A program made the position numbers and the translations under genes. A stretch of DNA of 19,110 nt from a virus. The notes under the pieces were generated by a model. That model was not told the DNA's origin. It did not search any database and saw nothing but the letters and a program-made list of their open reading frames with translations. The DNA lies in the UHGV virus genome UHGV-0048443; one strand, written 5' to 3'. Shown here one piece after another: positions 1-19,110 of the stretch. Numbering within the stretch: position 1 is the first letter of the stretch; every line of letters starts with the position of its first letter.

Positions 1-49
1 GTCATAAAAACTGTCTCACGTTGGCGGTGCATTACACCGCCAGGCTGAA

Positions 50-859
50 TTATTCTTCTGAATTATCGATTACACTGTATTCCCCGGTTAATACAGAGGA
101 GTCTGCCGGATCGATTGTCAGTGGTTCCTTTTCATCCATTGATACTGCACGCTGGATTTCAATTGAGACAGGCAGGTATTTAAACAGGCGACGAATAGCC
201 GTTTTTTTTGCCATTTCTTCCCAGTGAGTTACCCATGGCCCGTTATTACCAGCCTTACTCTGGCTGCGCACCAGTTCAATCTGTTTGCGCGTCATAACTT
301 CAAACTGAGTCCCTCCGTCTTTCAGTCTTGCGACAGCATAGACGTGGGTCACTGGTGCATCTTCGTTTTCTCCCGGGCGGTGTATTAACTTTTCATCAAG
401 GCCAAATTCAAAACTAAACTCGTCACCTTCACGGACAACACGGGCTGACAGGCTGGCGATTTGACCAGAACGGCGAGCCAGATCAATCATGCCGCGATAA
501 CCAATGATTAGCTGAACGTTCTTTTTACCGCTCTTTTCGTTTTTATTACCAAAAGGCAGTAAATATGCGTGGCCGAGGGCGCTACCTGGCTCAAGGCCGA
601 GCTGTGAACACTGAACGATCGCACTGACAAAACTCATGGTGTCACAGTTTCCTAGCGCCGGAACCTTACGAATTTCTGTGGTGGCGATACGTATCATTCG
701 TTCAGCCGTCATATGGCGTGGGAGAGCTGCTGCCAGTTGCTCTTTCATTGATGGCTGATTAATAAAGCTGATCACGTCGTTATTTTTTACTGCTGCTGGT
801 GCACGGTTTCCCTGGGTTTTTTGCAGATCGGCTTTTGCGATAGGTGGTTGCTTAGTCAT
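50..859 (-). CDS. recT: RecT single-strand annealing recombinase (Rac prophage type)
   Basis: 269-aa product starting [14 protein letters not shown]..., recognised from memory as E. coli Rac RecT. Start chosen at the internal ATG (859) with GGAG Shine-Dalgarno 6-9 nt upstream, not the ORF-track upstream Met. Overlaps recE stop by 8 nt as in Rac. Confidence 0.9.
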
Positions 860-3527
860 TTGCATACTCCTTAGCCCAGCGGGGCAGTGATAACGTTTTA
901 ATAGCTGGCCATTCATCGGTATTCAGGCAGTCAGCAAGGGTCCTCAGATTGCGGTGATATTCCTGCTGGCCTGCCAGTTTTGCTTCTTCGCCCATCATGA
1001 AAATCTCAACCGGGTAACGTCCGCATTCAACAGTTGTGCTGGCAACCAGAAAAACGAAAGTTGGCAGCACGCCAAACTGTGCTTCATAACCGTCACTGTA
1101 GAATGCATCCTGAACGTGATAGCGGTAGTCGTAATAAGCCGTTTTGAATCGTTGAATATCCGCTGTGGTTTTCACGTCCATGATCCAGTGAAATTCAGGG
1201 ATAATTTTGTCCGGACGGCACCGACACAAAATTCCTGTTTCAGGATCTTCCCAGTAAATTGATGATTCAGCGTGTCCGGCGCTTTCAACAAGCCATTGAC
1301 CCAGCGGCAAAGCCATAACGCTCTGATACATGAGTTCAATTTTCCGGCCTTCTTCGGCAGTGATAACCGTTTTTCCTGTACTTGCGCATTCCATCAGAAA
1401 CGCTTTCTCCTCTTCTTTTCCGGCGGTTGTACGGCGGTTAAATTCAGGTGCCACGATAAAGCGGTTACTGAATTCTTCCGGTTCAAGTACACGGCAGTGG
1501 AAAGCGGTTCCTAAATCGAGCGTTTTTGTCTTTGTGGTGTCCACTGGGGCATTTTTACGCCACAAATACAGAGCCGGAGTATCAGCAATGTCGTCGAGCT
1601 GAGACTTACTGACACCGGGACCCGCGTGGTAATTCTCATTCGAAATTCCGTAATAAATACCAGGCTCTATGTCTCCTGCGATTACGGGATCTGCGACTTC
1701 GCCAGTTTCATCACTGCAATCGCGATGCGGATCGCTGCCAGCATTCTCATTGTGCGGATGTTCAGGGCCTTCCATTTCCTCCGGATCTTTTTCCTGAGAT
1801 TCATCCAGATTTTCTTCATTAAAGGTTTCCTGATACGTGGTGTCGCCCATCACCGCGCCACAATCAGGGCAGTTGCCGCCACCGCTCTGACCGCAGGCGG
1901 CACAGACTTTTTCCGGTTCCTGTTGCGCTACTGGTTCTGATTGTTTCGTTTCTGGCTCGTTTTTCTGTGCATTTGGGCTGTTTTGTTTCGCTTTCTGGTT
2001 GTTTTGTTCCGATTCGGGCTGGCTCTGGTTCACAGAATCGCGGGTTTCAATTCCCTTAACCCATTTCGGATCATTCGGGTCGCTAATCCCTTCAACAAAT
2101 TCTCCGCGAGAGGCAGCCAGCAATTTGTCGGCATCGACAGGATTTTTGGGCGGAATGGTTTTCCGGGCTTCATGGAGTTCTGCCCGCAGTTTCTGATATT
2201 TCGCATCAACAGAATTTACCTGTGACTGAGCATCCAGCGGCTGCGTGTCCTGATGATGTTCAGTTGCATCCGGTTCCACTGTTTCAGCCGTTGCCTGTTT
2301 ATCTGCCATTGCGCAAGATGGTTGCGGTTTTTCTTCACCATCGTGTTTTCCTTCTTCTGTTACACGCTGCGGCATCGGGGCAGAGGAACGACCGCAGGCA
2401 ATATCCACGATTTCCGGATCAGGGGTGGCATGATCGGTTTCAATCAGCACCTTGTTCAGATATTCAGTGACATGCGCAGGGATAACCTCGATCCCAATTG
2501 GTGCTTCTTTTACGGACGCAACCACGATGGCGCGGGAATAATCCAGCCCGCCAGGCATGGTGATGAATTTGTCGCGGAAAACAGAAAAGGGCGGTTTATT
2601 TTCAGCGATAATTTCCTCGACACGTTTAGCGTGTGCCGGATGAAGGTTATAAATGTCCACGTCCATTGAACGAGCCAGTACGCCAGTGGCTACGTCGCGC
2701 GCCAGTGACGTCAGATCGTGAACGAAACCTTCGCCGCGATCGGTGAGGTTCCCGCCGCCAGCATTAGCGCCGGAAGCCGTGCGCGTGATGCGTGAAACAC
2801 GATTTCCTTTCATCCACTCTTTTGTCAGCAGACCACGATCGGTGTAGTCTGCGTCCAGGTATGCTTCGAAAAAAGCAGTCATCAGCCCCAGGCTTGAATT
2901 GCCTGGATTAGGGAAAACTCTGTCAGTATCACGCACCAGTTTGTGGAGATCGCGAATTTCCAGCGGGTCGAGCAGGCTGGTTTTGTGGGAAACAGCCAGG
3001 GCAGTAACAGCTGGTAGTTCTTCAGCTCGTGCAATGTGTAATGCCTGGAGTTCGTCGCGTGAAACGTGCGTTACCGGTTTTTCGCTGCCGTGTTGAGCAA
3101 GCCAGCGAATGGGCAGCTCCTGACCGGAAATCGGGAGTAGCATATTCTCCTCAATCTCCGTCATGTCTTCGCCATTAACATTGGTATTGTCAGTGCTGGC
3201 TGGTTTGTCCTGCGCAGAGGATGAGGGCGCGATAAATACCATTGTGATGCCATCTTCCCCGCCTTTTTCGTAACGGTTGCAGAATTCCGTATCAAATACG
3301 CCCTCTGGTGGAAGGTCATCAACAACGGGCAAATTGACGCGAACAGGTTTTTTAAAGTCATCTTCATCGTAGCCAGCATCGTCAATCGCAACAGCACCAC
3401 GGGATATGGCAATGGATAATTTTTTCGCTTCAGCCCAGTAGAAACCGCCTTTAATACCGAGACGTTTTCTTACTTTGTCATTTTTTGCTTCGTAATACAG
3501 TGGGTAAACTTGTTTATCGGTGCTCAT
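852..3527 (-). CDS. recE: RecE exonuclease VIII (5'-3' dsDNA exonuclease), 891 aa
   Basis: C-terminal ~270 aa ([36 protein letters not shown]...WAKEYAND) matches the RecE nuclease domain from memory. Long acidic/low-complexity middle with a Cys cluster ([16 protein letters not shown]). GAGGT SD upstream of ATG at 3527. Immediately upstream of and overlapping recT. Confidence 0.85.
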
Positions 3528-3597
3528 TGTTTTTTAACCTCAACTCAGATTAAAATTACTGCGAGTGATGAATAAATGTCCCAGGTTCTTCACTCAG

Positions 3598-3629
3598 GCC
3601 TGCACAGTGTGCAGGCTTTCTTTTTTTTC
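3598..3629 (+). terminator. Intrinsic-terminator-shaped hairpin on the plus strand (9-bp perfect stem gcctgcaca/tgtgcaggc followed by tttcttttttttc) between racC and recE
   Basis: Seen directly in sequence. The U-tract follows the stem only on the plus strand, so it is not an intrinsic terminator for the minus-strand racC-recE transcript. Confidence 0.4.
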
Positions 3630-3903
3630 AGATTTCACCCTTTGATTTCATTGCAATCAGAGTTGCCAGAAATTCGGCTTTTTTTTCTGCGGGCAGATTC
3701 TTTCCGATATGCACCAGGCACATTTTTTTGACGCCTTCGTTAAGTGTTTTAACGTTGCCTGATGGACCGTCGATATCAACCACAGTGAAAGGGGTTTCTT
3801 TATTTTCTGTTTTAATCACGTAGCCAATACGCTTTCCTTCCAGGCTGACTTCGTGAACAATGTCATCAGTAGTAACAACAGTGGCTTCATAACTGGTAAT
3901 CAT
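3628..3903 (-). CDS. racC: RacC-like small prophage protein (91 aa)
   Basis: ORF-track product contains MITSYEATVVTTDDIVHEV...; start set to internal ATG at 3903 with AAGGAG SD. Length and position (between recE and ydaE/kilR) match Rac racC. Confidence 0.7.
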   Translation of the reverse strand: MITSYEATVVTTDDIVHEVSLEGKRIGYVIKTENKETPFTVVDIDGPSGNVKTLNEGVKKMCLVHIGKNLPAEKKAEFLATLIAMKSKGEI

Positions 3904-3977
3904 GTTTTTCTCCTTAATTAAGGTTGAGCGAATCCCTGCCATTGCTGGCATAAATTCAGTTTCGGATAGTCAGTTAA

Positions 3978-4148
3978 TTAAAGTTCGTGTGCCATCTGGT
4001 CTTTTTCGGCACAGATTTCACTACAATATTTTTTCATTTCCGTCGTTGGTATAACTCCACGCATGAAATGAAGTGGTCTTGTAATGATTTTGCTTTCTTC
4101 AATTTCTTTATTGCAAAGGTGATAAGCACATTTTATTTTCTTAGTCAT
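3978..4148 (-). CDS. ydaE: YdaE-like small zinc-binding protein (56 aa; [18 protein letters not shown]...CSEICAEKDQMAHEL)
   Basis: Hand-translated; below the ORF-track length cutoff. ATG overlaps the kilR stop (TAATG). Cys/His pattern fits a small zinc-binding fold. Position between kilR and racC matches Rac. Confidence 0.6.
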   Translation of the reverse strand: MTKKIKCAYHLCNKEIEESKIITRPLHFMRGVIPTTEMKKYCSEICAEKDQMAHEL

Positions 4149-4369
4149 TACCATGACTCCGCCTTTACAGGTAAACCATCACGACCGAGGAAGACTCTAA
4201 TCATGCAGTCAGAAATGCATGTTTTTGTAGTCAGGCTACGAATATAAAGTTTTCGCTTTTTAATATTGTTTGCCGAGGCGATATATGTCCGACCTTCATG
4301 AAGAACATAATCGCCAGGGGTCACACACTGACGTGGTATTTCATCAGTTCCGAAGTGATGAGCAATCAT
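4148..4369 (-). CDS. kilR: KilR, FtsZ-targeting cell-division inhibitor of Rac (73 aa)
   Basis: Product [45 protein letters not shown]... recognised as KilR; ATG at 4369 preceded by GGAGA. Confidence 0.8.
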
Positions 4370-4780
4370 AATTATCTCCATTTTTACAAATGAATTTTGT
4401 CGATGCGGTGCCTGGTGCCTCCAGGTGACGTTAACCAGTTAACAATTAACGCCGGATAATCCACCCATAACACTGATGCTTTTAACTGTTCCGCGTGCGC
4501 TTAGCCGCATTCACCGCATCACAAAATTCACTTTAAAAAGGGGCGGACATCAGCCGAACTTCAAGAAAAAACTGATGCCGCCAAGACTACACACAGCAAT
4601 GTCGTTATTTACAACCGGAGGCGCACTCCCACCATTTAAATTTAACAGACAAAACCGACTCTTTATGGATATCGGAAATGCGCCTTCGTGTTGCGCCCGG
4701 TTTTATTTCACCACCTCCGGGCTTTGGTGGCCTCGGCTATACCCCTACAGCAAGAATATTGAATTAATCCAATAAATGGT

Positions 4781-4933
4781 TTAGCTGGTATTTTTGGCAA
4801 GCCAGCGACGTGCGCCAGCTTCGGTTTTAAACGATTTGCTTTTGGTATACGTCATGGCGGTGAATGTGCCGTCCTGATTGGGAAACACGGCACATACCAG
4901 AGATTCGTTGTTGCCAAGATCGATAGTATCCAT
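4781..4933 (-). CDS. Small prophage protein, YdaF/YdfA-like (DUF1391-type), 50 aa
   Basis: MDTIDLGNNESLVCAVFPNQDGTFTAMTYTKSKSFKTEAGARRW... resembles small Rac/Qin early-left proteins from memory; ATG at 4933 with GAGG SD. The ORF-track upstream extension is probably not translated. Confidence 0.55.
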   Translation of the reverse strand: MDTIDLGNNESLVCAVFPNQDGTFTAMTYTKSKSFKTEAGARRWLAKNTS

Positions 4934-5140
4934 GTTGACCTCATTTCCCCTTAACGCCGGGTGGCGGAACGTTTTATCTACTGCGCTTTGTATCAATCAA
5001 CAACTGCCGTCATGTTCGTATGCCTCAGGCTGGCTACTTAGCCCTGTTCAGTGGCTGGATAACTCGAGGTATTGTCCTGCCGTTCTCTGGTGGGGCGTTG
5101 TTTGGATATGCTTATTAAACACAATGCGTTTTCTTATGTC

Positions 5141-5155
5141 AACACGAAATGTGTT
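5141..5155. promoter_or_regulatory. Candidate left operator: dyad AACAC-gaaat-GTGTT
   Basis: Perfect 5-bp inverted repeat with 5-bp spacer, same motif as at 5716-5730 on the other side of the repressor gene; partial copy at 5117-5131. Confidence 0.4.
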
Positions 5156-5183
5156 TTGTGGTGGGTGTCATATGATGATGGTA

Positions 5184-5208
5184 CAAAAAAGCCCGCTGAT
5201 AGCGGGCT
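5184..5208 (-). terminator. Rho-independent terminator downstream of the repressor gene (stem gcccgct/agcgggc, then T-run on minus strand)
   Basis: Forward sequence reads aaaaaa-gcccgct-gata-gcgggc; on the minus strand this is a GC stem followed by UUUUUU, about 30 nt after the racR-like stop. Confidence 0.55.
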
Positions 5209-5238
5209 GATTGGCATATTACTGTGATAGCAAGATCA

Positions 5239-5658
5239 TTACTCCGGTGGGGGATTATCTTTAAGCCTGCCTCTCAAATATTTTTCTACATACTCATCGA
5301 TTTCTTTTAGCCGGACTTCAAATAGCTCAATCATTCGTTGTTGTTCTGAGCCCGGTAGCTGGTTAAACAACTCAAGAAGTTTTCGTTGGGATTCATTTAA
5401 CCACAATTCAGAAGATTCCTGTTCTCCAAAGAGGAGCTCAGGAGGAGATATGCCAAGTGCCTTTCCCAATACGACAGCGTCATGCACTCCAACATTTCTG
5501 CTGCCCGCCTCATAGTTACCTATACGCGATTGCGTCCATCCGCAGATTTCAGCAAGTTTTCCTTGAGATAAACCAAGCTTCTGCCTGCGCTCTTTAAGAC
5601 GCATTGCAATTTTGTCATTGAGCCTACTAGCGGCAATTTTTTCGTTTTCTTTTTCCAT
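5239..5658 (-). CDS. racR: Prophage repressor, XRE/cI-type HTH (RacR-like), 139 aa
   Basis: HTH signature QGKLAEICGWTQSRIGNYEAG; divergent from a Cro-like gene; AAGGA SD before ATG at 5658. Assignment as racR is by synteny with Rac plus the HTH, not by exact sequence recall. Confidence 0.75.
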   Translation of the reverse strand: MEKENEKIAASRLNDKIAMRLKERRQKLGLSQGKLAEICGWTQSRIGNYEAGSRNVGVHDAVVLGKALGISPPELLFGEQESSELWLNESQRKLLELFNQLPGSEQQRMIELFEVRLKEIDEYVEKYLRGRLKDNPPPE

Positions 5659-5669
5659 TGCATCCTTGT

Positions 5670-5684
5670 ATCACGAATCGTGAT
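5670..5684. promoter_or_regulatory. Dyad ATCACG-aat-CGTGAT in the divergent promoter region
   Basis: Perfect 6-bp inverted repeat 12 nt upstream of the repressor start codon on the opposite strand; candidate operator. Confidence 0.4.
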
Positions 5685-5705
5685 TTACATAAAACACAAA
5701 ACAGC

Positions 5706-5736
5706 TTGACCATATAACACAAGATGTGTTTAAAAT
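5706..5736 (+). promoter_or_regulatory. Candidate sigma70 promoter for the rightward early operon (TTGACC ... TAAAAT), overlapping the dyad AACAC-aagat-GTGTT (5716-5730)
   Basis: -35-like TTGACC at 5706-5711, -10-like TAAAAT at 5731-5736 (19-bp spacer; TTTAAA at 17 bp). The operator-like dyad sits in the spacer. About 20 nt upstream of the ydaS-like start. Confidence 0.35.
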
Positions 5737-5754
5737 TGTCATCGGAGGTTTTCA

Positions 5755-5997
5755 ATGAACAAAATTTCAACATATCGAAAACAGCTTGGGCTGTCTCAAA
5801 GACAACTTGCTGTTCAGTTAGGGTGGATACAAAGCCGACTGGCAAATTACGAAGCAAATTTTCGTACCCCTGGACTAGAGGAGTGCAGAAAAATTGTTTC
5901 TACCCTTAATCGGCTTGGCGCTCATTGTGGACTTGACGATGTATTCCCCCCAGACGGTAAGCATAGCGAAAACAGCATAGGAGCGGTTGATTCATGA
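5755..5997 (+). CDS. ydaS: Cro/YdaS-like HTH regulator (80 aa)
   Basis: HTH LGLSQRQLAVQLGWIQSRLANYE; GGAGG SD before ATG; divergent from the repressor; stop overlaps the ydaT start (ATGA). Confidence 0.7.
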   Translation: MNKISTYRKQLGLSQRQLAVQLGWIQSRLANYEANFRTPGLEECRKIVSTLNRLGAHCGLDDVFPPDGKHSENSIGAVDS

Positions 5998-6416
5998 AAA
6001 TCAGGCATGAGCACATCGAATCAGTGTTGTTAGCCCTGGCAGCCGAAAAAGGGCAGGCGTGGGTCGCTAACGCAATTACTGAAGAATATCTGCGCCAGGG
6101 GGGCGGCGAATTGCCCCTTGTACCAGGCAAGGACTGGAACAATCAGCAGAATATCTATCACCGTTGGTTGAAAGGTGAAACGAAAGCGCAAAGGGAAAAA
6201 ATTCAGAAACTGATCCCTGCGGTTCTGGCAATTCTTCCGCGCGAGCTGCGTCACCGACTCTGCATCTTCGATACCCTGGAACGCCGTGCATTACTGGCGG
6301 CGCAGGAAGCGTTGAGTACGGCAATTGATGCGCATGATGATGCAGTCCAGGCCGTTTACCGGAAAGCACATTTCAGCGGTGGTGGGTCGCCCGGCGATTC
6401 TGTCGTAGTGCATTGA
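5994..6416 (+). CDS. ydaT: YdaT-like protein (140 aa)
   Basis: Product MKIRHEHIESVLLALAAEKGQAWVANAITEEYLRQGGGELPLVPGKDWNN... recognised from memory as Rac YdaT; translationally coupled to ydaS. Confidence 0.8.
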   Translation: MKIRHEHIESVLLALAAEKGQAWVANAITEEYLRQGGGELPLVPGKDWNNQQNIYHRWLKGETKAQREKIQKLIPAVLAILPRELRHRLCIFDTLERRALLAAQEALSTAIDAHDDAVQAVYRKAHFSGGGSPGDSVVVH

Positions 6417-6461
6417 TTGAAATTAATCGTGCCGGATTGTTTTGTTCGGTATCAGTTAAAT

Positions 6462-6480
6462 GTAACGCTGCGAGCGTTAC
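6462..6480. repeat. 19-bp dyad GTAACGC-tgcga-GCGTTAC (copy 1, 14 nt upstream of the ydaU start)
   Basis: Perfect 7-bp inverted-repeat arms; same arms recur at 6654-6672 and 6861-6879. Confidence 0.5.
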
Positions 6481-6493
6481 AAGGTGAAAACAA

Positions 6494-7282
6494 ATGGCTT
6501 CAAACTGGATAAAGCTCGAGGTTATTACGCCGGATAAGCCGGAAATATTCAGGCTTGCTGAGATTCTGAATATTGATCCAGATGCCGCATTAGGGAAGGT
6601 TATTCGCTTCTGGGCATGGGCGGATCAACAAATGATAGACGGTAATGCAGATTGTAACGCTCGCGGCGTTACAAAAAGTGCAATAGATCGCATCACTTTT
6701 ATGGCTGGTTTTGCTGATGCGTTAATTCAGGTTGGATGGCTGGTCGAAAATGACGTTGGGCTTTCTCTACCTAACTTTGAACGTCATAACGGAAAAAGCT
6801 CTAAAAAACGGGCGGTTACAAACGAGCGAGTTACAAAAATACGCGAACTGAAACGAAAAGGTAACGCTGCCAGCGTTACACAAACGGATCAAAAAGCGTT
6901 ACCAGAGGAAGAGGAAGAGGAAGATATAAATACTGATCTCCCCCTAAATCCCCCTCGCCAAAAACGAGCGTCTAAAAAATTCGAGCCGGAGGCTATTGAG
7001 CTGCCCGATTGGTTGCCGGAAACACTCTGGCATGAGTGGGTCCGGTTCAGACAGGCATTGCGAAAACCGATTCGAACGGAGCAGGGCGCTAACGGGGCGA
7101 TACGGGAACTGGAAAAATTCCGTCAGCAGGGTTTTACACCTGAGCAGGTGATTCGACACAGCATCGCCAATGAATACCAGGGCCTGTTCGCGCCGAAAGG
7201 TGTTCGGCCTGAGACGTTGCTCCGACAGGTTAATACCGTCTCGTTGCCGGACAGTGCGATCCCGCCAGGCTTCAGGGGGTAA
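6494..7282 (+). CDS. ydaU: YdaU-like phage replication initiation/organiser protein (lambda O-like), 262 aa
   Basis: Product MASNWIKLEVITPDKPEIFRLAEILNID...; AAGGTGA SD; sits directly upstream of a DnaC-like loader gene; acidic linker EEEEEED; contains the repeated dyad sites. Confidence 0.8.
   Translation: MASNWIKLEVITPDKPEIFRLAEILNIDPDAALGKVIRFWAWADQQMIDGNADCNARGVTKSAIDRITFMAGFADALIQVGWLVENDVGLSLPNFERHNGKSSKKRAVTNERVTKIRELKRKGNAASVTQTDQKALPEEEEEEDINTDLPLNPPRQKRASKKFEPEAIELPDWLPETLWHEWVRFRQALRKPIRTEQGANGAIRELEKFRQQGFTPEQVIRHSIANEYQGLFAPKGVRPETLLRQVNTVSLPDSAIPPGFRG
6654..6672. repeat. 19-bp dyad GTAACGC-tcgcg-GCGTTAC (copy 2, inside ydaU)
   Basis: Perfect 7-bp arms, identical to copies 1 and 3. 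Confidence 0.5.
6861..6879. repeat. 19-bp dyad GTAACGC-tgcca-GCGTTAC (copy 3, inside ydaU), with GTTAC half-sites nearby (6815-6834, 6896-6902)
   Basis: Perfect 7-bp arms; degenerate half-sites ggcGGTTACaaa / gaGTTACaaa and aGCGTTAC flank it. Confidence 0.5.
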
Positions 7283-7288
7283 CGGACC

Positions 7289-8035
7289 ATGAAAAATATT
7301 GCGACAGGCGGCGTTCTGGAACGCATCCGCCGACTGACCCCGCCACATGTAACCGCCCCATTCAGAACGGTAGCGGAGTGGCGCGAGTGGCAACTTGCTG
7401 AAGGCCAGAAACGTAGCGAGGAGATCAACCGCCTGAATCGTCAGTTGCGGGTGGAAAAAATCCTGAATCGCTCTGGCATCCAGCCGTTGCACCGCAAATG
7501 CTCGTTTGCGAATTACCAGGTGCAGAACGAAGGGCAGCGATACGCGTTAAGCCAGGCGAAATCCATCGCCGATGAACTGATGACCGGGTGTACAAATTTT
7601 GCGTTCAGCGGAAAACCTGGTACCGGGAAGAATCACTTAGCGGCAGCTATCGGGAATCGCCTGCTGAAAGACGGTCAGACAGTGATTGTGGTTACCGTGG
7701 CTGATGTTATGAGTGCCCTCCACGCCAGCTATGACGACGGGCAATCAGGCGAAAAATTTTTGCGGGAACTGTGCGAAGTGGATTTGCTGGTTCTTGATGA
7801 AATTGGCATTCAGCGCGAGACAAAAAACGAGCAGGTGGTACTGCACCAGATTATTGATCGACGGACAGCGTCGATGCGTAGCGTGGGAATGCTGACAAAC
7901 CTGAACTATGAGGCCATGAAAACATTGCTCGGTGAGCGGATTATGGATCGCATGACCATGAACGGCGGACGCTGGGTGAATTTTAACTGGGAAAGCTGGC
8001 GCCCGAATGTCGTCCAGCCAGGAATCACGAAGTAA
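7289..8035 (+). CDS. ydaV: YdaV-like DnaC/IstB-family AAA+ helicase loader (248 aa)
   Basis: Walker [16 protein letters not shown] and Walker [10 protein letters not shown]; follows the O-like gene. Confidence 0.85.
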
Positions 8036-8057
8036 TTTTTACCGGGAGAAAAATTTA

Positions 8058-8786
8058 ATGGAGACTGTTTTTGACGCACTGAAAGCAATGGGAAGAGCCA
8101 CATCCATAGAACTTGCTGCGCGACTTGATATCAGTCGTGAAGAAGTGCTGAACGAACTATGGGAGCTCAAAAGAAACGGCGTTGTTGATAAAACGGGTCA
8201 CACCTGGTTTCTGGCTGTCGAAGGTAAATCCGGGGTAACCGAAGAGGTCGCGCCAAAAATTACCGCCGACATGCTGATTGAGTTTATCAGTCAGGAGGGG
8301 GCTAAAACGTGTGAGGAGCTGGCGGGTAAGTTCGGTGTCAGTACTCGCAAGGTTGCTTCCACGCTGGCGGTAGTAACCGCAACGGGGCGGCTGGCACGCG
8401 TTAATCAGAACGGTAAATTTCGTTACTGCATACCGGGCGATAATTTACCAGCAGAGCCGAAAGCTGCATCGGTAACAGAAGCTGATGGTAAATCCTTTCC
8501 TCTGCCATCAGGTGTTGCGTTACCAGTACAGGAGGCTGCAACACAGGAAGATATTAAAACAGAAACGGCGGCGGACATTGTGCAGTCGCTACCACCGTTT
8601 ACCGAAACGCAAGCGGATGACCTGGTTTTATCATCGCTGCATATGGCAAACCGCGAGCTGCGTCGGGCGAAAAGTTATGTCCAGAAGTGGGAGCGTGTCT
8701 GCGCCGCGCTGCGGGAGCTGAACAAGCACCGGGATATTGTTCGACTGATTGTCGATTCCTCCAGTCGTATTGTGTCGGAAAAGTGA
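8058..8786 (+). CDS. Hypothetical prophage protein with two winged-helix-like segments (243 aa)
   Basis: Start chosen at ATG 8058 (GGGAGA SD), not the ORF-track upstream Met that overlaps ydaV. HTH-like segments [26 protein letters not shown] and [19 protein letters not shown]. Confidence 0.65.
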
Positions 8787-8800
8787 TTGCCGGAGGCGCT

Positions 8801-9223
8801 ATGGCAAAAGTATTTACACAGGAAGAGCGGGAAGATGTGAAGGCTCGCATTGTGGAACTGGTACGCAGGGATGGGCGGAAAACGCGTAAACAACTGGAAA
8901 ATGAAACCGGGGCGACGAGACATCTGATAGAAGTTCTGACGAAAGAGCTGGTAGCCAGTGGTGTTGTATATGGCTCAGGGTATGGAATATTTCCTTCAGA
9001 GCAGGCACGTAAGGACTGGATGAAAGCCATTGAAAAGATGTCGAAAGCAAAGTCAAAGAAACTGGCTGTGGTTGATCCTTACCTTATCTGGTCATTACCA
9101 GACGGAGAAATACGTCGTTACGACAGGCGCCTGAACATGATTTGTCACGATTGCCGGAAGAGCGAAGCTATGCAGCGTGTACTGGCTTTCTATCAGGGTA
9201 ATTTTCAGGAGGCGATACTGTGA
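8801..9223 (+). CDS. Hypothetical prophage protein (140 aa)
   Basis: ATG at 8801 preceded by GGAGG; the ORF-track 5' extension overlaps the previous gene and lacks an SD. Confidence 0.6.
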   Translation: MAKVFTQEEREDVKARIVELVRRDGRKTRKQLENETGATRHLIEVLTKELVASGVVYGSGYGIFPSEQARKDWMKAIEKMSKAKSKKLAVVDPYLIWSLPDGEIRRYDRRLNMICHDCRKSEAMQRVLAFYQGNFQEAIL

Positions 9224-9280
9224 GTGAAATTAGCTATCAGGCTTCAATTACCGCTGGCATTCGCATCAAAGGAGAGGAGC

Positions 9281-9637
9281 ATGGAAATAAAACCAGAAGA
9301 TGAGTTAAGCAATATCGTTTTATTTCCGATAAAAGAGGATGACCCTCGTAATCAGGTTAATTTTCTTTATGAGCCATCGGAAAGACCATACTGCCATCAC
9401 GCTTCTGTCCGGGTTGACGAAAAAGAGCGTCAGGTCCGCTGTAAAATCTGCGGTGCAGTTGTGGAACCATTTGACTGGATGCTCTCTGTGGCGAAAAGAG
9501 AAACCAGGATGGCAGATGATGTAAAACAATTGCGCCAGGAGGAACGGGAAAGGCGAAAAAATATAGAAAAGCTAATTCAGATTGAGCGCAACGTGAAAGC
9601 GCGGATACGCAGGGCGACAAAAGCCCGAACTGAATAA
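9281..9637 (+). CDS. Hypothetical protein with C/H cluster (CHH...CKIC) and basic coiled-coil C-terminus (118 aa)
   Basis: ATG at 9281 with GGAGAGGAG SD; an in-frame GTG at 9224 is an alternative start. Confidence 0.55.
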   Translation: MEIKPEDELSNIVLFPIKEDDPRNQVNFLYEPSERPYCHHASVRVDEKERQVRCKICGAVVEPFDWMLSVAKRETRMADDVKQLRQEERERRKNIEKLIQIERNVKARIRRATKARTE

Positions 9638-9733
9638 TTAAATTTGGCACAGAACATAAAATTAATCCTTAACCGGAGGGATTTATGCACCCTCAGAACA
9701 TCAGGAGGCCACCCGAAAAGGCGGTAGTGAAAA

Positions 9734-10141
9734 ATGGCTGAATTAACCAAAGAGCAATTAATCGAAGAAGTTAAATTAAAAATAGCGATTGCGAAATGCC
9801 ATCCCAATTCAGGCGTGGCACGAGTAGAGGGTGAGTTATTCAAAATTGCAGTGACATCGCTGGAAGCAGAACCGATAGCGTGGGAATGCGGTGAAAACAT
9901 AATCCTGTTTAATCCTGACACAGTTGAAGCATACGCAAAACGTGCGGAGATATCACCTAAACCACTATTCGCCGCCCCACCTGTGCTGGTAGTGCCTGAA
10001 GGGCTTGTTAAAGCGGTACGCTTTTATGAACAGGTAAAGTGTGAGAATCCGCCAGCCGAAACCGGAGCATGGAAAGACGCTGTTGACTGGGTACTCGAAG
10101 AAGCTTGCCAGGCTGTAAACATTGGCATCAAAGGAGGGTGA
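9734..10141 (+). CDS. Hypothetical prophage protein (135 aa)
   Basis: ORF with ATG start; N-terminal ~45 aa resemble the N-terminus of the 10434-11249 product. Confidence 0.6.
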   Translation: MAELTKEQLIEEVKLKIAIAKCHPNSGVARVEGELFKIAVTSLEAEPIAWECGENIILFNPDTVEAYAKRAEISPKPLFAAPPVLVVPEGLVKAVRFYEQVKCENPPAETGAWKDAVDWVLEEACQAVNIGIKGG

Positions 10142-10142
10142 T

Positions 10143-10430
10143 ATGGCAACTTTGCAGGAATTAATCGACCTGACGCCAGAACAGGAAAAAGCGTGGAATC
10201 GCCTTGTGAAGGCTGTAAAGGATTTCAGGGCAGCCGGAGGAAAGTTTTATAGCGTCCTGGACACGCTGAGCGCATACAACGGCGAGCACGTTGCCAGCAT
10301 TGATAACGATAAGGGCTACCACACTGCAAGCGTCTATATGCCTAGCATTGATGCGCCAGGGCTAACCAGTTGGGCTGATGATTGGCACGGCATCACGCTG
10401 AAAGATGGCGTTGAAGTGGATGAGGACTAA
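10143..10430 (+). CDS. Hypothetical prophage protein (95 aa)
   Basis: ATG at 10143 preceded by AGGAGGG; tightly packed after the previous stop. Confidence 0.6.
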   Translation: MATLQELIDLTPEQEKAWNRLVKAVKDFRAAGGKFYSVLDTLSAYNGEHVASIDNDKGYHTASVYMPSIDAPGLTSWADDWHGITLKDGVEVDED

Positions 10431-10433
10431 CAC

Positions 10434-11249
10434 ATGACTACTTTTACCGACAAAGAACTGATTAAAGAAATCAAAGAGCGCATAGGCAGCCTGGACGTTC
10501 GAGACAATATTGAGCGCCGGTCGTATGAAATTGCACTGGCATCGCTGGAACGCGAACAGATTCGCCACGAGCATGCCAAATGGTCTGACTCCACATTTGG
10601 CTGCGTTGGCCCCATTGGTCCACTGAAACACCTCTCAAAAGAGGCACTGGAAGCCGCAGCCGAACCAGACGATCTTAGCGAGTGGGCTGATATGCAGTTT
10701 CTGTTGTGGGATGCACAGCGCCGTGCTGGCATCAGCGATGCTGAAATTAACGTTGCTATGGAAGATAAATTGAAGATCAACATGGAGCGCCAGTGGCCTG
10801 AGCCAAAAGATGGTGAGCCTCGCTTGCACATTAAAGAACCCGGCAACTCTCCGGTAATTCCGGATGGTTTATCCACGGTATGCGCTGAGGCTTATCAGGT
10901 TGTAGGAGTTATGGCAGATGCGCTTGGTGTATTCGGTGATGCAGCAGTACAGAAAGTTCTGGATAACCTGTCACAGCAAAAACTTGTTCACAGAGATGTG
11001 CTGCCGTTCTCGCTTCCGGTAACTCCGGATGGTTGGATAAGCTGTAGTGATCGAATGCCTGAAAAGGGCCAGAACGTGCTTATTTCGGTGAATTTCGATA
11101 GCTCTCTGGTTGAACCGCTAATATGCTCCGCACGCTATACCGGAAGCACCTTTCGGCGCGGAGATGCAACGATTAAGCCGGGTAATGGTATTGAGCAAGC
11201 AACTCACTGGATGCCGCTACCGGAACCGCCGCAGGAGGTGAATCAATGA
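10434..11249 (+). CDS. Two-domain prophage protein (271 aa); C-terminal region resembles the DUF551 family, N-terminal region possibly DUF550-like
   Basis: C-terminal GWISCSDRMPEKGQNVLI...WMPLPEPP pattern recalled from DUF551 proteins; domain names are from memory and unverified. Confidence 0.7.
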   Translation: MTTFTDKELIKEIKERIGSLDVRDNIERRSYEIALASLEREQIRHEHAKWSDSTFGCVGPIGPLKHLSKEALEAAAEPDDLSEWADMQFLLWDAQRRAGISDAEINVAMEDKLKINMERQWPEPKDGEPRLHIKEPGNSPVIPDGLSTVCAEAYQVVGVMADALGVFGDAAVQKVLDNLSQQKLVHRDVLPFSLPVTPDGWISCSDRMPEKGQNVLISVNFDSSLVEPLICSARYTGSTFRRGDATIKPGNGIEQATHWMPLPEPPQEVNQ

Positions 11250-11329
11250 GCTGGCCTGAAGCGTTCACAACGGTAGGAATTGCAATGGCGGTGGCGCTGG
11301 TGGTGTATTCTATTTGCCGCTGGGGGTAA
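11246..11329 (+). CDS. Candidate small hydrophobic peptide (27 aa; MSWPEAFTTVGIAMAVALVVYSICRWG)
   Basis: Hand-translated; AGGAGG SD 8 nt upstream; ATG overlaps the upstream stop (ATGA); one predicted transmembrane helix. Below the ORF-track cutoff. Confidence 0.35.
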   Translation: MSWPEAFTTVGIAMAVALVVYSICRWG

Positions 11330-11489
11330 GGTATTGAAAAACGCCCACACACATAAGTTGGGCACCTGAGTTGCGGGGATAGGGAGTTAGTTAAATAGTT
11401 ATACAACAATACCTGATTTTGTATTGAAGCAAGGAAGAGGTTGCCACATATTGAATCATGCACGTGTACGTCAAATGCGGGAGGTCATC

Positions 11490-11579
11490 GTGCTGGTTCT
11501 GAAATGTGCGCTGGCTATTGCGGCTGTAATGGCAATTTATTGTCTTGTTATTGTTCTTATGGATCACCTTTCTGATTGA
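11490..11579 (+). CDS. Candidate small hydrophobic peptide (29 aa from GTG; 34 aa from in-frame ATG at 11475): LVLKCALAIAAVMAIYCLVIVLMDHLSD
   Basis: Hand-translated; GGGAGG SD 5 nt before GTG 11490; single hydrophobic helix; candidate promoter TTGAAG-17-CATATT at 11424-11452. Confidence 0.3.
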   Translation: MLVLKCALAIAAVMAIYCLVIVLMDHLSD

Positions 11580-11733
11580 TTTTATATTGGCGAGGTGACG
11601 AGAGTTAAGTAGAATTGCTGCGGGTGCTTGAGGCTATCTGCCTCGGGCATGAACAGCAACGGCAGATAGATAAAAGCCCCAGTTAACATTACGCGTCCTG
11701 CAAGACGCTTAACATTAATCTGAGGCCCAATCT

Positions 11734-11931
11734 ATGCTTCACAAACGTAGGTTAGCCTCTTACGAGCCGAAAGGCAAGGAGAAGCAGGCTATGAAGCAGC
11801 AAAAGGCGATGTTAATCGCCCTGATCGTCATCTGTTTAACCGTCATAGTGACGGCACTGGTAACGAGGAAAGACCTCTGCGAGGTACGAATCCGAACCGG
11901 CCAGACGGAGGTCGCTGTCTTCACAGCTTAA
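11734..11931 (+). CDS. Mok-like reading frame: in-frame N-terminal extension of hok (65 aa)
   Basis: ORF MLHKRRLASYEPKGKEKQA-MKQQK...; layout parallels chromosomal mok/hok pairs as I recall them. Confidence 0.45.
   Translation: MLHKRRLASYEPKGKEKQAMKQQKAMLIALIVICLTVIVTALVTRKDLCEVRIRTGQTEVAVFTA
11791..11931 (+). CDS. hok: Hok-family type I toxin (46 aa), HokD/RelF-like
   Basis: MKQQKAMLIALIVICLTVIVTALVTRKDLCEVRIRTGQTEVAVFTA matches HokD over its length from memory; AAGGAG SD 9 nt upstream of ATG 11791. Confidence 0.8.
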   Translation: MKQQKAMLIALIVICLTVIVTALVTRKDLCEVRIRTGQTEVAVFTA

Positions 11932-12014
11932 GAACCTGAGGAGTAAGAGACCAGGCGGGGGAGAAATCCCTCGCCACCTCTGATGTGTCAGGCATCCTCA
12001 ATGCACCCACACTT

Positions 12015-12040
12015 AACCCGCTTCGGCGGGTTTTTTGTTG
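12015..12040 (+). terminator. Rho-independent terminator after hok (aacccgc-ttcg-gcgggtt + TTTTTT)
   Basis: GC stem with tetraloop followed by a T-run, 85 nt after the hok stop. Confidence 0.6.
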
Positions 12041-12182
12041 CGTGCTGAATACGCAGGGTGAAAAATAACCATATATTTGATTATATACACAACAAAAAAT
12101 AAAAGTCATTGTACTTGCACATTAAGCAATCAAATATACGGCGTGAAATAAATATTTTTCAGATTAATATTTTTGTCTCTGT

Positions 12183-12434
12183 GTGGATATAACCTTTTGT
12201 ACTTATAAACCTGGAGGCATCGTGGAAAAAATAAAGAAACTATTTAGTAGCAAATACGCAGTCATACGTCGTGATGACCTGTCAGTTATAGTCGAAATGG
12301 ATTACTTCCCTGAAACCCCAAAATCAATGATGTATCGTAATGGTCGAAAGGCAATTTTTTTACCGATGAGGGTAAGTGACATTATGGGAAATGATAAACT
12401 GCTGGATGAATTGCGAGTCAGAGCATCCTGTTAG
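12183..12434 (+). CDS. rem: Rem-like small prophage protein (83 aa from GTG 12183; 70 aa from GTG 12222)
   Basis: Position immediately after hok and the 83-aa length match the hokD-rem arrangement of Qin; GTG 12222 has the better SD (GGAGG). Preceded by a long AT-rich region. Confidence 0.5.
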   Translation: MDITFCTYKPGGIVEKIKKLFSSKYAVIRRDDLSVIVEMDYFPETPKSMMYRNGRKAIFLPMRVSDIMGNDKLLDELRVRASC

Positions 12435-12505
12435 TATTGGCATTAATTCTGGTATACTACATAACGGGCTGAACACCCATTCTACTGCGCCAGCGGAGAA
12501 CTACG

Positions 12506-13105
12506 ATGGCGCATATACAACTGGTCAAACAAACCTCTTCAGGATTACTTCTCCCGGCGACGCCGGAGAGTTGCGATTTTCTGCATCAAATCAAAATAGG
12601 CGAGTGGATACACGCTGATTTTAAGCGCGTTCGTAACTACGCATTCCATAAGCGTTTTTTCAAACTTCTGCAACTCGGATTCGATTACTGGACTCCAGTC
12701 GGAGGGGCGATCACGCCTCGCGAACGAAAACTGGTTTCAGGATTCGTTGATTACCTGTGTGAATCAGTAGGCCGGGAACATACGCCAGCTCTGAGCGAAG
12801 CCGCAGAGCAATATCTGAATACAGTTGCAACACGCAGAACCCGGGATACGGCATTGCTAAAGTCGTTTGACGCTTTCCGCGAGTGGGTAACCATTCAGGC
12901 CGGATTTTACACCGAGCATATTTATCCGGACGGTAGCCACGGGCGTCGGGCGAAATCCATCGCTTTTGCGAATATGGACGAAACCGAGTTTCAGCAGGTT
13001 TATAAAGCCGTACTGAATGTGCTGTGGAACTGGATCCTGTTCCGTAAATTCTCCTCTCCGGAGGAAGTCGAAAATGTGGCCGCGCAGCTGCTGGAGTTTG
13101 CGTAA
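12506..13105 (+). CDS. Nin-region protein, YbcN/DUF1367-like (199 aa)
   Basis: GGAGAA SD before ATG; position upstream of a DUF1364-like gene and Q as in DLP12-type nin regions. Family name from memory. Confidence 0.7.
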   Translation: MAHIQLVKQTSSGLLLPATPESCDFLHQIKIGEWIHADFKRVRNYAFHKRFFKLLQLGFDYWTPVGGAITPRERKLVSGFVDYLCESVGREHTPALSEAAEQYLNTVATRRTRDTALLKSFDAFREWVTIQAGFYTEHIYPDGSHGRRAKSIAFANMDETEFQQVYKAVLNVLWNWILFRKFSSPEEVENVAAQLLEFA

Positions 13106-13395
13106 TGGTGGATTTACGTAAAGCGGCAAAAGGTCAGATGTGTACAGTCAGAATTCCTGGCTACTGCAATCACAATCCCGAAACGTCCGTGCTGGCGCAT
13201 TACAGGCTGGCGGGGACGTGTGGAACAGCGACAAAACCACACGATATGCAGGCGGCAATTGCCTGTAGCTCATGCCACGATTTAATCGACGGGCGGGTAA
13301 AAACCAGCGATTACACCAAAGAAGAATTGCGCCTGATGCATGCAGAAGGTGTTTTTCGCACACAAGAAATCTGGAGAAAGGAAGGTTATTTATGA
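13105..13395 (+). CDS. YbcO/DUF1364-like putative zinc-binding nuclease (96 aa)
   Basis: Cys/His motifs (CTVRIPGYCNHNPETSVLAHYR...CSSCHD); TAATG coupling to the upstream gene and ATGA coupling to the downstream gene. Confidence 0.7.
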   Translation: MVDLRKAAKGQMCTVRIPGYCNHNPETSVLAHYRLAGTCGTATKPHDMQAAIACSSCHDLIDGRVKTSDYTKEELRLMHAEGVFRTQEIWRKEGYL

Positions 13396-13946
13396 TTTAC
13401 CCAACAAATACAGGCAAAAGCGGGGAACACCTTCGTCTCACCACGCTGGAAAGTGTCTGGATTCAGGGAAAACTGCGCATGTGGGGGCGCTGGTCGTATA
13501 TTGGCGGCGGTAAGACGGGAAATATGTTCAACCAGTTGCTGACCTCTAAAAAGCTGACAAAAACGGCAATTAACGAGGCGCTCCGGAGGATGAAAAAAGC
13601 AGGTCTGGACAAACCTGAACTTGAGGCTTTTTTGCGGGATATGATCAACGGCAAGCAAAAAAGCTGGCTGGTGCATTGTACTGATGCAGAGGCGTTATGC
13701 ATTGATCGGGTGATTAGTGAAGTGCTGGCAGAACACCCAGGATTGATTTGTATCCTCCGGCAACGATATGAAGGGAGGGGGATGACTAAGCGAAAAATGG
13801 CTGAATTGCTGAATGGTTCACACCCTGAGTGGTGTTACGCCACGTGCCGTAATCGCATAGATGCGTGGTTGAAAATGGCAGAGTTTATGCTCTATCTGCC
13901 GATGCGTGATGCATTCTCTTCCGGGGATTCAAAAACCGTCTGTTGA
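13392..13946 (+). CDS. Late-gene antiterminator Q-like protein (184 aa)
   Basis: Start at ATG 13392 (AAGGAAGG SD), not the ORF-track upstream Met. Position directly upstream of a promoter-plus-terminator unit and the lysis genes; Cys-rich C-terminal half. Family assignment from position and motif recall. Confidence 0.6.
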   Translation: MIYPTNTGKSGEHLRLTTLESVWIQGKLRMWGRWSYIGGGKTGNMFNQLLTSKKLTKTAINEALRRMKKAGLDKPELEAFLRDMINGKQKSWLVHCTDAEALCIDRVISEVLAEHPGLICILRQRYEGRGMTKRKMAELLNGSHPEWCYATCRNRIDAWLKMAEFMLYLPMRDAFSSGDSKTVC

Positions 13947-13972
13947 CTCAATCTGTTATCCGGGGCTATATT
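13943..13972 (+). promoter_or_regulatory. Candidate late promoter (PR'-like): TTGACT - 18 bp - TATATT
   Basis: Near-consensus -35 overlapping the Q stop codon and a -10-like hexamer; lambda PR' has the same -35 hexamer and position relative to Q. Confidence 0.5.
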
Positions 13973-14035
13973 CCTCACGCGCCAGCAAAATCTGGCGTCG
14001 GGATTGGCGTCCTGGATAGAGACCGCGACAGATAC

Positions 14036-14059
14036 ACGCCGCGAGCGTGTTTTTTATTG
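14036..14059 (+). terminator. Candidate tR'-like terminator (cacgc-cgcga-gcgtg + TTTTTTATT)
   Basis: Short GC stem followed by a T-run, about 65 nt downstream of the predicted start site. Confidence 0.4.
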
Positions 14060-14216
14060 TCGTATGCGCGCGCACATCTGAATTATGGTGGGCTGTGTGG
14101 GGGCGGAGAGATCCGCGCCGGTCGGTTTCCCGGTTACGCCAACCCTGCACAGTTCACCACCAGACGATTGGCGTCGTCGGTGGTGAGTTATTAAGAAACC
14201 ACCAGAGGGCGTCATT

Positions 14217-14828
14217 ATGACAACTCAAATTTCTGTTGAAACTCTTTCCCCGATCACCCATAACCAGATTCCTGTTATTACCACCGAACTTTTAGCGCAG
14301 CTTTACGGCACTGAGCCGGTGCGTATTCGCCAGAATCATCATGAGAACAAAGTACGCTTCGTTGAAGGGAAACACTTTTTCAAAGTTGTTGGTAATGACC
14401 TTAAAGAATTGCGGGTAGCTTTAAACTACTCACAAAATTTGCGGGTTACTTTAAGTAACTCACAAAATTTGCAACCATCTTTAAGAGGGTTGCAAATTTC
14501 CCCGAAAGCCCGCTCCCTCATCCTCTGGACAGAACGCGGAGCAGCCCGTCATGCCAAAATGCTCGAAACCGATCAGGCGTGGGATGTGTTCGAAAAGCTG
14601 GAAGACTGCTATTTCAGTCAAAAGGATCCGTCAACGCCAGTTTCATGCCAGAAAAGTTACGACACGCGAGTTCTCTGTTATCAGCAAGGCGGTGTCACTG
14701 TTTCCACAATTCAGTTGCGGGATGATGATATTGTTATTTCCCTTGAGTCATGGCTGGAACTGGCGAGAGCCAATGGTTGGTTTGTTGTTCGCAGAGATAA
14801 ACTGGTGGAAAGGCTGATGCAGCTTTAA
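14217..14828 (+). CDS. ORF6N/KilA-N-type domain protein (antirepressor-like), 203 aa
   Basis: N-terminal pattern IPVITTELLAQLYGTEPVRIRQNHHENKVRFVEGKHFFKV and later ARHAKMLETDQAWDVFEKLED are typical of ORF6N-domain proteins; GAGGG SD before ATG. Confidence 0.75.
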   Translation: MTTQISVETLSPITHNQIPVITTELLAQLYGTEPVRIRQNHHENKVRFVEGKHFFKVVGNDLKELRVALNYSQNLRVTLSNSQNLQPSLRGLQISPKARSLILWTERGAARHAKMLETDQAWDVFEKLEDCYFSQKDPSTPVSCQKSYDTRVLCYQQGGVTVSTIQLRDDDIVISLESWLELARANGWFVVRRDKLVERLMQL

Positions 14829-14923
14829 AAAAGTTCTTGCAATTTTAGCCATAAACTGCTTCAATTCCGGTACGCTTCGCAAAGCTGTATCGCGAGGCGA
14901 ACCAAGCGCATGAACTTTACCAG

Positions 14924-14952
14924 AACCCGCCATTGAGCGGGTTTTGTTGTTT
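14924..14952 (+). terminator. Rho-independent terminator (aacccgc-cattga-gcgggtt + TTTTGTTGTTT)
   Basis: About 100 nt after the ORF6N gene stop. Confidence 0.55.
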
Positions 14953-15176
14953 CTGACGGATAGAAAAAATGAAATAGCTAAATAAAAAGAATGCATTGGA
15001 TGCCATATATTGGCAACGTGACGACAGCGTTAATCTGGTCGGGCTCCCATGGCGACGTAGTGAGGGAGAGGAAGCGTAAAGCATCACTGAGTTACGGTTG
15101 GCACCCGGTTTAACGCGTAAGTAGCCTGATAAAGAGATAGTGCACCGCGGCACTAACAGCGGCAACGATTAACTGA

Positions 15177-15201
15177 CCTCGGCATTTGCCGGGGTTTTTT
15201 T
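15177..15201 (+). terminator. Rho-independent terminator (cctcggc-attt-gccgggg + TTTTTTT)
   Basis: 7-bp stem (one G-U pair), 4-nt loop, seven T; about 100 nt upstream of the holin start. Confidence 0.6.
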
Positions 15202-15325
15202 ATTTAAGGCCGCAGACAGGCCCATTTAGTGCAACGCCTTTCCCCGTTTCCGCTCCTGGAATATTCGGGGATTTTTTATTCCCTCAATTTGCACCCGCGA
15301 TATGTGCGAGGTGAGAGATGATGAA

Positions 15326-15693
15326 ATGCCTCATAACCCAAATACCTGGCCGGACTGGCTGGAGTTGTTTCAGAGCTGGTGGCGTGGAGACACTCCGCTG
15401 GGCGCAGTGATTATGTCGATCGTTATGGCTGGTTTGCGCATCGCCTATTTTGGCGGTGGTGGGGGCTGGAAACGAAAAACGCTTGAGATTCTGCTTTGTG
15501 GTGCTCTGACGCTGACCTTTGCATCCGCGCTTGAGTATGTCGGATGGCCTAAATCACTTTCTGNNNNNNNNNNNNNNNNNNNNNNNNNNTTTCTGTTGCC
15601 ATTGGTGGTGGGGTGGGGCTGATTGGTGTTGATGCTATTCGTGGTGCGGCAATGAGGGTCATCGGTAACAAGTTCGGTGCCCATAAGGAGTAA
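15326..15693 (+). CDS. Class I holin, lambda S-like (interrupted by N-run 15564-15589)
   Basis: LRIAYFGGGGGWKRKTLEILLCGAL parallels lambda S [22 protein letters not shown]; C-terminal part after the gap (SVAIGGGVGLIGVDAIRGAAMRVIGNKFGAHKE) parallels the lambda S C-terminus. In-frame alternative start at 15302. Directly upstream of the endolysin. Confidence 0.6.
15564..15589. other. Assembly gap (26 N) inside the holin gene, flanked by duplicated tttctg
   Basis: N-run. Merging the flanking 6-bp repeat restores a continuous in-frame holin. Confidence 0.8.
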
Positions 15694-15696
15694 TTA

Positions 15697-16210
15697 ATGC
15701 AGACACTTAATTCCCAGCGTAAAGCTTTCCTTGATATGGTGGCATGGTCAGAAGGAACAGATAACGGACGGCAGAAAACCAGAAATCACGGTTATGATGT
15801 TATTGTCGGTGGCGAACTGTTCACTGATTACTCCGATCACCCCCGCAAACTTGTCACGCTAAATCCGAAACTCAAATCAACAGCCGCCGGACGTTACCAG
15901 CNNNNNNNNNNAATCAACAGCCGCCGGACGTTACCAGCTTCTTTCTCGCTGGTGGGATTCCTACCGCAAGCAACTTGGCCTGAAAGATTTTTCTCCAGAA
16001 AGTCAGGATGCTGTAGCGCTGCAGCAGATTAAAGAGCGTGGCGCTTTACCGATGATTGACCGTGGCGATATTCGTCAGGCAATCGACCGTTGCAGCAATA
16101 TCTGGGCGTCGTTACCTGGTGCAGGTTACGGTCAGTATGAACATAGAATCGGTGACCTGATTTCCCGATTTAAAGAAGCTGGTGGGGTGGTAAATGAAGC
16201 TGAGATATAA
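15697..16210 (+). CDS. Endolysin, lambda R-like lytic transglycosylase (interrupted by N-run 15902-15911)
   Basis: QRKAFLDMVAWSEGTDNGRQKTRNHGYDVIVGGELFTDYSDHPRKLVTLNPKLKSTAAGRYQ matches lambda R closely from memory; after the gap, LLSRWWDSYRKQLGLKDFSPESQDAVALQQIKERGALPMIDRGDIRQAIDRCSNIWASLPGAGYGQ continues the match. Confidence 0.85.
15902..15911. other. Assembly gap (10 N) inside the endolysin gene, flanked by an exact 27-bp duplication (15875-15901 = 15912-15938)
   Basis: aatcaacagccgccggacgttaccagc occurs on both sides of the N-run; removing the gap plus one copy restores the lambda R-like frame. Confidence 0.85.
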
Positions 16211-16586
16211 GCTGGTTATTGTTGCCTTCTTTGTTACCGTCATCGGTTCTTTTATCTGGTCTGCCGGGCATTACTACAGCAAATATCAACACGAAAAGGA
16301 GCGCGCTGATGAGGTTGTACGAAATGCTGAATCAGCAACAGCCATTACCCGTAACGTCCTGCAATCACTGCAAATCATCAACACAGTTATAGAGGCTAAC
16401 CAGCATGCAAAACAGCAGATCGCACTGGAGTCACAGAGAACCCAGGAAGATATCAAAGTGGCTGTTGCGGATGATGATTGCGCTGTTCGTATCGTTCCTT
16501 CTGGCGCAGTTAAGCGGTTGCACGAGTACGCGAACGGTATACGTGTCGGTGCCGGTCGTTCCGTTACCAGCCAGTCTGACGGATGA
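16194..16586 (+). CDS. i-spanin (Rz-like), 130 aa
   Basis: N-terminal transmembrane segment LVIVAFFVTVIGSFIW followed by a charged helical region; immediately after the endolysin; overlaps a +1-frame lipoprotein ORF. Confidence 0.65.
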   Translation: MKLRYKLVIVAFFVTVIGSFIWSAGHYYSKYQHEKERADEVVRNAESATAITRNVLQSLQIINTVIEANQHAKQQIALESQRTQEDIKVAVADDDCAVRIVPSGAVKRLHEYANGIRVGAGRSVTSQSDG

Positions 16587-16749
16587 AACCCCCCAGCCAG
16601 ATTTACCCGACCCGTTTACGTGGGGAGCCAGCCTTAACCTGAATGTTGCGTTGTTGTCAGCGTTAGCACAGTGCAACAGGGATAAGGCTGATATCAGGAC
16701 TTTTGAGAAAAACAGGGCAGCACAAACTAATGGCACGATTAAACGTTGA
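16471..16749 (+). CDS. o-spanin (Rz1-like lipoprotein), about 92 aa
   Basis: Signal peptide with lipobox LSGC (MMIALFVSFLLAQLSG-C) and a proline-rich mature region; begins inside Rz in a different frame and runs past the Rz stop. Confidence 0.55.
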   Translation: MMIALFVSFLLAQLSGCTSTRTVYVSVPVVPLPASLTDETPQPDLPDPFTWGASLNLNVALLSALAQCNRDKADIRTFEKNRAAQTNGTIKR

Positions 16750-16915
16750 AGTTATCCCACCAGACAGCGAAACGATGAACGGGATTTTTGCAGAGATTGA
16801 ACGTAAATATGCGCATCAGCCGATGACGCCAAAAGTTATCGATGAAATGCAACGCGAAGCGGCGCGCCTTGTACGGCGAGCGACAAACACGAAGGTTACG
16901 TTCGTTCGGGACTGA
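16730..16915 (+). CDS. Small hypothetical protein (61 aa; MARLNVEVIPPDSETMNGIFAEIERKYAHQPM...)
   Basis: ORF between the spanins and terS; weak SD. The ORF-track start at 16703 is a TTG codon. Confidence 0.35.
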   Translation: MARLNVEVIPPDSETMNGIFAEIERKYAHQPMTPKVIDEMQREAARLVRRATNTKVTFVRD

Positions 16916-16954
16916 CATTACAGAAGCTCCTTTGATAAGGGGCTTCTGTAATGT
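16915..16954. promoter_or_regulatory. Long hairpin: 13-bp perfect inverted repeat ACATTACAGAAGC ... GCTTCTGTAATGT with a 14-nt loop
   Basis: Seen directly; begins at the stop of the small ORF and ends 19 nt before the terS start; no T-run follows. Confidence 0.45.
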
Positions 16955-16972
16955 CACTAAGAGGAAAAATTC

Positions 16973-17722
16973 ATGGCAAAACCGGACTGGGAGGCCATCG
17001 AATCGGCATACCGGGCCGGAGTCCTTAGCCTCCGTGATATAGGCGAGAAATACGGCGTAACAGAAGGGGCTATCAGGAAGAGGGCTAAAAAGCTTGGTTG
17101 GGTACGCAGTGGCGGTACGCAGGTTTGCAAAAATGGTACGCAAAAAAGAAAAGTGCGTACCAGCAGAAAGCCTGCCATTACTGGCCTTACACAAAAAGGT
17201 ACGCAACCAAAAACAGAAGCTACACCGGATACGAAACCGATACGCGGAATGCGTACCGATCCCCCGACTAACCCATTCCAACCCGGTAACCAGCAGGCAT
17301 TAAAACACGGTGGTTATGCCCGTCGCCTTCTGCTCAAAGATGAGGTGATAGAGGACGCTAAAGCGTTGACGCTCGAGGACGAATTATTTCGCCTTCGTGC
17401 TAACAACCTTGTCGCTGCAGAGAATATTGGTCGGTGGCTGGTGTCGCTGGAAGATGCTAATGGGGACCAGGAAAGGAAGATGCTGATGGAAAATATCAGC
17501 GCCGCCGAGAAAGCAATGATGCGCAATACAGTTCGTATTGAGTCCATCGTTGGCACGCTTGCGACGGTAGGAAAAATATTTGCTGATACAGCCTACCGCA
17601 AGGCCGCCACTGATAAGGTGTCTCTGGAGGCTGATCGTCTTCGCCGTGATGCAGGTATTGATGATGGCAATGGAGAGCGTGACCTCAATGACTTCTACTC
17701 TGACATCCAAACCGACGCTTAA
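16973..17722 (+). CDS. Terminase small subunit (249 aa)
   Basis: N-terminal HTH (LSLRDIGEKYGVTEGAIRKRAKKLGW), basic linker, C-terminal oligomerisation-like region; GAGGA SD; directly upstream of and overlapping the large terminase gene. Confidence 0.7.
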   Translation: MAKPDWEAIESAYRAGVLSLRDIGEKYGVTEGAIRKRAKKLGWVRSGGTQVCKNGTQKRKVRTSRKPAITGLTQKGTQPKTEATPDTKPIRGMRTDPPTNPFQPGNQQALKHGGYARRLLLKDEVIEDAKALTLEDELFRLRANNLVAAENIGRWLVSLEDANGDQERKMLMENISAAEKAMMRNTVRIESIVGTLATVGKIFADTAYRKAATDKVSLEADRLRRDAGIDDGNGERDLNDFYSDIQTDA

Positions 17723-19091
17723 TCCGGCTTTACGTAGTTTCTGGACTACGCGGGCACGTAACAAAGTGCTTTATGGTGGCCGGTCATCGTCAAAATCATG
17801 GGATGCCGCTGGCATTGCCATATTTCTGTCGAATAAATACACCCTGCGTTTTTGTTGTGCCCGTCAGATCCAGAACAAAATCGAAGAGTCGGTGTATACC
17901 CTGCTCAAAATTCAGATAGACAGGTTTGGCCTGCGGCACCGTTTCCGTATTCTGAACAACAAAATCATTAACCGGGTTACTGGCTCGGAATTTGTTTTTT
18001 ATGGATTATGGCGCAACATCGAAGAAATTAAGTCACTGGAGGGGATCGATGTGTTGTGGCTGGAAGAAGCCCACGCACTGACGGAATACCAGTGGAAAAT
18101 TCTGGAGCCAACGATCCGTAAAGAGGGGTCGGAATGCTGGTTCATATTCAACCCCGGACTTGTTACTGATTTCGTCTGGCGCAACTTCGTTGTTGATCCG
18201 CCCGAAGGCACTCTCATCCGCAAAATTAACTATGACGAAAATCCGTTTCTGTCTGACACCATGCTTAAGGTTATCGACGCGGCGCGACGCCGTGATCCGG
18301 ATGGTTTTAAACATGTGTATGAGGGCGTTCCGGAGTCTGATGATGATGCGGCAATCATCAAACTGTCCTGGATAGAAGCCGCAGTGGATGCGCACAAAAC
18401 GTTAAATTTCGAACCCAGTGGAAGAAAGCGTATTGGCTTTGACGTGGCTGACAGTGGTACAGATAAGTGCGCTAACGTTTACCGTCACGGATCCGTTGTT
18501 TTCTGGGCCGACGAATGGAAGGCCAAAGAAGATGAATTATTGAAGAGCTGCCAGCGTACTTATCAGGCGGCGCTGGAGCGTGAAGCAGATATTGTTTACG
18601 ACTCTATCGGTGTTGGTGCGTCTGCCGGTGCTAAATTCTCTGAAATTAACGCTGACCGGAAGAGCGAGAATGCATACGCGAGACGTGTGAATTACCAGAG
18701 GTTTAACGCCGGTGCTGGTGTGCATGAGCCAGATGACGAATACAACGGCATCCCCAACAAAGACTTTTTCGCAAATCTTAAGGCTCAGGCATGGTGGCTG
18801 GTGGCTGACCGTTTCAGAAATACGTTTAACGCCATTAACAACGGAGAACAGTATCCTGTGGATGAGCTGATCAGCATAGATTCTCGTTGTCCGTTGCTTG
18901 AAAAGCTGAAACTGGAACTGACAACACCTCATCGCGATTTTGACCGTAACGGACGTGTGATGGTCGAAAGTAAAAAAGACCTCGCAAAACGCGAGATACC
19001 GTCACCAAACGTTGCTGACGCATTCATTATGGCCTTCGCGCCAATTGATACATCGCTGGATATCTGGGAACAGCTGGGGAGACAGGCCTGA
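17688..19091 (+). CDS. Terminase large subunit (ATPase plus nuclease), about 467 aa
   Basis: Walker A VLYGGRSSSKSW and Walker B-like DVLWLEEAH in the N-terminal half; acidic nuclease-like C-terminal half. Start set at ATG 17688 (overlaps the terS 3' end); the ORF track extends further upstream. Confidence 0.8.
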   Translation: MTSTLTSKPTLNPALRSFWTTRARNKVLYGGRSSSKSWDAAGIAIFLSNKYTLRFCCARQIQNKIEESVYTLLKIQIDRFGLRHRFRILNNKIINRVTGSEFVFYGLWRNIEEIKSLEGIDVLWLEEAHALTEYQWKILEPTIRKEGSECWFIFNPGLVTDFVWRNFVVDPPEGTLIRKINYDENPFLSDTMLKVIDAARRRDPDGFKHVYEGVPESDDDAAIIKLSWIEAAVDAHKTLNFEPSGRKRIGFDVADSGTDKCANVYRHGSVVFWADEWKAKEDELLKSCQRTYQAALEREADIVYDSIGVGASAGAKFSEINADRKSENAYARRVNYQRFNAGAGVHEPDDEYNGIPNKDFFANLKAQAWWLVADRFRNTFNAINNGEQYPVDELISIDSRCPLLEKLKLELTTPHRDFDRNGRVMVESKKDLAKREIPSPNVADAFIMAFAPIDTSLDIWEQLGRQA

Positions 19092-19110
19092 TGGCACGAA
19101 ACAAACAAGC

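Follow-up and report, generated by a model that had tools for sequence, protein, structure and literature searches.

A putative lambda-type immunity switch with one family of operator-like dyads in a Rac-like Escherichia coli prophage

Genes, promoters and dyads of the cassette

The window analysed here is a stretch of 19,110 nucleotides, a Rac-like E. coli prophage at ttcA. It shares its backbone and attachment site with the Rac prophage of E. coli K-12 (PMC9638921, PMC11879457), and in a blastn comparison of the two the homology ends at position 5097 and restarts at 5988. The interval between (5098–5987) is an immunity cassette non-homologous to K-12 Rac, its limits taking in exactly OL, a terminator, the repressor gene, OR and cro. 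The cassette was matched in 162 of 5426 complete E. coli genomes (in 153 of the 162 over at least 80% of its length), whereas the adjacent ydaT was matched in far more, 1514.

The repressor gene (5239–5658, minus strand) encodes a protein of 139 aa with an N-terminal Cro/C1-type HTH (Pfam HTH_3, 4.7e-13) and a C-terminal two-helix domain. Pfam returned only HTH families, with no Peptidase_S24 autocleavage domain in the protein. In an AF2 monomer model (pLDDT 86.7) helices span residues 89–99 and 103–133. A Foldseek search of this model against the PDB matched the HTH domain alone (C.AhdI, P22 c2, 434, Stl) and yielded nothing informative for the C-terminal domain. Residues 15–133 align to positions 4–131 of the 135 positions of the DicA model (NCBIfam NF007257), including the LF-QLP-SEQ motif of the C-terminal region that is conserved across the repressor's family; the score of 57.2 bits (E 1.4e-15) lies well under the family cut-off of 101 bits. 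Judged by that curated cut-off the repressor falls outside the DicA family, to which it is related and whose architecture it shares. Matches to the LexA box CTGT-N8-ACAG (at most one mismatch) occurred in the window at chance level and none lay near the switch. The HTH is 58% identical to the N-terminal domain of mEp213 CI over 72 aa (E 2e-25) and 49% identical to the HTH of VT1-Sakai CI.

Divergent from the repressor gene lies a cro-type gene (5755–5997, plus strand) for a protein of 80 aa (HTH_3, 6.7e-10) with the recognition helix GW-IQSRLANYE. An earlier sequence-only reading had called this protein YdaS-like; that label was positional only, as the protein has no YdaS-family match in Pfam and is 55% identical to mEp213 Cro over 69 aa (E 1e-28). 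The HTHs of Cro and repressor share 45% identity, and both carry the recognition helix GW-xQSR-x-x-NYE. The following gene is ydaT (5994–6416, plus strand), coding for a CII-like regulator (Pfam YdaT_toxin PF06254, 43.3 bits against a cut-off of 21 bits; PHROG 163, CII-like activator, 1.5e-36) with relatives of solved structure (8bt1, 3c4r). At the junction with the upstream gene we found a YdaT box at 5987–6004, TTGATT-CATGAA-AATCAG (TTGATTCATGAAAATCAG), with one mismatch to TTGATT-N6-AATCAA and with the start ATG of ydaT inside its spacer. Boxes of the same position and type have been footprinted in Rac of K-12 (ATGATTCATGAAAATCAA, PMC11879457) and in CP-933P (PMC9986795). A candidate box in the repressor-cro intergenic region was rejected: it is a three-mismatch match only (5680–5697), and the window holds 16 of these against 13.8 expected.

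The 96-bp intergenic region between repressor and cro contains three operator-like positions, starting at 5670, 5693 and 5716. The AACAC-N5-GTGTT dyad reported earlier for the divergent promoter region is perfect (OR1, 5716–5730, AACAC-AAGAT-GTGTT, AACACAAGATGTGTT). The repressor-proximal site (OR3, 5670–5684, ATCACGAATCGTGAT), described before as ATCACG-aat-CGTGAT, is in fact a perfect 7-1-7 palindrome; read as ATCAC-GAATC-GTGAT its centre lies at about -19 from the repressor ATG. Between them is a half-site overlooked in that reading (OR2, 5693–5707, AACAC-AAAAC-AGCTT), which makes the three positions exactly 23 bp apart. The degenerate arm of OR2 overlaps the -35 element TTGACC (5706–5711) of a putative rightward promoter, PR (5706–5736, plus strand), predicted to serve cro, ydaT and the replication genes. 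OR1 does lie between TTGACC and TAAAAT, as had been claimed, but that spacer is 19 bp and non-canonical. Two -10 elements come into question: TTTAAA (5729–5734), with a spacer of 17 bp but no A at -11, and TAAAAT (5731–5736), with the 19-bp spacer, so the assignment is ambiguous. The repressor's own putative promoter, PRM, has the extended -10 TGaTACAAG (5665–5673, minus strand) 6 nt upstream of the repressor ATG, which implies a leaderless or near-leaderless mRNA. An SD-like AAGGA just upstream of this ATG counts against an exclusively leaderless mRNA. Both the -10 (TACAAG) and the -35 (TTTATG) of PRM are weak.

On the other side of the repressor gene, the AACAC-N5-GTGTT dyad noted earlier at 5141–5155 is likewise a perfect 5-N5-5 dyad (OL1, AACAC-GAAAT-GTGTT, AACACGAAATGTGTT). 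OL1 ends 83 nt past the repressor stop codon (5239–5241), beyond an intrinsic terminator of the repressor transcript (5180–5208 on the minus strand, stem 5190–5208) with an 8-bp stem, six G-C pairs and a following T-run. A partial copy had been reported at 5117–5131; it exists, but one base to the right, at 5118–5132 (OL2, AACAC-AATGC-GTTTT, AACACAATGCGTTTT, one mismatch). Its start lies 23 bp from that of OL1, a spacing missed in the earlier reading, as was a minus-strand consensus TTGACA (5142–5137) that overlaps OL1 by 2 bp. With a 17-bp spacer and the -10 TTTAAT (5119–5114) this hexamer would form a leftward promoter, PL (5114–5142, minus strand), with the half-dyad OL2 in its spacer/-10 region. 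PL would drive the side of DUF1391, kilR and recE. Neither PL nor PR was picked up by a consensus promoter scanner, owing to its rules on the spacer and on A at position 2; for PL the cause was a -10 lacking that A. Promoters were re-scored by a purpose-made weight-matrix scan, with which -10 assignments stay ambiguous; PL was the top-scoring minus-strand candidate in 5060–5240. One 23-bp step past OL2 (5095–5109) we found no third OL site in the window. Rfam gave no RNA family within the switch, either at gathering thresholds over the whole window or in an E-value scan of 4700–6100, and a weak Trp_leader match was merely the repressor terminator. The PL leader was considered as a structured RNA and dropped: RNAalifold gave two short hairpins with one compensatory pair only, which is insufficient.

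Frequency and conservation of the sites

The dyads are non-random. AWCAC-N5-GTGWT has three exact matches in the window against 0.06 expected, a number reached in none of 200 shuffles, and all three sit in the two non-coding stretches flanking the repressor gene. With at most one mismatch allowed, AACAC-N5-GTGTT likewise has three matches (0.65 expected; 4 of 200 shuffles reach three). Counted over the whole window, CAC-N5-GTG by itself shows no enrichment (5 copies; 3.96 expected), so that the signal rests on clustering, identity of the flanks and conservation. The 23-bp phasing is regular at both OR (5670, 5693, 5716) and OL (5118, 5141).

A set of 80 viral contigs gave us 35 unique variants of OR and 53 of OL. 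Across them the arms are invariant while the central 3–4 nt and the linkers vary. This applies to OR1, with centres such as ATCTT, ACCTT, ACATT and AATTT, to OL1, and to OR3, in which ATCACG/CGTGAT is invariant and the central two bases change. Invariance extends to the half-sites, namely to the OR2 element AAAACACAAAACAG and to the AACAC arm of OL2, and in the PL region of relatives to GTGTTGACA and GTGTTTAAT.

We also compared eight lineages at 57–84% repressor identity, from Salmonella, Citrobacter, Enterobacter, Serratia, Klebsiella, Pectobacterium and Yersinia. All eight keep the synteny. CAC-N5-GTG occurs 24 times in the 2,480 nt of their OR and OL segments and 7 times in 36,618 nt of other sequence (Poisson P ~1e-32). 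Cognate sites recur at these positions in about ten related lineages, phages mEp213 and VT1-Sakai among them; absence of the dyads from related immunity regions was looked for, and every related lambdoid lineage examined had them. A cognate full dyad abuts TTGAC at OL in all related lineages compared, and an equivalent of OL2 is present as well; Citrobacter and mEp213 do have a third OL site one 23-bp step beyond it. Equivalents of OR3 begin at ATG-26 or ATG-27 in seven lineages. The conserved half of OR2 in relatives is again the one nearer OR3, and in mEp213 the position is taken by a full dyad. Conserved in relatives are also the PR layout (-35, 3–4 nt, 15-bp operator, A/T-rich hexamer), which the GenBank record of VT1-Sakai labels 'putative major rightward promotor', and the PRM register (operator arm GTGnT, then A, then 6–7 nt to the ATG).

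Where the DNA-binding domain changes, the sites change with it. In the repressor as in Cro, the residues that open the recognition helix (TQ/AQ/SQ, TA, SG-A/S) vary together with positions 1–2 of the operator arm (AA, GA, TT/CT). In a Phytobacter relative the C-terminal domain is retained, the HTH is another one and the dyads are of the form TTAAG-N7-CTTAA. In K-12 Rac, RacR-type TAGGC-N3-GCCTA dyads occupy the equivalent OL position. A second, heteroimmune repressor, which we call type B, has the helix SGSSR and arms TTCAC or CTCAC. The identical Cro is naturally paired with this repressor/operator type and with that of the window, in E. coli (10 genomes) as well as in Salmonella. In one recombinant locus cro is frameshifted.

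Relation to described switches

Our literature survey on this operator, the mEp213 operators and RacR/YdaS/DicA returned no mapping for this immunity type, and the paradigms it yielded were only those of CP-933P, Rac K-12 and DicA. The lambda switch is resembled in several respects: repressor and cro genes are divergent and about 96 bp apart, three OR positions follow each other at 23–24-bp centre spacing (relative to the repressor start, the middle one at about -42 and the proximal one at about -19), operators of the same family reappear by a leftward promoter downstream of the repressor gene, and a CII-type regulator gene follows cro. With one palindrome family on both flanks of the repressor gene, as in lambda, the locus is an ordinary member of a well-known kind of switch. 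In contrast to lambda the operator has 15 bp (5-N5-5) instead of 17 bp, OR2 and OL2 are half-sites with just two OL sites recognisable, and OL and OR are about 575 bp apart instead of 2.3 kb. The repressor has a short helical C-terminal domain in place of the S24 autocleavage domain, the role of CII is filled by the unrelated YdaT, and we saw neither an N gene nor a nut-type match.

The closest relation in operators is to mEp213 and VT1-Sakai (GenBank PV340538, AP000400), functional phages with a homologous HTH and the same CAC-N5-GTG core with A/T-rich outer arms in the same -35/operator/-10 register. Both have three-site OR and OL arrays in which AACAC and ATCAC arms are mixed; AP000400 already annotates three sites of this core as putative operators. 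The operators of mEp213 (AACACATATTGTGAT, AACACAAATCGTGTA, ACCACGGAATGTGAT) include three full dyads at both OR and OL, unlike here. The two phages differ further in being N/cII/O-type lambdoid genomes, the prophage studied here being of the YdaT/Rac type, and their CI proteins carry a C-terminal Peptidase_S24 domain (88.6 and 91.8 bits) and are presumably RecA-inducible. One and the same DNA-binding module is joined to a cleavable S24 domain in some cases and to a short DicA-like one in others, which bears on which prophages are SOS-inducible. DicA of the Qin prophage (PMC3441716) is, like the present repressor, small, without S24 and encoded divergently from a small regulator, there DicC; the DicA operator Oc differs (TTGTTAGTCATAACTAACAA, PMC3441716).

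The gene order has its published paradigm in PaaR2/YdaS/YdaT of CP-933P from E. coli O157:H7, for which OR, OL, PL and a leaderless repressor mRNA have been described (PMC8630535). There, too, a repressor gene, a divergent gene for a small HTH protein and ydaT follow one another, OR lies in an intergenic region of about 97 bp, OL/PL follow downstream of the operon of the repressor, the sites footprinted by the two regulators overlap, and a YdaT box is found at the ydaS/ydaT junction (PMC8630535, PMC9986795). The differences are that its operators are 18-bp palindromes with the consensus half GTTTAGTAA, that the PaaR2 operon includes the toxin-antitoxin pair paaA2-parE2, whereas the repressor gene here is monocistronic and followed by a terminator, and that the place of YdaS is taken here by a small HTH protein outside the YdaS family, a Cro of mEp213 type.

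K-12 Rac has the same YdaT (93% DNA identity), an identically placed YdaT box that covers the start codon of ydaT, and cognate dyads at OR and at the equivalent OL position. Its RacR of 158 aa has operators of the form (T/A)TAGGC-N3-GCCTA(T/A), and its YdaS belongs to another family. No blastn homology was found between 5098–5987 and racR-ydaS of K-12. On the Rac/YdaT-type backbone, immunity cassettes are exchanged as entire blocks whose precise limits are OL and the YdaT box. The present immunity type is a previously uncharacterised member of a well-known class of switch, found in about 3% of complete E. coli genomes, with carriers among O157:H7, O145:H28, O55:H7 and APEC lineages and relatives across Enterobacterales. 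The general understanding of how such switches work is unchanged by the present findings; they provide a concrete, testable operator map for genes at present annotated just as 'helix-turn-helix' proteins.

A probable single operator family and a model of the switch

The sequence-only reading had proposed a lambda-style immunity architecture, and with the same operator family on both sides of the repressor gene, at the divergent promoters and by the leftward promoter, we agree. It had further read the two kinds of dyad as two families suggestive of two DNA-binding proteins, and here we came to a different view. OR3 shares the 5-N5-5 geometry and the CAC-N5-GTG core of the AACAC sites and keeps exactly to the 23-bp phasing of OR2 and OR1. 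In mEp213 and VT1-Sakai, single operators combine AACAC with ATCAC arms, and one site of mEp213 pairs AACAC with GTGAT. In relatives the OR3 position shows arms AACAC..GTGGT (as in Citrobacter and Serratia, an arm of the main family), GCCAC..GTGGT or TTCAC..GTGAT. The recognition helices of repressor and Cro are nearly identical, so competition of the two proteins for one family of sites, as in lambda, is most likely, judged from the protein and DNA sequences. All sites would belong to one family with the consensus A-(A/T)-CAC-N5-GTG-(T/A)-T.

It is unlikely, then, that ATCACG-AAT-CGTGAT is a separate operator for a second protein, Cro-like or YdaT, with the AACAC dyads reserved for the repressor. 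Such an arrangement would fit the difference of OR3 from OR1 and OL1 at position 2 of both arms and its longer 7-1-7 palindrome, both invariant in 35 of 35 OR variants, as well as the outer-arm difference between OR3 and OR1, mostly at position 2, in nearly every lineage. The identical Cro also occurs with type B operators, whose arms are all xTCAC, and may therefore favour T at position 2. Besides the shared geometry and helices, the place of YdaT argues against it: the footprinted box type lies at 5987–6004 and not at OR3 (PMC9986795, PMC11879457), and OR3-type sites persist in phages with CII in place of YdaT. Within a single family the difference at arm position 2 may set different affinities for repressor and Cro, and the pairing of the same Cro with a second repressor/operator type hints at how the order of binding is set. 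A tentative extension, which we rate as possible but doubtful, makes position 2 (A/T) the base by which the switch discriminates: A is what the TQSR helix of the repressor would read, while OR3 has T in both arms, the base found throughout the operators of the type B repressor. If so, OR3 would by design be a weak site for its own repressor, one promiscuous Cro would serve two immunity types, and OR3 might bind the type B repressor of a co-resident prophage, allowing cross-talk between heteroimmune Rac-like elements.

We think it likely that this region serves a Rac-like lambdoid prophage as its immunity switch, with one operator family and lambda-type logic. According to this model a dimer of the 139-aa repressor would bind the 15-bp dyads through its Cro/C1-type HTH. 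At OR it would find OR1 in the PR spacer, OR2 touching the PR -35 and OR3 abutting its own promoter; at OL it would find OL1 over the -35 of PL, taken to be a strong promoter, and OL2 in the PL spacer. With OR1, OR2, OL1 and OL2 filled, cro, ydaT and replication to the right and DUF1391, kilR and recET to the left would be switched off. From OR2, at about -42 from the repressor start, the repressor could plausibly activate the weak, extended -10, leaderless PRM, and occupancy of OR3 at about -19 would shut PRM off. The 80-aa Cro would compete for the same sites, and YdaT, as the analogue of CII, would act at its own box. That OR2 and OL2 are only half-dyads counts against a lambda-type reading, as do the ambiguous -10 of PR, the weak hexamers of PRM and a repressor with no S24 domain in a window with no LexA box. 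In K-12 Rac, moreover, YdaS reportedly fails to repress racR (PMC9638921), and analogy by itself is no ground for expecting Cro-like behaviour.

A rival account would be that the half-sites OR2 and OL2 are non-functional and that the repressor acts alone, in the manner of DicA, in a defective prophage, simply repressing the two flanking promoters with no cooperative pairs, PRM activation or bistable competition with Cro. The repressor is indeed small, lacks S24 and has DicA as its nearest named family (below cut-off); only one of three predicted DicA operators was bound in vivo (PMC3441716); YdaS reportedly did not repress racR in K-12 Rac (PMC9638921); and Rac-like prophages are often defective, and the recombinant locus mentioned above has its cro frameshifted. 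We nevertheless consider this account very improbable, since none of the variants departs from the conserved halves of OR2 and OL2, the 23–24-bp phasing of these sites is kept in lineages otherwise diverged in sequence, mEp213, a functional phage, has a full dyad at the place of OR2, and the homologous module of CP-933P showed multi-site footprints, OL/PL and bistability (PMC8630535).

Candidate operator sites and promoters around the repressor gene

The window is a Rac-like lambdoid prophage. It matches E. coli strain P4 at 100% identity and an O157:H7 strain at 99.4%; in the latter it adjoins ttcA, and intR, xisR, recT and recE are located upstream. On the minus strand it carries recE (852-3527), a kilR-like ORF (4148-4381), a DUF1391 gene (4781-4996) and the gene of a 139-aa HTH_3 repressor (5239-5658). 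The plus strand encodes an 80-aa HTH_3 protein of Cro type (5755-5997) and ydaT (5994-6416), with replication genes to the right. Parts of the immunity/ydaT region are also found at 96% DNA identity in PP818812.1 (Actinobacillus phage vB_Apl-pPE4, 6346-7743), an odd match given the stated host Actinobacillus pleuropneumoniae; the host may have been mis-assigned, or the record may be that of an E. coli prophage. In the late region (11622-11796 and 13966-14164) Rfam matches at gathering threshold were obtained for sok antitoxin RNA (hok/sok module), the Hfq-binding RNA isrK, and C4 antisense RNA with its a1/b1 targets.

The dyad AACAC-N5-GTGTT is present at 5141-5155 (OL1, AACACGAAATGTGTT) and at 5716-5730 (OR1, AACACAAGATGTGTT), and the dyad which the sequence-only reading had set apart as a second type is present at 5670-5684 (OR3, ATCACGAATCGTGAT). 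The partial copy noted earlier was found with one mismatch at 5118-5132 (OL2), one base to the right of its former placement at 5117-5131. The start positions of OR3, OR2 (a half-site, 5693-5707) and OR1 follow in exact 23-bp steps (5670, 5693, 5716), and those of OL2 and OL1 (5118, 5141) are also 23 bp apart. AWCAC-N5-GTGWT occurs three times in the window against 0.06 expected, a number reached in 0 of 200 shuffles, and all three sites are located in two non-coding stretches on either side of the repressor gene. Taken alone, CAC-N5-GTG shows no enrichment window-wide (5 versus 3.96), and the signal therefore consists of clustering and flank identity.

OR1 indeed lies between TTGACC (5706-5711) and TAAAAT (5731-5736), the best -10 match of PR (5706-5736), the two hexamers being 19 bp apart. 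The predicted PL, the top promoter candidate in our own scan, consists on the minus strand of a consensus TTGACA (5142-5137) overlapping OL1, a 17-bp spacer containing OL2, and TTTAAT (5119-5114); a stock promoter scanner, which requires A at position 2, did not report it. The predicted PR and PL share a layout of -35, 4 nt, 15-bp operator and A/T-rich hexamer. The 17-bp alternatives TTTAAA (PR) and TTTAAT (PL) are without the A at -11, which is usually essential, and the same ambiguity recurs in the promoters of relatives. Between the repressor gene and OL lies an intrinsic terminator (stem 5190-5208), so that OL is part of a leftward unit of its own, comparable to lambda PL.

Downstream of PL, between the promoter and the DUF1391 gene, we noticed a conserved non-coding leader (4997-5105, minus strand). 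It is common to heteroimmune relatives from E. coli to Pectobacterium (loci L002, L005, L006, L088, L094, L072 and K-12 Rac, L087) and contains the motifs AAGTAGCC..GGCATACGAA..ATGAC and GCGCAGCAG..GTTCCGCCnnCCnGGCG..AAGG. RNAalifold predicted no more than two short hairpins and a single compensatory pair, and the Rfam search gave nothing for the leader. It could have a regulatory role in the early-left operon, for instance as a nut/put-like element.

A probable single operator family in close and distant relatives

We compared 80 viral contigs whose repressor is 84-100% identical. They gave 35 unique OR sequences, all with unaltered AACAC/GTGTT and ATCACG/CGTGAT arms and an unaltered OR2 half AAAACACAAAAC; variation falls on the dyad centres (2-4 nt) and on the linkers between sites. 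The 53 unique OL sequences showed the same pattern. More distant repressor homologues (57-66% identity) came from Citrobacter, Enterobacter, Serratia, Klebsiella, Pectobacterium and Yersinia. All have a divergent HTH_3 gene opposite the repressor, most have YdaT next, replication genes come after these, and exonuclease VIII is found downstream. NNCAC-N5-GTGNN is present in all of these lineages except Yersinia, which has degenerate versions only; its copies lie within the PR spacer, a short way before the repressor ATG, and beside TTGAC past the repressor terminator. In eight lineages 24 core matches fall within 2,480 nt of OR/OL against 7 in 36,618 nt elsewhere in the loci; the rest-of-locus rate predicts 0.47 (Poisson P ~1e-32). 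With the same site family at OR and at OL beside a leftward promoter, conserved in relatives, the proposed lambda-style immunity architecture is supported.

The further proposal, that two dyad families serve two proteins, is unsupported as stated. ATCAC-GAATC-GTGAT has the same 5-N5-5 geometry and the same CAC/GTG core as AACAC-N5-GTGTT, differing solely at arm position 2; a repeat finder aligned the two at 75% identity and added a third family member, CATAAAACACAA, at 5688-5699. At the OR3 position Citrobacter and Serratia have AACAC..GTGGT, Enterobacter and Pectobacterium have GCCAC..GTGGT, and Klebsiella has TTCAC..GTGAT; judged by these sequences, the site is always the local family with changed outer bases. 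The functional phage mEp213, whose S24-type CI has an HTH 58% identical to that of our repressor and whose Cro is 55% identical to the 80-aa protein, has the OR sites AACACATATTGTGAT, AACACAAATCGTGTA and ACCACGGAATGTGAT and three more such sites in OL, mixing AACAC and ATCAC arms inside single operators. VT1-Sakai is similar, and its GenBank record annotates ACACACAATTTGTGATT, AACCTCAATTCGTGTAC and AATCACGTTGCGTGTTA as putative operators.

YdaT had been offered as a possible second protein. Its published box is of the type TTGATT-N6-AATCAA in CP-933P (PMC9986795); the Rac box is ATGATTCATGAAAATCAA, its spacer including the ydaT ATG (PMC11879457). The window's own predicted box, TTGATTCATGAAAATCAG at 5987-6004, covers the start codon of ydaT, and phages with CII in place of YdaT still have OR3-type sites. 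The 5670 dyad is therefore not attributed to YdaT. An extra AATCAG half-site is located at 6020-6025, 16 nt downstream of the box. Overall, the region is an uncharacterised new case of a well known switch type.

Proposed repressor transcription and operator recognition

On the repressor side of OR, the OR3 arm GTGnT is followed by A in every lineage, and the repressor ATG lies 6-7 nt past the resulting hexamer. This PRM-position hexamer is TACAAG in the window and TAAAAG, TAAAAA, TAAAAT, TAGAAT, TAAAGT, TATAAA or TACATT elsewhere; in seven of the eight lineages the OR3 start falls at ATG-26 or ATG-27. For mEp213 and VT1-Sakai the register requires cI to begin at another in-frame ATG than the annotated one. 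The TG of the OR3 arm would make an extended -10 (TGnTA) for PRM, and the spacing suggests a leaderless repressor mRNA. OR3 and OR2 would then be centred near -19 and -42, the geometry of lambda PRM. Lambda cI is a precedent for a leaderless transcript. Another is paaR2 (PMC8630535). The repressor ATG is preceded by an SD-like AAGGA, which may instead be used by longer transcripts starting at a YdaT-dependent promoter further upstream. An antisense -10 TATGCT (5979-5974) is a weak candidate for that promoter, which could be PRE-like.

The HTHs of repressor and Cro are 45% identical over 42 aa, with recognition helices GW-TQSRIGNYEAG and GW-IQSRLANYEAN, and both proteins are likely to recognise one shared set of sites. 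Neither SR..NYE nor CAC/GTG varies between lineages, and the initial helix residues co-vary with arm positions 1-2 (TQ/AQ/SQ with AACAC, ATA with GACAC, SG(A/S) with TTCAC or CTCAC). Phytobacter sp. V91 (L006, ~2380-2500) has a repressor with the same C-terminal domain (LLNLYRQLPESERQKMIDTFELRLKEIDEYVEKYL), an unrelated HTH, flanking TTAAG-N7-CTTAA dyads, and no CAC-N5-GTG, which shows domain shuffling between DNA-binding and C-terminal modules.

The AF2 model of the repressor (pLDDT 86.7) consists of a five-helix HTH and helices 89-99 and 103-133; Foldseek matched only the HTH (C.AhdI, P22 c2, 434). The nearest named family is DicA (57 bits versus a 101-bit cut-off), whose operator is unrelated to those described here (PMC3441716). 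The repressor has no S24 domain and no LexA box was found in the window, therefore induction is not by RecA autocleavage. Over residues 1-69 the Cro-type protein aligns with PDB entry 28tn (E 8e-15), a 'lambda repressor-like protein' of 82 residues; a solved structure of a close relative thus exists.

Exchange of the immunity cassette

Homology to K-12 Rac ends at 5097 and restarts at 5988. The non-homologous block 5098-5987 comprises exactly OL2, OL1, terminator, repressor gene, OR3, OR2, OR1 and cro, and its right edge is the YdaT box. The cassette was matched in 162 of 5426 complete E. coli genomes (153 over at least 80% of its length), versus 1514 for the adjacent ydaT. In K-12 Rac itself (L087, 2452-2492) the place corresponding to our OL is taken by an element resembling OL/PL, with RacR-type dyads ATAGGTAATGCCTAA and ATAGGCTATGCCTAA flanking TTGACA downstream of racR. 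These dyads fit the published racR-ydaS intergenic consensus (PMC9638921); the RacR literature searched describes operators only in that intergenic region.

An identical Cro is paired with a 'type B' repressor (64% identity to the window's, helix SGSSRIANYE) in 10 of the 5426 E. coli genomes and in a Salmonella contig. Such loci include L098 (E. coli PEC178, 1130-2043), L099 (E. coli CM2010-0578/1, with cro frameshifted) and L100 (Salmonella). Homology to the window begins at the cro ATG, and these loci are natural recombinants. Their operators are TTCAC..GTGAG, CTCAC..GTGAG and TTCAC..GTGAT, and since the identical Cro occurs with them, Cro seems to tolerate A or T at arm position 2. The distinctness claimed for OR3 thus survives as a differentiation within one family: the site has the type-B-like T at position 2 of both arms, and may be a poor target for the cognate repressor and a good one for Cro.

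Follow-up and report, generated by a model that had tools for sequence, protein, structure and literature searches.

Conserved 19-bp dyads embedded in a phage replication initiator gene: a probable lambda-style origin of a widespread initiator family

The initiator gene and its neighborhood

The DNA analyzed here (UHGV virus genome UHGV-0048443) is a stretch of 19,110 nucleotides, hereinafter referred to as the window. The genes of its replication region follow the same order as in the Rac prophage of K-12, namely repressor, ydaS, ydaT, initiator, ydaV and ydaW. A series of dyad-symmetric repeats and half-sites spans the start and the 5' part of the initiator gene, with ydaS and ydaT located immediately upstream of the dyads in the same operon. 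The features of the locus are as follows.

6462-6480, no strand: dyad 1, GTAACGCtgcgaGCGTTAC, exact match to GTAACGC-N5-GCGTTAC
6494-7282, plus strand: replication initiator gene, 262 aa (789 nt); PHROG 2509 'replication initiation protein', E = 2e-89
6642-6648, no strand: decayed extra half-site GTAATGC, 12 bp before dyad 2
6654-6672, no strand: dyad 2, 'site A', GTAACGCtcgcgGCGTTAC, exact match
6815-6819 and 6830-6834, plus strand: two direct GTTAC half-sites, the left edge of the site-B cluster
6861-6879, no strand: dyad 3, the core of 'site B', GTAACGCtgccaGCGTTAC, exact match
6896-6902, plus strand: terminal half-site GCGTTAC, adjoining the purine tract as GCGTTACCAGAGGAAG
6904-6924, plus strand: polypurine tract, AGAGGAAGAGGAAGAGGAAGA, encoding the EEEEEED linker
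6923-6939, no strand: short A+T-rich stretch, GATATAAATACTGATCT
7289-8035, plus strand: ydaV, DnaC-like helicase loader; NCBIfam PRK12377, 508.8 bits; DnaC, E = 7e-91

The initiator consists of an N-terminal domain of the DNA-binding type (aa 1 to ~125, 6494-6868), a middle part that is a disordered acidic linker in the AF2 model, and a DnaT-like C-terminal domain (aa 170-262, 7001-7279). Residues 170-262 match the PDB DnaT entries 2ru8_A (E = 9.3e-5) and 9zbt_D (E = 3e-4), and this region resembles in sequence the C-terminal single-strand-DNA-binding domain of DnaT (PF17948, PDB 2ru8); the PF17948 Pfam model itself scores below the threshold on the window initiator and is matched by the relatives from ZX5, BUCT554, VW-6S and epsilon15. 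The C-terminal part additionally resembles some 'O-like' proteins (PHROG 678; 40% identity with O of Gifsy-1). The Pfam search with the window initiator identified no family, even at E <= 1, and a word-indexed protein search initiated with the N-domain returned mostly fragments and no Pfam domain. Nevertheless, the N-domain family is large, with 6,637 cluster representatives (50% identity clusters, E <= 1e-3), the genes of which are mostly annotated as 'hypothetical protein' or 'primosomal protein I'. The best reading of these observations is that the window encodes an initiator of a widespread family that is distinct from lambda O and has an N-domain without a Pfam model. The PHROG annotation, the DnaT-like C-domain and the DnaC-like loader gene that comes next jointly place this gene in a replication context. 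The product of ydaV, which also matches the Pfam families IstB_IS21 and Bac_DnaA, is the presumed partner of the initiator.

Dyads, half-sites and the adjoining tract

A previous reading of this DNA from the sequence only had reported three dyads with perfect arms, and all three were recovered as exact copies at the coordinates it gave. GTAACGC-N5-GCGTTAC is present in three exact copies in the 19-kb window (6462-6480, 6654-6672 and 6861-6879) and in none of 200 dinucleotide-preserving shuffles of the window, and a scan of the window that permitted up to 3 mismatches detected no dyad beyond these three. With 1.9 copies expected, the 7-mer GCGTTAC is found at 9 places in the window, of which 7 are within 6462-6902. 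The GTTAC half-sites that had been noticed within 6815-6834 and at 6896-6902 are there as well (6815-6819, 6830-6834 and GCGTTAC at 6896-6902). The repeat copies with internal dyad symmetry thus comprise three perfect 19-bp dyads accompanied by 4-5 half-sites. From one full dyad to the next, the distances are 192 and 207 bp. This separation of about 200 bp, which differs from the tandem iterons of lambda, counts against the reading of the locus as an origin.

Dyad 1 is non-coding and precedes the ATG of the initiator gene by 32 nt, with the Shine-Dalgarno sequence close behind it; it is probably an auxiliary or autoregulatory initiator site. The residues C-N-A-R-G-V-T encoded by dyad 2 belong to a surface loop of the N-domain. 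The decayed half-site in front of it is contained within a 4-codon insertion specific to Rac-type genes, which maps to a low-confidence loop (residues 50-56) of the predicted structure; at the position of this half-site, the related Rac record MN652886 has GTAACGCagagtGTAACGCtcgagGCGTTAC. In the AF2 model, both site A and site B correspond to loops and linkers predicted with low confidence. In the site-B cluster (6815-6902), 5 half-sites are packed within 88 bp, and the last of these, at 6896-6902, is read in a frame that differs from that of the other half-sites. The dispersal that the sequence-only reading considered unusual for an origin is accordingly eased at site B and holds for the two other dyads, which are conserved outliers.

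The polypurine tract consists of purines only over 21 nt, and the 19-kb window has just one other run of purines or of pyrimidines that reaches 18 nt. The tract contains the threefold GAGGAA repeat that had been placed at 6906 and in fact starts at 6905, and we propose it as a candidate unwinding or helicase-entry region. The GC fraction drops to 0.375 in 6900-6939, and a strong excess of A over T extends from 6780 to 6980. No DnaA boxes with up to 1 mismatch were found from 5734 to 8182. The A+T-rich stretch at site B is short and the GC minimum is only ~0.375, which counts against an origin reading.

Conservation of the dyads with the initiator N-domain

For a motif-blind sample, 80 loci were fetched using peptide patterns from parts of the N-domain outside the dyads; this sample spans Enterobacterales, Pseudomonas, Burkholderiales, Planctomycetota, Verrucomicrobiota and others. 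Site A (codon ~50) is present with no more than 1 mismatch in 66 of these 80 protein-selected loci, and site B (codon ~115-125) in 52 with at most 1 mismatch and in 68 with at most 2; elsewhere in the same loci of ~3.4 kb, the best match to the dyad usually has 4-5 mismatches. The upstream dyad stands out as an island of conservation amid diverged upstream DNA in 12 of the 80 loci, all from Enterobacterales, at -32 to -44. In a scan of viral contigs, 168 of the 187 exact dyads are located at three fixed positions of an N-domain homologue (30-100% identical). The upstream dyad has 17 occurrences in these contigs, at -25 to -50. Of the 120 dyad loci in viral contigs, 103 carry the N-domain, among them each of the 52 that have several dyads.

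The surroundings of site B are conserved as well. In most homologous loci, the site-B dyad is bordered by arrays of direct half-sites spaced 11-12 bp apart. Nearly all homologous loci keep the junction GTTACC(T)AGAG..., which takes the form GTGACCAGAG in the GTCAC class (see below). An (AGAGAAG)n or (GAGGAA)n tract is found 3' of site B in epsilon15 and in the majority of the 80 loci. By annotation, the flanking genes vary between the phage relatives, and the DnaT-like C-domain is detectable in some relatives and not in others, leaving the N-domain as the only constant partner of the dyads. Judging from these sequence comparisons, the dyads are DNA-level elements that are inherited with the initiator N-domain across phyla, and these sites, embedded in the codons of the initiator, are conserved in thousands of related phages from several bacterial phyla.

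Codon usage and reading frames

Conservation of the dyads beyond codon constraint in homologous loci, a point raised by the sequence-only reading, is evident at site A, where the 66 of 80 loci go along with forced GGT, AAC and GTT codons. In genomes of 41-68% GC, the site A glycine codon is GGT in 52 of 55 cases compared to 71 of 300 at other conserved glycines (p = 2e-24), the valine codon is GTT in 47 of 53 compared to 55 of 203 at other conserved positions (p = 2e-16), and the asparagine codon is AAC in 50 of 50 compared to 67 of 88 elsewhere. Lineages that lack site A have other residues in the respective loop and retain site B. Among the homologues, site B is translated in all three frames (e.g., VTPTALQ vs GNAxxVS). 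The purine tract is likewise read in different frames (EEEEEED vs REEKRRED) and is therefore a DNA-level feature. Taken as a whole, the codon and frame data argue that the conservation of the dyads is not a protein constraint.

These findings bear on another explanation of the repeats, namely that they are a by-product of a repeated peptide, xNAxxVT, and have no function at the DNA level. In the window, dyads 2 and 3 are indeed in the same frame and both encode N-A-x-x-V-T. However, dyad 1 is non-coding, the half-site at 6896 is in another frame, site B occurs in three frames among the homologues, and at site A the synonymous positions are held constant in spite of a different codon usage at conserved positions elsewhere in these genes, which makes this explanation hardly credible.

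Half-site classes

The half-sites fall into several classes that change in concert. In four loci, the variant GTCACGC/GCGTGAC is found at both sites of each locus, and in another locus, both sites carry GTTGCGC/GCGCAAC. The epsilon15-type half-site, GTCCGC, forms two clusters with the same layout, and 8 of its 10 copies in the locus lie in the gene, compared to 2.3 expected locus-wide. Such concerted switches at sites A and B imply that a single reader protein would be shared by the two sites. As for traces of this reader in the protein itself, the change from N to H at position 51 of the N-domain is simply the GTAAC to GTCAC change of the DNA. Positions 109 and 113, in the basic helix, have different residues in the GTAAC and GTCAC classes in a comparison of 6 related sequences that is confounded by phylogeny, and could at most be a hint of co-variation between protein and DNA.

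Comparison with lambda ori and other known systems

The arrangement resembles that of lambda ori in gene O, in that the initiator gene itself harbors dyad-symmetric repeats where the coding regions of the N- and C-domains meet. In the window, site B lies between the confidently modeled N-domain and the disordered linker, and the repeats are at offsets 321-408 in the gene, compared to 348-432 for the four iterons in lambda O. On the coding strand, the lambda iterons are followed by a purine/A-rich tract, ACAAAAGAAAAAAGAAAAGATTATT, and site B by AGAGGAAGAGGAAGAGGAAGATATAAATA, so that the window has an adjacent A+T-rich, purine-asymmetric tract that is shorter and less A+T-rich than that of lambda; it is a G+A repeat, (GAGGAA)3 or (GAGAA)n in this family, as opposed to the A-run of lambda. 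In both cases, the helicase-loader gene comes next after the initiator gene. In lambda, the C-domain of O recruits the loader, which is lambda P, in contrast to the DnaT-like C-domain and the DnaC-like YdaV here. The half-sites differ as well, GTAAC(GC) vs ATCCCTC, and are spaced at 11-14 bp rather than arranged in four tandem iterons of 18-19 bp (in ~85 bp). Unlike lambda, the window has two further conserved dyads ~200 and ~400 bp upstream of site B. The N-domain shows no detectable similarity to lambda O with its N-terminal Phage_rep_O domain: it has no match in Pfam, and hhalign comparison of the N-domain alignment with O residues 1-150 gave a probability of 0.25%, a weak test with a single-sequence target.

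Iteron plasmid origins, such as those of pSC101, R6K and P1, contain initiator-binding repeats beside an easily opened tract, and inverted copies of the repeats near the initiator gene serve in autoregulation. The sites in the window share this logic. The plasmid iterons, however, are intergenic direct repeats of ~17-22 bp, usually with DnaA boxes, whereas the sites described here are inside the coding sequence.

The comparison with K-12 Rac requires a distinction between the two parts of the initiator. The label 'ydaU' given by the sequence-only reading fits the C-terminal 124 aa, aa 139-262 of the window initiator being the only part that aligns with K-12 YdaU (81% identity), and does not fit the dyad-bearing N-domain: the N-domain of K-12 YdaU is DUF1376 (E = 2.7e-26) and unrelated, and the window initiator has no DUF1376 match. 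Alignment of the window N-domain to the DUF1376 domain of K-12 YdaU using hhalign was negative, again a weak test with a single-sequence target. At the same domain joint, K-12 ydaU carries the repeats (A/G)TGTTCAAACA rather than GTAACGC dyads, and in both genes, the joint is followed by the identical sequence CCCCCTAAATCCCCC. Thus, the window does not belong with Rac oriJ and the K-12 YdaU (DUF1376) module with its cognate repeats. An active origin of Rac, named oriJ, has been reported (PMC3945230; Potrykus et al. 2000, cited in PMC11014345); given that the window represents another specificity module than K-12 YdaU, any published oriJ data are not transferable to the sites described here.

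Further parallels come from the epsilon15-type phages (Uetakevirus) and their relatives (epsilon15, ZX5, TL-2011b, BUCT554), which encode a homologous N-domain (31-66% identical) and show the same two-cluster layout, the second cluster adjoining a ...CCAGAG(A/G)AAGAG... purine tract. The half-sites of epsilon15 and BUCT711 are GTCCGC, unlike those of the window; ZX5, TL-2011b and BUCT554 have GTAAC half-sites and lack the upstream dyad. The record of the epsilon15 replication region has no annotated origin feature, and our literature search found no paper on an epsilon15-type origin, this motif, or an origin for this type of initiator.

A proposed origin within the initiator gene

We consider it likely that the dyads and the GTTAC half-sites are recognition sites of the prophage's own initiator and constitute a lambda-style origin located in its gene. 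The lambda-like origin in an O-like gene envisaged by the sequence-only reading is upheld with respect to the conservation of the sites with the N-domain, the concerted changes of half-site class and the lambda-like layout and position of the sites; the binding of the sites by the N-domain, the unwinding of the purine tract, the recruitment of the helicase and the origin activity are what we infer. The origin proper would consist of the half-site cluster 6815-6902, the polypurine tract 6904-6924 and the A+T-rich stretch 6923-6939, placed in the initiator gene where the DNA-binding N-domain meets the DnaT-like C-domain, as lambda ori is in O. Initiator molecules, reading the dyads and half-sites through the N-domain, would fill the site-B half-sites, which are about one helical turn apart. 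As auxiliary sites, the two outliers (the upstream dyad at 6462 and site A at 6654) would bind more initiator and either loop to the site-B complex or damp the transcription of the gene. The adjoining purine and A+T-rich tract would then open, and the C-domain together with the DnaC-like YdaV would recruit the host DnaB helicase. Looping is a speculative element of this scheme because the spacing between sites A and B varies from ~189 to 264 bp among the homologues, and helical phasing of this spacing is not supported.

If this proposal is correct, GTAACGC-N5-GCGTTAC at two fixed places of a gene, with GTTACC and a (GAGAA)n or (GAGGAA)n tract behind the second of them, marks the origin of a very large family of temperate-phage modules, and origins would become directly annotatable in prophages and viral contigs with hosts from Enterobacterales to Planctomycetota. 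It would also provide a small system, with one protein domain, one 19-bp site and natural specificity variants, and a clear example of binding sites inside a gene that constrain the codons and residues of their probable reader protein. Furthermore, the one name 'ydaU' would cover at least two origin-and-initiator modules of E. coli Rac-like prophages that are not interchangeable.

Alternative explanations

The dyads might instead be autoregulatory operators only, through which the initiator or another phage protein throttles the gene, with the true origin located elsewhere. The ribosome-binding site closely follows dyad 1, the distances of about 200 bp between the sites are of the kind often seen with looping operators, and the initiators of many iteron replicons autoregulate. 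Against this, site B adjoins the conserved purine/A+T-rich tract at the position of the lambda iterons, and a promoter scan of 5600-7400 produced a sole match, at 5736-5765, with none close to any dyad; we regard this alternative as unlikely. Autoregulation and an origin role are compatible, and operators are a rival only in the form that excludes an origin. More improbable is a role of the dyads as nucleic-acid hairpins, that is, mRNA stem-loops involved in processing or translation, an antisense terminator, or single-stranded DNA signals for primosome assembly. In single-stranded form, the individual dyads give stable hairpins of -7.6 to -9.4 kcal/mol (with z-scores between -3.2 and -4.6 relative to shuffles), and the C-domain of the initiator is similar to DnaT, which is a primosome protein. 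The arms, however, are invariant rather than freely co-varying and form a few discrete symmetric classes that switch at both sites together, the isolated direct-repeat half-sites are unable to pair, and a Pseudomonas clade tolerates GCGTTAG, in which the outermost pair is broken. The terminator scan detected no plus-strand match and a single weak one on the minus strand at dyad 3, where the dyad followed by CTTTTCGTTT scores as terminator-like; this T-run is not conserved in other clades, which speaks against intrinsic terminators. A scan of 6200-7300 against Rfam 15 retrieved one chance-level match, to a snoRNA model (E = 0.97), and no family for the dyads.

The sequence-only reading had also suggested that the dyads could be operators for YdaS or YdaT, to which a prophage repressor can be added as a candidate, and the fact that they directly follow ydaS and ydaT in the same operon is compatible with this. 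However, footprinting of the YdaT protein of CP-933P identified TTGATT-N6-AATCAA, located where ydaS ends, as its site (PMC9986795), and sites of this type are present in the window at 5987-6004 and 6413-6430, apart from the GTAAC dyads. The same dyads persist in Xanthomonas, Ralstonia, Klebsiella and Escherichia phages with other neighbors and no annotated ydaT. We therefore abandon this suggestion as very improbable.

A different view of the origin itself, which we consider rather doubtful, is that it works through an R-loop, with the conserved polypurine tract as its central working element. Transcription through the initiator gene would generate a purine-rich RNA that forms an unusually stable hybrid with the pyrimidine template strand at the bound initiator; the DnaT-like C-domain would then treat the displaced strand as a replication-restart substrate, and DnaB would be loaded via YdaV. 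Across phyla, the cis-sites and the initiator would be a single co-evolving unit in which the sites dictate the protein, as in the replacement of N51 by H51 along with the change from GTAAC to GTCAC, or in the 12-bp half-site duplication that adds 4 residues. If true, this would be a phage origin that hijacks the logic of primosomes and R-loops, and it would explain in concrete mechanistic terms how lambdoid origins undergo 'transcriptional activation'.

Gene neighborhood and the mosaic replication initiator

The window is a Rac-like Escherichia coli prophage that adjoins an integrase and has recET, kil, and a lysis and terminase region; its segment 5200-8100 is 100% identical to strain P4 (NZ_CP072688). 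The local gene order is as follows.

5239-5658, minus strand: HTH repressor
5755-5997: Cro- or YdaS-like HTH gene
5994-6416: ydaT
6494-7282: replication initiator, 262 aa
7289-8035: ydaV, DnaC-like loader
after ydaV: DUF1627 gene

For the initiator, the PHROG match is 2509 ('replication initiation protein', E = 2e-89) and Pfam gives no family; a further match links residues 170-262 to the C-terminal domain of E. coli DnaT, for which a structure is solved (2ru8_A, E = 9e-5). What is labelled ydaU in Rac-like prophages is a mosaic gene: window 6494-7282 and K-12 ydaU (L212:2620-3477) have in common only the C-terminal 124 residues (81% identity), the N-domains (residues 1 to ~125 in the window initiator) are unrelated, with the DUF1376 domain of K-12 YdaU absent from the window protein, and each gene carries a separate repeat family ((A/G)TGTTCAAACA in K-12, L212 2972-3088). 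The N-domain family of the window initiator, which is without a Pfam model, comprises 6,637 clusters at 50% identity (E <= 1e-3); about 127 of 5,426 complete E. coli genomes have at least 80% of the window's 2.9-kb version.

Dyads and half-sites

The three perfect GTAACGC-N5-GCGTTAC dyads described in the sequence-only reading are indeed exact; none occurs in 200 shuffles, and allowing up to 3 mismatches yields no further dyad. The GTTAC half-sites it listed are present as well, together with a GCGTTAC, and the purine repeat that it placed at 6906 exists, with a start off by one base. The heptamer GCGTTAC occurs nine times in the 19-kb window, seven of them within 6462-6902.

6462-6480: dyad 1, non-coding
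6642-6648: decayed extra half-site GTAATGC, 12 bp ahead of dyad 2
6654-6672: dyad 2 (site A)
6815 and 6830: GTTAC half-sites of the site B cluster
6861-6879: dyad 3, core of site B
6896-6902: GCGTTAC half-site of site B
6904-6924: 21-nt purine run, then GATATAAATACTGATCT

The only other long homopurine/homopyrimidine run in the window, CTTTCTCCTCTTCTTTTCC (1403-1421), lies inside the minus-strand ORF 852-3527, which is recE in the strain P4 annotation. The decayed half-site belongs to a 4-codon insertion (ADCN or AECN) of the Rac-type initiator that is a duplicated 12-bp half-site (window 6642-6672; 1349-1379 in the compared locus L001; GTAACGCagagtGTAACGC... in MN652886), the window copy having decayed through one synonymous change, AAC to AAT.

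Throughout the family, site B has the order [GTAAC-N7]n, GTAACGC-N5-GCGTTAC, N6-7, (GC)GTTACC, with half-sites spaced by 11-14 bp, about one helical turn, and is directly followed by (T)AGAGAAGAGAAGAG... or AGAGGAAGAGGAAG..., beyond which lies an A+T-rich stretch. Layout and in-gene position are like those of lambda, where the annotated iterons occupy gene O offsets 348-432 ahead of ACAAAAGAAAAAAGAAAAGATTATT, the window cluster lying at initiator-gene offsets 321-408 ahead of the purine tract; the sequences and N-domains, in contrast, are unrelated.

Conservation among relatives

In eleven phage loci whose encoded relatives are 31-97% identical across the N-domain, both intragenic dyads are found at matching codon positions in Escherichia, Klebsiella, Enterobacter, Xanthomonas (65% GC), Ralstonia and Pseudomonas phages. 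A scan of viral contigs found the exact dyad in at least 120 loci; among the matches listed, 103 of 120 loci encode an N-domain homolog (30-100% identity, median 49%), and 168 of 187 dyads occupy one of three fixed positions relative to the start codon (17 at -25 to -50, 78 at 135-170 and 73 at 330-445). Two viral loci (L017 and L103) have one extra dyad each, several kb from the gene.

So that the motif itself did not bias the sampling, 80 loci were picked from species-representative genomes using N-domain peptide patterns located outside the sites. These loci span Enterobacterales, Pseudomonas, Burkholderiales, Planctomycetota, Verrucomicrobiota and others. Of the 80, 66 have at most 1 mismatch at site A (around codon 50); at site B (around codons 113-137), 52 have no more than 1 mismatch and 68 no more than 2, compared with typically 4-5 mismatches for the best match elsewhere within these loci. 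One of the loci, from a Mesorhizobium MAG contig (L181), has a perfect dyad outside the span from -100 to +600 relative to the initiator start.

Constraint on DNA rather than protein

Whether the dyads are conserved beyond codon constraint could be judged from these relatives, and four results point to constraint on the sites at the DNA level. A set of 58 non-redundant genes, whose genomes span 41-68% GC, shows fixed synonymous positions at site A that depart from codon usage at the genes' other conserved positions: Gly is GGT in 52/55 cases (71/300 elsewhere, p = 2e-24), Val is GTT in 47/53 (55/203, p = 2e-16) and Asn is AAC in 50/50 (67/88, p = 4e-5), the remaining six Val codons being GTG, which matches the right arm GCGTGAC of the GTCAC class. 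Homologs translate site B in all three frames (G-N-A-A-S-V-T in the window, V-T-P-T-A-L-Q in ZX5, G-N-A-D-G-V-S in Xanthomonas), and the purine tract encodes EEEEEED in enterics and REEKRRED elsewhere. These codon and frame data exclude the possibility that the dyads are a by-product of a peptide repeat. In relatives, dyad 1 forms an identity island amid diverged upstream DNA (12 of the 80 protein-selected loci, all Enterobacterales), and lineages that lack site A have different residues in that loop and keep site B.

In the AF2 model of the initiator, the N-domain core is confident, pLDDT is below 50 at residues 50-56 (site A) and 127-162 (purine tract plus the following linker), and it is only ~50 across the site B codons 108-136. 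The model thus suggests that the sites are placed where the protein tolerates them.

The probable reader of the sites and alternative explanations

Half-site variants form discrete symmetric classes, and both sites in a locus switch jointly: GTCACGC/GCGTGAC in L194, L196, L206 and L211, and GTTGCGC/GCGCAAC in L159. Vibrio phage 1.211 uses GTCAC/GTGAC (L009; 1652-1670 and 1859-1877). The more distant epsilon15-type relatives carry GTCCGC half-sites in two clusters of four, ++-- (epsilon15, L011: 1555-1606 and 1834-1874), the second of which abuts the same purine tract. The two-cluster plan is retained in epsilon15 and Vibrio phage 1.211 despite their other specificities, and both have a purine-rich repeat after the second cluster. 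At the corresponding joint, K-12 YdaU, whose N-domain is unrelated, carries other repeats. Annotated neighbors vary among the phage relatives, including a ydaT or CII-like gene, methylase, antirepressor or phosphoesterase upstream and DnaC-like, P-like, DUF1064 or RuvC genes downstream, and the initiator C-domain is DnaT-like in some and undetected in others. Since the N-domain is the one constant partner of the sites, it is the probable reader of the dyads and half-sites.

The sequence-only reading had also offered the dyads as operators of YdaS or YdaT; within the limits of computation, this is excluded. By footprinting, the operator of YdaT is TTGATT-N6-AATCAA, located at the ydaS/ydaT junction in CP-933P (PMC9986795), and in the window similar inverted repeats are found apart from the dyads:

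5987-6004: TTGATTcatgaaAATCAg, at the ydaS/ydaT junction, as in CP-933P
6413-6430: TTGATTgaaattAATCgt, overlapping the ydaT stop codon, 32 bp ahead of dyad 1

By count alone, such matches in the window are not above chance (3 against 1.6 expected). Moreover, the dyads are retained where the annotation shows no ydaT. A role purely as hairpins, in RNA or single-stranded DNA, is disfavored: the dyads would fold stably, but the arm sequences are invariant, the class switches are concerted, the direct-repeat half-sites are unable to pair and no Rfam family was matched. On the minus strand, dyad 3 (6861-6879) followed by CTTTTCGTTT (6851-6860) scores as intrinsic-terminator-like and could halt antisense transcription into the N-domain coding region, but the T-run is not kept beyond the enteric clade. 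Operator-only function is a less probable alternative that sequence comparison does not separate from origin function, and the operator and origin roles are not exclusive.

A predicted phage origin

Taken together, the dyads and half-sites are predicted to be initiator-binding sites that quite likely form the phage origin. Origins made of iterons within an O-like gene are known; what differs here is a distinct, very large family of initiator N-domains without a Pfam model, a 19-bp dyad retained almost without change across bacterial phyla, and a split layout in which one or two dyads lie apart, ~200 bp from the cluster of half-sites. Also different from the known kind are the G+A repeat tract as the likely opening region, and cis-sites that visibly dictate codons and residues of their own probable binding protein. 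Early oriJ papers aside, no description of these sites was found in the searchable literature; those papers reportedly concern the K-12 module, whose N-domain and repeats differ from those of the window.

About 15 nt past the purine tract, at the start of the C-terminal module common to K-12 YdaU, lies the motif CCCCCTAAATCCCCC (C5-N2-6-C5; window 6940-6954, near L212 3134-3150), which encodes PLNPP and occurs in 10 of the 80 protein-selected loci, while none of the 1,056 background windows contains it. Possible roles are a recombination joint or a component of the origin; GGGGG comes after the motif in some loci, where a hairpin could form.

What the first reader, a model, noticed from the sequence alone, without database searches (positions are those of the whole stretch)
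11246..11579. Two unannotated small hydrophobic-peptide ORFs with strong Shine-Dalgarno sites just upstream of hok
A 27-codon ORF (11246-11329, AGGAGG SD, ATGA-coupled to the upstream gene) and a 29-34-codon ORF (11490-11579, GGGAGG SD) each encode a single predicted transmembrane helix. Both are below usual annotation cutoffs. Together with hok they make a cluster of three small membrane peptides where Qin carries relBE. They could be type I toxin-like peptides, holin-like modulators or superinfection-exclusion peptides.
Basis: partly seen in the sequence, partly recalled or inferred. Interest (0 to 1): 0.55.

Follow-up and report, generated by a model that had tools for sequence, protein, structure and literature searches.

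The report
Two real prophage membrane mini-proteins beside hok
Two tiny unannotated genes next to the hok toxin gene in an E. coli prophage are genuine, conserved genes for single-pass membrane peptides carried by about a third of complete E. coli genomes, but they do not look like toxins and what they do is unknown.

Summary
Both ORFs exist exactly as described and both are real genes. ORF1 (11246-11329, 27 aa) belongs to a widespread, uncurated family (MxWPEA + one transmembrane helix + basic tail). It always overlaps the stop codon of varied upstream genes (ATGA/TGATG), with a Shine-Dalgarno (SD) site inside that gene. 40 of 42 distinct homologues keep the 27-codon frame, and differences by codon position are 104/45/232. 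ORF2 is the 29-codon GTG form (11490-11579); the 34-codon ATG form is not conserved. It has a diverged sister (48% amino-acid identity), which is ECs_5710/XECs145 of E. coli O157:H7 Sakai. That sister is strongly ribosome-occupied in growing lysogens (Hücker 2017). ORF2-type genes are followed by hok in 93-100% of sampled loci. ORF1 is next to hok in only about 30%. Neither peptide matches any toxin, holin or defence profile. No antisense RNA is evident, ORF1 has no independent control, and the ORF2 sister is translated freely in healthy cells, so "type I toxin-like" is not supported. Most likely both are non-lethal accessory inner-membrane peptides. ORF1 would be made by translational coupling during early phage transcription, and ORF2 constitutively as the left-hand gene of an ORF2-hok/sok cassette. 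Function is untested.

The parts
10434..11249 (+). Upstream early gene (271 aa; dATP/dGTP pyrophosphohydrolase domain plus C-terminal DUF551). Its last codons carry the SD of ORF1 and its TGA overlaps the ORF1 ATG.
   Evidence: ORF list. Pfam PF04447 (3e-41) and PF04448 (7e-22). RefSeq splits it into two pieces.
11233..11238 (+). Shine-Dalgarno AGGAGG of ORF1, 7 nt before the ATG, inside the upstream gene.
   Evidence: Sequence. A GGAGG-type SD sits at the same place in nearly all family members, whatever the upstream gene.
11246..11329 (+). ORF1, 27 aa, member of the MxWPEA + TM + basic-tail peptide family. Predicted N-terminus outside and C-terminus inside the cell.
   Evidence: Homology blocks in other genomes start exactly at the ATG and end exactly at the stop. 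40/42 distinct homologues keep the frame, and differences by codon position are 104/45/232. pN/pS (uncorrected non-synonymous/synonymous ratio) is 0.40 in frame against 0.66 and 2.0 off frame. Hydropathy.
11424..11452 (+). Putative promoter of ORF2: TTGAAG (11424-11429), 17-nt spacer, CATATT (11447-11452). Inferred, not shown.
   Evidence: The hexamers are conserved in three upstream sub-lineages while the spacer and flanks vary. It matches only 8/12 to consensus, so the scan did not call it. It is absent in the BL21/C41 locus L010.
11479..11484 (+). Shine-Dalgarno GGGAGG of ORF2, 5 nt before the GTG.
   Evidence: Sequence. AGGAG(G) plus GTG are conserved in all type-A loci, although the sequence further upstream is unrelated between sub-lineages.
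11490..11579 (+). ORF2, 29 aa (GTG start), single-TM peptide with an acidic C-terminus. It is the left-hand gene of the ORF2-hok/sok cassette.
   Evidence: Conserved core in 23 database proteins with unrelated N-terminal 'extensions'. Sister type B has 48% aa and 63% nt identity with differences 13/6/14 by codon position. The sister is ECs_5710/XECs145, which has RIBOseq support. 99/107 type-A and 108/108 type-B copies are followed by hok.
11587..11615 (+). hok promoter (TTGGCG, 17-nt spacer, TAGAAT), starting 7 nt after the ORF2 stop.
   Evidence: Promoter scan. Invariant in homologous loci.
11622..11796 (+). hok mRNA leader / sok region.
   Evidence: Rfam RF01794, 107.6 bits.
11734..11931 (+). 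mok (from 11734) and hok (11791-11931) reading frame. Hok here is 46 aa because of a TAC-to-TAA change relative to K-12 hokD.
   Evidence: Pfam HOK_GEF, 79 bits. RefSeq hokD. Comparison with K-12.
12015..12032 (+). Intrinsic terminator-like hairpin after hok. It is the only convincing terminator between ORF1 and the next gene.
   Evidence: Terminator scan.

Best explanation
Both ORFs are genuine protein-coding genes for single-pass inner-membrane peptides, carried as accessory cargo in the early-right (nin-like) region of a Rac-like lambdoid prophage.

ORF1 (27 aa) has no transcription or translation signals of its own apart from an SD buried in the last codons of the preceding gene and an ATGA stop/start overlap. 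It is therefore made by termination-reinitiation coupling whenever the early operon is translated, that is after induction or infection (inferred). Its charge distribution (Glu before the helix, Arg after it) predicts the N-terminus outside and the C-terminus inside (inferred).

ORF2 (29 aa, GTG start) is the left-hand gene of a mobile 'ORF2-hok/sok' cassette. It has its own SD and probably its own weak promoter, and by analogy with its Sakai sister it is transcribed and efficiently translated in uninduced lysogens.

Shown: coding conservation, coupling architecture, linkage to hok, and ribosome occupancy of the sister. Inferred: membrane insertion, topology, promoter, and that the peptides act as non-lethal modulators that bind a host or phage membrane protein rather than as toxins.
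For: ORF1:
- Mosaic homology blocks start and end exactly at the ORF borders, behind different upstream genes.
- The ORF1 region is present in 1741 of 5426 complete E. coli genomes, median 2 copies.
- It occurs in Stx phages, a lytic Vequintavirinae phage and E. coli plasmid records.
- In a set chosen without regard to reading frame, 40/42 distinct sequences keep 27 codons, both other frames always contain stops, and differences by codon position are 104/45/232. pN/pS is 0.40.
- ATGA or TGATG overlap plus GGAGG holds behind DUF551-type, 'ISVEDVLR'-type and other gene ends.

ORF2:
- The core, SD and GTG are conserved while the upstream sequence is unrelated.
- Within type A, roughly equal numbers of synonymous and non-synonymous changes (my count).
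- The type-B sister shows many synonymous codon swaps.
- XECs145 in LB: RNA RPKM 79, RIBOseq RPKM 346, RCV 4.35, coverage 0.99, predicted inner membrane with 1 TM (PMC5597208 S2/S8). It is annotated as ECs_5710.
- Linkage to hok is 99/107 and 108/108.

Both: only these two ORFs and hok fit the criteria in the window, against 0.05 expected.
Against: - No experiment bears on these exact ORFs. The ribosome data are for a 48%-identical sister in another strain, and the published ORF model (53 aa) uses a different start.
- ORF2 type A is so conserved at the DNA level that within-type dN/dS has little power. A-versus-B pN/pS is only 0.6, close to one off-frame value (0.65).
- The ORF2 promoter is weak by consensus and missing in one lineage (L010).
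- 'Non-toxic' rests on native expression of the sister only.
- A few ORF1 copies carry nonsense mutations at Trp codons (L335, L277, L312; one more). This could reflect ordinary prophage decay or counter-selection.
- Membrane insertion, topology and any binding partner are unverified.
Confidence: 0.6

Rival explanations
1. One or both peptides are type I toxin-like membrane poisons kept in check by RNA.
For: Both are small and hydrophobic and sit next to hok. A sigma-70-like site on the minus strand (11608 to 11579, 9/12) would drive transcription antisense to ORF2. A few ORF1 copies carry nonsense mutations at Trp codons.
Against: - No Pfam, NCBIfam, PHROG or PADLOC toxin profile matches.
- There is no Rfam RNA over either ORF and no minus-strand terminator.
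- The fold of 11325-11600 is not unusually stable (z = -1.0).
- ORF1 is coupled to an ordinary gene with no independent control.
- The ORF2 sister is translated at RCV 4.35 in exponentially growing cells.
Confidence: 0.12
2. ORF2 matters in cis, not as a peptide. Its transcription or translation, or its AT-rich 3' end, tunes the hok promoter that starts 7 nt after its stop codon (UP element, transcriptional interference or read-through into hok mRNA).
For: ORF2 is almost always adjacent to hok. There is no terminator between ORF2 and hok. The last ~20 nt of ORF2 stay attached to the hok promoter in loci where the rest of ORF2 has been replaced (L340, L294, L290, L011).
Against: The peptide core is conserved between types A and B despite 37% nucleotide divergence and many synonymous swaps. 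The spacing to the promoter differs (7 nt in type A against ~55 nt with a palindrome in type B). hok loci work without ORF2, as in 933W/Sp5 hokW-sokW (PMC8621323).
Confidence: 0.1
3. The peptides are prophage-encoded defence or superinfection-exclusion factors acting at the inner membrane, possibly together with hok/sok (which is reported to exclude T4).
For: ORF2-type genes are expressed in lysogens. Both are accessory genes in mosaic positions typical of such cargo. ORF2 clusters tightly with hok, a membrane-acting toxin locus.
Against: No defence-system profile matches. ORF1 appears to be expressed only with early lytic genes and also occurs in a lytic phage (Av-05), which fits poorly with lysogen protection.
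Confidence: 0.15
4. The ORFs are not genes. Their conservation reflects DNA-level constraints or recent common descent of prophage DNA.
For: ORF2 type A is highly conserved at the nucleotide level like the rest of the hok locus. Neither ORF is called by RefSeq.
Against: Third-position excess, frame retention in 40/42 distinct sequences, and stops in both other frames. ORF-exact mosaic boundaries. Relatives at 55-67% amino-acid identity with full-length alignments. RIBOseq for the ORF2 sister.
Confidence: 0.03

Closest known systems
ECs_5710 / XECs145 of E. coli O157:H7 Sakai prophage Sp6 (Hücker et al. 2017, PMC5597208)
   Same: Sister of ORF2. It occupies the same slot between an ORF1-family gene and the hok promoter, has the same core (ALA.IAVV..YCLV..LMD.L) and ends at the same point. 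It is predicted to be an inner-membrane protein with 1 TM and is translated in lysogens.
   Different: It is 34 aa with an acidic MSDDIS N-terminal extension and an ATG start, and is only 48% identical over the shared 29 residues. A palindrome-containing ~55-nt spacer separates it from the hok promoter. Its function is likewise unknown.
Hok/Gef type I toxins (PF01848), including hokW-sokW of Sp5/933W
   Same: Small single-TM prophage peptides in the same cluster. ORF2 is co-inherited with hok.
   Different: No sequence relationship. ORF1/ORF2 are 27-29 aa with no periplasmic domain, no mok-type leader ORF, no folded long mRNA and no Sok-like antisense RNA. ORF1 is translationally coupled and the ORF2 sister is freely translated.
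Small regulatory inner-membrane proteins of E. coli (e.g. KdpF, AcrZ, MgtS, CydX; named from my own knowledge)
   Same: Size class (under 50 aa), a single TM helix, non-toxic expression, and being overlooked by annotation. This is the working analogy for how they act.
   Different: No sequence similarity (the KdpF profile scores E = 0.23). Those proteins are chromosomal and have known partners, whereas these are phage cargo with no partner known.
Lambdoid exo-xis / nin-region accessory genes (DUF551 and Ea22-like neighbours)
   Same: Same genomic neighbourhoods. ORF1 follows DUF551, Ea22-like or EaA genes in Stx phages and other prophages.
   Different: Those are soluble proteins of about 100-300 aa. 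The 27-aa peptide behind them is not annotated or described in the records and papers examined.

Membership tests
Type I toxin (Hok/Gef, Ldr, TisB, Ibs, etc.) | Small hydrophobic membrane peptide | tested here: met
   27 and 29 aa; the best 19-residue hydropathy windows score 2.1 and 2.8.
Type I toxin (Hok/Gef, Ldr, TisB, Ibs, etc.) | Sequence match to a described toxin family | tested here: not met
   No Pfam, NCBIfam, PHROG or PADLOC toxin profile at E <= 1. hok in the same window scores 79 bits.
Type I toxin (Hok/Gef, Ldr, TisB, Ibs, etc.) | Antisense or divergent sRNA antitoxin with its own promoter and terminator | tested here: not met
   No Rfam hit over 11246-11579. The minus strand has one 9/12 promoter-like site (11608 to 11579) but no terminator. 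The fold is not unusually stable. RNA mapping would be needed for certainty.
Type I toxin (Hok/Gef, Ldr, TisB, Ibs, etc.) | Toxin translation kept off in growing cells | tested here: not met
   ORF2 sister XECs145: RIBOseq RPKM 346 and RCV 4.35 in LB. ORF1 is coupled to an ordinary gene. This is indirect for the window's own ORFs.
Type I toxin (Hok/Gef, Ldr, TisB, Ibs, etc.) | Growth arrest or membrane damage on expression | not testable with these tools
   Requires inducible expression.
Phage holin / antiholin | Located in the lysis cassette next to the endolysin and expressed late | tested here: not met
   Holin, lysozyme and Rz1-like lysis genes lie at 15326-16680, downstream of the DUF1133 gene. 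ORF1 and ORF2 lie in the early-right region upstream of it.
Phage holin / antiholin | Match to a holin family profile and holin-like size | tested here: not met
   No holin profile match. The window's own annotated lambda-family holin gene is 336 nt, about 111 aa, against 27-29 aa here.
ECs_5710/XECs145 small membrane protein family (for ORF2) | Homologous core and the same stop position | tested here: met
   14/29 identical residues, ungapped, with the shared ...LMD.L.. C-terminus.
ECs_5710/XECs145 small membrane protein family (for ORF2) | Conserved position immediately upstream of a hok/sok locus | tested here: met
   99/107 (type A) and 108/108 (type B) are followed by hok within 500 nt. 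Sakai layout.
MxWPEA small membrane peptide family (for ORF1; defined here) | N-terminal M-x-W-P-E-A-[FIL], about 18-20 hydrophobic residues, basic residue near the C-terminus, 23-37 aa | tested here: met
   The window peptide fits. There are 41 distinct 27-aa DNA variants plus divergent members in contigs of GC 0.30-0.61. A scan with the CCG proline codon gave 6/83 such peptides against 0/77 for a scrambled control.
MxWPEA small membrane peptide family (for ORF1; defined here) | Start codon overlapping the stop of an upstream ORF, with an SD inside that ORF | tested here: met
   ATGA at 11246-11249 and AGGAGG at 11233-11238. Among the 103 family members, 78 have an open upstream frame of at least 60 codons ending at the overlapping TGA; most of the rest have the 1-nt TGATG overlap.

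The most novel reading that the evidence does not exclude
ORF2-type peptides are a functional third component of a large subset of prophage hok/sok loci. In this reading a constitutively made membrane peptide modulates Hok insertion or pore formation, or sets the threshold for killing, which would make these loci a new three-part variant of the classic type I toxin-antitoxin system. Separately, the MxWPEA peptides may be a phylogenetically broad class of phage membrane effectors with a common target recognised through their invariant N-terminal motif.
Probability: 0.15. Interest if true: 0.7.

Novelty: new member of a known kind. Interest (0 to 1): 0.45.

Why it matters
- These two genes are among the commonest unannotated coding sequences in E. 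coli. Full-length ORF1 regions occur in 1129 and full-length ORF2 type-A regions in 1793 of 5426 complete genomes (matches of any length: 1741 and 2642). Both fall below annotation length cut-offs.
- The hok/sok loci of prophages, including those of Shiga-toxin phages, have been studied without noticing that a conserved membrane-peptide gene lies directly beside their promoter. If that peptide affects Hok, models of prophage maintenance, phage release and phage exclusion by hok/sok would need a third player.
- ORF1 defines a simple family that can be found by motif (MxWPEA + TM, ATGA-coupled). It could be added to annotation pipelines and tested for a common membrane target.

Tried and rejected
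I worked around this with a tandem ORF1 query, which found only mis-started 29-87 aa 'hypothetical proteins'.
- The single genome-contig scan was wasted on a 15-base pattern that returned only chance hits across unrelated phyla, so I have no systematic cross-genus sampling.
- Searching papers for the peptide strings found nothing relevant. The hokW-sokW paper does not mention an upstream ORF.
- Weaver et al. 2019, the K-12 small-protein study, has no hit. K-12 prophages Qin, Rac and CPS-53 lack both genes, so K-12 small-protein data cannot be applied.
- Hücker et al. used a 30-aa cut-off, so ORF1 was outside their screen.
- PDB sequence searches gave nothing.
- I did not run structure prediction. 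ORF1 is below the size limit, and a single predicted helix would not discriminate between the hypotheses.
- I considered and rejected programmed frameshifting that would fuse the DUF551 protein to ORF1: there is no slippery sequence at ...GTG AAT CAA TGA, and an ordinary SD plus ATG is present.
- A relationship between ORF2 and the Hok TM segment was rejected. My hand alignment gives about 20% identity, typical of unrelated TM helices, and the Pfam scan found no HOK_GEF or other match for ORF2.
- My first Pfam run on hok used a wrong start coordinate (11793) and gave no hit. It was corrected.
Full report
**Context.** The window is 100% identical to a Rac-like lambdoid prophage of E. coli strain P4. 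Gene order is recT/recE/kil (leftward), repressor/cro, ydaT, replication genes, DUF1627, DUF977, three hypothetical genes, and a 271-aa gene with dATP/dGTP pyrophosphohydrolase and DUF551 domains (10434-11249). Then come the two ORFs in question, hok/sok, DUF1367, DUF1364, DUF1133, IsrK/C4 RNAs, an ORF6N gene, the lysis genes and terminase. All genes from 5755 onward are on the + strand. The ORFs therefore lie in the early-right (nin-like) region, about 4 kb upstream of the lysis cassette.

**Observation.**
- ORF1: AGGAGG at 11233-11238, then 7 nt, then ATG at 11246, which overlaps the TGA of the upstream gene. It is 27 aa.
- ORF2: GGGAGG at 11479-11484, then 5 nt, then GTG at 11490. It is 29 aa and its stop is at 11577-11579, only 7 nt before the -35 hexamer of the hok promoter (TTGGCG 11587-11592, TAGAAT 11610-11615).
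- hok itself is confirmed by Pfam HOK_GEF at 79 bits and an Rfam sok-region hit at 11622-11796.
- A scan of both strands of the whole window for 20-50 aa ORFs with a strong SD and a TM-like segment returns only ORF1, ORF2 and hok, against 0.05 expected from shuffles.
- RefSeq annotates neither ORF, either here or in the other genomes inspected.

**ORF1 is a real gene.**
- In other E. coli genomes the homology block begins exactly at the ATG and ends exactly at the stop codon when the upstream gene differs (query positions 22-105). This is the pattern expected of a gene-sized mosaic module.
- It is found in 1741 of 5426 complete genomes, with a median of two copies per genome.
- tblastn finds full-length 27-aa relatives at 55-96% identity in Stx phages, other lambdoid phages, a lytic Vequintavirinae phage (Av-05) and further phages; E. 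coli plasmid records of 86-99 kb also match at the DNA level. In 933W the copy lies directly upstream of hokW/sokW.
- In each record inspected, the annotated upstream CDS ends 1-4 nt into the peptide's ATG and the peptide itself is not annotated.
- I took a set of viral-contig loci fetched with a DNA pattern and filtered by nucleotide identity only, without regard to reading frame. In that set 40 of 42 distinct sequences keep an intact 27-codon frame, both other frames always contain stops, and differences from the window copy fall 104/45/232 on codon positions 1/2/3. pN/pS (the uncorrected non-synonymous/synonymous ratio) is 0.40 in frame, against 0.66 and 2.0 off frame.
- The start overlaps the upstream stop (ATGA or TGATG) and a GGAGG sits 7-9 nt upstream. 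This holds behind at least two unrelated classes of upstream C-terminus...MPLPEPPQEV(N/R)Q and ...NGLISVEDVLR, and several others.
- The family is defined by M-x-W-P-E-A-[F/I/L], about 18-20 hydrophobic residues rich in small residues (G.A.A.A), and a basic residue near the C-terminus (...CRWG here).
- Divergent members with the same design and the same ATGA overlap occur in viral contigs of GC content 0.30-0.61. A second scan using the CCG proline codon gave 6 such peptides among 83 hits, against 0 of 77 for a scrambled (PWEA) control.
- No Pfam, NCBIfam, PHROG, PADLOC or PDB entry matches. In the 5.8-billion-protein collection the peptide appears only as mis-started 29-87 aa 'hypothetical proteins'.
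- K-12 prophages Qin, Rac and CPS-53 lack it. yfdT ends ...QQEVK*, but the peptide gene is gone. Published K-12 small-protein work therefore does not cover it.

**ORF2 is a real gene, and its 29-codon GTG form is the conserved one.**
- Database proteins that contain it have unrelated N-terminal 'extensions' of every length but share VLVLKCALAIAAVMAIYCL..VLM..LSD.
- In aligned loci, the GTG and an AGGAG(G) 5-7 nt upstream are invariant, while the sequence further upstream falls into at least four unrelated contexts.
- Within this type A, I counted on the alignment roughly equal numbers of synonymous and non-synonymous changes.
- There is a diverged sister, type B (MSDDISLAMEGALAVIAVVGVYCLVVFLMDRLGN). 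Over the last 29 codons it is 48% identical in protein and 63% in DNA, with differences 13/6/14 by codon position and many synonymous swaps (TAT/TAC, TGT/TGC, CTT/CTG/TTG/CTA).
- Type B is ECs_5710 of E. coli O157:H7 Sakai prophage Sp6. It is contained in XECs145, one of the 'novel translated intergenic ORFs' of Hücker et al. 2017 (PMC5597208). Their values: in LB, RNA RPKM 79.1, RIBOseq RPKM 346.1, ribosome coverage value (RCV) 4.35 and coverage 0.99; in BHI, 121.3/150.1/1.14/0.84. It is predicted to be an inner-membrane protein with one TM.
- Sakai Sp6 has the same layout as the window: ECs_1518 (DUF551), an ATGA overlap, an unannotated ORF1-family peptide, 35 nt, ECs_5710, a palindrome, the hok promoter and mok/hok.

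**Linkage to hok.**
- Loci fetched by an internal ORF2 pattern are followed by hok within 500 nt in 99 of 107 cases for type A and 108 of 108 for type B. An IS911 insertion separates ORF2 from hok in locus L008, and similar events may account for some of the eight type-A exceptions.
- Type B nearly always has ORF1 upstream (106/108). Type A rarely does (4/107), so the window is one of the few type-A loci with both genes.
- ORF1 is followed by a hok promoter in only 29 of 97 cases.
- hok also occurs without ORF2. In 933W, ORF1 is followed directly by the hok promoter. In other prophages a 59-aa two-TM ORF occupies the slot. In several loci only the last ~20 nt of ORF2 remain attached to the promoter.
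- ORF2 is therefore a co-inherited neighbour of this hok lineage and is not obligatory for it.

**Expression signals.**
- A candidate ORF2 promoter (TTGAAG 11424-11429, 17-nt spacer, CATATT 11447-11452) has conserved hexamers and a variable spacer in three sub-lineages. It matches consensus only 8/12 and is absent in the BL21/C41 locus.
- There is no convincing terminator between ORF1 and the hok terminator at 12015-12032. Transcripts that carry ORF1 or ORF2 can therefore run into the hok region.
- On the minus strand there is one promoter-like site (11608 to 11579) antisense to ORF2, but no terminator and no Rfam RNA. The local fold is not unusually stable (z = -1.0).

**Mechanism.**
- Shown: both ORFs are coding, ORF1 is set up for termination-reinitiation coupling, ORF2 is a separate cistron with its own SD, and the sister of ORF2 is efficiently translated in uninduced, growing lysogens.
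- Inferred: both peptides insert into the inner membrane as single helices. For ORF1, Glu5 before the helix and Arg25 after it predict the N-terminus outside and the C-terminus inside. For ORF2, Lys5 before the helix and an acidic tail after it predict the opposite orientation.
- Inferred: ORF1 is made only when the early operon is translated, and ORF2 is made constitutively.
- Because the ORF2 sister is freely translated in healthy cells and ORF1 has no repression device, I judge them to be non-lethal membrane modulators or accessory factors rather than toxins. I have no evidence for the target.

**Comparison with known systems.**
- They work most like the small single-TM regulatory proteins of E. 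coli (KdpF, AcrZ, MgtS and similar) or like prophage accessory ('moron') membrane proteins, but they belong to none of those families.
- They fail the tested criteria for type I toxins: no family match, no antisense RNA, and no repressed translation.
- They fail the tested criteria for holins: wrong position, wrong size and no profile match.
- ORF2 is a member of the ECs_5710/XECs145 family, which is known only as a translated hypothetical gene.
- ORF1 defines a family that, as far as the libraries and papers searched show, has not been described.

**Verdict.** The novelty is modest, namely new and very common members of a known kind. One open question is worth testing: whether the ORF2 peptide is a functional partner of hok/sok.

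Noticed in passing
window 11929-11931: The hok gene has TAA where K-12 hokD has TAC (Tyr47). Hok is therefore 46 aa and lacks the last five residues (YEPEE). It still covers 41/42 positions of Pfam HOK_GEF.
   Followed up: partly
window 13966-14164: Rfam matches to c4-a1b1 (13966-14018), isrK (13979-14055) and C4 antisense RNA (14081-14164), between the DUF1133 gene and an ORF6N-domain gene.
   Followed up: no
window 10434-11249: RefSeq (strain P4) splits this continuous 271-aa ORF into a 'partial pseudogene' (10434-10571) and a CDS (10614-11249). Its N-terminus resembles K-12 YfdT, and its domains are dATP/dGTP pyrophosphohydrolase plus DUF551.
   Followed up: partly
window 15564-15589 and 15902-15911: Two runs of N (26 and 10 bases) lie inside the holin/lysozyme region of the window.
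   Followed up: no
window 11414-11426 and 11577-11589: A 13-nt direct repeat, TGATTTTRTATTG, ends in the -35 hexamer of the putative ORF2 promoter and of the hok promoter respectively. It could be a duplicated promoter-upstream element or chance.
   Followed up: no
L346 (Sakai Sp6), shortly after locus position 2567; also L339, L229, L170: A perfect palindrome, CGATATGGGAATTCCCATATCG, lies between the type-B ORF2 stop and the hok promoter. It has no T-run on either strand and is retained even where ORF2B has been replaced. It is not present in the window.
   Followed up: no
L330, L336 and about 25 similar viral-contig loci: In other prophages the slot immediately upstream of the hok promoter holds a 59-aa ORF with two hydrophobic stretches (MKNALQFLFVAFWLF...MAVMCIEYWR). 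A small membrane-protein gene in front of hok therefore recurs with unrelated genes.
   Followed up: no
L166, L220, L228, L241, L185, L193, L539, L554, L592, L617: MxWPEA[FIL] + TM + basic-tail peptides of 25-37 aa, ATGA-overlapping an upstream ORF, occur in viral contigs of GC 0.30-0.61. The motif family therefore seems to reach well beyond E. coli phages.
   Followed up: partly
L335, L277, L312 (and one sequence): A few ORF1 copies carry nonsense mutations at one of the two Trp codons (TGG to TAG or TGA). This could be ordinary prophage decay or counter-selection; the numbers are too small to tell.
   Followed up: no
window 12222-12434: A 70-aa hypothetical gene after hok (WP_000411315.1) has no Pfam match. 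The 83-aa GTG-start version of the same ORF (12183-12434) matches phrog_1813 (unknown function, E = 1e-34).
   Followed up: no

Follow-up and report, generated by a model that had tools for sequence, protein, structure and literature searches.

A complete hok/mok/sok type I toxin-antitoxin locus with a private nonsense mutation in hok in a Rac-like lambdoid prophage of Escherichia coli

The plasmid-borne hok/sok (parB) locus of R1 is the paradigm of type I toxin-antitoxin (TA) systems and acts in post-segregational killing. Closure of the mRNA by pairing between its tac and fbi elements is the defining trait of hok mRNAs. Prophages are enriched in hok genes (bioRxiv 10.1101/2025.08.07.668861), and one such system, hokW-mokW-sokW of the Stx2 phage Sp5/VT2-Sakai/933W (AP000422), has been characterised in detail. 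HokW is toxic, and sokW, whose RNA has been detected, neutralises it when expressed from its own promoter (Takada et al. 2021, PMC8621323). The neutralisation is lost on mutation of the TAACCT -10 element, the promoter-less sokW construct (primer YO-421) being altered in AGGTTA, the complement of TAACCT, and the protection is partly dependent on RNase III and Hfq (PMC8621323). Treatment with mitomycin C leads to loss of sokW and appearance of HokW, a response that requires RecA; the Sp5 locus speeds lysis and doubles phage release, and its deletion halves release (PMC8621323). In the Qin prophage of E. coli K-12, the gene hokD (relF) has relE directly upstream and lacks a hok promoter, tac, mok and sok.

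The sequence analysed here (the window) is a stretch of 19,110 nt from the virus genome UHGV-0048443, and positions 11580-12040 of it are a complete hok/mok/sok type I TA locus. A Hok/Gef open reading frame (ORF), a structured leader, a tac-fbi pair, an upstream mok and a predicted antisense Sok with its putative promoter were all found. The best overall explanation is very probably a lambdoid-prophage TA locus of the hokD/hokW-mokW-sokW type in which the toxin is truncated by a private stop codon. The type of locus is already known, having been annotated and experimentally characterised, and is not new. The sole feature particular to the window is the nonsense mutation, which falls at the tyrosine codon edited by TadA. 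The discovery value is correspondingly small: this is the best-studied type I TA family, the sequence itself is annotated in RefSeq and the homologue hokW-sokW has been characterised.

The 801 bases round the locus are 100% identical to the chromosomes of E. coli P4 and FP4, both canine isolates, and the region finds a match in 4773 of 5426 complete E. coli genomes. Transcript ends, synthesis of Sok and any toxicity are predictions for the P4 copy. The P4 prophage is lambdoid and Rac-like, and the locus occupies its early-right (nin-like) part; the genes run in the order recT, recE, kil, a repressor pair, ydaT, replication genes, the hok locus, then genes for DUF1367, DUF1364 and DUF1133 proteins, followed by holin, lysozyme, terminase and head genes. 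The RefSeq annotation (PGAP) of strain P4 places a 141-nt 'hokD, type I toxin-antitoxin system toxin' (WP_136757414.1) at this position. The Rfam family RF01794 'sok' matches 11622-11796 on the plus strand over its full model (1-157) with 107.6 bits, against a gathering score of 59. As matched, RF01794 ends at the hok AUG, so the model describes the hok-sense leader and not Sok itself. The small upstream ORF at 11490-11579 has no match in Pfam, PHROGs or NCBIfam, and the downstream ORF at 12222-12434 belongs to PHROG 1813, of unknown function. The first-pass annotation, made from the sequence by itself, had placed the locus before rem; this position was not borne out, as a BLASTP comparison of the downstream ORF with K-12 Rem gave no similarity. 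The coordinates of the features are collected in Table 1.

Table 1. Features of the hok/mok/sok locus in window coordinates
Feature	Coordinates	Strand	Basis and details
hok mRNA promoter	11587..11615	+	-35 TTGGCG 11587-11592, 17-nt spacer, -10 TAGAAT 11610-11615; promoter scan, 9/12 matches
Full-length hok mRNA (~417 nt), predicted	11622..12038	+	From the predicted promoter to the terminator
tac (translational activator), 5' end, GGGUGCUUGAGG	11622..11633	+	Pairs with 11996-12008 in the full-length MFE structure
Leader hairpin, 9-bp inverted repeat CUAUCUGCC / GGCAGAUAG	11634..11669 (arms 11634-11642, 11661-11669)	+	First helix of the RF01794 alignment
Sok antisense RNA (71 nt), predicted	11672..11742	-	Coordinates transferred from the sokW misc_RNA of AP000422
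mok initiation region and Sok target hairpin	11722..11753	+	SD GAGG 11722-11725, AUG 11734-11736, stem 11729-11736 / 11746-11753
mok frame	11734..11931	+	In frame with hok, 19 codons upstream; 65 codons here
Sok promoter, putative	11749..11777	-	-35 TTGCCT 11777-11772, 17-nt spacer, -10 TAACCT 11754-11749
hok Shine-Dalgarno (SD) AAGGAG	11776..11781	+	9 nt before the hok AUG; read from the sequence
hok (hokD/hokW-type) ORF	11791..11931	+	46 codons and TAA; Pfam HOK_GEF, PGAP hokD
Private nonsense codon TAA (ancestral TAC, Tyr47)	11929..11931	+	C-to-A at 11931
fbi (fold-back inhibition) element CCUCAAUGCACCC	11996..12008	+	Complementary to tac, with one bulged U
Intrinsic hok terminator	12015..12038	+	Terminator scan; 7-bp stem (12015-12032), 5 GC pairs, TTCG loop, T tract TTTTGTTGCG

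The hok promoter, whose TAGAAT element is invariant across six full-length relatives, places the predicted mRNA start about 7 nt downstream. This position, 11622, is also the beginning of the Rfam model match and agrees by alignment with the 5' end of R1-type hok mRNA. The 417-nt transcript, which is homologous along its whole length to the hokW mRNA of VT2-Sakai and others, folds with a minimum free energy (MFE) of -171.8 kcal/mol (z = -7.42 versus shuffles) and with its 5' end paired to its 3' end. The first-pass annotation had suggested folding this transcript in search of tac/fbi-like 5'-3' pairing, which is indeed present in the MFE structure as a tac-fbi helix of 12 pairs with one bulge. 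The tac element is conserved with the 5' end of R1-type hok, and fbi is kept in the relatives and in K-12 hokD. Two further elements of the transcript had been proposed and were recovered, namely a terminator belonging to the locus at 12015-12040, which the terminator scan resolves into the stem followed by TTTTGTTGCG, and a 9-bp inverted repeat in the leader. The repeat is perfect (CTATCTGCC/GGCAGATAG) and lies within a pair of 20-nt arms that are 75% complementary, and the 5' arm of the leader hairpin overlaps an alternative partner of tac at 11640-11650. In each of three computed truncations lacking the 3' end, 11624-11634 forms pairs with 11640-11650. By calculation, neither the mok nor the hok start site becomes clearly more accessible in the 3'-truncated form, MFE folds of 400 nt being only indicative. 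The predicted refolding of tac onto 11640-11650 would agree with the known refolding pathway of hok mRNAs.

On the opposite strand, the promoter-like element TTGCCT-17-TAACCT occurs once in the window, where none is expected (200 shuffles). Among the 117 related copies and the window, the -10 hexamer of Sok was parsed as TAACCT in 88 and as TAATCT in 21. A generic sigma-70 promoter scan did not call the element, because its TAACCT matches only three of the six consensus positions. The assignment as the Sok promoter is instead supported by conservation and by the published mutagenesis of the homologue, and it is on these grounds that the element is taken as a putative promoter. The start of an antisense RNA had been predicted near 11742, and this position coincides with the 5' end of sokW of VT2-Sakai after mapping onto the window. 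The predicted Sok RNA (-29.2 kcal/mol, z = -5.2) begins with a single-stranded tail of 14 nt, GUGAAGCAUAGAUU, which can pair with the region of the mok start; a long hairpin and a U tail follow. The locus thus encodes in cis a candidate Sok RNA that has a promoter of its own, an unpaired 5' tail and a terminator hairpin, which by analogy with sokW would be transcribed.

The Hok ORF had been described as HokD/RelF-like, and the database matches agree. Pfam HOK_GEF (PF01848) aligns residues 6-46 with profile positions 1-41 of 42 at 79.4 bits (cut-off 22, E 1.5e-22), the protein matches PHROG 251 'MokW-like host killing' (E 1.7e-29), and PGAP calls hokD. The hok SD is invariant in all relatives, including K-12 hokD. 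Upstream, the proposed in-frame Mok-like extension from 11734 is present as an ORF of 65 amino acids; its ATG has GAGG 8 nt upstream and occupies the same start column in the relatives and in the R1-type locus. The length of 65 codons is a result of the premature stop. The target hairpin of Sok is present in the MFE structure, and the mok initiation region that includes it contains the hypervariable segment 11727-11751 described below. An in-frame mok was considered as an unusual trait and rejected as such: mokW is annotated in frame likewise in AP000422 and Rac-SA53, mokW and hokW of VT2-Sakai share their stop, and mok is in frame with hok in 95 of 117 relatives.

Of the known systems, the locus resembles hokW-mokW-sokW of VT2-Sakai with 93.6% DNA identity over 419 nt. 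Both are prophage-borne and have the same order and spacing of hok promoter, tac, 71-nt Sok, in-frame mok 19 codons upstream, hok and fbi, and the same -35 and -10 hexamers of Sok. When VT2-Sakai is mapped onto the window, sokW falls at 11672-11742 on the minus strand, mokW begins at 11734 and hokW at 11791. The two loci differ in the length of the toxin (46 amino acids owing to Y47* in the window, 51 in HokW), in its C-terminus (FVDYESEK in HokW, FTAYEPEE in window-type hok) and in the allele of the Sok 5' tail and mok codons 2-5. They also differ in location, the window locus lying in the nin-like early region upstream of the DUF1367/DUF1364/DUF1133 genes and the Sp5 locus near the right end of its prophage. 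On the 3' side of fbi VT2-Sakai diverges and has no alignment to the hairpin at 12015-12032, which is shared by the window and K-12 hokD.

R1 hok/sok is homologous element by element at only ~73% column identity, and the Hok proteins are ~44% identical (PMC8621323). The R1-type alignment matches the window at the 5' end (GCTTGAGGCT.TCTGCCTC), in the mok AUG column, at the Sok -10 (AGG.TAGCCTCTTAC), at the Sok -35 with the hok SD (GCAAGGAGAAG) and at the tyrosine codon (GCTTACGAA). In both, the mRNA is closed by tac and fbi and the 5' tail of Sok is unpaired. In R1, mok begins 58 nt upstream and out of frame (numbering of PMC9841398), whereas in the window it begins 57 nt upstream and in frame, and the Sok -10 is TATCCT in R1 and TAACCT in the window.

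The comparison with K-12 gives a different picture. The hok SD, ORF, 3' untranslated region, fbi and terminator of Qin hokD are nearly identical in DNA sequence to those of the window, and the ORF differs only at 11931, K-12 hokD encoding the full 51 amino acids with the TadA-edited TACG codon. Upstream of the hok SD the alignment breaks; the window has the hok promoter, tac, mok and sok that K-12 lacks, and no relBE genes were found upstream of hok among its ORFs and annotations. The core of the first-pass annotation is supported, and each element that it listed for the locus was found where it had been placed: hok and mok stand alone, have an antisense Sok promoter, a leader hairpin and a terminator belonging to them, and lack relBE genes upstream, unlike the relBE-hokD arrangement of Qin. 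The further view that this is a differently regulated arrangement fails as a claim of novelty, the arrangement having long been annotated as hokW/mokW/sokW. The mok/Sok leader is present in 117 of 120 IMG/VR contigs selected by the conserved beginning of this hok, so the standalone locus is the ordinary state and the K-12 arrangement a truncated derivative. On these sequence comparisons, the full hok/mok/sok is taken as the canonical ancestral arrangement and the leaderless K-12 relBE-hokD as the exception. The locus can serve as a worked example that the normal setting of prophage hokD-type genes is full hok/mok/sok and not the relBE-hokD of K-12.

The first-pass annotation had overlooked the truncation of the Hok ORF. 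The hok ORF ends 15 nt early, encoding 46 instead of 51 amino acids; the ancestral stop is at 11944-11946, and every relative reads TAC at the codon, followed by GAA CCT GAG GAG TAA. Position 11931 is C in 114 of 114 unique relatives, and the only other private bases of the window are 11656 and 11765. The 41-mer centred on the changed base occurs with TAA in two of the 5426 E. coli genomes, P4 and FP4, and with TAC in 4307 of them (7813 places). All 117 complete phage copies encode 51 amino acids with TACG at the codon. The window reads TAAG at 11929-11932, which destroys both the tyrosine codon and the TACG motif of TadA editing, and hok here is accordingly outside the TadA-edited hok genes (hokC/D/E, 'position 46' Tyr-to-Cys). 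The residues YEPEE are missing from Hok and from the predicted in-frame Mok-Hok product alike. An effect of the mutation through mRNA structure was considered and rejected on prediction: base 11931 is unpaired in the predicted fold, and the TAA and TAC alleles have the same MFE and structure. The effect is thus on the protein.

Published work on the tyrosine bears on what this effect may be. TadA edits TACG by A-to-I conversion in hokC, hokD and hokE, changing Tyr to Cys (6% in K-12 hokD), and in edited HokB Cys46 is required for toxicity through a disulfide with Cys29 (PMC5630033, PMC12214031). R1 Hok changed at the equivalent residue (Y48N) no longer kills when expressed at its native level, and suppressors were recovered at 18 of the 20 R1 hok codons that are one substitution from a stop (PMC9841398). 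A search of the literature on the toxicity of C-terminally truncated HokD gave nothing decisive. By analogy with these homologues, it seems rather likely that the truncation abolishes or strongly weakens toxicity. Because of Y47*, the toxicity of the window copy is doubtful, and the toxin gene is probably disarmed while the regulatory RNA apparatus looks intact. Since the promoter, tac, fbi, mok start, hok SD and Sok promoter are all conserved, the change to a stop looks recent. The natural Y47* allele could also provide a ready-made test of whether the C-terminal tail of HokD, or its edited cysteine, is needed for toxicity.

The opposite reading of the stop, as a neutral or merely attenuating polymorphism in a fully functional TA locus whose 46-residue Hok is still toxic, is considered somewhat unlikely. 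Only five of 51 residues are lost, the Pfam domain is matched at 41 of its 42 positions, and the transmembrane helix and Cys30 are retained. Alanine changes at several conserved residues of R1 Hok, tested singly and including E49A, moreover still kill on overexpression (bioRxiv 10.1101/2025.08.07.668861). The lost tyrosine is nevertheless the last conserved Pfam position, and the R1 results with Y48N at native expression and with the suppressor codons count against this reading. The intact regulatory elements are as expected of a toxin still needing control, but they are equally expected if the mutation is simply recent. The allele is found in none of the 117 complete phage copies and in one lineage among the 5426 E. 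coli genomes, a rarity typical of a loss-of-function mutation of recent origin.

That the stop is a sequencing or assembly error in a gene really encoding the 51-residue HokD is highly improbable. A single-base difference confined to one lineage could arise in this way, but the complete assemblies of P4 and FP4, deposited separately, both carry the stop, as does the window; finished assemblies rarely have substitution errors, and the private substitutions at 11656 and 11765 show that the copy has diverged in its own right. A negligible probability is given to a decayed relBE-hokD (relBEF) remnant lacking regulatory activity of its own, which the first-pass annotation had named as the reading that would overturn its proposal. 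The near identity of the hok ORF, 3' untranslated region and terminator to K-12 hokD and the truncation of the ORF would suit such a remnant. Upstream of the hok SD, however, the alignment is with hokW-type leaders and not with relE, the promoter, tac, mok and Sok promoter are present in conserved form, and no relBE-like sequence lies between 11250 and 11620. The remnant is refuted by the alignment with K-12 and the six full-length relatives together with the leader count of 117 in 120 related phage contigs.

For the preferred reading, a hok/mok/sok locus with a truncated toxin, a mechanism can be proposed from the predicted folds and from the R1 hok/sok and Sp5 hokW-sokW systems. The promoter at 11587-11615 would be constitutive and produce a stable mRNA of ~417 nt, in which tac pairs with fbi as in the computed fold. 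By homology with R1 and Sp5, this closed mRNA would be neither translated nor bound by Sok. Slow trimming from the 3' end would remove fbi, and the 5' end would then refold onto 11640-11650, as it does in silico, which by homology would expose the mok initiation region and the target hairpin. The convergent TTGCCT-17-TAACCT promoter would meanwhile make the unstable 71-nt Sok from 11742 to 11672, whose 14-nt tail would pair with the mok start, block mok translation and lead to cleavage by RNase III, as shown for sokW of Sp5. Translation of hok, presumably coupled to that of mok, would be blocked too. On loss of Sok, at prophage induction or on loss of the element, mok and hok would be translated, and Hok, as a small membrane toxin, would be expected to depolarise the inner membrane.

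As a separate observation, the variability among the relatives is concentrated in 11727-11751, a segment that comprises the Sok 5' tail, mok codons 2-5 and the start of the Sok promoter. Pairwise diversity is 0.28 in this segment, compared with 0.03-0.07 in other untranslated parts and 0.038 at the four-fold degenerate sites of hok codons 21-51; these comparisons with ORF and leader are partly biased, as conserved hok sequence was the basis for selecting the copies, and limited by the structural constraint that also acts on hok synonymous sites. Among pairs with identical 156-nt hok ORFs the diversity of the segment stays at 0.27. The 117 copies carry 20 segment alleles, that of the window being present in five of them, and a hairpin whose 5' arm holds the mok AUG is retained by most alleles. 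Three of the only four available pairs of copies from the same genome differ in their Sok-tail allele, a sample too small to set against the 89% of random pairs that differ. A literature search on hypervariability of the Sok tail found no paper describing it. The hypervariable tail, together with the variable mok frame described below, bears on the number of hok/sok copies that can coexist in a cell without cross-talk.

One quite unlikely and tentative interpretation is that 11727-11751 is a specificity cassette under diversifying selection and that the window copy is an antitoxin-only 'immunity' locus of a rare allele. At least 20 versions of the segment accompany near-identical prophage hok genes, and in most of them compensatory changes preserve the target hairpin. 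Under this interpretation each Sok would silence only its own hok mRNA, and prophages, whether co-resident or incoming, would not be cross-neutralised. The window copy, with its toxin knocked out and Sok retained, would act, if at all, against phages of the same allele. Analogous specificity is reportedly known for duplicated zor-orz loci.

Small indels in the same segment shift mok among three states. In the 117 copies, mok is in frame with hok and 57 nt upstream in 95, is a 19-codon ORF beginning 56 nt upstream with a TGA overlapping the hok ATG in 18, and is in the +1 frame as in R1, 58 nt upstream, in three. A copy on an IncFII plasmid that encodes the R1 Hok protein has mok 57 nt upstream, compared with the 58 nt published for R1. 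The variable frame fits the published conclusion that mok need be translated only as far as the hok start (PMC9841398).

The segment 11727-11751, which comprises the free 5' tail of the predicted minus-strand antisense RNA Sok and codons 2-5 of mok, is hypervariable between hokD/hokW loci that are otherwise almost the same, as seen in the window and in the homologous segment of its relatives. Pairwise diversity in this segment is 0.28; hok has 0.038 at its four-fold sites, and the remaining parts of the UTR have 0.03-0.07, a comparison partly biased by the selection of copies through conserved hok sequence. A total of 20 alleles of the segment are present among the 117 related phage contigs with a mok/Sok leader, and the target hairpin is retained in most of these alleles.

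In the interval corresponding to 11734-11793 of the window, the reading frame of mok also varies between close relatives. Among the related phage contigs, mok is in frame with hok in 95 copies, forms a 19-codon frame ending in a TGA that overlaps with the ATG of hok (ATGA) in 18 copies and lies in the +1 frame, as in plasmid R1, in 3 copies. The mok-hok spacing in the R1-type IncFII plasmid copy is the in-frame 57 nt, whereas published R1 numbering gives 58 nt (PMC9841398).

The Rfam model RF01794 ('sok antitoxin') matches 11622-11796 on the plus strand, which is the hok-sense strand, and the 3' limit of its consensus is the hok AUG. As matched in the window, RF01794 is a model of the hok mRNA leader and not of the antisense RNA.

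Upstream of hok, an unannotated small ORF encodes the hydrophobic peptide VLVLKCALAIAAVMAIYCLVIVLMDHLSD and stops 8 nt upstream of the -35 element of hok. Its product has no match in Pfam, PHROGs or NCBIfam. The region 11400-11580 is found upstream of hok in 25 of the 120 related contigs, and changes in the ORF are mostly conservative among the copies with a readable frame. Downstream of hok, the gene at 12222-12434 (+) had been taken for rem in the first-pass annotation; this assignment is ruled out by a BLASTP comparison with K-12 Rem, which finds no similarity. The gene product falls into PHROG 1813, a family of unknown function.

Small ORF and Rfam matches in the window
Feature	Coordinates	Strand	Source or remark
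Unannotated ORF, 29 codons	11490-11579	+	GTG start; GGAGG 5 nt upstream
c4-a1b1	13966-14018	+	Rfam
isrK	13979-14055	+	Rfam
C4 antisense RNA	14081-14164	+	Rfam

Elsewhere in the window, the three consecutive Rfam matches at 13966-14164 (+) all exceed the gathering score. An ORF6N-domain (antirepressor-like) gene (14217-14828) lies immediately downstream, and together they look like a P1-type C4/ant or IsrK/anti-Q module. At 10434-11249 (+), the window has a single unbroken ORF of 271 codons, whereas identical DNA in RefSeq is annotated as a partial pseudogene and a distinct CDS with a dATP/dGTP pyrophosphohydrolase domain.

Follow-up and report, generated by a model that had tools for sequence, protein, structure and literature searches.

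The c4 antisense RNA of the immI region of phages P1 and P7, the subject of work by Citron and Schuster in 1990, reportedly controls icd-ant through sites designated a1 b1, a' b' and a2 b2. The C4 RNA of P1 is excised from its precursor by RNase P. The corresponding Rfam families are C4 (RF01695) and c4-a1b1 (RF03163) (see also Weinberg et al., 2010; PMC2864571).

A further system of this kind is the isrK-orf45-anrP-isrJ locus of the Salmonella prophage Gifsy-1 (Hershko-Shalev et al., 2016; PMC4825925). Its promoter, PisrK, was active experimentally, with 280 Miller units compared with 3 when it was deleted, and transcription partially reads through past IsrK. The short IsrK RNA supplied in trans activates antirepressor translation 140-fold, and a processed form of STnc1160, the equivalent of C4, has been reported (PMC4825925). 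The same study called IsrK a structural homologue of P4 SeqA (PMC4825925).

The window examined here is a 19,110-nucleotide stretch of the virus genome UHGV-0048443, and all features described below lie on its + strand. An initial annotation had interpreted positions 13943-14059 as a candidate late promoter of a Q-type antiterminator followed by a short terminated leader, in the manner of lambda PR'. Judged from its sequence, this promoter and short terminated RNA are an IsrK small-RNA gene, a known element, at the head of a portable antirepressor cassette that is controlled by antisense RNA. The observation of a promoter with a terminated leader is right, but the late-promoter reading of 13943-13972 is wrong. 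By homology, the locus corresponds in E. coli to isrK-orf45-anrP of Salmonella Gifsy-1, and it also resembles the immI module of phages P1 and P7. As a whole, it is considered quite probable that a portable antirepressor-control cassette, headed by this promoter and its first transcript, was inserted between Q and the late promoter that belongs to Q.

The promoter and small-RNA gene at the Q stop codon

The gene at 13392-13946 encodes a Q-like antiterminator of 184 aa from the DUF1133 family (Pfam DUF1133, 356 bits). The protein also matches Phage_antitermQ (27 bits) and PHROG 753, 'anti-termination protein Q-like', and is weakly similar to the Q protein of phage 21 (PDB 6P18, E=5e-4). A sigma-70 promoter of the PisrK type occupies 13943-13972 as originally described, with TTGACT (13943-13948) as -35, an 18-nt spacer and TATATT (13967-13972) as -10. 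It overlaps the end of the Q-like ORF, whose stop codon TGA (13944-13946) is contained within TTGACT. The GC hairpin and T-run reported after the promoter were also found, as a 6-bp G+C-rich hairpin (14034-14050) followed by TTTTTT (14051-14056).

Taken by itself, the hexamer match does not exceed chance expectation: a promoter scan found 12 promoter-like sites in the window and 23.2 +/- 4.8 in shuffled sequences. The promoter at 13943-13972 stands above chance because of its conservation and homology. TTGAC(T/G)-18-TATATT lies at a constant distance upstream of 76 of the 79 C4 copies, which were found independently of the promoter sequence, and the sequences further upstream represent at least four settings unrelated to one another. 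Control of the cassette by LexA was rejected, as no LexA-box-like site was seen near 13900-14000.

The -10 hexamer ends 6 nt before position 13979, the first base of an IsrK-type small RNA of 77 nt (13979-14055) with two hairpins at its 5' end, then a linker, then the intrinsic terminator formed by the hairpin and U-run mentioned above. Rfam isrK (RF01394) matches 13979-14055 over model positions 1-77 of 77 with 75.5 bits (gathering score 50), and c4-a1b1 (RF03163) matches 13966-14018 with 50.5 bits (gathering score 46.7). Together with the C4 match downstream, these matches lie above gathering score in the correct order and spacing, and the trio is also present in relatives; the covariance-model E-values for the cassette RNAs range from 1e-10 to 1e-15. 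As expected of an IsrK family member, the RNA has its own predicted sigma-70 promoter and Rho-independent terminator, which would yield a product of about 77 nt. Within it lie site b1 (UUGGCGU, 14004-14010) and site a1 (GAGACCG, 14019-14025). Its folding z-score of -0.7 is uninformative. The proposal of a short terminated RNA with read-through as the regulated step is retained, but not its identity as a 6S-like leader, in view of the isrK/c4-a1b1/C4 module recognised by Rfam. Two ORFs (13943-14194 and 14047-14220) were rejected as genes, since each overlaps the RNAs and neither has a conserved frame; a Pfam search with ORF 13943-14194 gave no match.

The C4 antisense RNA, its predicted targets and the antirepressor cassette

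A C4-type antisense RNA, the equivalent of STnc1160, is located at 14081-14164 and consists of a closing stem and two hairpins (Rfam C4, 66.7 bits compared with a gathering score of 45). The stem terminates in ...CACCACCA, which is P1-like. Site a' (CGGUUUC, 14123-14129) is in a loop, and site b' (ACGCCAA, 14136-14142) is single-stranded. The C4 target at the antirepressor ribosome-binding site (14168-14209) contains site b2 (UUGGCGU, 14168-14174) in the loop of a hairpin at 14155-14185, and site a2 (GAAACC, 14195-14200) beside the Shine-Dalgarno sequence AGAGGG (14204-14209). Inside the UUGGCGU/ACGCCAA duplex, pairs 14006-14140 and 14009-14137 are equal to Gifsy-1 pairs G28-C162 and G31-C159, which were tested by compensatory mutation (PMC4825925).

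Covariation of these sites was studied in 23 leader variants. Pairing of b1 with b' and of b' with b2 is 100% in each case (163 cells), whereas slid controls were only 13-46% paired. Four of the eight b-site pairs change on both sides, in 34 cells, and these changes include a compensated 1-nt insertion at all three sites. The complementarity of a' to a1 and a2 is 6-7 nt in cognate sets versus 2.5-3.3 nt in non-cognate sets (6.8 nt versus 3.3 nt for a':a2). There are 13 distinct a'/b' combinations, with at least seven a-types and six b-types, and in every variant that was checked visually a2 lies at the Shine-Dalgarno sequence. This three-way covariation of the IsrK, C4 and ribosome-binding-site sites indicates that IsrK mimics the C4 target. 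Whole-sequence RNAduplex predictions for IsrK, C4 and the downstream region forced long-range pairings and were set aside in favour of the site-level analysis.

The antirepressor gene (14217-14828) encodes a protein of 203 aa with an ORF6N domain (Pfam ORF6N, 68.8 bits; PHROG 2379 'anti-repressor', 313 bits), and the 5' two-thirds of the gene share 97% identity with VT2-Sakai ant. A short ORF of 33 codons inside C4 (14085-14186) is the positional counterpart of Gifsy-1 orf45. The AUG of transcript position 107 is kept at 14085, and the frame and length of the ORF differ among variants. Its stop codon (14184-14186) lies 30 nt before the ant start codon without overlap, and thus translational coupling may work differently in the window or not at all. 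The prophage repressor (138 aa) has a helix-turn-helix domain only, and the lack of a self-cleavage domain makes the cassette a good candidate for the induction switch.

The cassette occurs in a range of genomic surroundings. Window positions 13956-14617 are 98-99% identical to VT2-Sakai, and in Stx phages the promoter and leader (99% identical) come after a nin60-like gene and 2.5 kb before an unrelated Q. In Gifsy-1 the cassette comes after a lambda-type Q (PF06323), and in locus L011 of S. enterica strain s1, which was considered as Gifsy-1 but is not the Gifsy-1 of SL1344, it adjoins a divergent parDE-like pair without an adjacent Q. Across these relatives, the promoter and leader are seen to move with the antirepressor gene and not with Q. 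Gifsy-1-type loci were recovered with the published IsrJ probe sequence, which gave 76 exact matches; the 26 of these with an isrK promoter motif at most 1.3 kb upstream were used, and the rest are probable chance 16-mer matches. Of 5,426 complete E. coli genomes, 2,110 contain parts of the query and 44 match at least 80% of it; among prophages of E. coli, Shigella and Salmonella, a large group has this cassette headed by the promoter and short terminated RNA directly after Q. In one RefSeq genome checked, the three cassette RNAs are unannotated, and the VT2-Sakai annotation has a 'hypothetical protein' laid over C4.

The probable late promoter, the proposed mechanism and its alternatives

The true Q-dependent late promoter is most likely to be found 0.9 kb downstream of the isrK promoter, beyond the antirepressor gene. 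The probable PR' of the DUF1133-type Q (14837-14876) has TTGCAA (14837-14842) as -35, a 17-nt spacer that ends in TGc (an extended -10) and TTCAAT (14860-14865) as -10, and 5 nt later comes the -10-like TACGCT (14871-14876), presumed to be the sigma-dependent pause element and transcription start region. This geometry equals that of lambda PR', TTGACT-17-TAAATT-6-AACGAT. The proposed -10 is non-consensus, with T instead of A at position 2, and a generic promoter scan did not report 14837-14876. Two other -10 assignments for this block were discarded: TAAACT at 14852 would leave a spacer of only 9 nt, and TACGCT has no -35 at a fitting spacing.

In cassette-free relatives with a DUF1133-type Q, the Q stop codon is embedded in TTGNNN-17-TTSAAT-5-TAnGCT and a terminator follows, whereas all the cassette-bearing relatives examined have the PR' block after ant. 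The pattern TTGNNN-N17-TNNNN[TG]-N5-TANNNT gave 28 matches in 254 kb of Q loci, all of them Q-linked, and zero background matches. At all 28 loci, the block is offset by -26 to +3 from the Q stop if there is no insertion, or else lies directly after the inserted cassette, and a terminator is found within about 50-90 nt after the Q-linked block. In the window the PR' block falls at 14837-14952, after ant, and the 'second terminator' of the initial annotation is therefore likely to be tR'. This probable tR' (14921-14952), conserved with the PR' block in relatives, would end a 6S-like leader of about 74-80 nt that starts near 14872. The PR'/tR' layout is not supported at 13943-14059, where it had been placed, but is present at 14837-14952.

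Both terminators reported before the holin gene are present, with a T-rich tail after 14921-14946 and a run of seven T after 15175-15196. The spacer that precedes the holin gene, non-coding and conserved, contains the third intrinsic terminator of the region (15175-15203). This spacer is 92% identical in Citrobacter murliniae, right after the tR' of that prophage, and the folding z-score of spacer 14990-15203 (-0.9) is uninformative. The holin gene (15302-15622; Pfam Phage_holin_3_1), which contains an N run at 15565-15590, is the first lysis gene. The lysis genes are located behind further terminators and plausibly require Q, in line with the earlier suggestion of antitermination. Rfam isrJ had no match in window positions 13800-15400 (E up to 1), and thus the RNA after ant is a counterpart of IsrJ by position only and not by sequence; likewise, isrJ had no match in Salmonella locus L011 (E up to 10). 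ARAGORN found no tRNA genes downstream of Q, where Stx phages carry them.

The proposed mechanism begins at the sigma-70 promoter TTGACT-18-TATATT, from which transcription would start at about G13979, a step strongly supported by homology. By homology, most transcripts would end at the hairpin and U-run (14034-14056) to give the 77-nt IsrK-type RNA, and a fraction would continue into the C4-type RNA and the antirepressor gene. Sites a' (hairpin loop) and b' (single strand) of C4 are predicted to pair with a2 and b2, which lie beside and immediately upstream of the ant Shine-Dalgarno sequence, leaving the antirepressor untranslated. The b1 and a1 sites of IsrK, being copies of the target sites, would compete for a' and b', and an excess of the short RNA would allow antirepressor translation. 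The antirepressor would then inactivate the 138-aa prophage repressor, and early transcription would thereafter reach Q. Q is expected to act at 14837-14876 and not at 13943-13972, and polymerase from 14837-14876 would enter the lysis genes after passing tR' and the terminator at 15175-15201. Where transcription starts in this prophage, how efficiently it terminates and how C4 is processed are all inferred by homology, and the steps from pairing to lysis are drawn from the three-way covariation together with the precedents of P1/P7 immI and Gifsy-1.

It is very improbable that 13943-13972 is instead PR' with a qut site, with the 77-nt RNA as its 6S-like leader and Q-modified polymerase passing all three terminators into the lysis genes. 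The promoter does sit right at the Q stop and a short terminated RNA is presumably made, and a late promoter overlaps the Q stop in cassette-free members of the DUF1133-type Q family. Furthermore, read-through of the Gifsy-1 IsrK terminator rises about 8-fold once the AntQ-inducing cascade is on, and AntQ interferes with termination broadly (PMC4825925). However, the nearly identical promoter and leader of Stx phages have no Q before them and an unrelated Q, and a different Q family precedes them in Gifsy-1. Visual inspection of the first 25 bases of the transcript (13979-14003) showed no -10-like pause element (TAnnnT or AAnnnT), and the spacer of this promoter has nothing in common with the one conserved in the Q-linked block. 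The family-conserved block of promoter, pause element and terminator is a separate one at 14837-14952, and in Gifsy-1 the PisrK read-through mRNA, of about 910 nt, stops at the IsrJ terminator, short of the lysis genes (PMC4825925). These observations speak against the claim of a Q-dependent PR'/qut at 13943-13972. That the hexamers and hairpin are a chance resemblance and not functional signals would fit the promoter scan (12 matches, 23 expected) and the folding z-score, but the covariance-model E-values, the conservation in 76 of 79 copies, the covariation and the Gifsy-1 experiments (PMC4825925) effectively refute this idea, which has negligible probability.

Two further alternatives accept the cassette and differ in how it works. 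Under the mechanism published for Gifsy-1, taken literally, C4 would not repress ant in trans at its ribosome-binding site but would form one side of a pairing in cis. In that model, the inactive fold of the read-through mRNA has the middle part of IsrK paired with the 3' half of C4/orf45. Short IsrK supplied in trans breaks up this pairing, which makes the ribosome-binding site of the small internal ORF accessible, and translation of this ORF is coupled to that of the antirepressor (PMC4825925). Genetic, structural and toeprint-type data support it in Gifsy-1, where cis mutations in b1 raised basal translation, which a simple model of C4 as repressor and IsrK as decoy does not explain. Extra STnc1160 made IsrK toxicity stronger and not weaker, again at odds with a simple decoy, and the authors explained activation by alternative cis structures and translational coupling from orf45 (PMC4825925). 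In the window, the retained AUG at 14085 agrees with this mechanism, and the b1:b' covariation fits it equally. However, the small ORF stops 30 nt upstream of the ant AUG and varies in frame and length among variants, and the mechanism gives no reason for b':b2 and a':a2 to covary at the ant Shine-Dalgarno sequence, as the P1-type model predicts exactly. It is judged somewhat unlikely for this locus. Control as in P4, whereby the C4-like RNA would act mainly on transcription (termination or polarity) via flanking sites and IsrK would antagonise it, is decidedly improbable. The Gifsy-1 authors, who pointed out that IsrK and P4 SeqA are structurally alike, mentioned this possibility, and trans IsrK lifts the level of the long transcript about 8-fold, but this is far below the 140-fold effect on translation, and their co-expression test gave the termination model no support (PMC4825925). 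The position of a2 at the Shine-Dalgarno sequence in the inspected variants also points to control of ribosome access.

Wider meaning and comparison with described systems

For annotation, the locus illustrates that a promoter and short terminated RNA right after Q are not automatically PR'. The comparative data provide natural compensatory variants for probing the interplay of IsrK, C4 and the ribosome-binding site, and they locate a candidate late promoter for the uncharacterised DUF1133 Q family. IsrK-type RNAs may be released mimics of the C4 target, and the independently assorting a and b sites may form a combinatorial code for cross-talk among the cassettes of co-resident lambdoid prophages. 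A joint reading, which is held tentatively and falls a little short of an even chance, combines IsrK decoys, the a/b specificity code, a cassette between Q and the late promoter in two unrelated Q families, IsrJ as a 6S-like leader and a DUF1133 late promoter within Q. If this is true, the 'island' small RNAs of Gifsy-1 become mundane, with IsrK as a C4 decoy and IsrJ as the PR' leader of a lambda-type Q, and the DUF1133 proteins would be a Q family whose late promoter is contained in the final codons of Q.

As in the PR'-qut-6S RNA-tR' region of lambda, the Q gene of the window is directly followed by a constitutive promoter for a short terminated RNA, and terminators precede the lysis genes. 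However, the likeness in geometry (-35, 17 nt, -10, 5-6 nt, -10-like element, terminator) belongs to the block at 14837-14952, whereas 13943-14059 is without a -10-like pause element, is not Q-linked in relatives and lies 0.9 kb upstream of the lambda-like block. The Q protein of the window, from DUF1133, has only weak similarity to Q21 and none to lambda Q. The CI RNA of P4, with seqA, seqB and seqC, is similarly a processed antisense RNA located in a leader between complementary sites. It causes premature transcription termination of replication genes, whereas in the window the downstream target is at a ribosome-binding site and the regulated gene encodes an antirepressor.

Gifsy-1 isrK-orf45-anrP-isrJ shares with the window a Q gene, a promoter at the Q stop, a terminated 77-nt IsrK and a C4-like RNA (STnc1160), followed in the same order by an ORF6N-type antirepressor, a second short terminated RNA and a holin gene (Hershko-Shalev et al., 2016; PMC4825925). 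The transcript numbering and the b-site sequence (UUGGCGU / ACGCCAA) are also the same. The two loci differ in the upstream Q family (DUF1133 in the window, lambda-type PF06323 in Gifsy-1) and in the a-site, which is GAGACCG/CGGUUUC in the window and UCACCG/CGGUGA in SL1344, as read from its primer sequences. The small ORF of the window is clear of the ant start, which orf45 of Gifsy-1 overlaps, and the antirepressors share only 48% identity. The RNA after the antirepressor gene differs in sequence from that of Gifsy-1, without an Rfam isrJ match.

Like the window, the P1/P7 immI module is served by a single constitutive promoter, and its transcript carries copies of the target upstream of an embedded antisense RNA as well as further copies downstream, at the ribosome-binding site that serves the antirepressor operon. 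In both, two short sites set specificity and differ between heteroimmune relatives, and the C4 stem has a CCA-like 3' end. As in immI, a1b1 precedes C4 in the window, both above gathering score, and a' and b' are complementary to second sites at the ribosome-binding site. An icd-like ORF coupled to ant1/ant2 was not found in the window, where the next gene is the ORF6N antirepressor with its own Shine-Dalgarno sequence; the window thus works like immI without being the P1 operon. This ORF6N protein is not Ant1/2 of P1, and the host element is a lambdoid prophage, whereas that of P1/P7 is a plasmid prophage. Unlike P1/P7, the window has an intrinsic terminator between a1/b1 and C4, and its upstream target copies would therefore be released as a separate small RNA.

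A terminated leader at the Q stop codon

The promoter-like sequence TTGACT-18-TATATT (-35 at 13943-13948, -10 at 13967-13972) is exactly as the initial annotation described it, with the TGA of the -35 hexamer forming the stop codon of a 184-aa open reading frame (13392-13946). This frame encodes a Q-type antiterminator (Pfam DUF1133, 356 bits; PHROG 753, 'anti-termination protein Q-like'); it also matches Phage_antitermQ and resembles the Q of phage 21, both weakly. The G+C-rich hairpin after the promoter (6 bp, 14034-14050, six T directly following) is likewise present, as are two more terminators (about 14921-14952 and 15175-15201) ahead of the holin gene. A promoter scan returned 12 promoter-like sites in the window vs 23 expected in shuffles; the hexamer match alone is thus not above chance, and evidence of function must be sought elsewhere.

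Scanning the window against Rfam gave three matches exceeding the gathering score, in the order c4-a1b1 (13966-14018, 50.5 bits), isrK (13979-14055, 75.5 bits, full length) and C4 antisense RNA (14081-14164, 66.7 bits). The antirepressor gene ant follows (14217-14828; ORF6N domain; PHROG 2379 'anti-repressor'). This arrangement after Q is the same as that published for the Salmonella prophage Gifsy-1, where the order is antQ - isrK - orf45 (STnc1160) - anrP - isrJ - lysis genes (PMC4825925). In Gifsy-1, transcription needs the isrK promoter (280 vs 3 Miller units), the IsrK terminator stops most transcripts, the read-through fraction yields an mRNA of ~910 nt, and antirepressor translation rises 140-fold when short IsrK is provided in trans (PMC4825925). 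Furthermore, the pairs G28-C162 and G31-C159 were verified by compensatory mutation (PMC4825925). Numbered from G13979, they correspond to window pairs 14006-14140 and 14009-14137, both inside the duplex UUGGCGU (14004-14010) / ACGCCAA (14136-14142), which makes the window element an IsrK homologue at the level of individual positions. Judged by this comparison of sequences, the promoter and short terminated transcript at 13943-14059 are real.

IsrK and C4 are overlapped by two open reading frames, 13943-14194 (83 aa) and 14047-14220 (57 aa), but it is very improbable that either is a gene. The 57-aa frame is the counterpart of 'orf34, hypothetical protein' in the VT2-Sakai record, and comparable short CDSs are annotated across the RNAs in the pPE4 record. 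Within the ORF6N part of ant, 14409-14485 contains a 30-nt tandem repeat of ~2-3 copies, each with a palindromic core around CTTTAA and coding for LRVALNYSQN-like decapeptides. Repeat copy number is apparently the cause of the differing antirepressor lengths in relatives (185, 193 or 203 aa), and weak sub-threshold Rfam matches on the minus strand at the repeats probably reflect repeat hairpins.

A probable late promoter of the DUF1133 Q family

The initial annotation had read 13943-14059 as a lambda-like PR'/qut/tR' region. Tests for two defining features of such a region, a pause element resembling a -10 and a link to Q that persists among relatives, found neither, which leaves the assignment unsupported. 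When read by eye, the first 25 transcribed bases after 13979 contained no -10-like pause element. To locate the Q-linked promoter, 27 genomic loci and several phage records encoding relatives of the window's Q were aligned at the Q stop codon, which in cassette-free relatives sits inside a conserved block of its own. The 192-aa versions of Q carry TTGCAA (codons Leu-Gln), 17 nt, TTGAAT (with the TGA stop), 5 nt and TAGGCT, so that the -35 and spacer lie within the final Q codons and the -10 includes the stop codon. The 180-aa versions carry cTTGAtt (with the stop), 17 nt, TTCAAT, 5 nt and TACGCT. In most, TGn stands right before the -10 hexamer (extended -10), and an intrinsic terminator follows 50-90 nt further on. 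The pattern TTGNNN-N17-TNNNN[TG]-N5-TANNNT has 28 matches on the gene strand of 254 kb of Q loci, all at the Q-linked position. Relative to the Q stop, the offset of the block is -26 to +3 with nothing inserted, +835 to +891 with the antirepressor cassette in between, and +580 in locus L019. Q proteins of cassette-bearing loci differ from other relatives only in their last 5-12 residues, which is consistent with insertion immediately ahead of the old -35.

In lambda, the -10-like AACGAT causes a sigma-dependent pause where Q loads. The window block, conserved in the family, has a geometry equal to that of lambda PR' (TTGACT-17-TAAATT-6-AACGAT, read from NC_001416), comprising the -35 TTGCAA (14837-14842), the extended -10 TGc-TTCAAT (14857-14865; 17 nt separate the two hexamers) and, 5 nt after TTCAAT, the -10-like TACGCT (14871-14876). 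It is 97% identical to the sequence directly after Q in phage vB_EcoS-673R7 and is followed by a terminator, the candidate tR' (14921-14952). An RNA running from A14872 to the U-run is predicted to measure 74 nt and to contain a 5' hairpin and the terminator. The block at 14837-14952 is probably the real PR'/tR' of the DUF1133 Q family, and what the initial annotation listed as a second terminator (14924-14952) is probably the tR' of this promoter (14837-14876). Its idea that the lysis genes stand behind terminators for Q to overcome is reasonable.

Between tR' and the holin gene lie 340 nt (14961-15301) with no plus-strand ORF of at least 50 aa, no tRNA, no Rfam match, a folding z-score of -0.9 and no gene annotated in the record of E. 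coli P4, which is 99.9% identical. This stretch has a strong terminator at 15175-15201, then a second T-run hairpin (15254-15276) at its end, and is 92% identical to sequence directly after tR' in a Citrobacter murliniae prophage (L025 4670-4902). The holin gene as listed (15302-15622) contains 26 N at 15565-15590, a masked stretch or assembly gap, and is therefore not fully readable.

A similar geometry occurs in Gifsy-1, where the IsrJ promoter TTGCAA-17-TATATT-6-AAATCT matches that of lambda PR' and 10 of 17 spacer bases are identical to lambda by our count. In Gifsy-1-type loci (L114 at about 659-776, minus strand, and 25 others among L114-L189), IsrJ starts about 7 nt past TTGCAA-17-TATATT, which itself comes immediately behind the anrP stop codon; the RNA runs to a terminator close before the holin gene. 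AntQ, encoded upstream, is a member of the lambda-Q family (PF06323). IsrJ may simply be a 6S-like PR' leader; it was published as a small RNA related to virulence.

Portability of the antirepressor cassette

Many Stx phages contain a segment with 98-99% identity to window 13956-14617. In VT2-Sakai this segment comes after a nin60-like gene, and an unrelated Q with its tRNA/stx region lies 2.5 kb downstream. There, TTGAC is retained at the same place, although the DNA preceding the -35 bears no relation to that of the window. Of 80 viral contigs collected via the antirepressor protein, some 60 are arranged Q(DUF1133) - leader - ant, and 14, all Stx-type, have leader - ant without a DUF1133-type Q. 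The Q ahead of the cassette in Gifsy-1-type contigs is lambda-type (Pfam PF06323), with no similarity found to the window's Q, and in the Salmonella locus L011 a second copy adjoins a divergent parDE-like pair. When C4 copies were found by their own sequence and the promoter was then sought upstream, TTGAC(T/G)-18-TATATT preceded 76 of 79, the other three being rearranged. On these arrangements, the promoter at 13943-13972 belongs to the cassette rather than to Q.

The two L011 cassettes (1251-1540 and 4549-4815), of which one lies in the nin region and the other follows Q, differ in a and b specificity (UUUGCAC/CGGUGA and UUGGUCU/CCUUUUUC). Loci L084-L086, L093, L094, L098 and L099 have 0.5-1.3 kb of additional DNA between the C4 leader and ant. 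Matches to the window's prophage region at 87-95% identity occur in L002 (PP818812.1, 'Actinobacillus phage vB_Apl-pPE4'), whose host label looks doubtful, and in L013 (JARKOR010000130.1), a 5-kb 'Candidatus Nanosynbacter' MAG contig whose binning looks doubtful. The window itself is an E. coli Rac-like prophage (99.9% identity to strain P4); 80% or more of the segment is present in 44 complete genomes, and the one genome checked has no RNA annotation at the cassette. The nin region also contains a hok/sok type I toxin-antitoxin module (11622-11796; Rfam sok, 107.6 bits), found too in related prophages L002, L004, L007 and L011.

Covarying sites and proposed control of the antirepressor

An alignment of 23 distinct leaders revealed three-way covariation of sites b1 (loop of the second IsrK hairpin), b' (single strand in C4) and b2 (loop of a hairpin that precedes the ant ribosome-binding site). 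Site b has six variants, such as UUGGCGU/ACGCCAA/UUGGCGU and UUAGCAC/GUGCUAA/UUAGCAC; in UUAGGAAC/GUUCCUAA/UUAGGAAC a 1-nt insertion is compensated at all three sites. Pairing of b1:b' and b':b2 each holds in 100% of 163 cells with zero broken, vs 13-46% paired in slid controls, and 4 of 8 pairs (34 cells) changed on both sides. Site a lies in the IsrK linker (a1; window GAGACCG, 14019-14025), the C4 hairpin loop (a'; CGGUUUC, 14123-14129) and beside or overlapping the ant Shine-Dalgarno (a2; GAAACC, 14195-14200, four bases ahead of AGAGGG at 14204-14209). Its seven loop types show complementarity of 6-7 nt when cognate vs 2.5-3.3 nt when non-cognate, and the two sites assort independently (13 combinations).

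In the immI operon of P1/P7, c4 RNA blocks the ribosome-binding site via a2/b2. Given the a/b covariation and this logic, with upstream copies released as a separate RNA, IsrK would imitate the C4 target, compete for a'/b' and, in excess, permit antirepressor translation. A serious rival for the activation step, for which alone it is retained here, is the model of the Gifsy-1 authors, in which alternative cis structures and translational coupling from a small ORF inside C4 activate the antirepressor. A simple repressor-and-decoy scheme does not account for two Gifsy-1 results: basal expression was higher with cis b1 mutations, and extra STnc1160 gave stronger toxicity (PMC4825925). The small ORF in the window (14085-14186) stops 30 nt before the ant AUG rather than overlapping that codon, so coupling may be weaker here, and the coupling model leaves the b2/a2 covariation unexplained.

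The putative prophage repressor (5239-5658, minus strand, 138 aa), which adjoins divergent cro-like (5755-5997) and cII-like (5994-6416) genes, has a helix-turn-helix only (HTH_3), with no S24 peptidase (self-cleavage) domain found, and no LexA box was found near the cassette. Prophage induction dependent on the antirepressor is therefore plausible.

The element is closely homologous to a locus studied by experiment and to curated Rfam families, so the finding is already known. Three readings of the comparative sequences may be new: an explicit late-promoter block for the DUF1133 Q family, a cassette position between Q and PR' that recurs in two Q families unrelated to each other, and the identity of Gifsy-1 IsrJ with a 6S-like PR' leader. 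The window cassette follows the logic of the P1/P7 immI operon, as the Rfam family names reflect (Weinberg et al., 2010), but differs in that an intrinsic terminator frees the upstream target copies as a separate RNA.

Follow-up and report, generated by a model that had tools for sequence, protein, structure and literature searches.

The window, i.e., the complete 19,110-nt stretch of the virus genome UHGV-0048443 that was analyzed, carries a putative Q antiterminator gene of the DUF1133 family (13392-13946), an isrK-C4-ORF6N antirepressor module, a gap, a holin gene and a GH24 lysozyme gene, in this order. The gap comprises 14829-15301 (473 nt) or extends to 15325, depending on the holin start that is chosen: the RefSeq start is equivalent to 15326, and a second in-frame ATG is found at 15302. 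The + strand of 14829-15301 has no ORF of at least 60 amino acids. Two 82-aa ORFs are present on the minus strand (14748-14996 and 14917-15165), and both were dismissed because 1-nt indels break them in near-identical relatives. An earlier note on this DNA, made from the letters alone, had judged the stretch non-coding, and this judgment holds. The RefSeq annotation of a 100% identical E. coli genome places no feature within the gap. The note also saw no tRNA and proposed tRNA and covariance-model searches; run on the gap, ARAGORN reports no tRNA, and the Rfam 15 models give no match in 14829-15301 at gathering score, while what they report at E <= 10 is noise driven by the terminators. Among the phage isolates in INPHARED, nothing matches 14950-15301. 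Of 5426 complete E. coli genomes, 1181 match some part of the gap, nearly always the part described below as unit 1, which marks the DUF1133 branch of Q antiterminators as common.

Three intrinsic terminators are found on the + strand of the gap, at 14921-52, 15175-15203 and 15241-78. A pattern scan of 13900-16100 detects six terminator-like sites versus 2.8 ± 1.7 in shuffled sequences, three of the six being inside the 473-nt gap. The stems were scored by their folding energy and by z against shuffles (200 shuffles for terminators 1 and 2). The stem and T-tract of terminator 1 (14921-14946) reach a dG of -16.1 kcal/mol (z -4.75) and those of terminator 2 (15175-15196, with a T7 tract) a dG of -15.4 (z -5.10), in both cases with none of the 200 shuffles as good. 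These are the two hairpin-plus-U-tract elements of the earlier note (14924-14952 and 15177-15201), which are thus real, and its GC stem of the type ccccg...cgggg turns out to be a third terminator-like site (15241-15271 followed by T6), with a stem at 15241-46/15266-71, a T-tract at 15273-78, a dG of -13.2 and a z of -2.0.

We lean towards reading the gap as the regulatory leader of the late (lysis) operon, composed of three separately inherited units on the + strand. Unit 1 (14838-14952) is a late-promoter/terminator cassette linked to the DUF1133-type Q gene, unit 2 (14953-15203) a mobile non-coding cassette with a Shine-Dalgarno (SD) remnant, a mini-ORF, hairpins, a core of approximately 115 nt and a terminator, and unit 3 (15204-15325) the holin leader. 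The latter comprises terminator 3 and the SD GAGGTGA (15308-14) and is co-inherited with the lambda-family holin. Other DUF1133 phages carry a different hairpin and T-tract at the position of terminator 3, upstream of the same GCGAGGTGAGAGA SD region.

A candidate late-promoter cassette next to DUF1133-type Q genes

The protein encoded at 13392-13946 matches PF06576 at 355 bits and the Phage_antitermQ profile PF06530 at 26.3 bits (cut-off 26). Its best PDB matches are to the Q protein of phage 21 (6P18/6JNX; E ~1e-3, a distant homology). A DUF1133 protein has been named Q antiterminator before, based on HHpred (PMC8136144). Judged from these similarities, the gene putatively encodes a Q antiterminator that is a distant relative of Q21. 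The DUF1133-type Q proteins are an uncharacterized family of Q antiterminators and, to our knowledge, this branch has never been studied biochemically.

Unit 1 lies directly 3' of, or overlaps, the stop codon of DUF1133-type Q genes in 49 + 68 distinct loci, whose Q proteins share 59-99% identity. The earlier note simply placed the first terminator between ORF6N and holin. This element does more than end the ORF6N gene: it is the terminator of a cassette found after every DUF1133-type Q gene that was inspected. In the present phage, a P1-type isrK-C4-ORF6N antirepressor module is inserted between Q and unit 1, displacing the latter by approximately 890 bp. In prophages without this module, the equivalent of 14843-14955 begins around 15 nt past the Q stop codon. 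In the 68 further distinct Q-downstream regions (59-99% amino acid identity), the hexamer pattern and its spacing are kept, and the A-rich spacer and terminator hairpin are swapped for unrelated sequences, with the distance unchanged. In relatives, the position of terminator 1 holds at least six unrelated sequences with a GC-rich hairpin and a T-tract. In E. coli KC-Dl-1, a PF06530 Q gene comes with a 75-nt unit of a different kind before a related terminator.

The layout of unit 1, read as a candidate sigma-70-type promoter with tandem -10-like hexamers, consists of TTGCAA, 16 bp, TTCAAT, 5 bp, TACGCT, 4 bp and AAAGCT, with the terminator some 50-70 nt downstream. The -35-like TTGCAA (14838-14843; TTGATT, TTGAAT or TTGCAT in relatives) keeps a 16-17-bp spacing to TTSAAT in all Q subtypes, even in those that have this hexamer within the Q coding region. 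TTSAAT itself is invariant across subtypes (TTCAAT in the window, 14860-14865, preceded by TGc; TTGAAT in relatives). It could be a -10 hexamer or, alternatively, a Q-binding repeat; in short-type relatives TTGAAT occurs as a direct repeat at 23-bp spacing. TACGCT (14871-14876) represents a conserved -10-like TAnGCT, a candidate sigma-dependent pause element or extended -10, in which TA and GCT are kept, position 3 is C, T, A or G, and TGn precedes in most subtypes. A second -10-like hexamer, AAAGCT (14881-14886; GAAGCT or GACGTT in other subtypes), follows, and its general form RAMGYT is found 3-4 nt downstream of TAnGCT in all subtypes. In both hexamers, A2 and T6 are kept in nearly all relatives seen, locus L061 (CAAGCT) being the exception. 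A consensus promoter scan of 14829-15301 calls no promoter; TTCAAT escapes it because it does not have the consensus A at position 2 (the -11 A). An alternative register, with TGn-TAnGCT as extended -10 and the TTGAAT repeats as putative Q-binding sites, would fit equally well, so the predicted start site is uncertain by around 10 nt. No Q-binding element was identified in unit 1, and the window type has no repeat resembling the TGAGCA subsites that are bound by Q21 (PMC6606751). In short-type phages, the upstream conservation could partly reflect constraint on the Q coding sequence.

A 5' stem-loop (14870-14902) heads the predicted short leader RNA. The fold of 14870-14955 has a dG of -30.0 (z -2.93; 2 of 200 shuffles as good), and the stem-loop sequence is invariant among relatives, hence covariation speaks neither for nor against it. 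We infer a start, a pause and a dependence on Q as follows. Without Q, RNA polymerase would start at around 14872-14884, pause at the -10-like element and terminate at 14948-52, which would release a short RNA of approximately 70-80 nt. With Q loaded at the pause, polymerase would pass terminator 1 and the next two and reach the holin and endolysin genes. Unit 1 would then be the cis-acting partner of the DUF1133-family Q encoded at 13392-13946, and it is probably a Q-linked late promoter/terminator cassette (PR'/pause/tR'). A concrete cis-acting site (candidate promoter, pause-like hexamers and terminator) can now be assigned to this branch of Q antiterminators, and the alignment of dozens of variant cassettes leads to testable predictions on Q specificity.

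Anatomy and distribution of the second unit

Unit 2 starts with a degenerate SD and a mini-ORF (14955-14977). The SD reads GACGGATAG (GGAGGAT in relatives) and the mini-ORF ATG AAA TAG (14969-14977). An SD followed by AUG, zero to three sense codons and a stop is located 31-42 nt before the core in 27 out of 29 representative copies, in all three genomic contexts described below; at this distance, no such call was made in L124 and L233. Next comes the remnant of hairpin H1 (14978-14996), which has the form GCGG-nnnGA-CCGC in relatives and is intact in L004, L113, L234 and others but mutated in the window lineage. As both SD and H1 are degenerate in this lineage, the window copy of the cassette may be decaying. 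Hairpin P(-1) (15001-15015; UGCCA-UAUAU-UGGCA) overlaps the 5' strand of core helix P0. Its stem is kept with a lineage-specific sequence (UGCCU/AGGCA, GCCUGA/UCAGGC, GCCCUG/UAGGGC, CACCC/GGGUG), and both sequence and length of its loop vary. For this reason, a promoter reading of the AT-rich block with TATATT (15006-11) was dropped: TATATT is the variable loop of this covarying hairpin, and the supposed -35 is not conserved. The 3' extension (15127-15176, with a hairpin at 15139-43/15150-54) is common to the phage-plasmid copies, which match 15017-15202 of the window at 85-87% identity, and most other relatives have a different one (CCGGGAAACCGG...). A resemblance of GGCG(A/G)CGTAG and GGTTTAAC to the ops/JUMPstart and boxA consensus was considered too weak.

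The core (15012-15126) contains at least five helices. Its consensus fold consists of P0 (15012-17/15121-26), P1 (15022-26/15036-41), P2 (15044-48/15064-68), P2b (15049-51/15056-58), a small hairpin (15071-75/15081-85) and P3 (15095-97/15105-07), and the segment 15057-15092 is nearly invariant. A covariance model (R1) retrieves 49 copies, and covariation was measured over 41 distinct homologues in an alignment fitted to the model (A4). Eight pairs are changed on both sides versus 4.6 ± 1.3 in shuffles (9 of 500 as good), and 65 covariation cells are counted versus 16.7 ± 6.3 (0 of 500); slid controls give zero to two pairs. The double changes fall at eight helix positions; P1, P3 and the small hairpin have some that arose independently. 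G.U intermediates are seen for the + strand only, and two covarying pairs sit in helices that are already part of the single-sequence MFE fold. One deep split into two clades coincides with the three strongest covariations, so these represent few independent events, and the stability of the fold is at the level of shuffled sequence (z -0.04). An RNAalifold consensus with long-range pairings (15039-43/15104-08 and 15086-89/15095-98) was set aside, as it has two double-changed pairs versus five for the P1/P3 alternative. Taken together, we are confident that the core is a genuine structured RNA. It matches no Rfam family, and a literature search with an invariant 20-mer found nothing.

The core is 84-100% identical in contexts that are otherwise unalignable, in phages of Escherichia, Citrobacter, Enterobacter and Serratia. 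It is found (i) between a DUF1133 Q gene and holin (the window, L234, L219 and L220), (ii) with cI on one side and gam-bet-exo or N-like genes on the other, an OL/PL-like region and a boxA-like site being upstream, and (iii) in phage-plasmids, always as a co-oriented operon leader. No second copy is present in the window or in the other loci checked, and this single occurrence per phage argues against a general nut/put-type site on every operon. No promoter-like site precedes the core in L113, and in several copies the T-tract of an upstream terminator abuts the SD (at approximately 5 nt). A terminator homologous to terminator 2 follows the core in other late-leader copies, and none follows it in the PL-leader copies. 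In the group-3 relatives, terminator 2 shows one compensatory change, from C-G to U-A at the loop-closing pair, and it also occurs without the core, in L063 and around 60 phage-plasmids.

The earlier note saw the stretch before the lysis genes as a cargo slot and suggested a comparison with the equivalent region of related prophages. That comparison bears the idea out: in the Q-to-lysis slot, sibling prophages hold protein-coding morons of 700-1000 bp at exactly the position of unit 2. L139 and L149 contain a sister cassette with the same flanks and a different middle of approximately 200 nt, which matches nothing in Rfam (searched for L139) and hints at a family of interchangeable modules. 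The segment 14956-15173 (segB) occurs in 35 of 5426 E. coli genomes. It had been considered as PR'/qut because it lies next to Q in KC-Dl-1 and strain 44. This was dropped: since the DUF1133 loci without the module show 14843-14955 as the Q-linked unit, segB is optional cargo.

Possible roles of the second unit

In our preferred reading, unit 2 would be transcribed within a read-through leader rather than from its own promoter, and would act in cis on its transcript, either on elongation and termination or, where a long operon begins, on processing or stability. That the core is such a cis-acting leader element is a tentative proposal with a reasonable chance of being right. The farther-reaching suggestion that SD/mini-ORF and the 115-nt core form a new class of mobile, protein-independent, cis-acting phage leader RNA, a put-like or other processivity or stability device that can be plugged into a PL or PR' leader and enables RNA polymerase or the transcript to get through the first part of a long operon, is unlikely.

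A different explanation regards 14953-15203 as an independent moron encoding a trans-acting sRNA of approximately 190-240 nt, expressed in the lysogen. Its promoter would lie between terminator 1 and the core, its 3' end at terminator 2, and its targets would be host or phage mRNAs. Unit 2 indeed occupies a moron slot and has a classical moron layout, being flanked by terminators on both sides in the window as well as in other late-leader and phage-plasmid copies. The phage-plasmid match reaches the terminator, the 3' part folds well together with it (z -3.96), and the nearly invariant 35-nt segment rich in purines (15057-92) could serve as a seed or bind a protein. Yet, no conserved promoter is found, the apparent -10 is the loop of P(-1), the upstream T-tract leaves little room before the SD in several copies, the PL-leader copies have neither a terminator after the core nor a promoter-like site before it, and a strong SD with a mini-ORF is unusual for a base-pairing sRNA. 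We therefore consider a trans-acting sRNA rather unlikely. The earlier note had raised a structured sRNA ending at 15201. A conserved RNA structure upstream of the terminator near 15201 is indeed supported by covariation over the 41 homologues. A discrete sRNA is less well supported. The conserved structure is the core behind the SD and mini-ORF, and the terminator end at 15201 does not delimit it. A leader-peptide or riboswitch-like attenuator, in which the translated mini-ORF or a factor bound to the core selects P(-1) or P0 and thereby decides on the formation of terminator 2, would account for the fixed distance between mini-ORF and core, for the competition of P(-1) and P0 (15012-17) for GGCA in most lineages, for the GGCAACG repeat at 15012 and 15160, and for a conserved core with variable 3' extensions that resembles an aptamer with its expression platform, followed by a terminator in the late-leader and plasmid copies. 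It is quite improbable nonetheless: the PL-leader copies have no downstream terminator to control, P(-1) and P0 do not overlap in L229, inspection by eye of pairing between core and terminator 2 gave no convincing terminator/antiterminator alternative, and the genes downstream are unrelated between contexts, which removes any gene-specific logic. Moreover, a Q-modified polymerase would override an attenuator.

It is very improbable that 14953-15176 has no function beyond that of the terminators, as a recombination scar or decaying filler in which recent shared ancestry and chance produced the covariation. The rarity of segB, the unremarkable folding energy of the core, the degenerate SD and H1 of the window lineage and the mapping of the main covariations to a single clade split all agree with such a view. 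On the contrary, the core remains 84-88% identical where the flanks are unalignable and the hosts belong to several genera, some of the double changes at eight helix positions are independent, the G.U intermediates are strand-specific, and the architecture of SD, mini-ORF, H1, P(-1) and core survives sequence replacement. Finally, the core could encode a small protein of 31 aa (MTTALIWSGSHGDVVRERKRKASLSYGWHPV) from GTG 15018 to TAA 15113. Third-position changes between clades (ACA>ACG, GGC>GGT, CAT>CAC, GAG>GAA), a +1/-1 indel pair that brings the frame back to the same TAA, and a frame that is open for 212 aa in L124 would suit this idea. However, compensatory pairing accounts for these changes, and by our own count around 8 synonymous stand against around 19 non-synonymous changes over all variable sites, near the neutral expectation. 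L007, L121 and L125 have lost the GTG, a 2-nt deletion in L121 shifts the frame, no consistent SD is present, and the real gene downstream in L124 has an obvious SD and ATG inside the long ORF. Hence, a small protein is hardly credible.

The cassette adds a covariation-supported RNA motif, absent from Rfam and with an unusual ribosome-binding mini-ORF, that is carried by temperate phages from several enterobacterial genera, where it heads early-left or late operons, and by phage-plasmids. The motif would be a portable regulatory part in case it influences elongation, termination or mRNA stability, or a new phage accessory RNA in case it acts in trans.

Comparison with known phage elements

Unit 2 resembles the morons and other cargo between Q and lysis genes (stx, tRNAs, bor and the phage sRNAs AgvB and AsxR) in its slot, in the alternative cargo of siblings and in its flanking terminators. 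It differs from the known Q-lysis morons in being non-coding, in having no detected promoter of its own and in occurring also in PL leaders and phage-plasmids. A second point of comparison is the put system of HK022, in which putL and putR are cis-acting antiterminator RNAs (PMC9378689). Both are structured RNAs that belong to leaders of long phage operons; one group of relatives has the core immediately downstream of PL, and no dedicated protein gene is evident beside it. In contrast to put (approximately 70 nt, two stems, one per early operon), the core is a multi-helix element of approximately 115 nt with one copy per phage, it lies behind an SD and mini-ORF, and its PL-type relatives carry a separate boxA-like site. 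Homology was rejected, as a search of HK022 with the core profile (nhmmer) gave no match in the PL and PR regions.

Similar to the PR'/tR' cassettes of lambdoid phages (lambda 6S RNA, phages 21 and 82, 933W StxS), unit 1 adjoins or overlaps the 3' end of Q in relatives and has promoter-like hexamers, then -10-like repeats, a terminator tens of nucleotides farther and lysis genes downstream. Its sequence is unrelated to the cassettes of lambda, 21 and 82, its -10 candidate is non-consensus, no Q-binding element is recognized, it lies far from Q in the window, and two more terminators follow the first. The predicted RNA would be the positional equivalent of lambda 6S RNA, StxS and Gifsy-1 IsrJ, and StxS provides a precedent for a PR'-tR' RNA that is a real sRNA (PMC7547250).

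The likeness to IsrJ (RF01393) extends to the neighborhood. The Gifsy-1 locus reads isrK-orf45-anrP-isrJ (PMC4825925). There, isrJ begins after TTGCAA-17-TATATT, immediately 3' of anrP, and the IsrJ model scores 100 bits. In both phages, an RNA (predicted in ours) of approximately 75-80 nt that has a hairpin at its 5' end and an intrinsic terminator lies directly past the stop codon of an ORF6N antirepressor gene (anrP in Gifsy-1), behind TTGCAA (a -35-like hexamer in ours), with an isrK/C4 module upstream and a Q gene farther upstream. The two are dissimilar in sequence, as the isrJ model has no match in 14700-15400 at E <= 10; furthermore, the Gifsy-1 Q belongs to the Q82 family (PF06323) rather than to DUF1133, and the IsrJ promoter is near consensus, unlike the candidate promoter of the window. 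In other phages, IsrJ homologues are found under or adjoining Q genes. These parallels suggest that IsrJ and the RNA predicted here are PR'-tR' by-products of their respective phages. If true, IsrJ would join the class of lambda 6S RNA and StxS.

Position and mosaic make-up of the gap

The window represents a lambdoid E. coli prophage, and its gap between the ORF6N gene and the holin is 100% identical to E. coli P4 and FP4. The genes are ordered as DUF1367, YbcO/DUF1364, a DUF1133 protein (annotated at 13392-13946), the Rfam elements c4-a1b1/isrK (13966-14055) and C4 (14081-14164), the ORF6N antirepressor (14217-14828), the gap, a lambda-family holin (RefSeq start equivalent to 15326) and a GH24 lysozyme. 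Judging by its profile and structure matches, the DUF1133 protein is a distant antiterminator of the Q21 type. Besides PF06576, it matches PF06530 (26.3 bits, barely above the cut-off), its top PDB matches are the Q21 protein (E ~1e-3), and it was named a Q by HHpred (PMC8136144). The mechanical ORF of this gene (13272-13946, 224 aa) overlaps the YbcO gene, while the RefSeq start is equivalent to 13392 (184 aa); in the longer version, the Pfam domain starts at residue 41. Between Q and the antirepressor lies a P1/P7-type immunity-I module (13943-14216) with c4-a1b1 targets, isrK and the C4 antisense RNA (Rfam 50-76 bits), and with a promoter-like TTGACT-18-TATATT of which the -35 overlaps the Q stop codon. 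As the isrK and c4-a1b1 matches overlap, 'IsrK' seems to represent the a1/b1 target leader of a system of the C4 type. Compared with DUF1133 phages that lack it, the window has this entire module, from 13947 to ~14842, inserted. Elsewhere in the window, the nin-like region carries a hok/sok type I toxin-antitoxin locus (11622-11931; Rfam sok 107.6 bits, hokD annotated in an identical genome), and a masked N run in the holin gene (15565-15589) truncates mechanical ORF calls there.

An earlier note had described the gap as non-coding, with terminators and no tRNA, and this description holds. No + strand ORF of at least 60 aa is present, a tRNA search found none, and three hairpin-plus-T-tract elements are real: terminator 1 at 14921-14952 (dG -16.1 kcal/mol, z -4.75), terminator 2 at 15175-15203 (-15.4 kcal/mol, z -5.10) and terminator 3 at 15241-15278 (-13.2 kcal/mol, z -2.0). 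A pattern scan of 2.2 kb returned six terminator-like sites versus 2.8+-1.7 expected, three of them inside the gap. Two 82-aa minus-strand ORFs were rejected, as 1-nt indels break both in near-identical relatives. The covariance-model search of the gap that the note had proposed yielded only terminator-driven noise from Rfam. The comparison with related prophages, likewise proposed, revealed a mosaic. By BLAST, part of the gap is matched in 1181 of the 5426 complete E. coli genomes, at least 80% of it in one place in only 18, and the middle part (14990-15205) occurs in only 35. Segmentation of the window and comparison of the segments with 108 fetched loci delineated three separately inherited pieces: 14843-14955, 14956-15205 (segB with terminator 2) and 15206-15301, the latter moving with the holin. 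The segB piece is optional: not all phages have it after terminator 1, and siblings carry 700-1000 bp of protein-coding cargo there.

The Q-linked and holin-linked units

In its first half, the gap probably holds nothing out of the ordinary in kind, namely the late promoter/terminator cassette of a Q family that is itself unstudied. In DUF1133-Q prophages without the isrK/ORF6N module, the equivalent of 14843-14955 starts ~15 nt past the Q stop codon. The same plan recurs in a further 68 distinct regions downstream of Q genes whose proteins are only 59-99% identical: TTGMAW, 16-17 bp, TTSAAT, 5 bp, (TGn)TAnGCT, 3-4 bp, RAMGYT, an A-rich stretch and a GC-rich hairpin with a T-tract. In short versions, the second TTGAAT contains the Q stop codon. 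The window type keeps the ancestral 3' end of Q although it is non-coding there (AAACTGCTTCAATT vs AAAGTGCTTGAATT), which argues for a function at the DNA level. Across the relatives, at least six terminator hairpins unrelated in sequence stand at an unchanged distance, and such turnover at a kept position is what a functional terminator predicts. E. coli KC-Dl-1 combines a PF06530 Q gene with a different 75-nt unit ahead of a related terminator, a difference to be expected if the part next to Q is specific to that Q. The predicted RNA (~14872/14884 to ~14950) would comprise a 5' hairpin and the terminator, and the fold of 14870-14955 has a z of -2.93. Both candidate -10 hexamers are non-consensus; a consensus promoter scan called no promoter in this unit, and no Q-binding element was recognised in it. 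The register is ambiguous: TTCAAT may be the -10 with TAnGCT as pause element, or TGn-TAnGCT may be an extended -10 with the TTGAAT repeats as Q sites.

The third unit (15204-15325) is co-inherited with the lambda-family holin. Other DUF1133 phages carry a different hairpin-plus-T-tract at this position, ahead of the same GCGAGGTGAGAGA ribosome-binding region. Because it is replaced in place, the element of the window probably works as a terminator too, the third in the gap. With three terminators in a row from the late promoter to the holin, lysis would depend tightly on Q.

An RNA cassette in the second half

The earlier note had raised the possibility of a structured sRNA ending at 15201, and this is borne out in part. 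The second half holds a mobile, non-coding RNA cassette that is supported by covariation and absent from Rfam and from the literature searched. Its core (15012-15126) retains 84-100% identity across otherwise unalignable contexts, in other E. coli prophages, 49-kb phage-plasmids, Citrobacter, Enterobacter, Serratia, IMG/VR contigs and gut metagenomes. A 31-aa ORF within it was tested and rejected. The aligned copies (25 distinct ones at first, 41 later) support helices P0, P1, P2/P2b, a small hairpin and P3. In the first set, five pairs changed on both sides versus 2.6+-0.8 in shuffles (4/500), with 0-2 pairs in slid controls; after a covariance-model search these became eight pairs versus 4.6+-1.3 (9/500) and 65 cells versus 16.7+-6.3 (0/500). 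The independent events behind these counts are few, and the later alignment (A4) was fitted to the model. The extra covariations in P1, P3 and the small hairpin stem from lineages outside the main clade split, and two covarying pairs fall in helices already within the single-sequence MFE fold. Judging from G.U intermediates, it is the + strand that carries the structure. Thermodynamically, the core is unexceptional (z -0.04). One 15.4-kb contig, IMGVR_UViG_3300022758_000254 (L150/L154, L008/L020), has two inverted DUF1133 Q plus core copies, one per end, in 84% and 99% versions; either a chimeric assembly or the ends of two neighbouring prophages might account for this.

Elements 5' of the core recur in 27 of the 29 representative copies, including members of all three genomic contexts: a GGAGG-like Shine-Dalgarno (SD), a mini-ORF 31-42 nt upstream of the core (AUG, 0-3 sense codons and stop, as AUG AAA UAG, AUG AAG UAG, AUG UAG or AUG AAG CAY UAA), a small hairpin GCGG-nnnGA-CCGC and a second hairpin, P(-1), with a kept stem and lineage-dependent sequence. 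No mini-ORF was called at that distance in the other two copies (L124 and L233). In the window, the mini-ORF lies at 14969-14977 and P(-1) at 15001-15015, with SD and first hairpin degenerate. Most lineages have a single GGCA for which P(-1) competes with P0. Two further loci (L139, 1860-2110; L149, 1851-2101) share the SD, mini-ORF, hairpin and 3' hairpin around an unrelated non-coding middle of ~200 nt with no Rfam match, and may represent a sister cassette in the same frame.

The element occurs (i) between DUF1133 Q and holin (the window, L234, L219, L220); (ii) in lambda-like prophages, where it is flanked by the cI repressor on one side and by early-left genes on the other (these being gam, bet/recT, exo, or the gene of an arginine-rich, N-like protein of 81 aa) and lies 3' of operator-like repeats and of a hairpin with a boxA-like TGCTYTTTAACAA; and (iii) in phage-plasmids, with a terminator on one side and a 151-aa gene on the other. 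The terminator occurs on its own, with no cassette, in ~60 related plasmids. In L113 (3150-3300) and aligned loci of the early-left promoter (PL) type, immunity-specific operator-like inverted repeats precede a conserved leader, with hairpin GGCGGACAGCAAGTCGCC and the boxA-like motif ~250 nt upstream of the core. This leader is nutL-like, but its hairpin is 5' of boxA. In L218 (5111-5356), the 81-aa protein (MATTSRQKRMAKKRNAHIQALAKRESNR...), ~260 nt downstream of the core, looks like an N-type antiterminator, so that the core there would lie in an N leader.

The best-supported reading of unit 2 (14953-15203) is a cis-encoded leader cassette that would act on its own transcript. It would be transcribed by read-through from the operon promoter (the late promoter PR' with Q here, PL elsewhere) and may serve in elongation or termination control, in processing or stabilisation, or in releasing an RNA after processing. 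Whatever the context, the element points in the same direction as the operon at whose head it stands, and each locus examined yielded a single copy. It has no promoter-like site ahead of it in L113, and in several copies its SD is abutted by the T-tract of an upstream terminator. One rival is an independent sRNA. An attenuator is another; the terminator 3' of the core is present in late-leader and plasmid copies and absent from PL-leader copies. A unit without function is a third, to be weighed with both the covariation and the ordinary folding energy of the core.

Comparison with IsrJ of Gifsy-1

Like the window, Gifsy-1 has Q, isrK, C4 and ORF6N (anrP), followed by IsrJ, and an isrK-orf45-anrP-isrJ transcript plus a separate short IsrJ were described in a paper that never uses the terms 'late promoter' or 'qut' (PMC4825925). 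IsrJ (L109, 33395-33520, minus strand) begins past TTGCAA-17-TATATT, a near-consensus promoter directly 3' of the anrP stop. It sits where the PR'-tR' transcript (late promoter to its terminator) of a Q82-family antiterminator is expected. IsrJ-like DNA elsewhere lies under or beside annotated Q genes, and Klebsiella and Enterobacter phage homologues overlap the Q 3' end. The two Q proteins differ in family (Q82 in Gifsy-1, DUF1133 in the window), and IsrJ and the predicted unit-1 RNA are not homologous. Given the shared layout and the IsrJ-like DNA at Q genes, the two RNAs are positional equivalents, each presumably the PR'-tR' product of its respective Q family; for a regulatory sRNA role of such by-products, StxS provides a precedent (PMC7547250).
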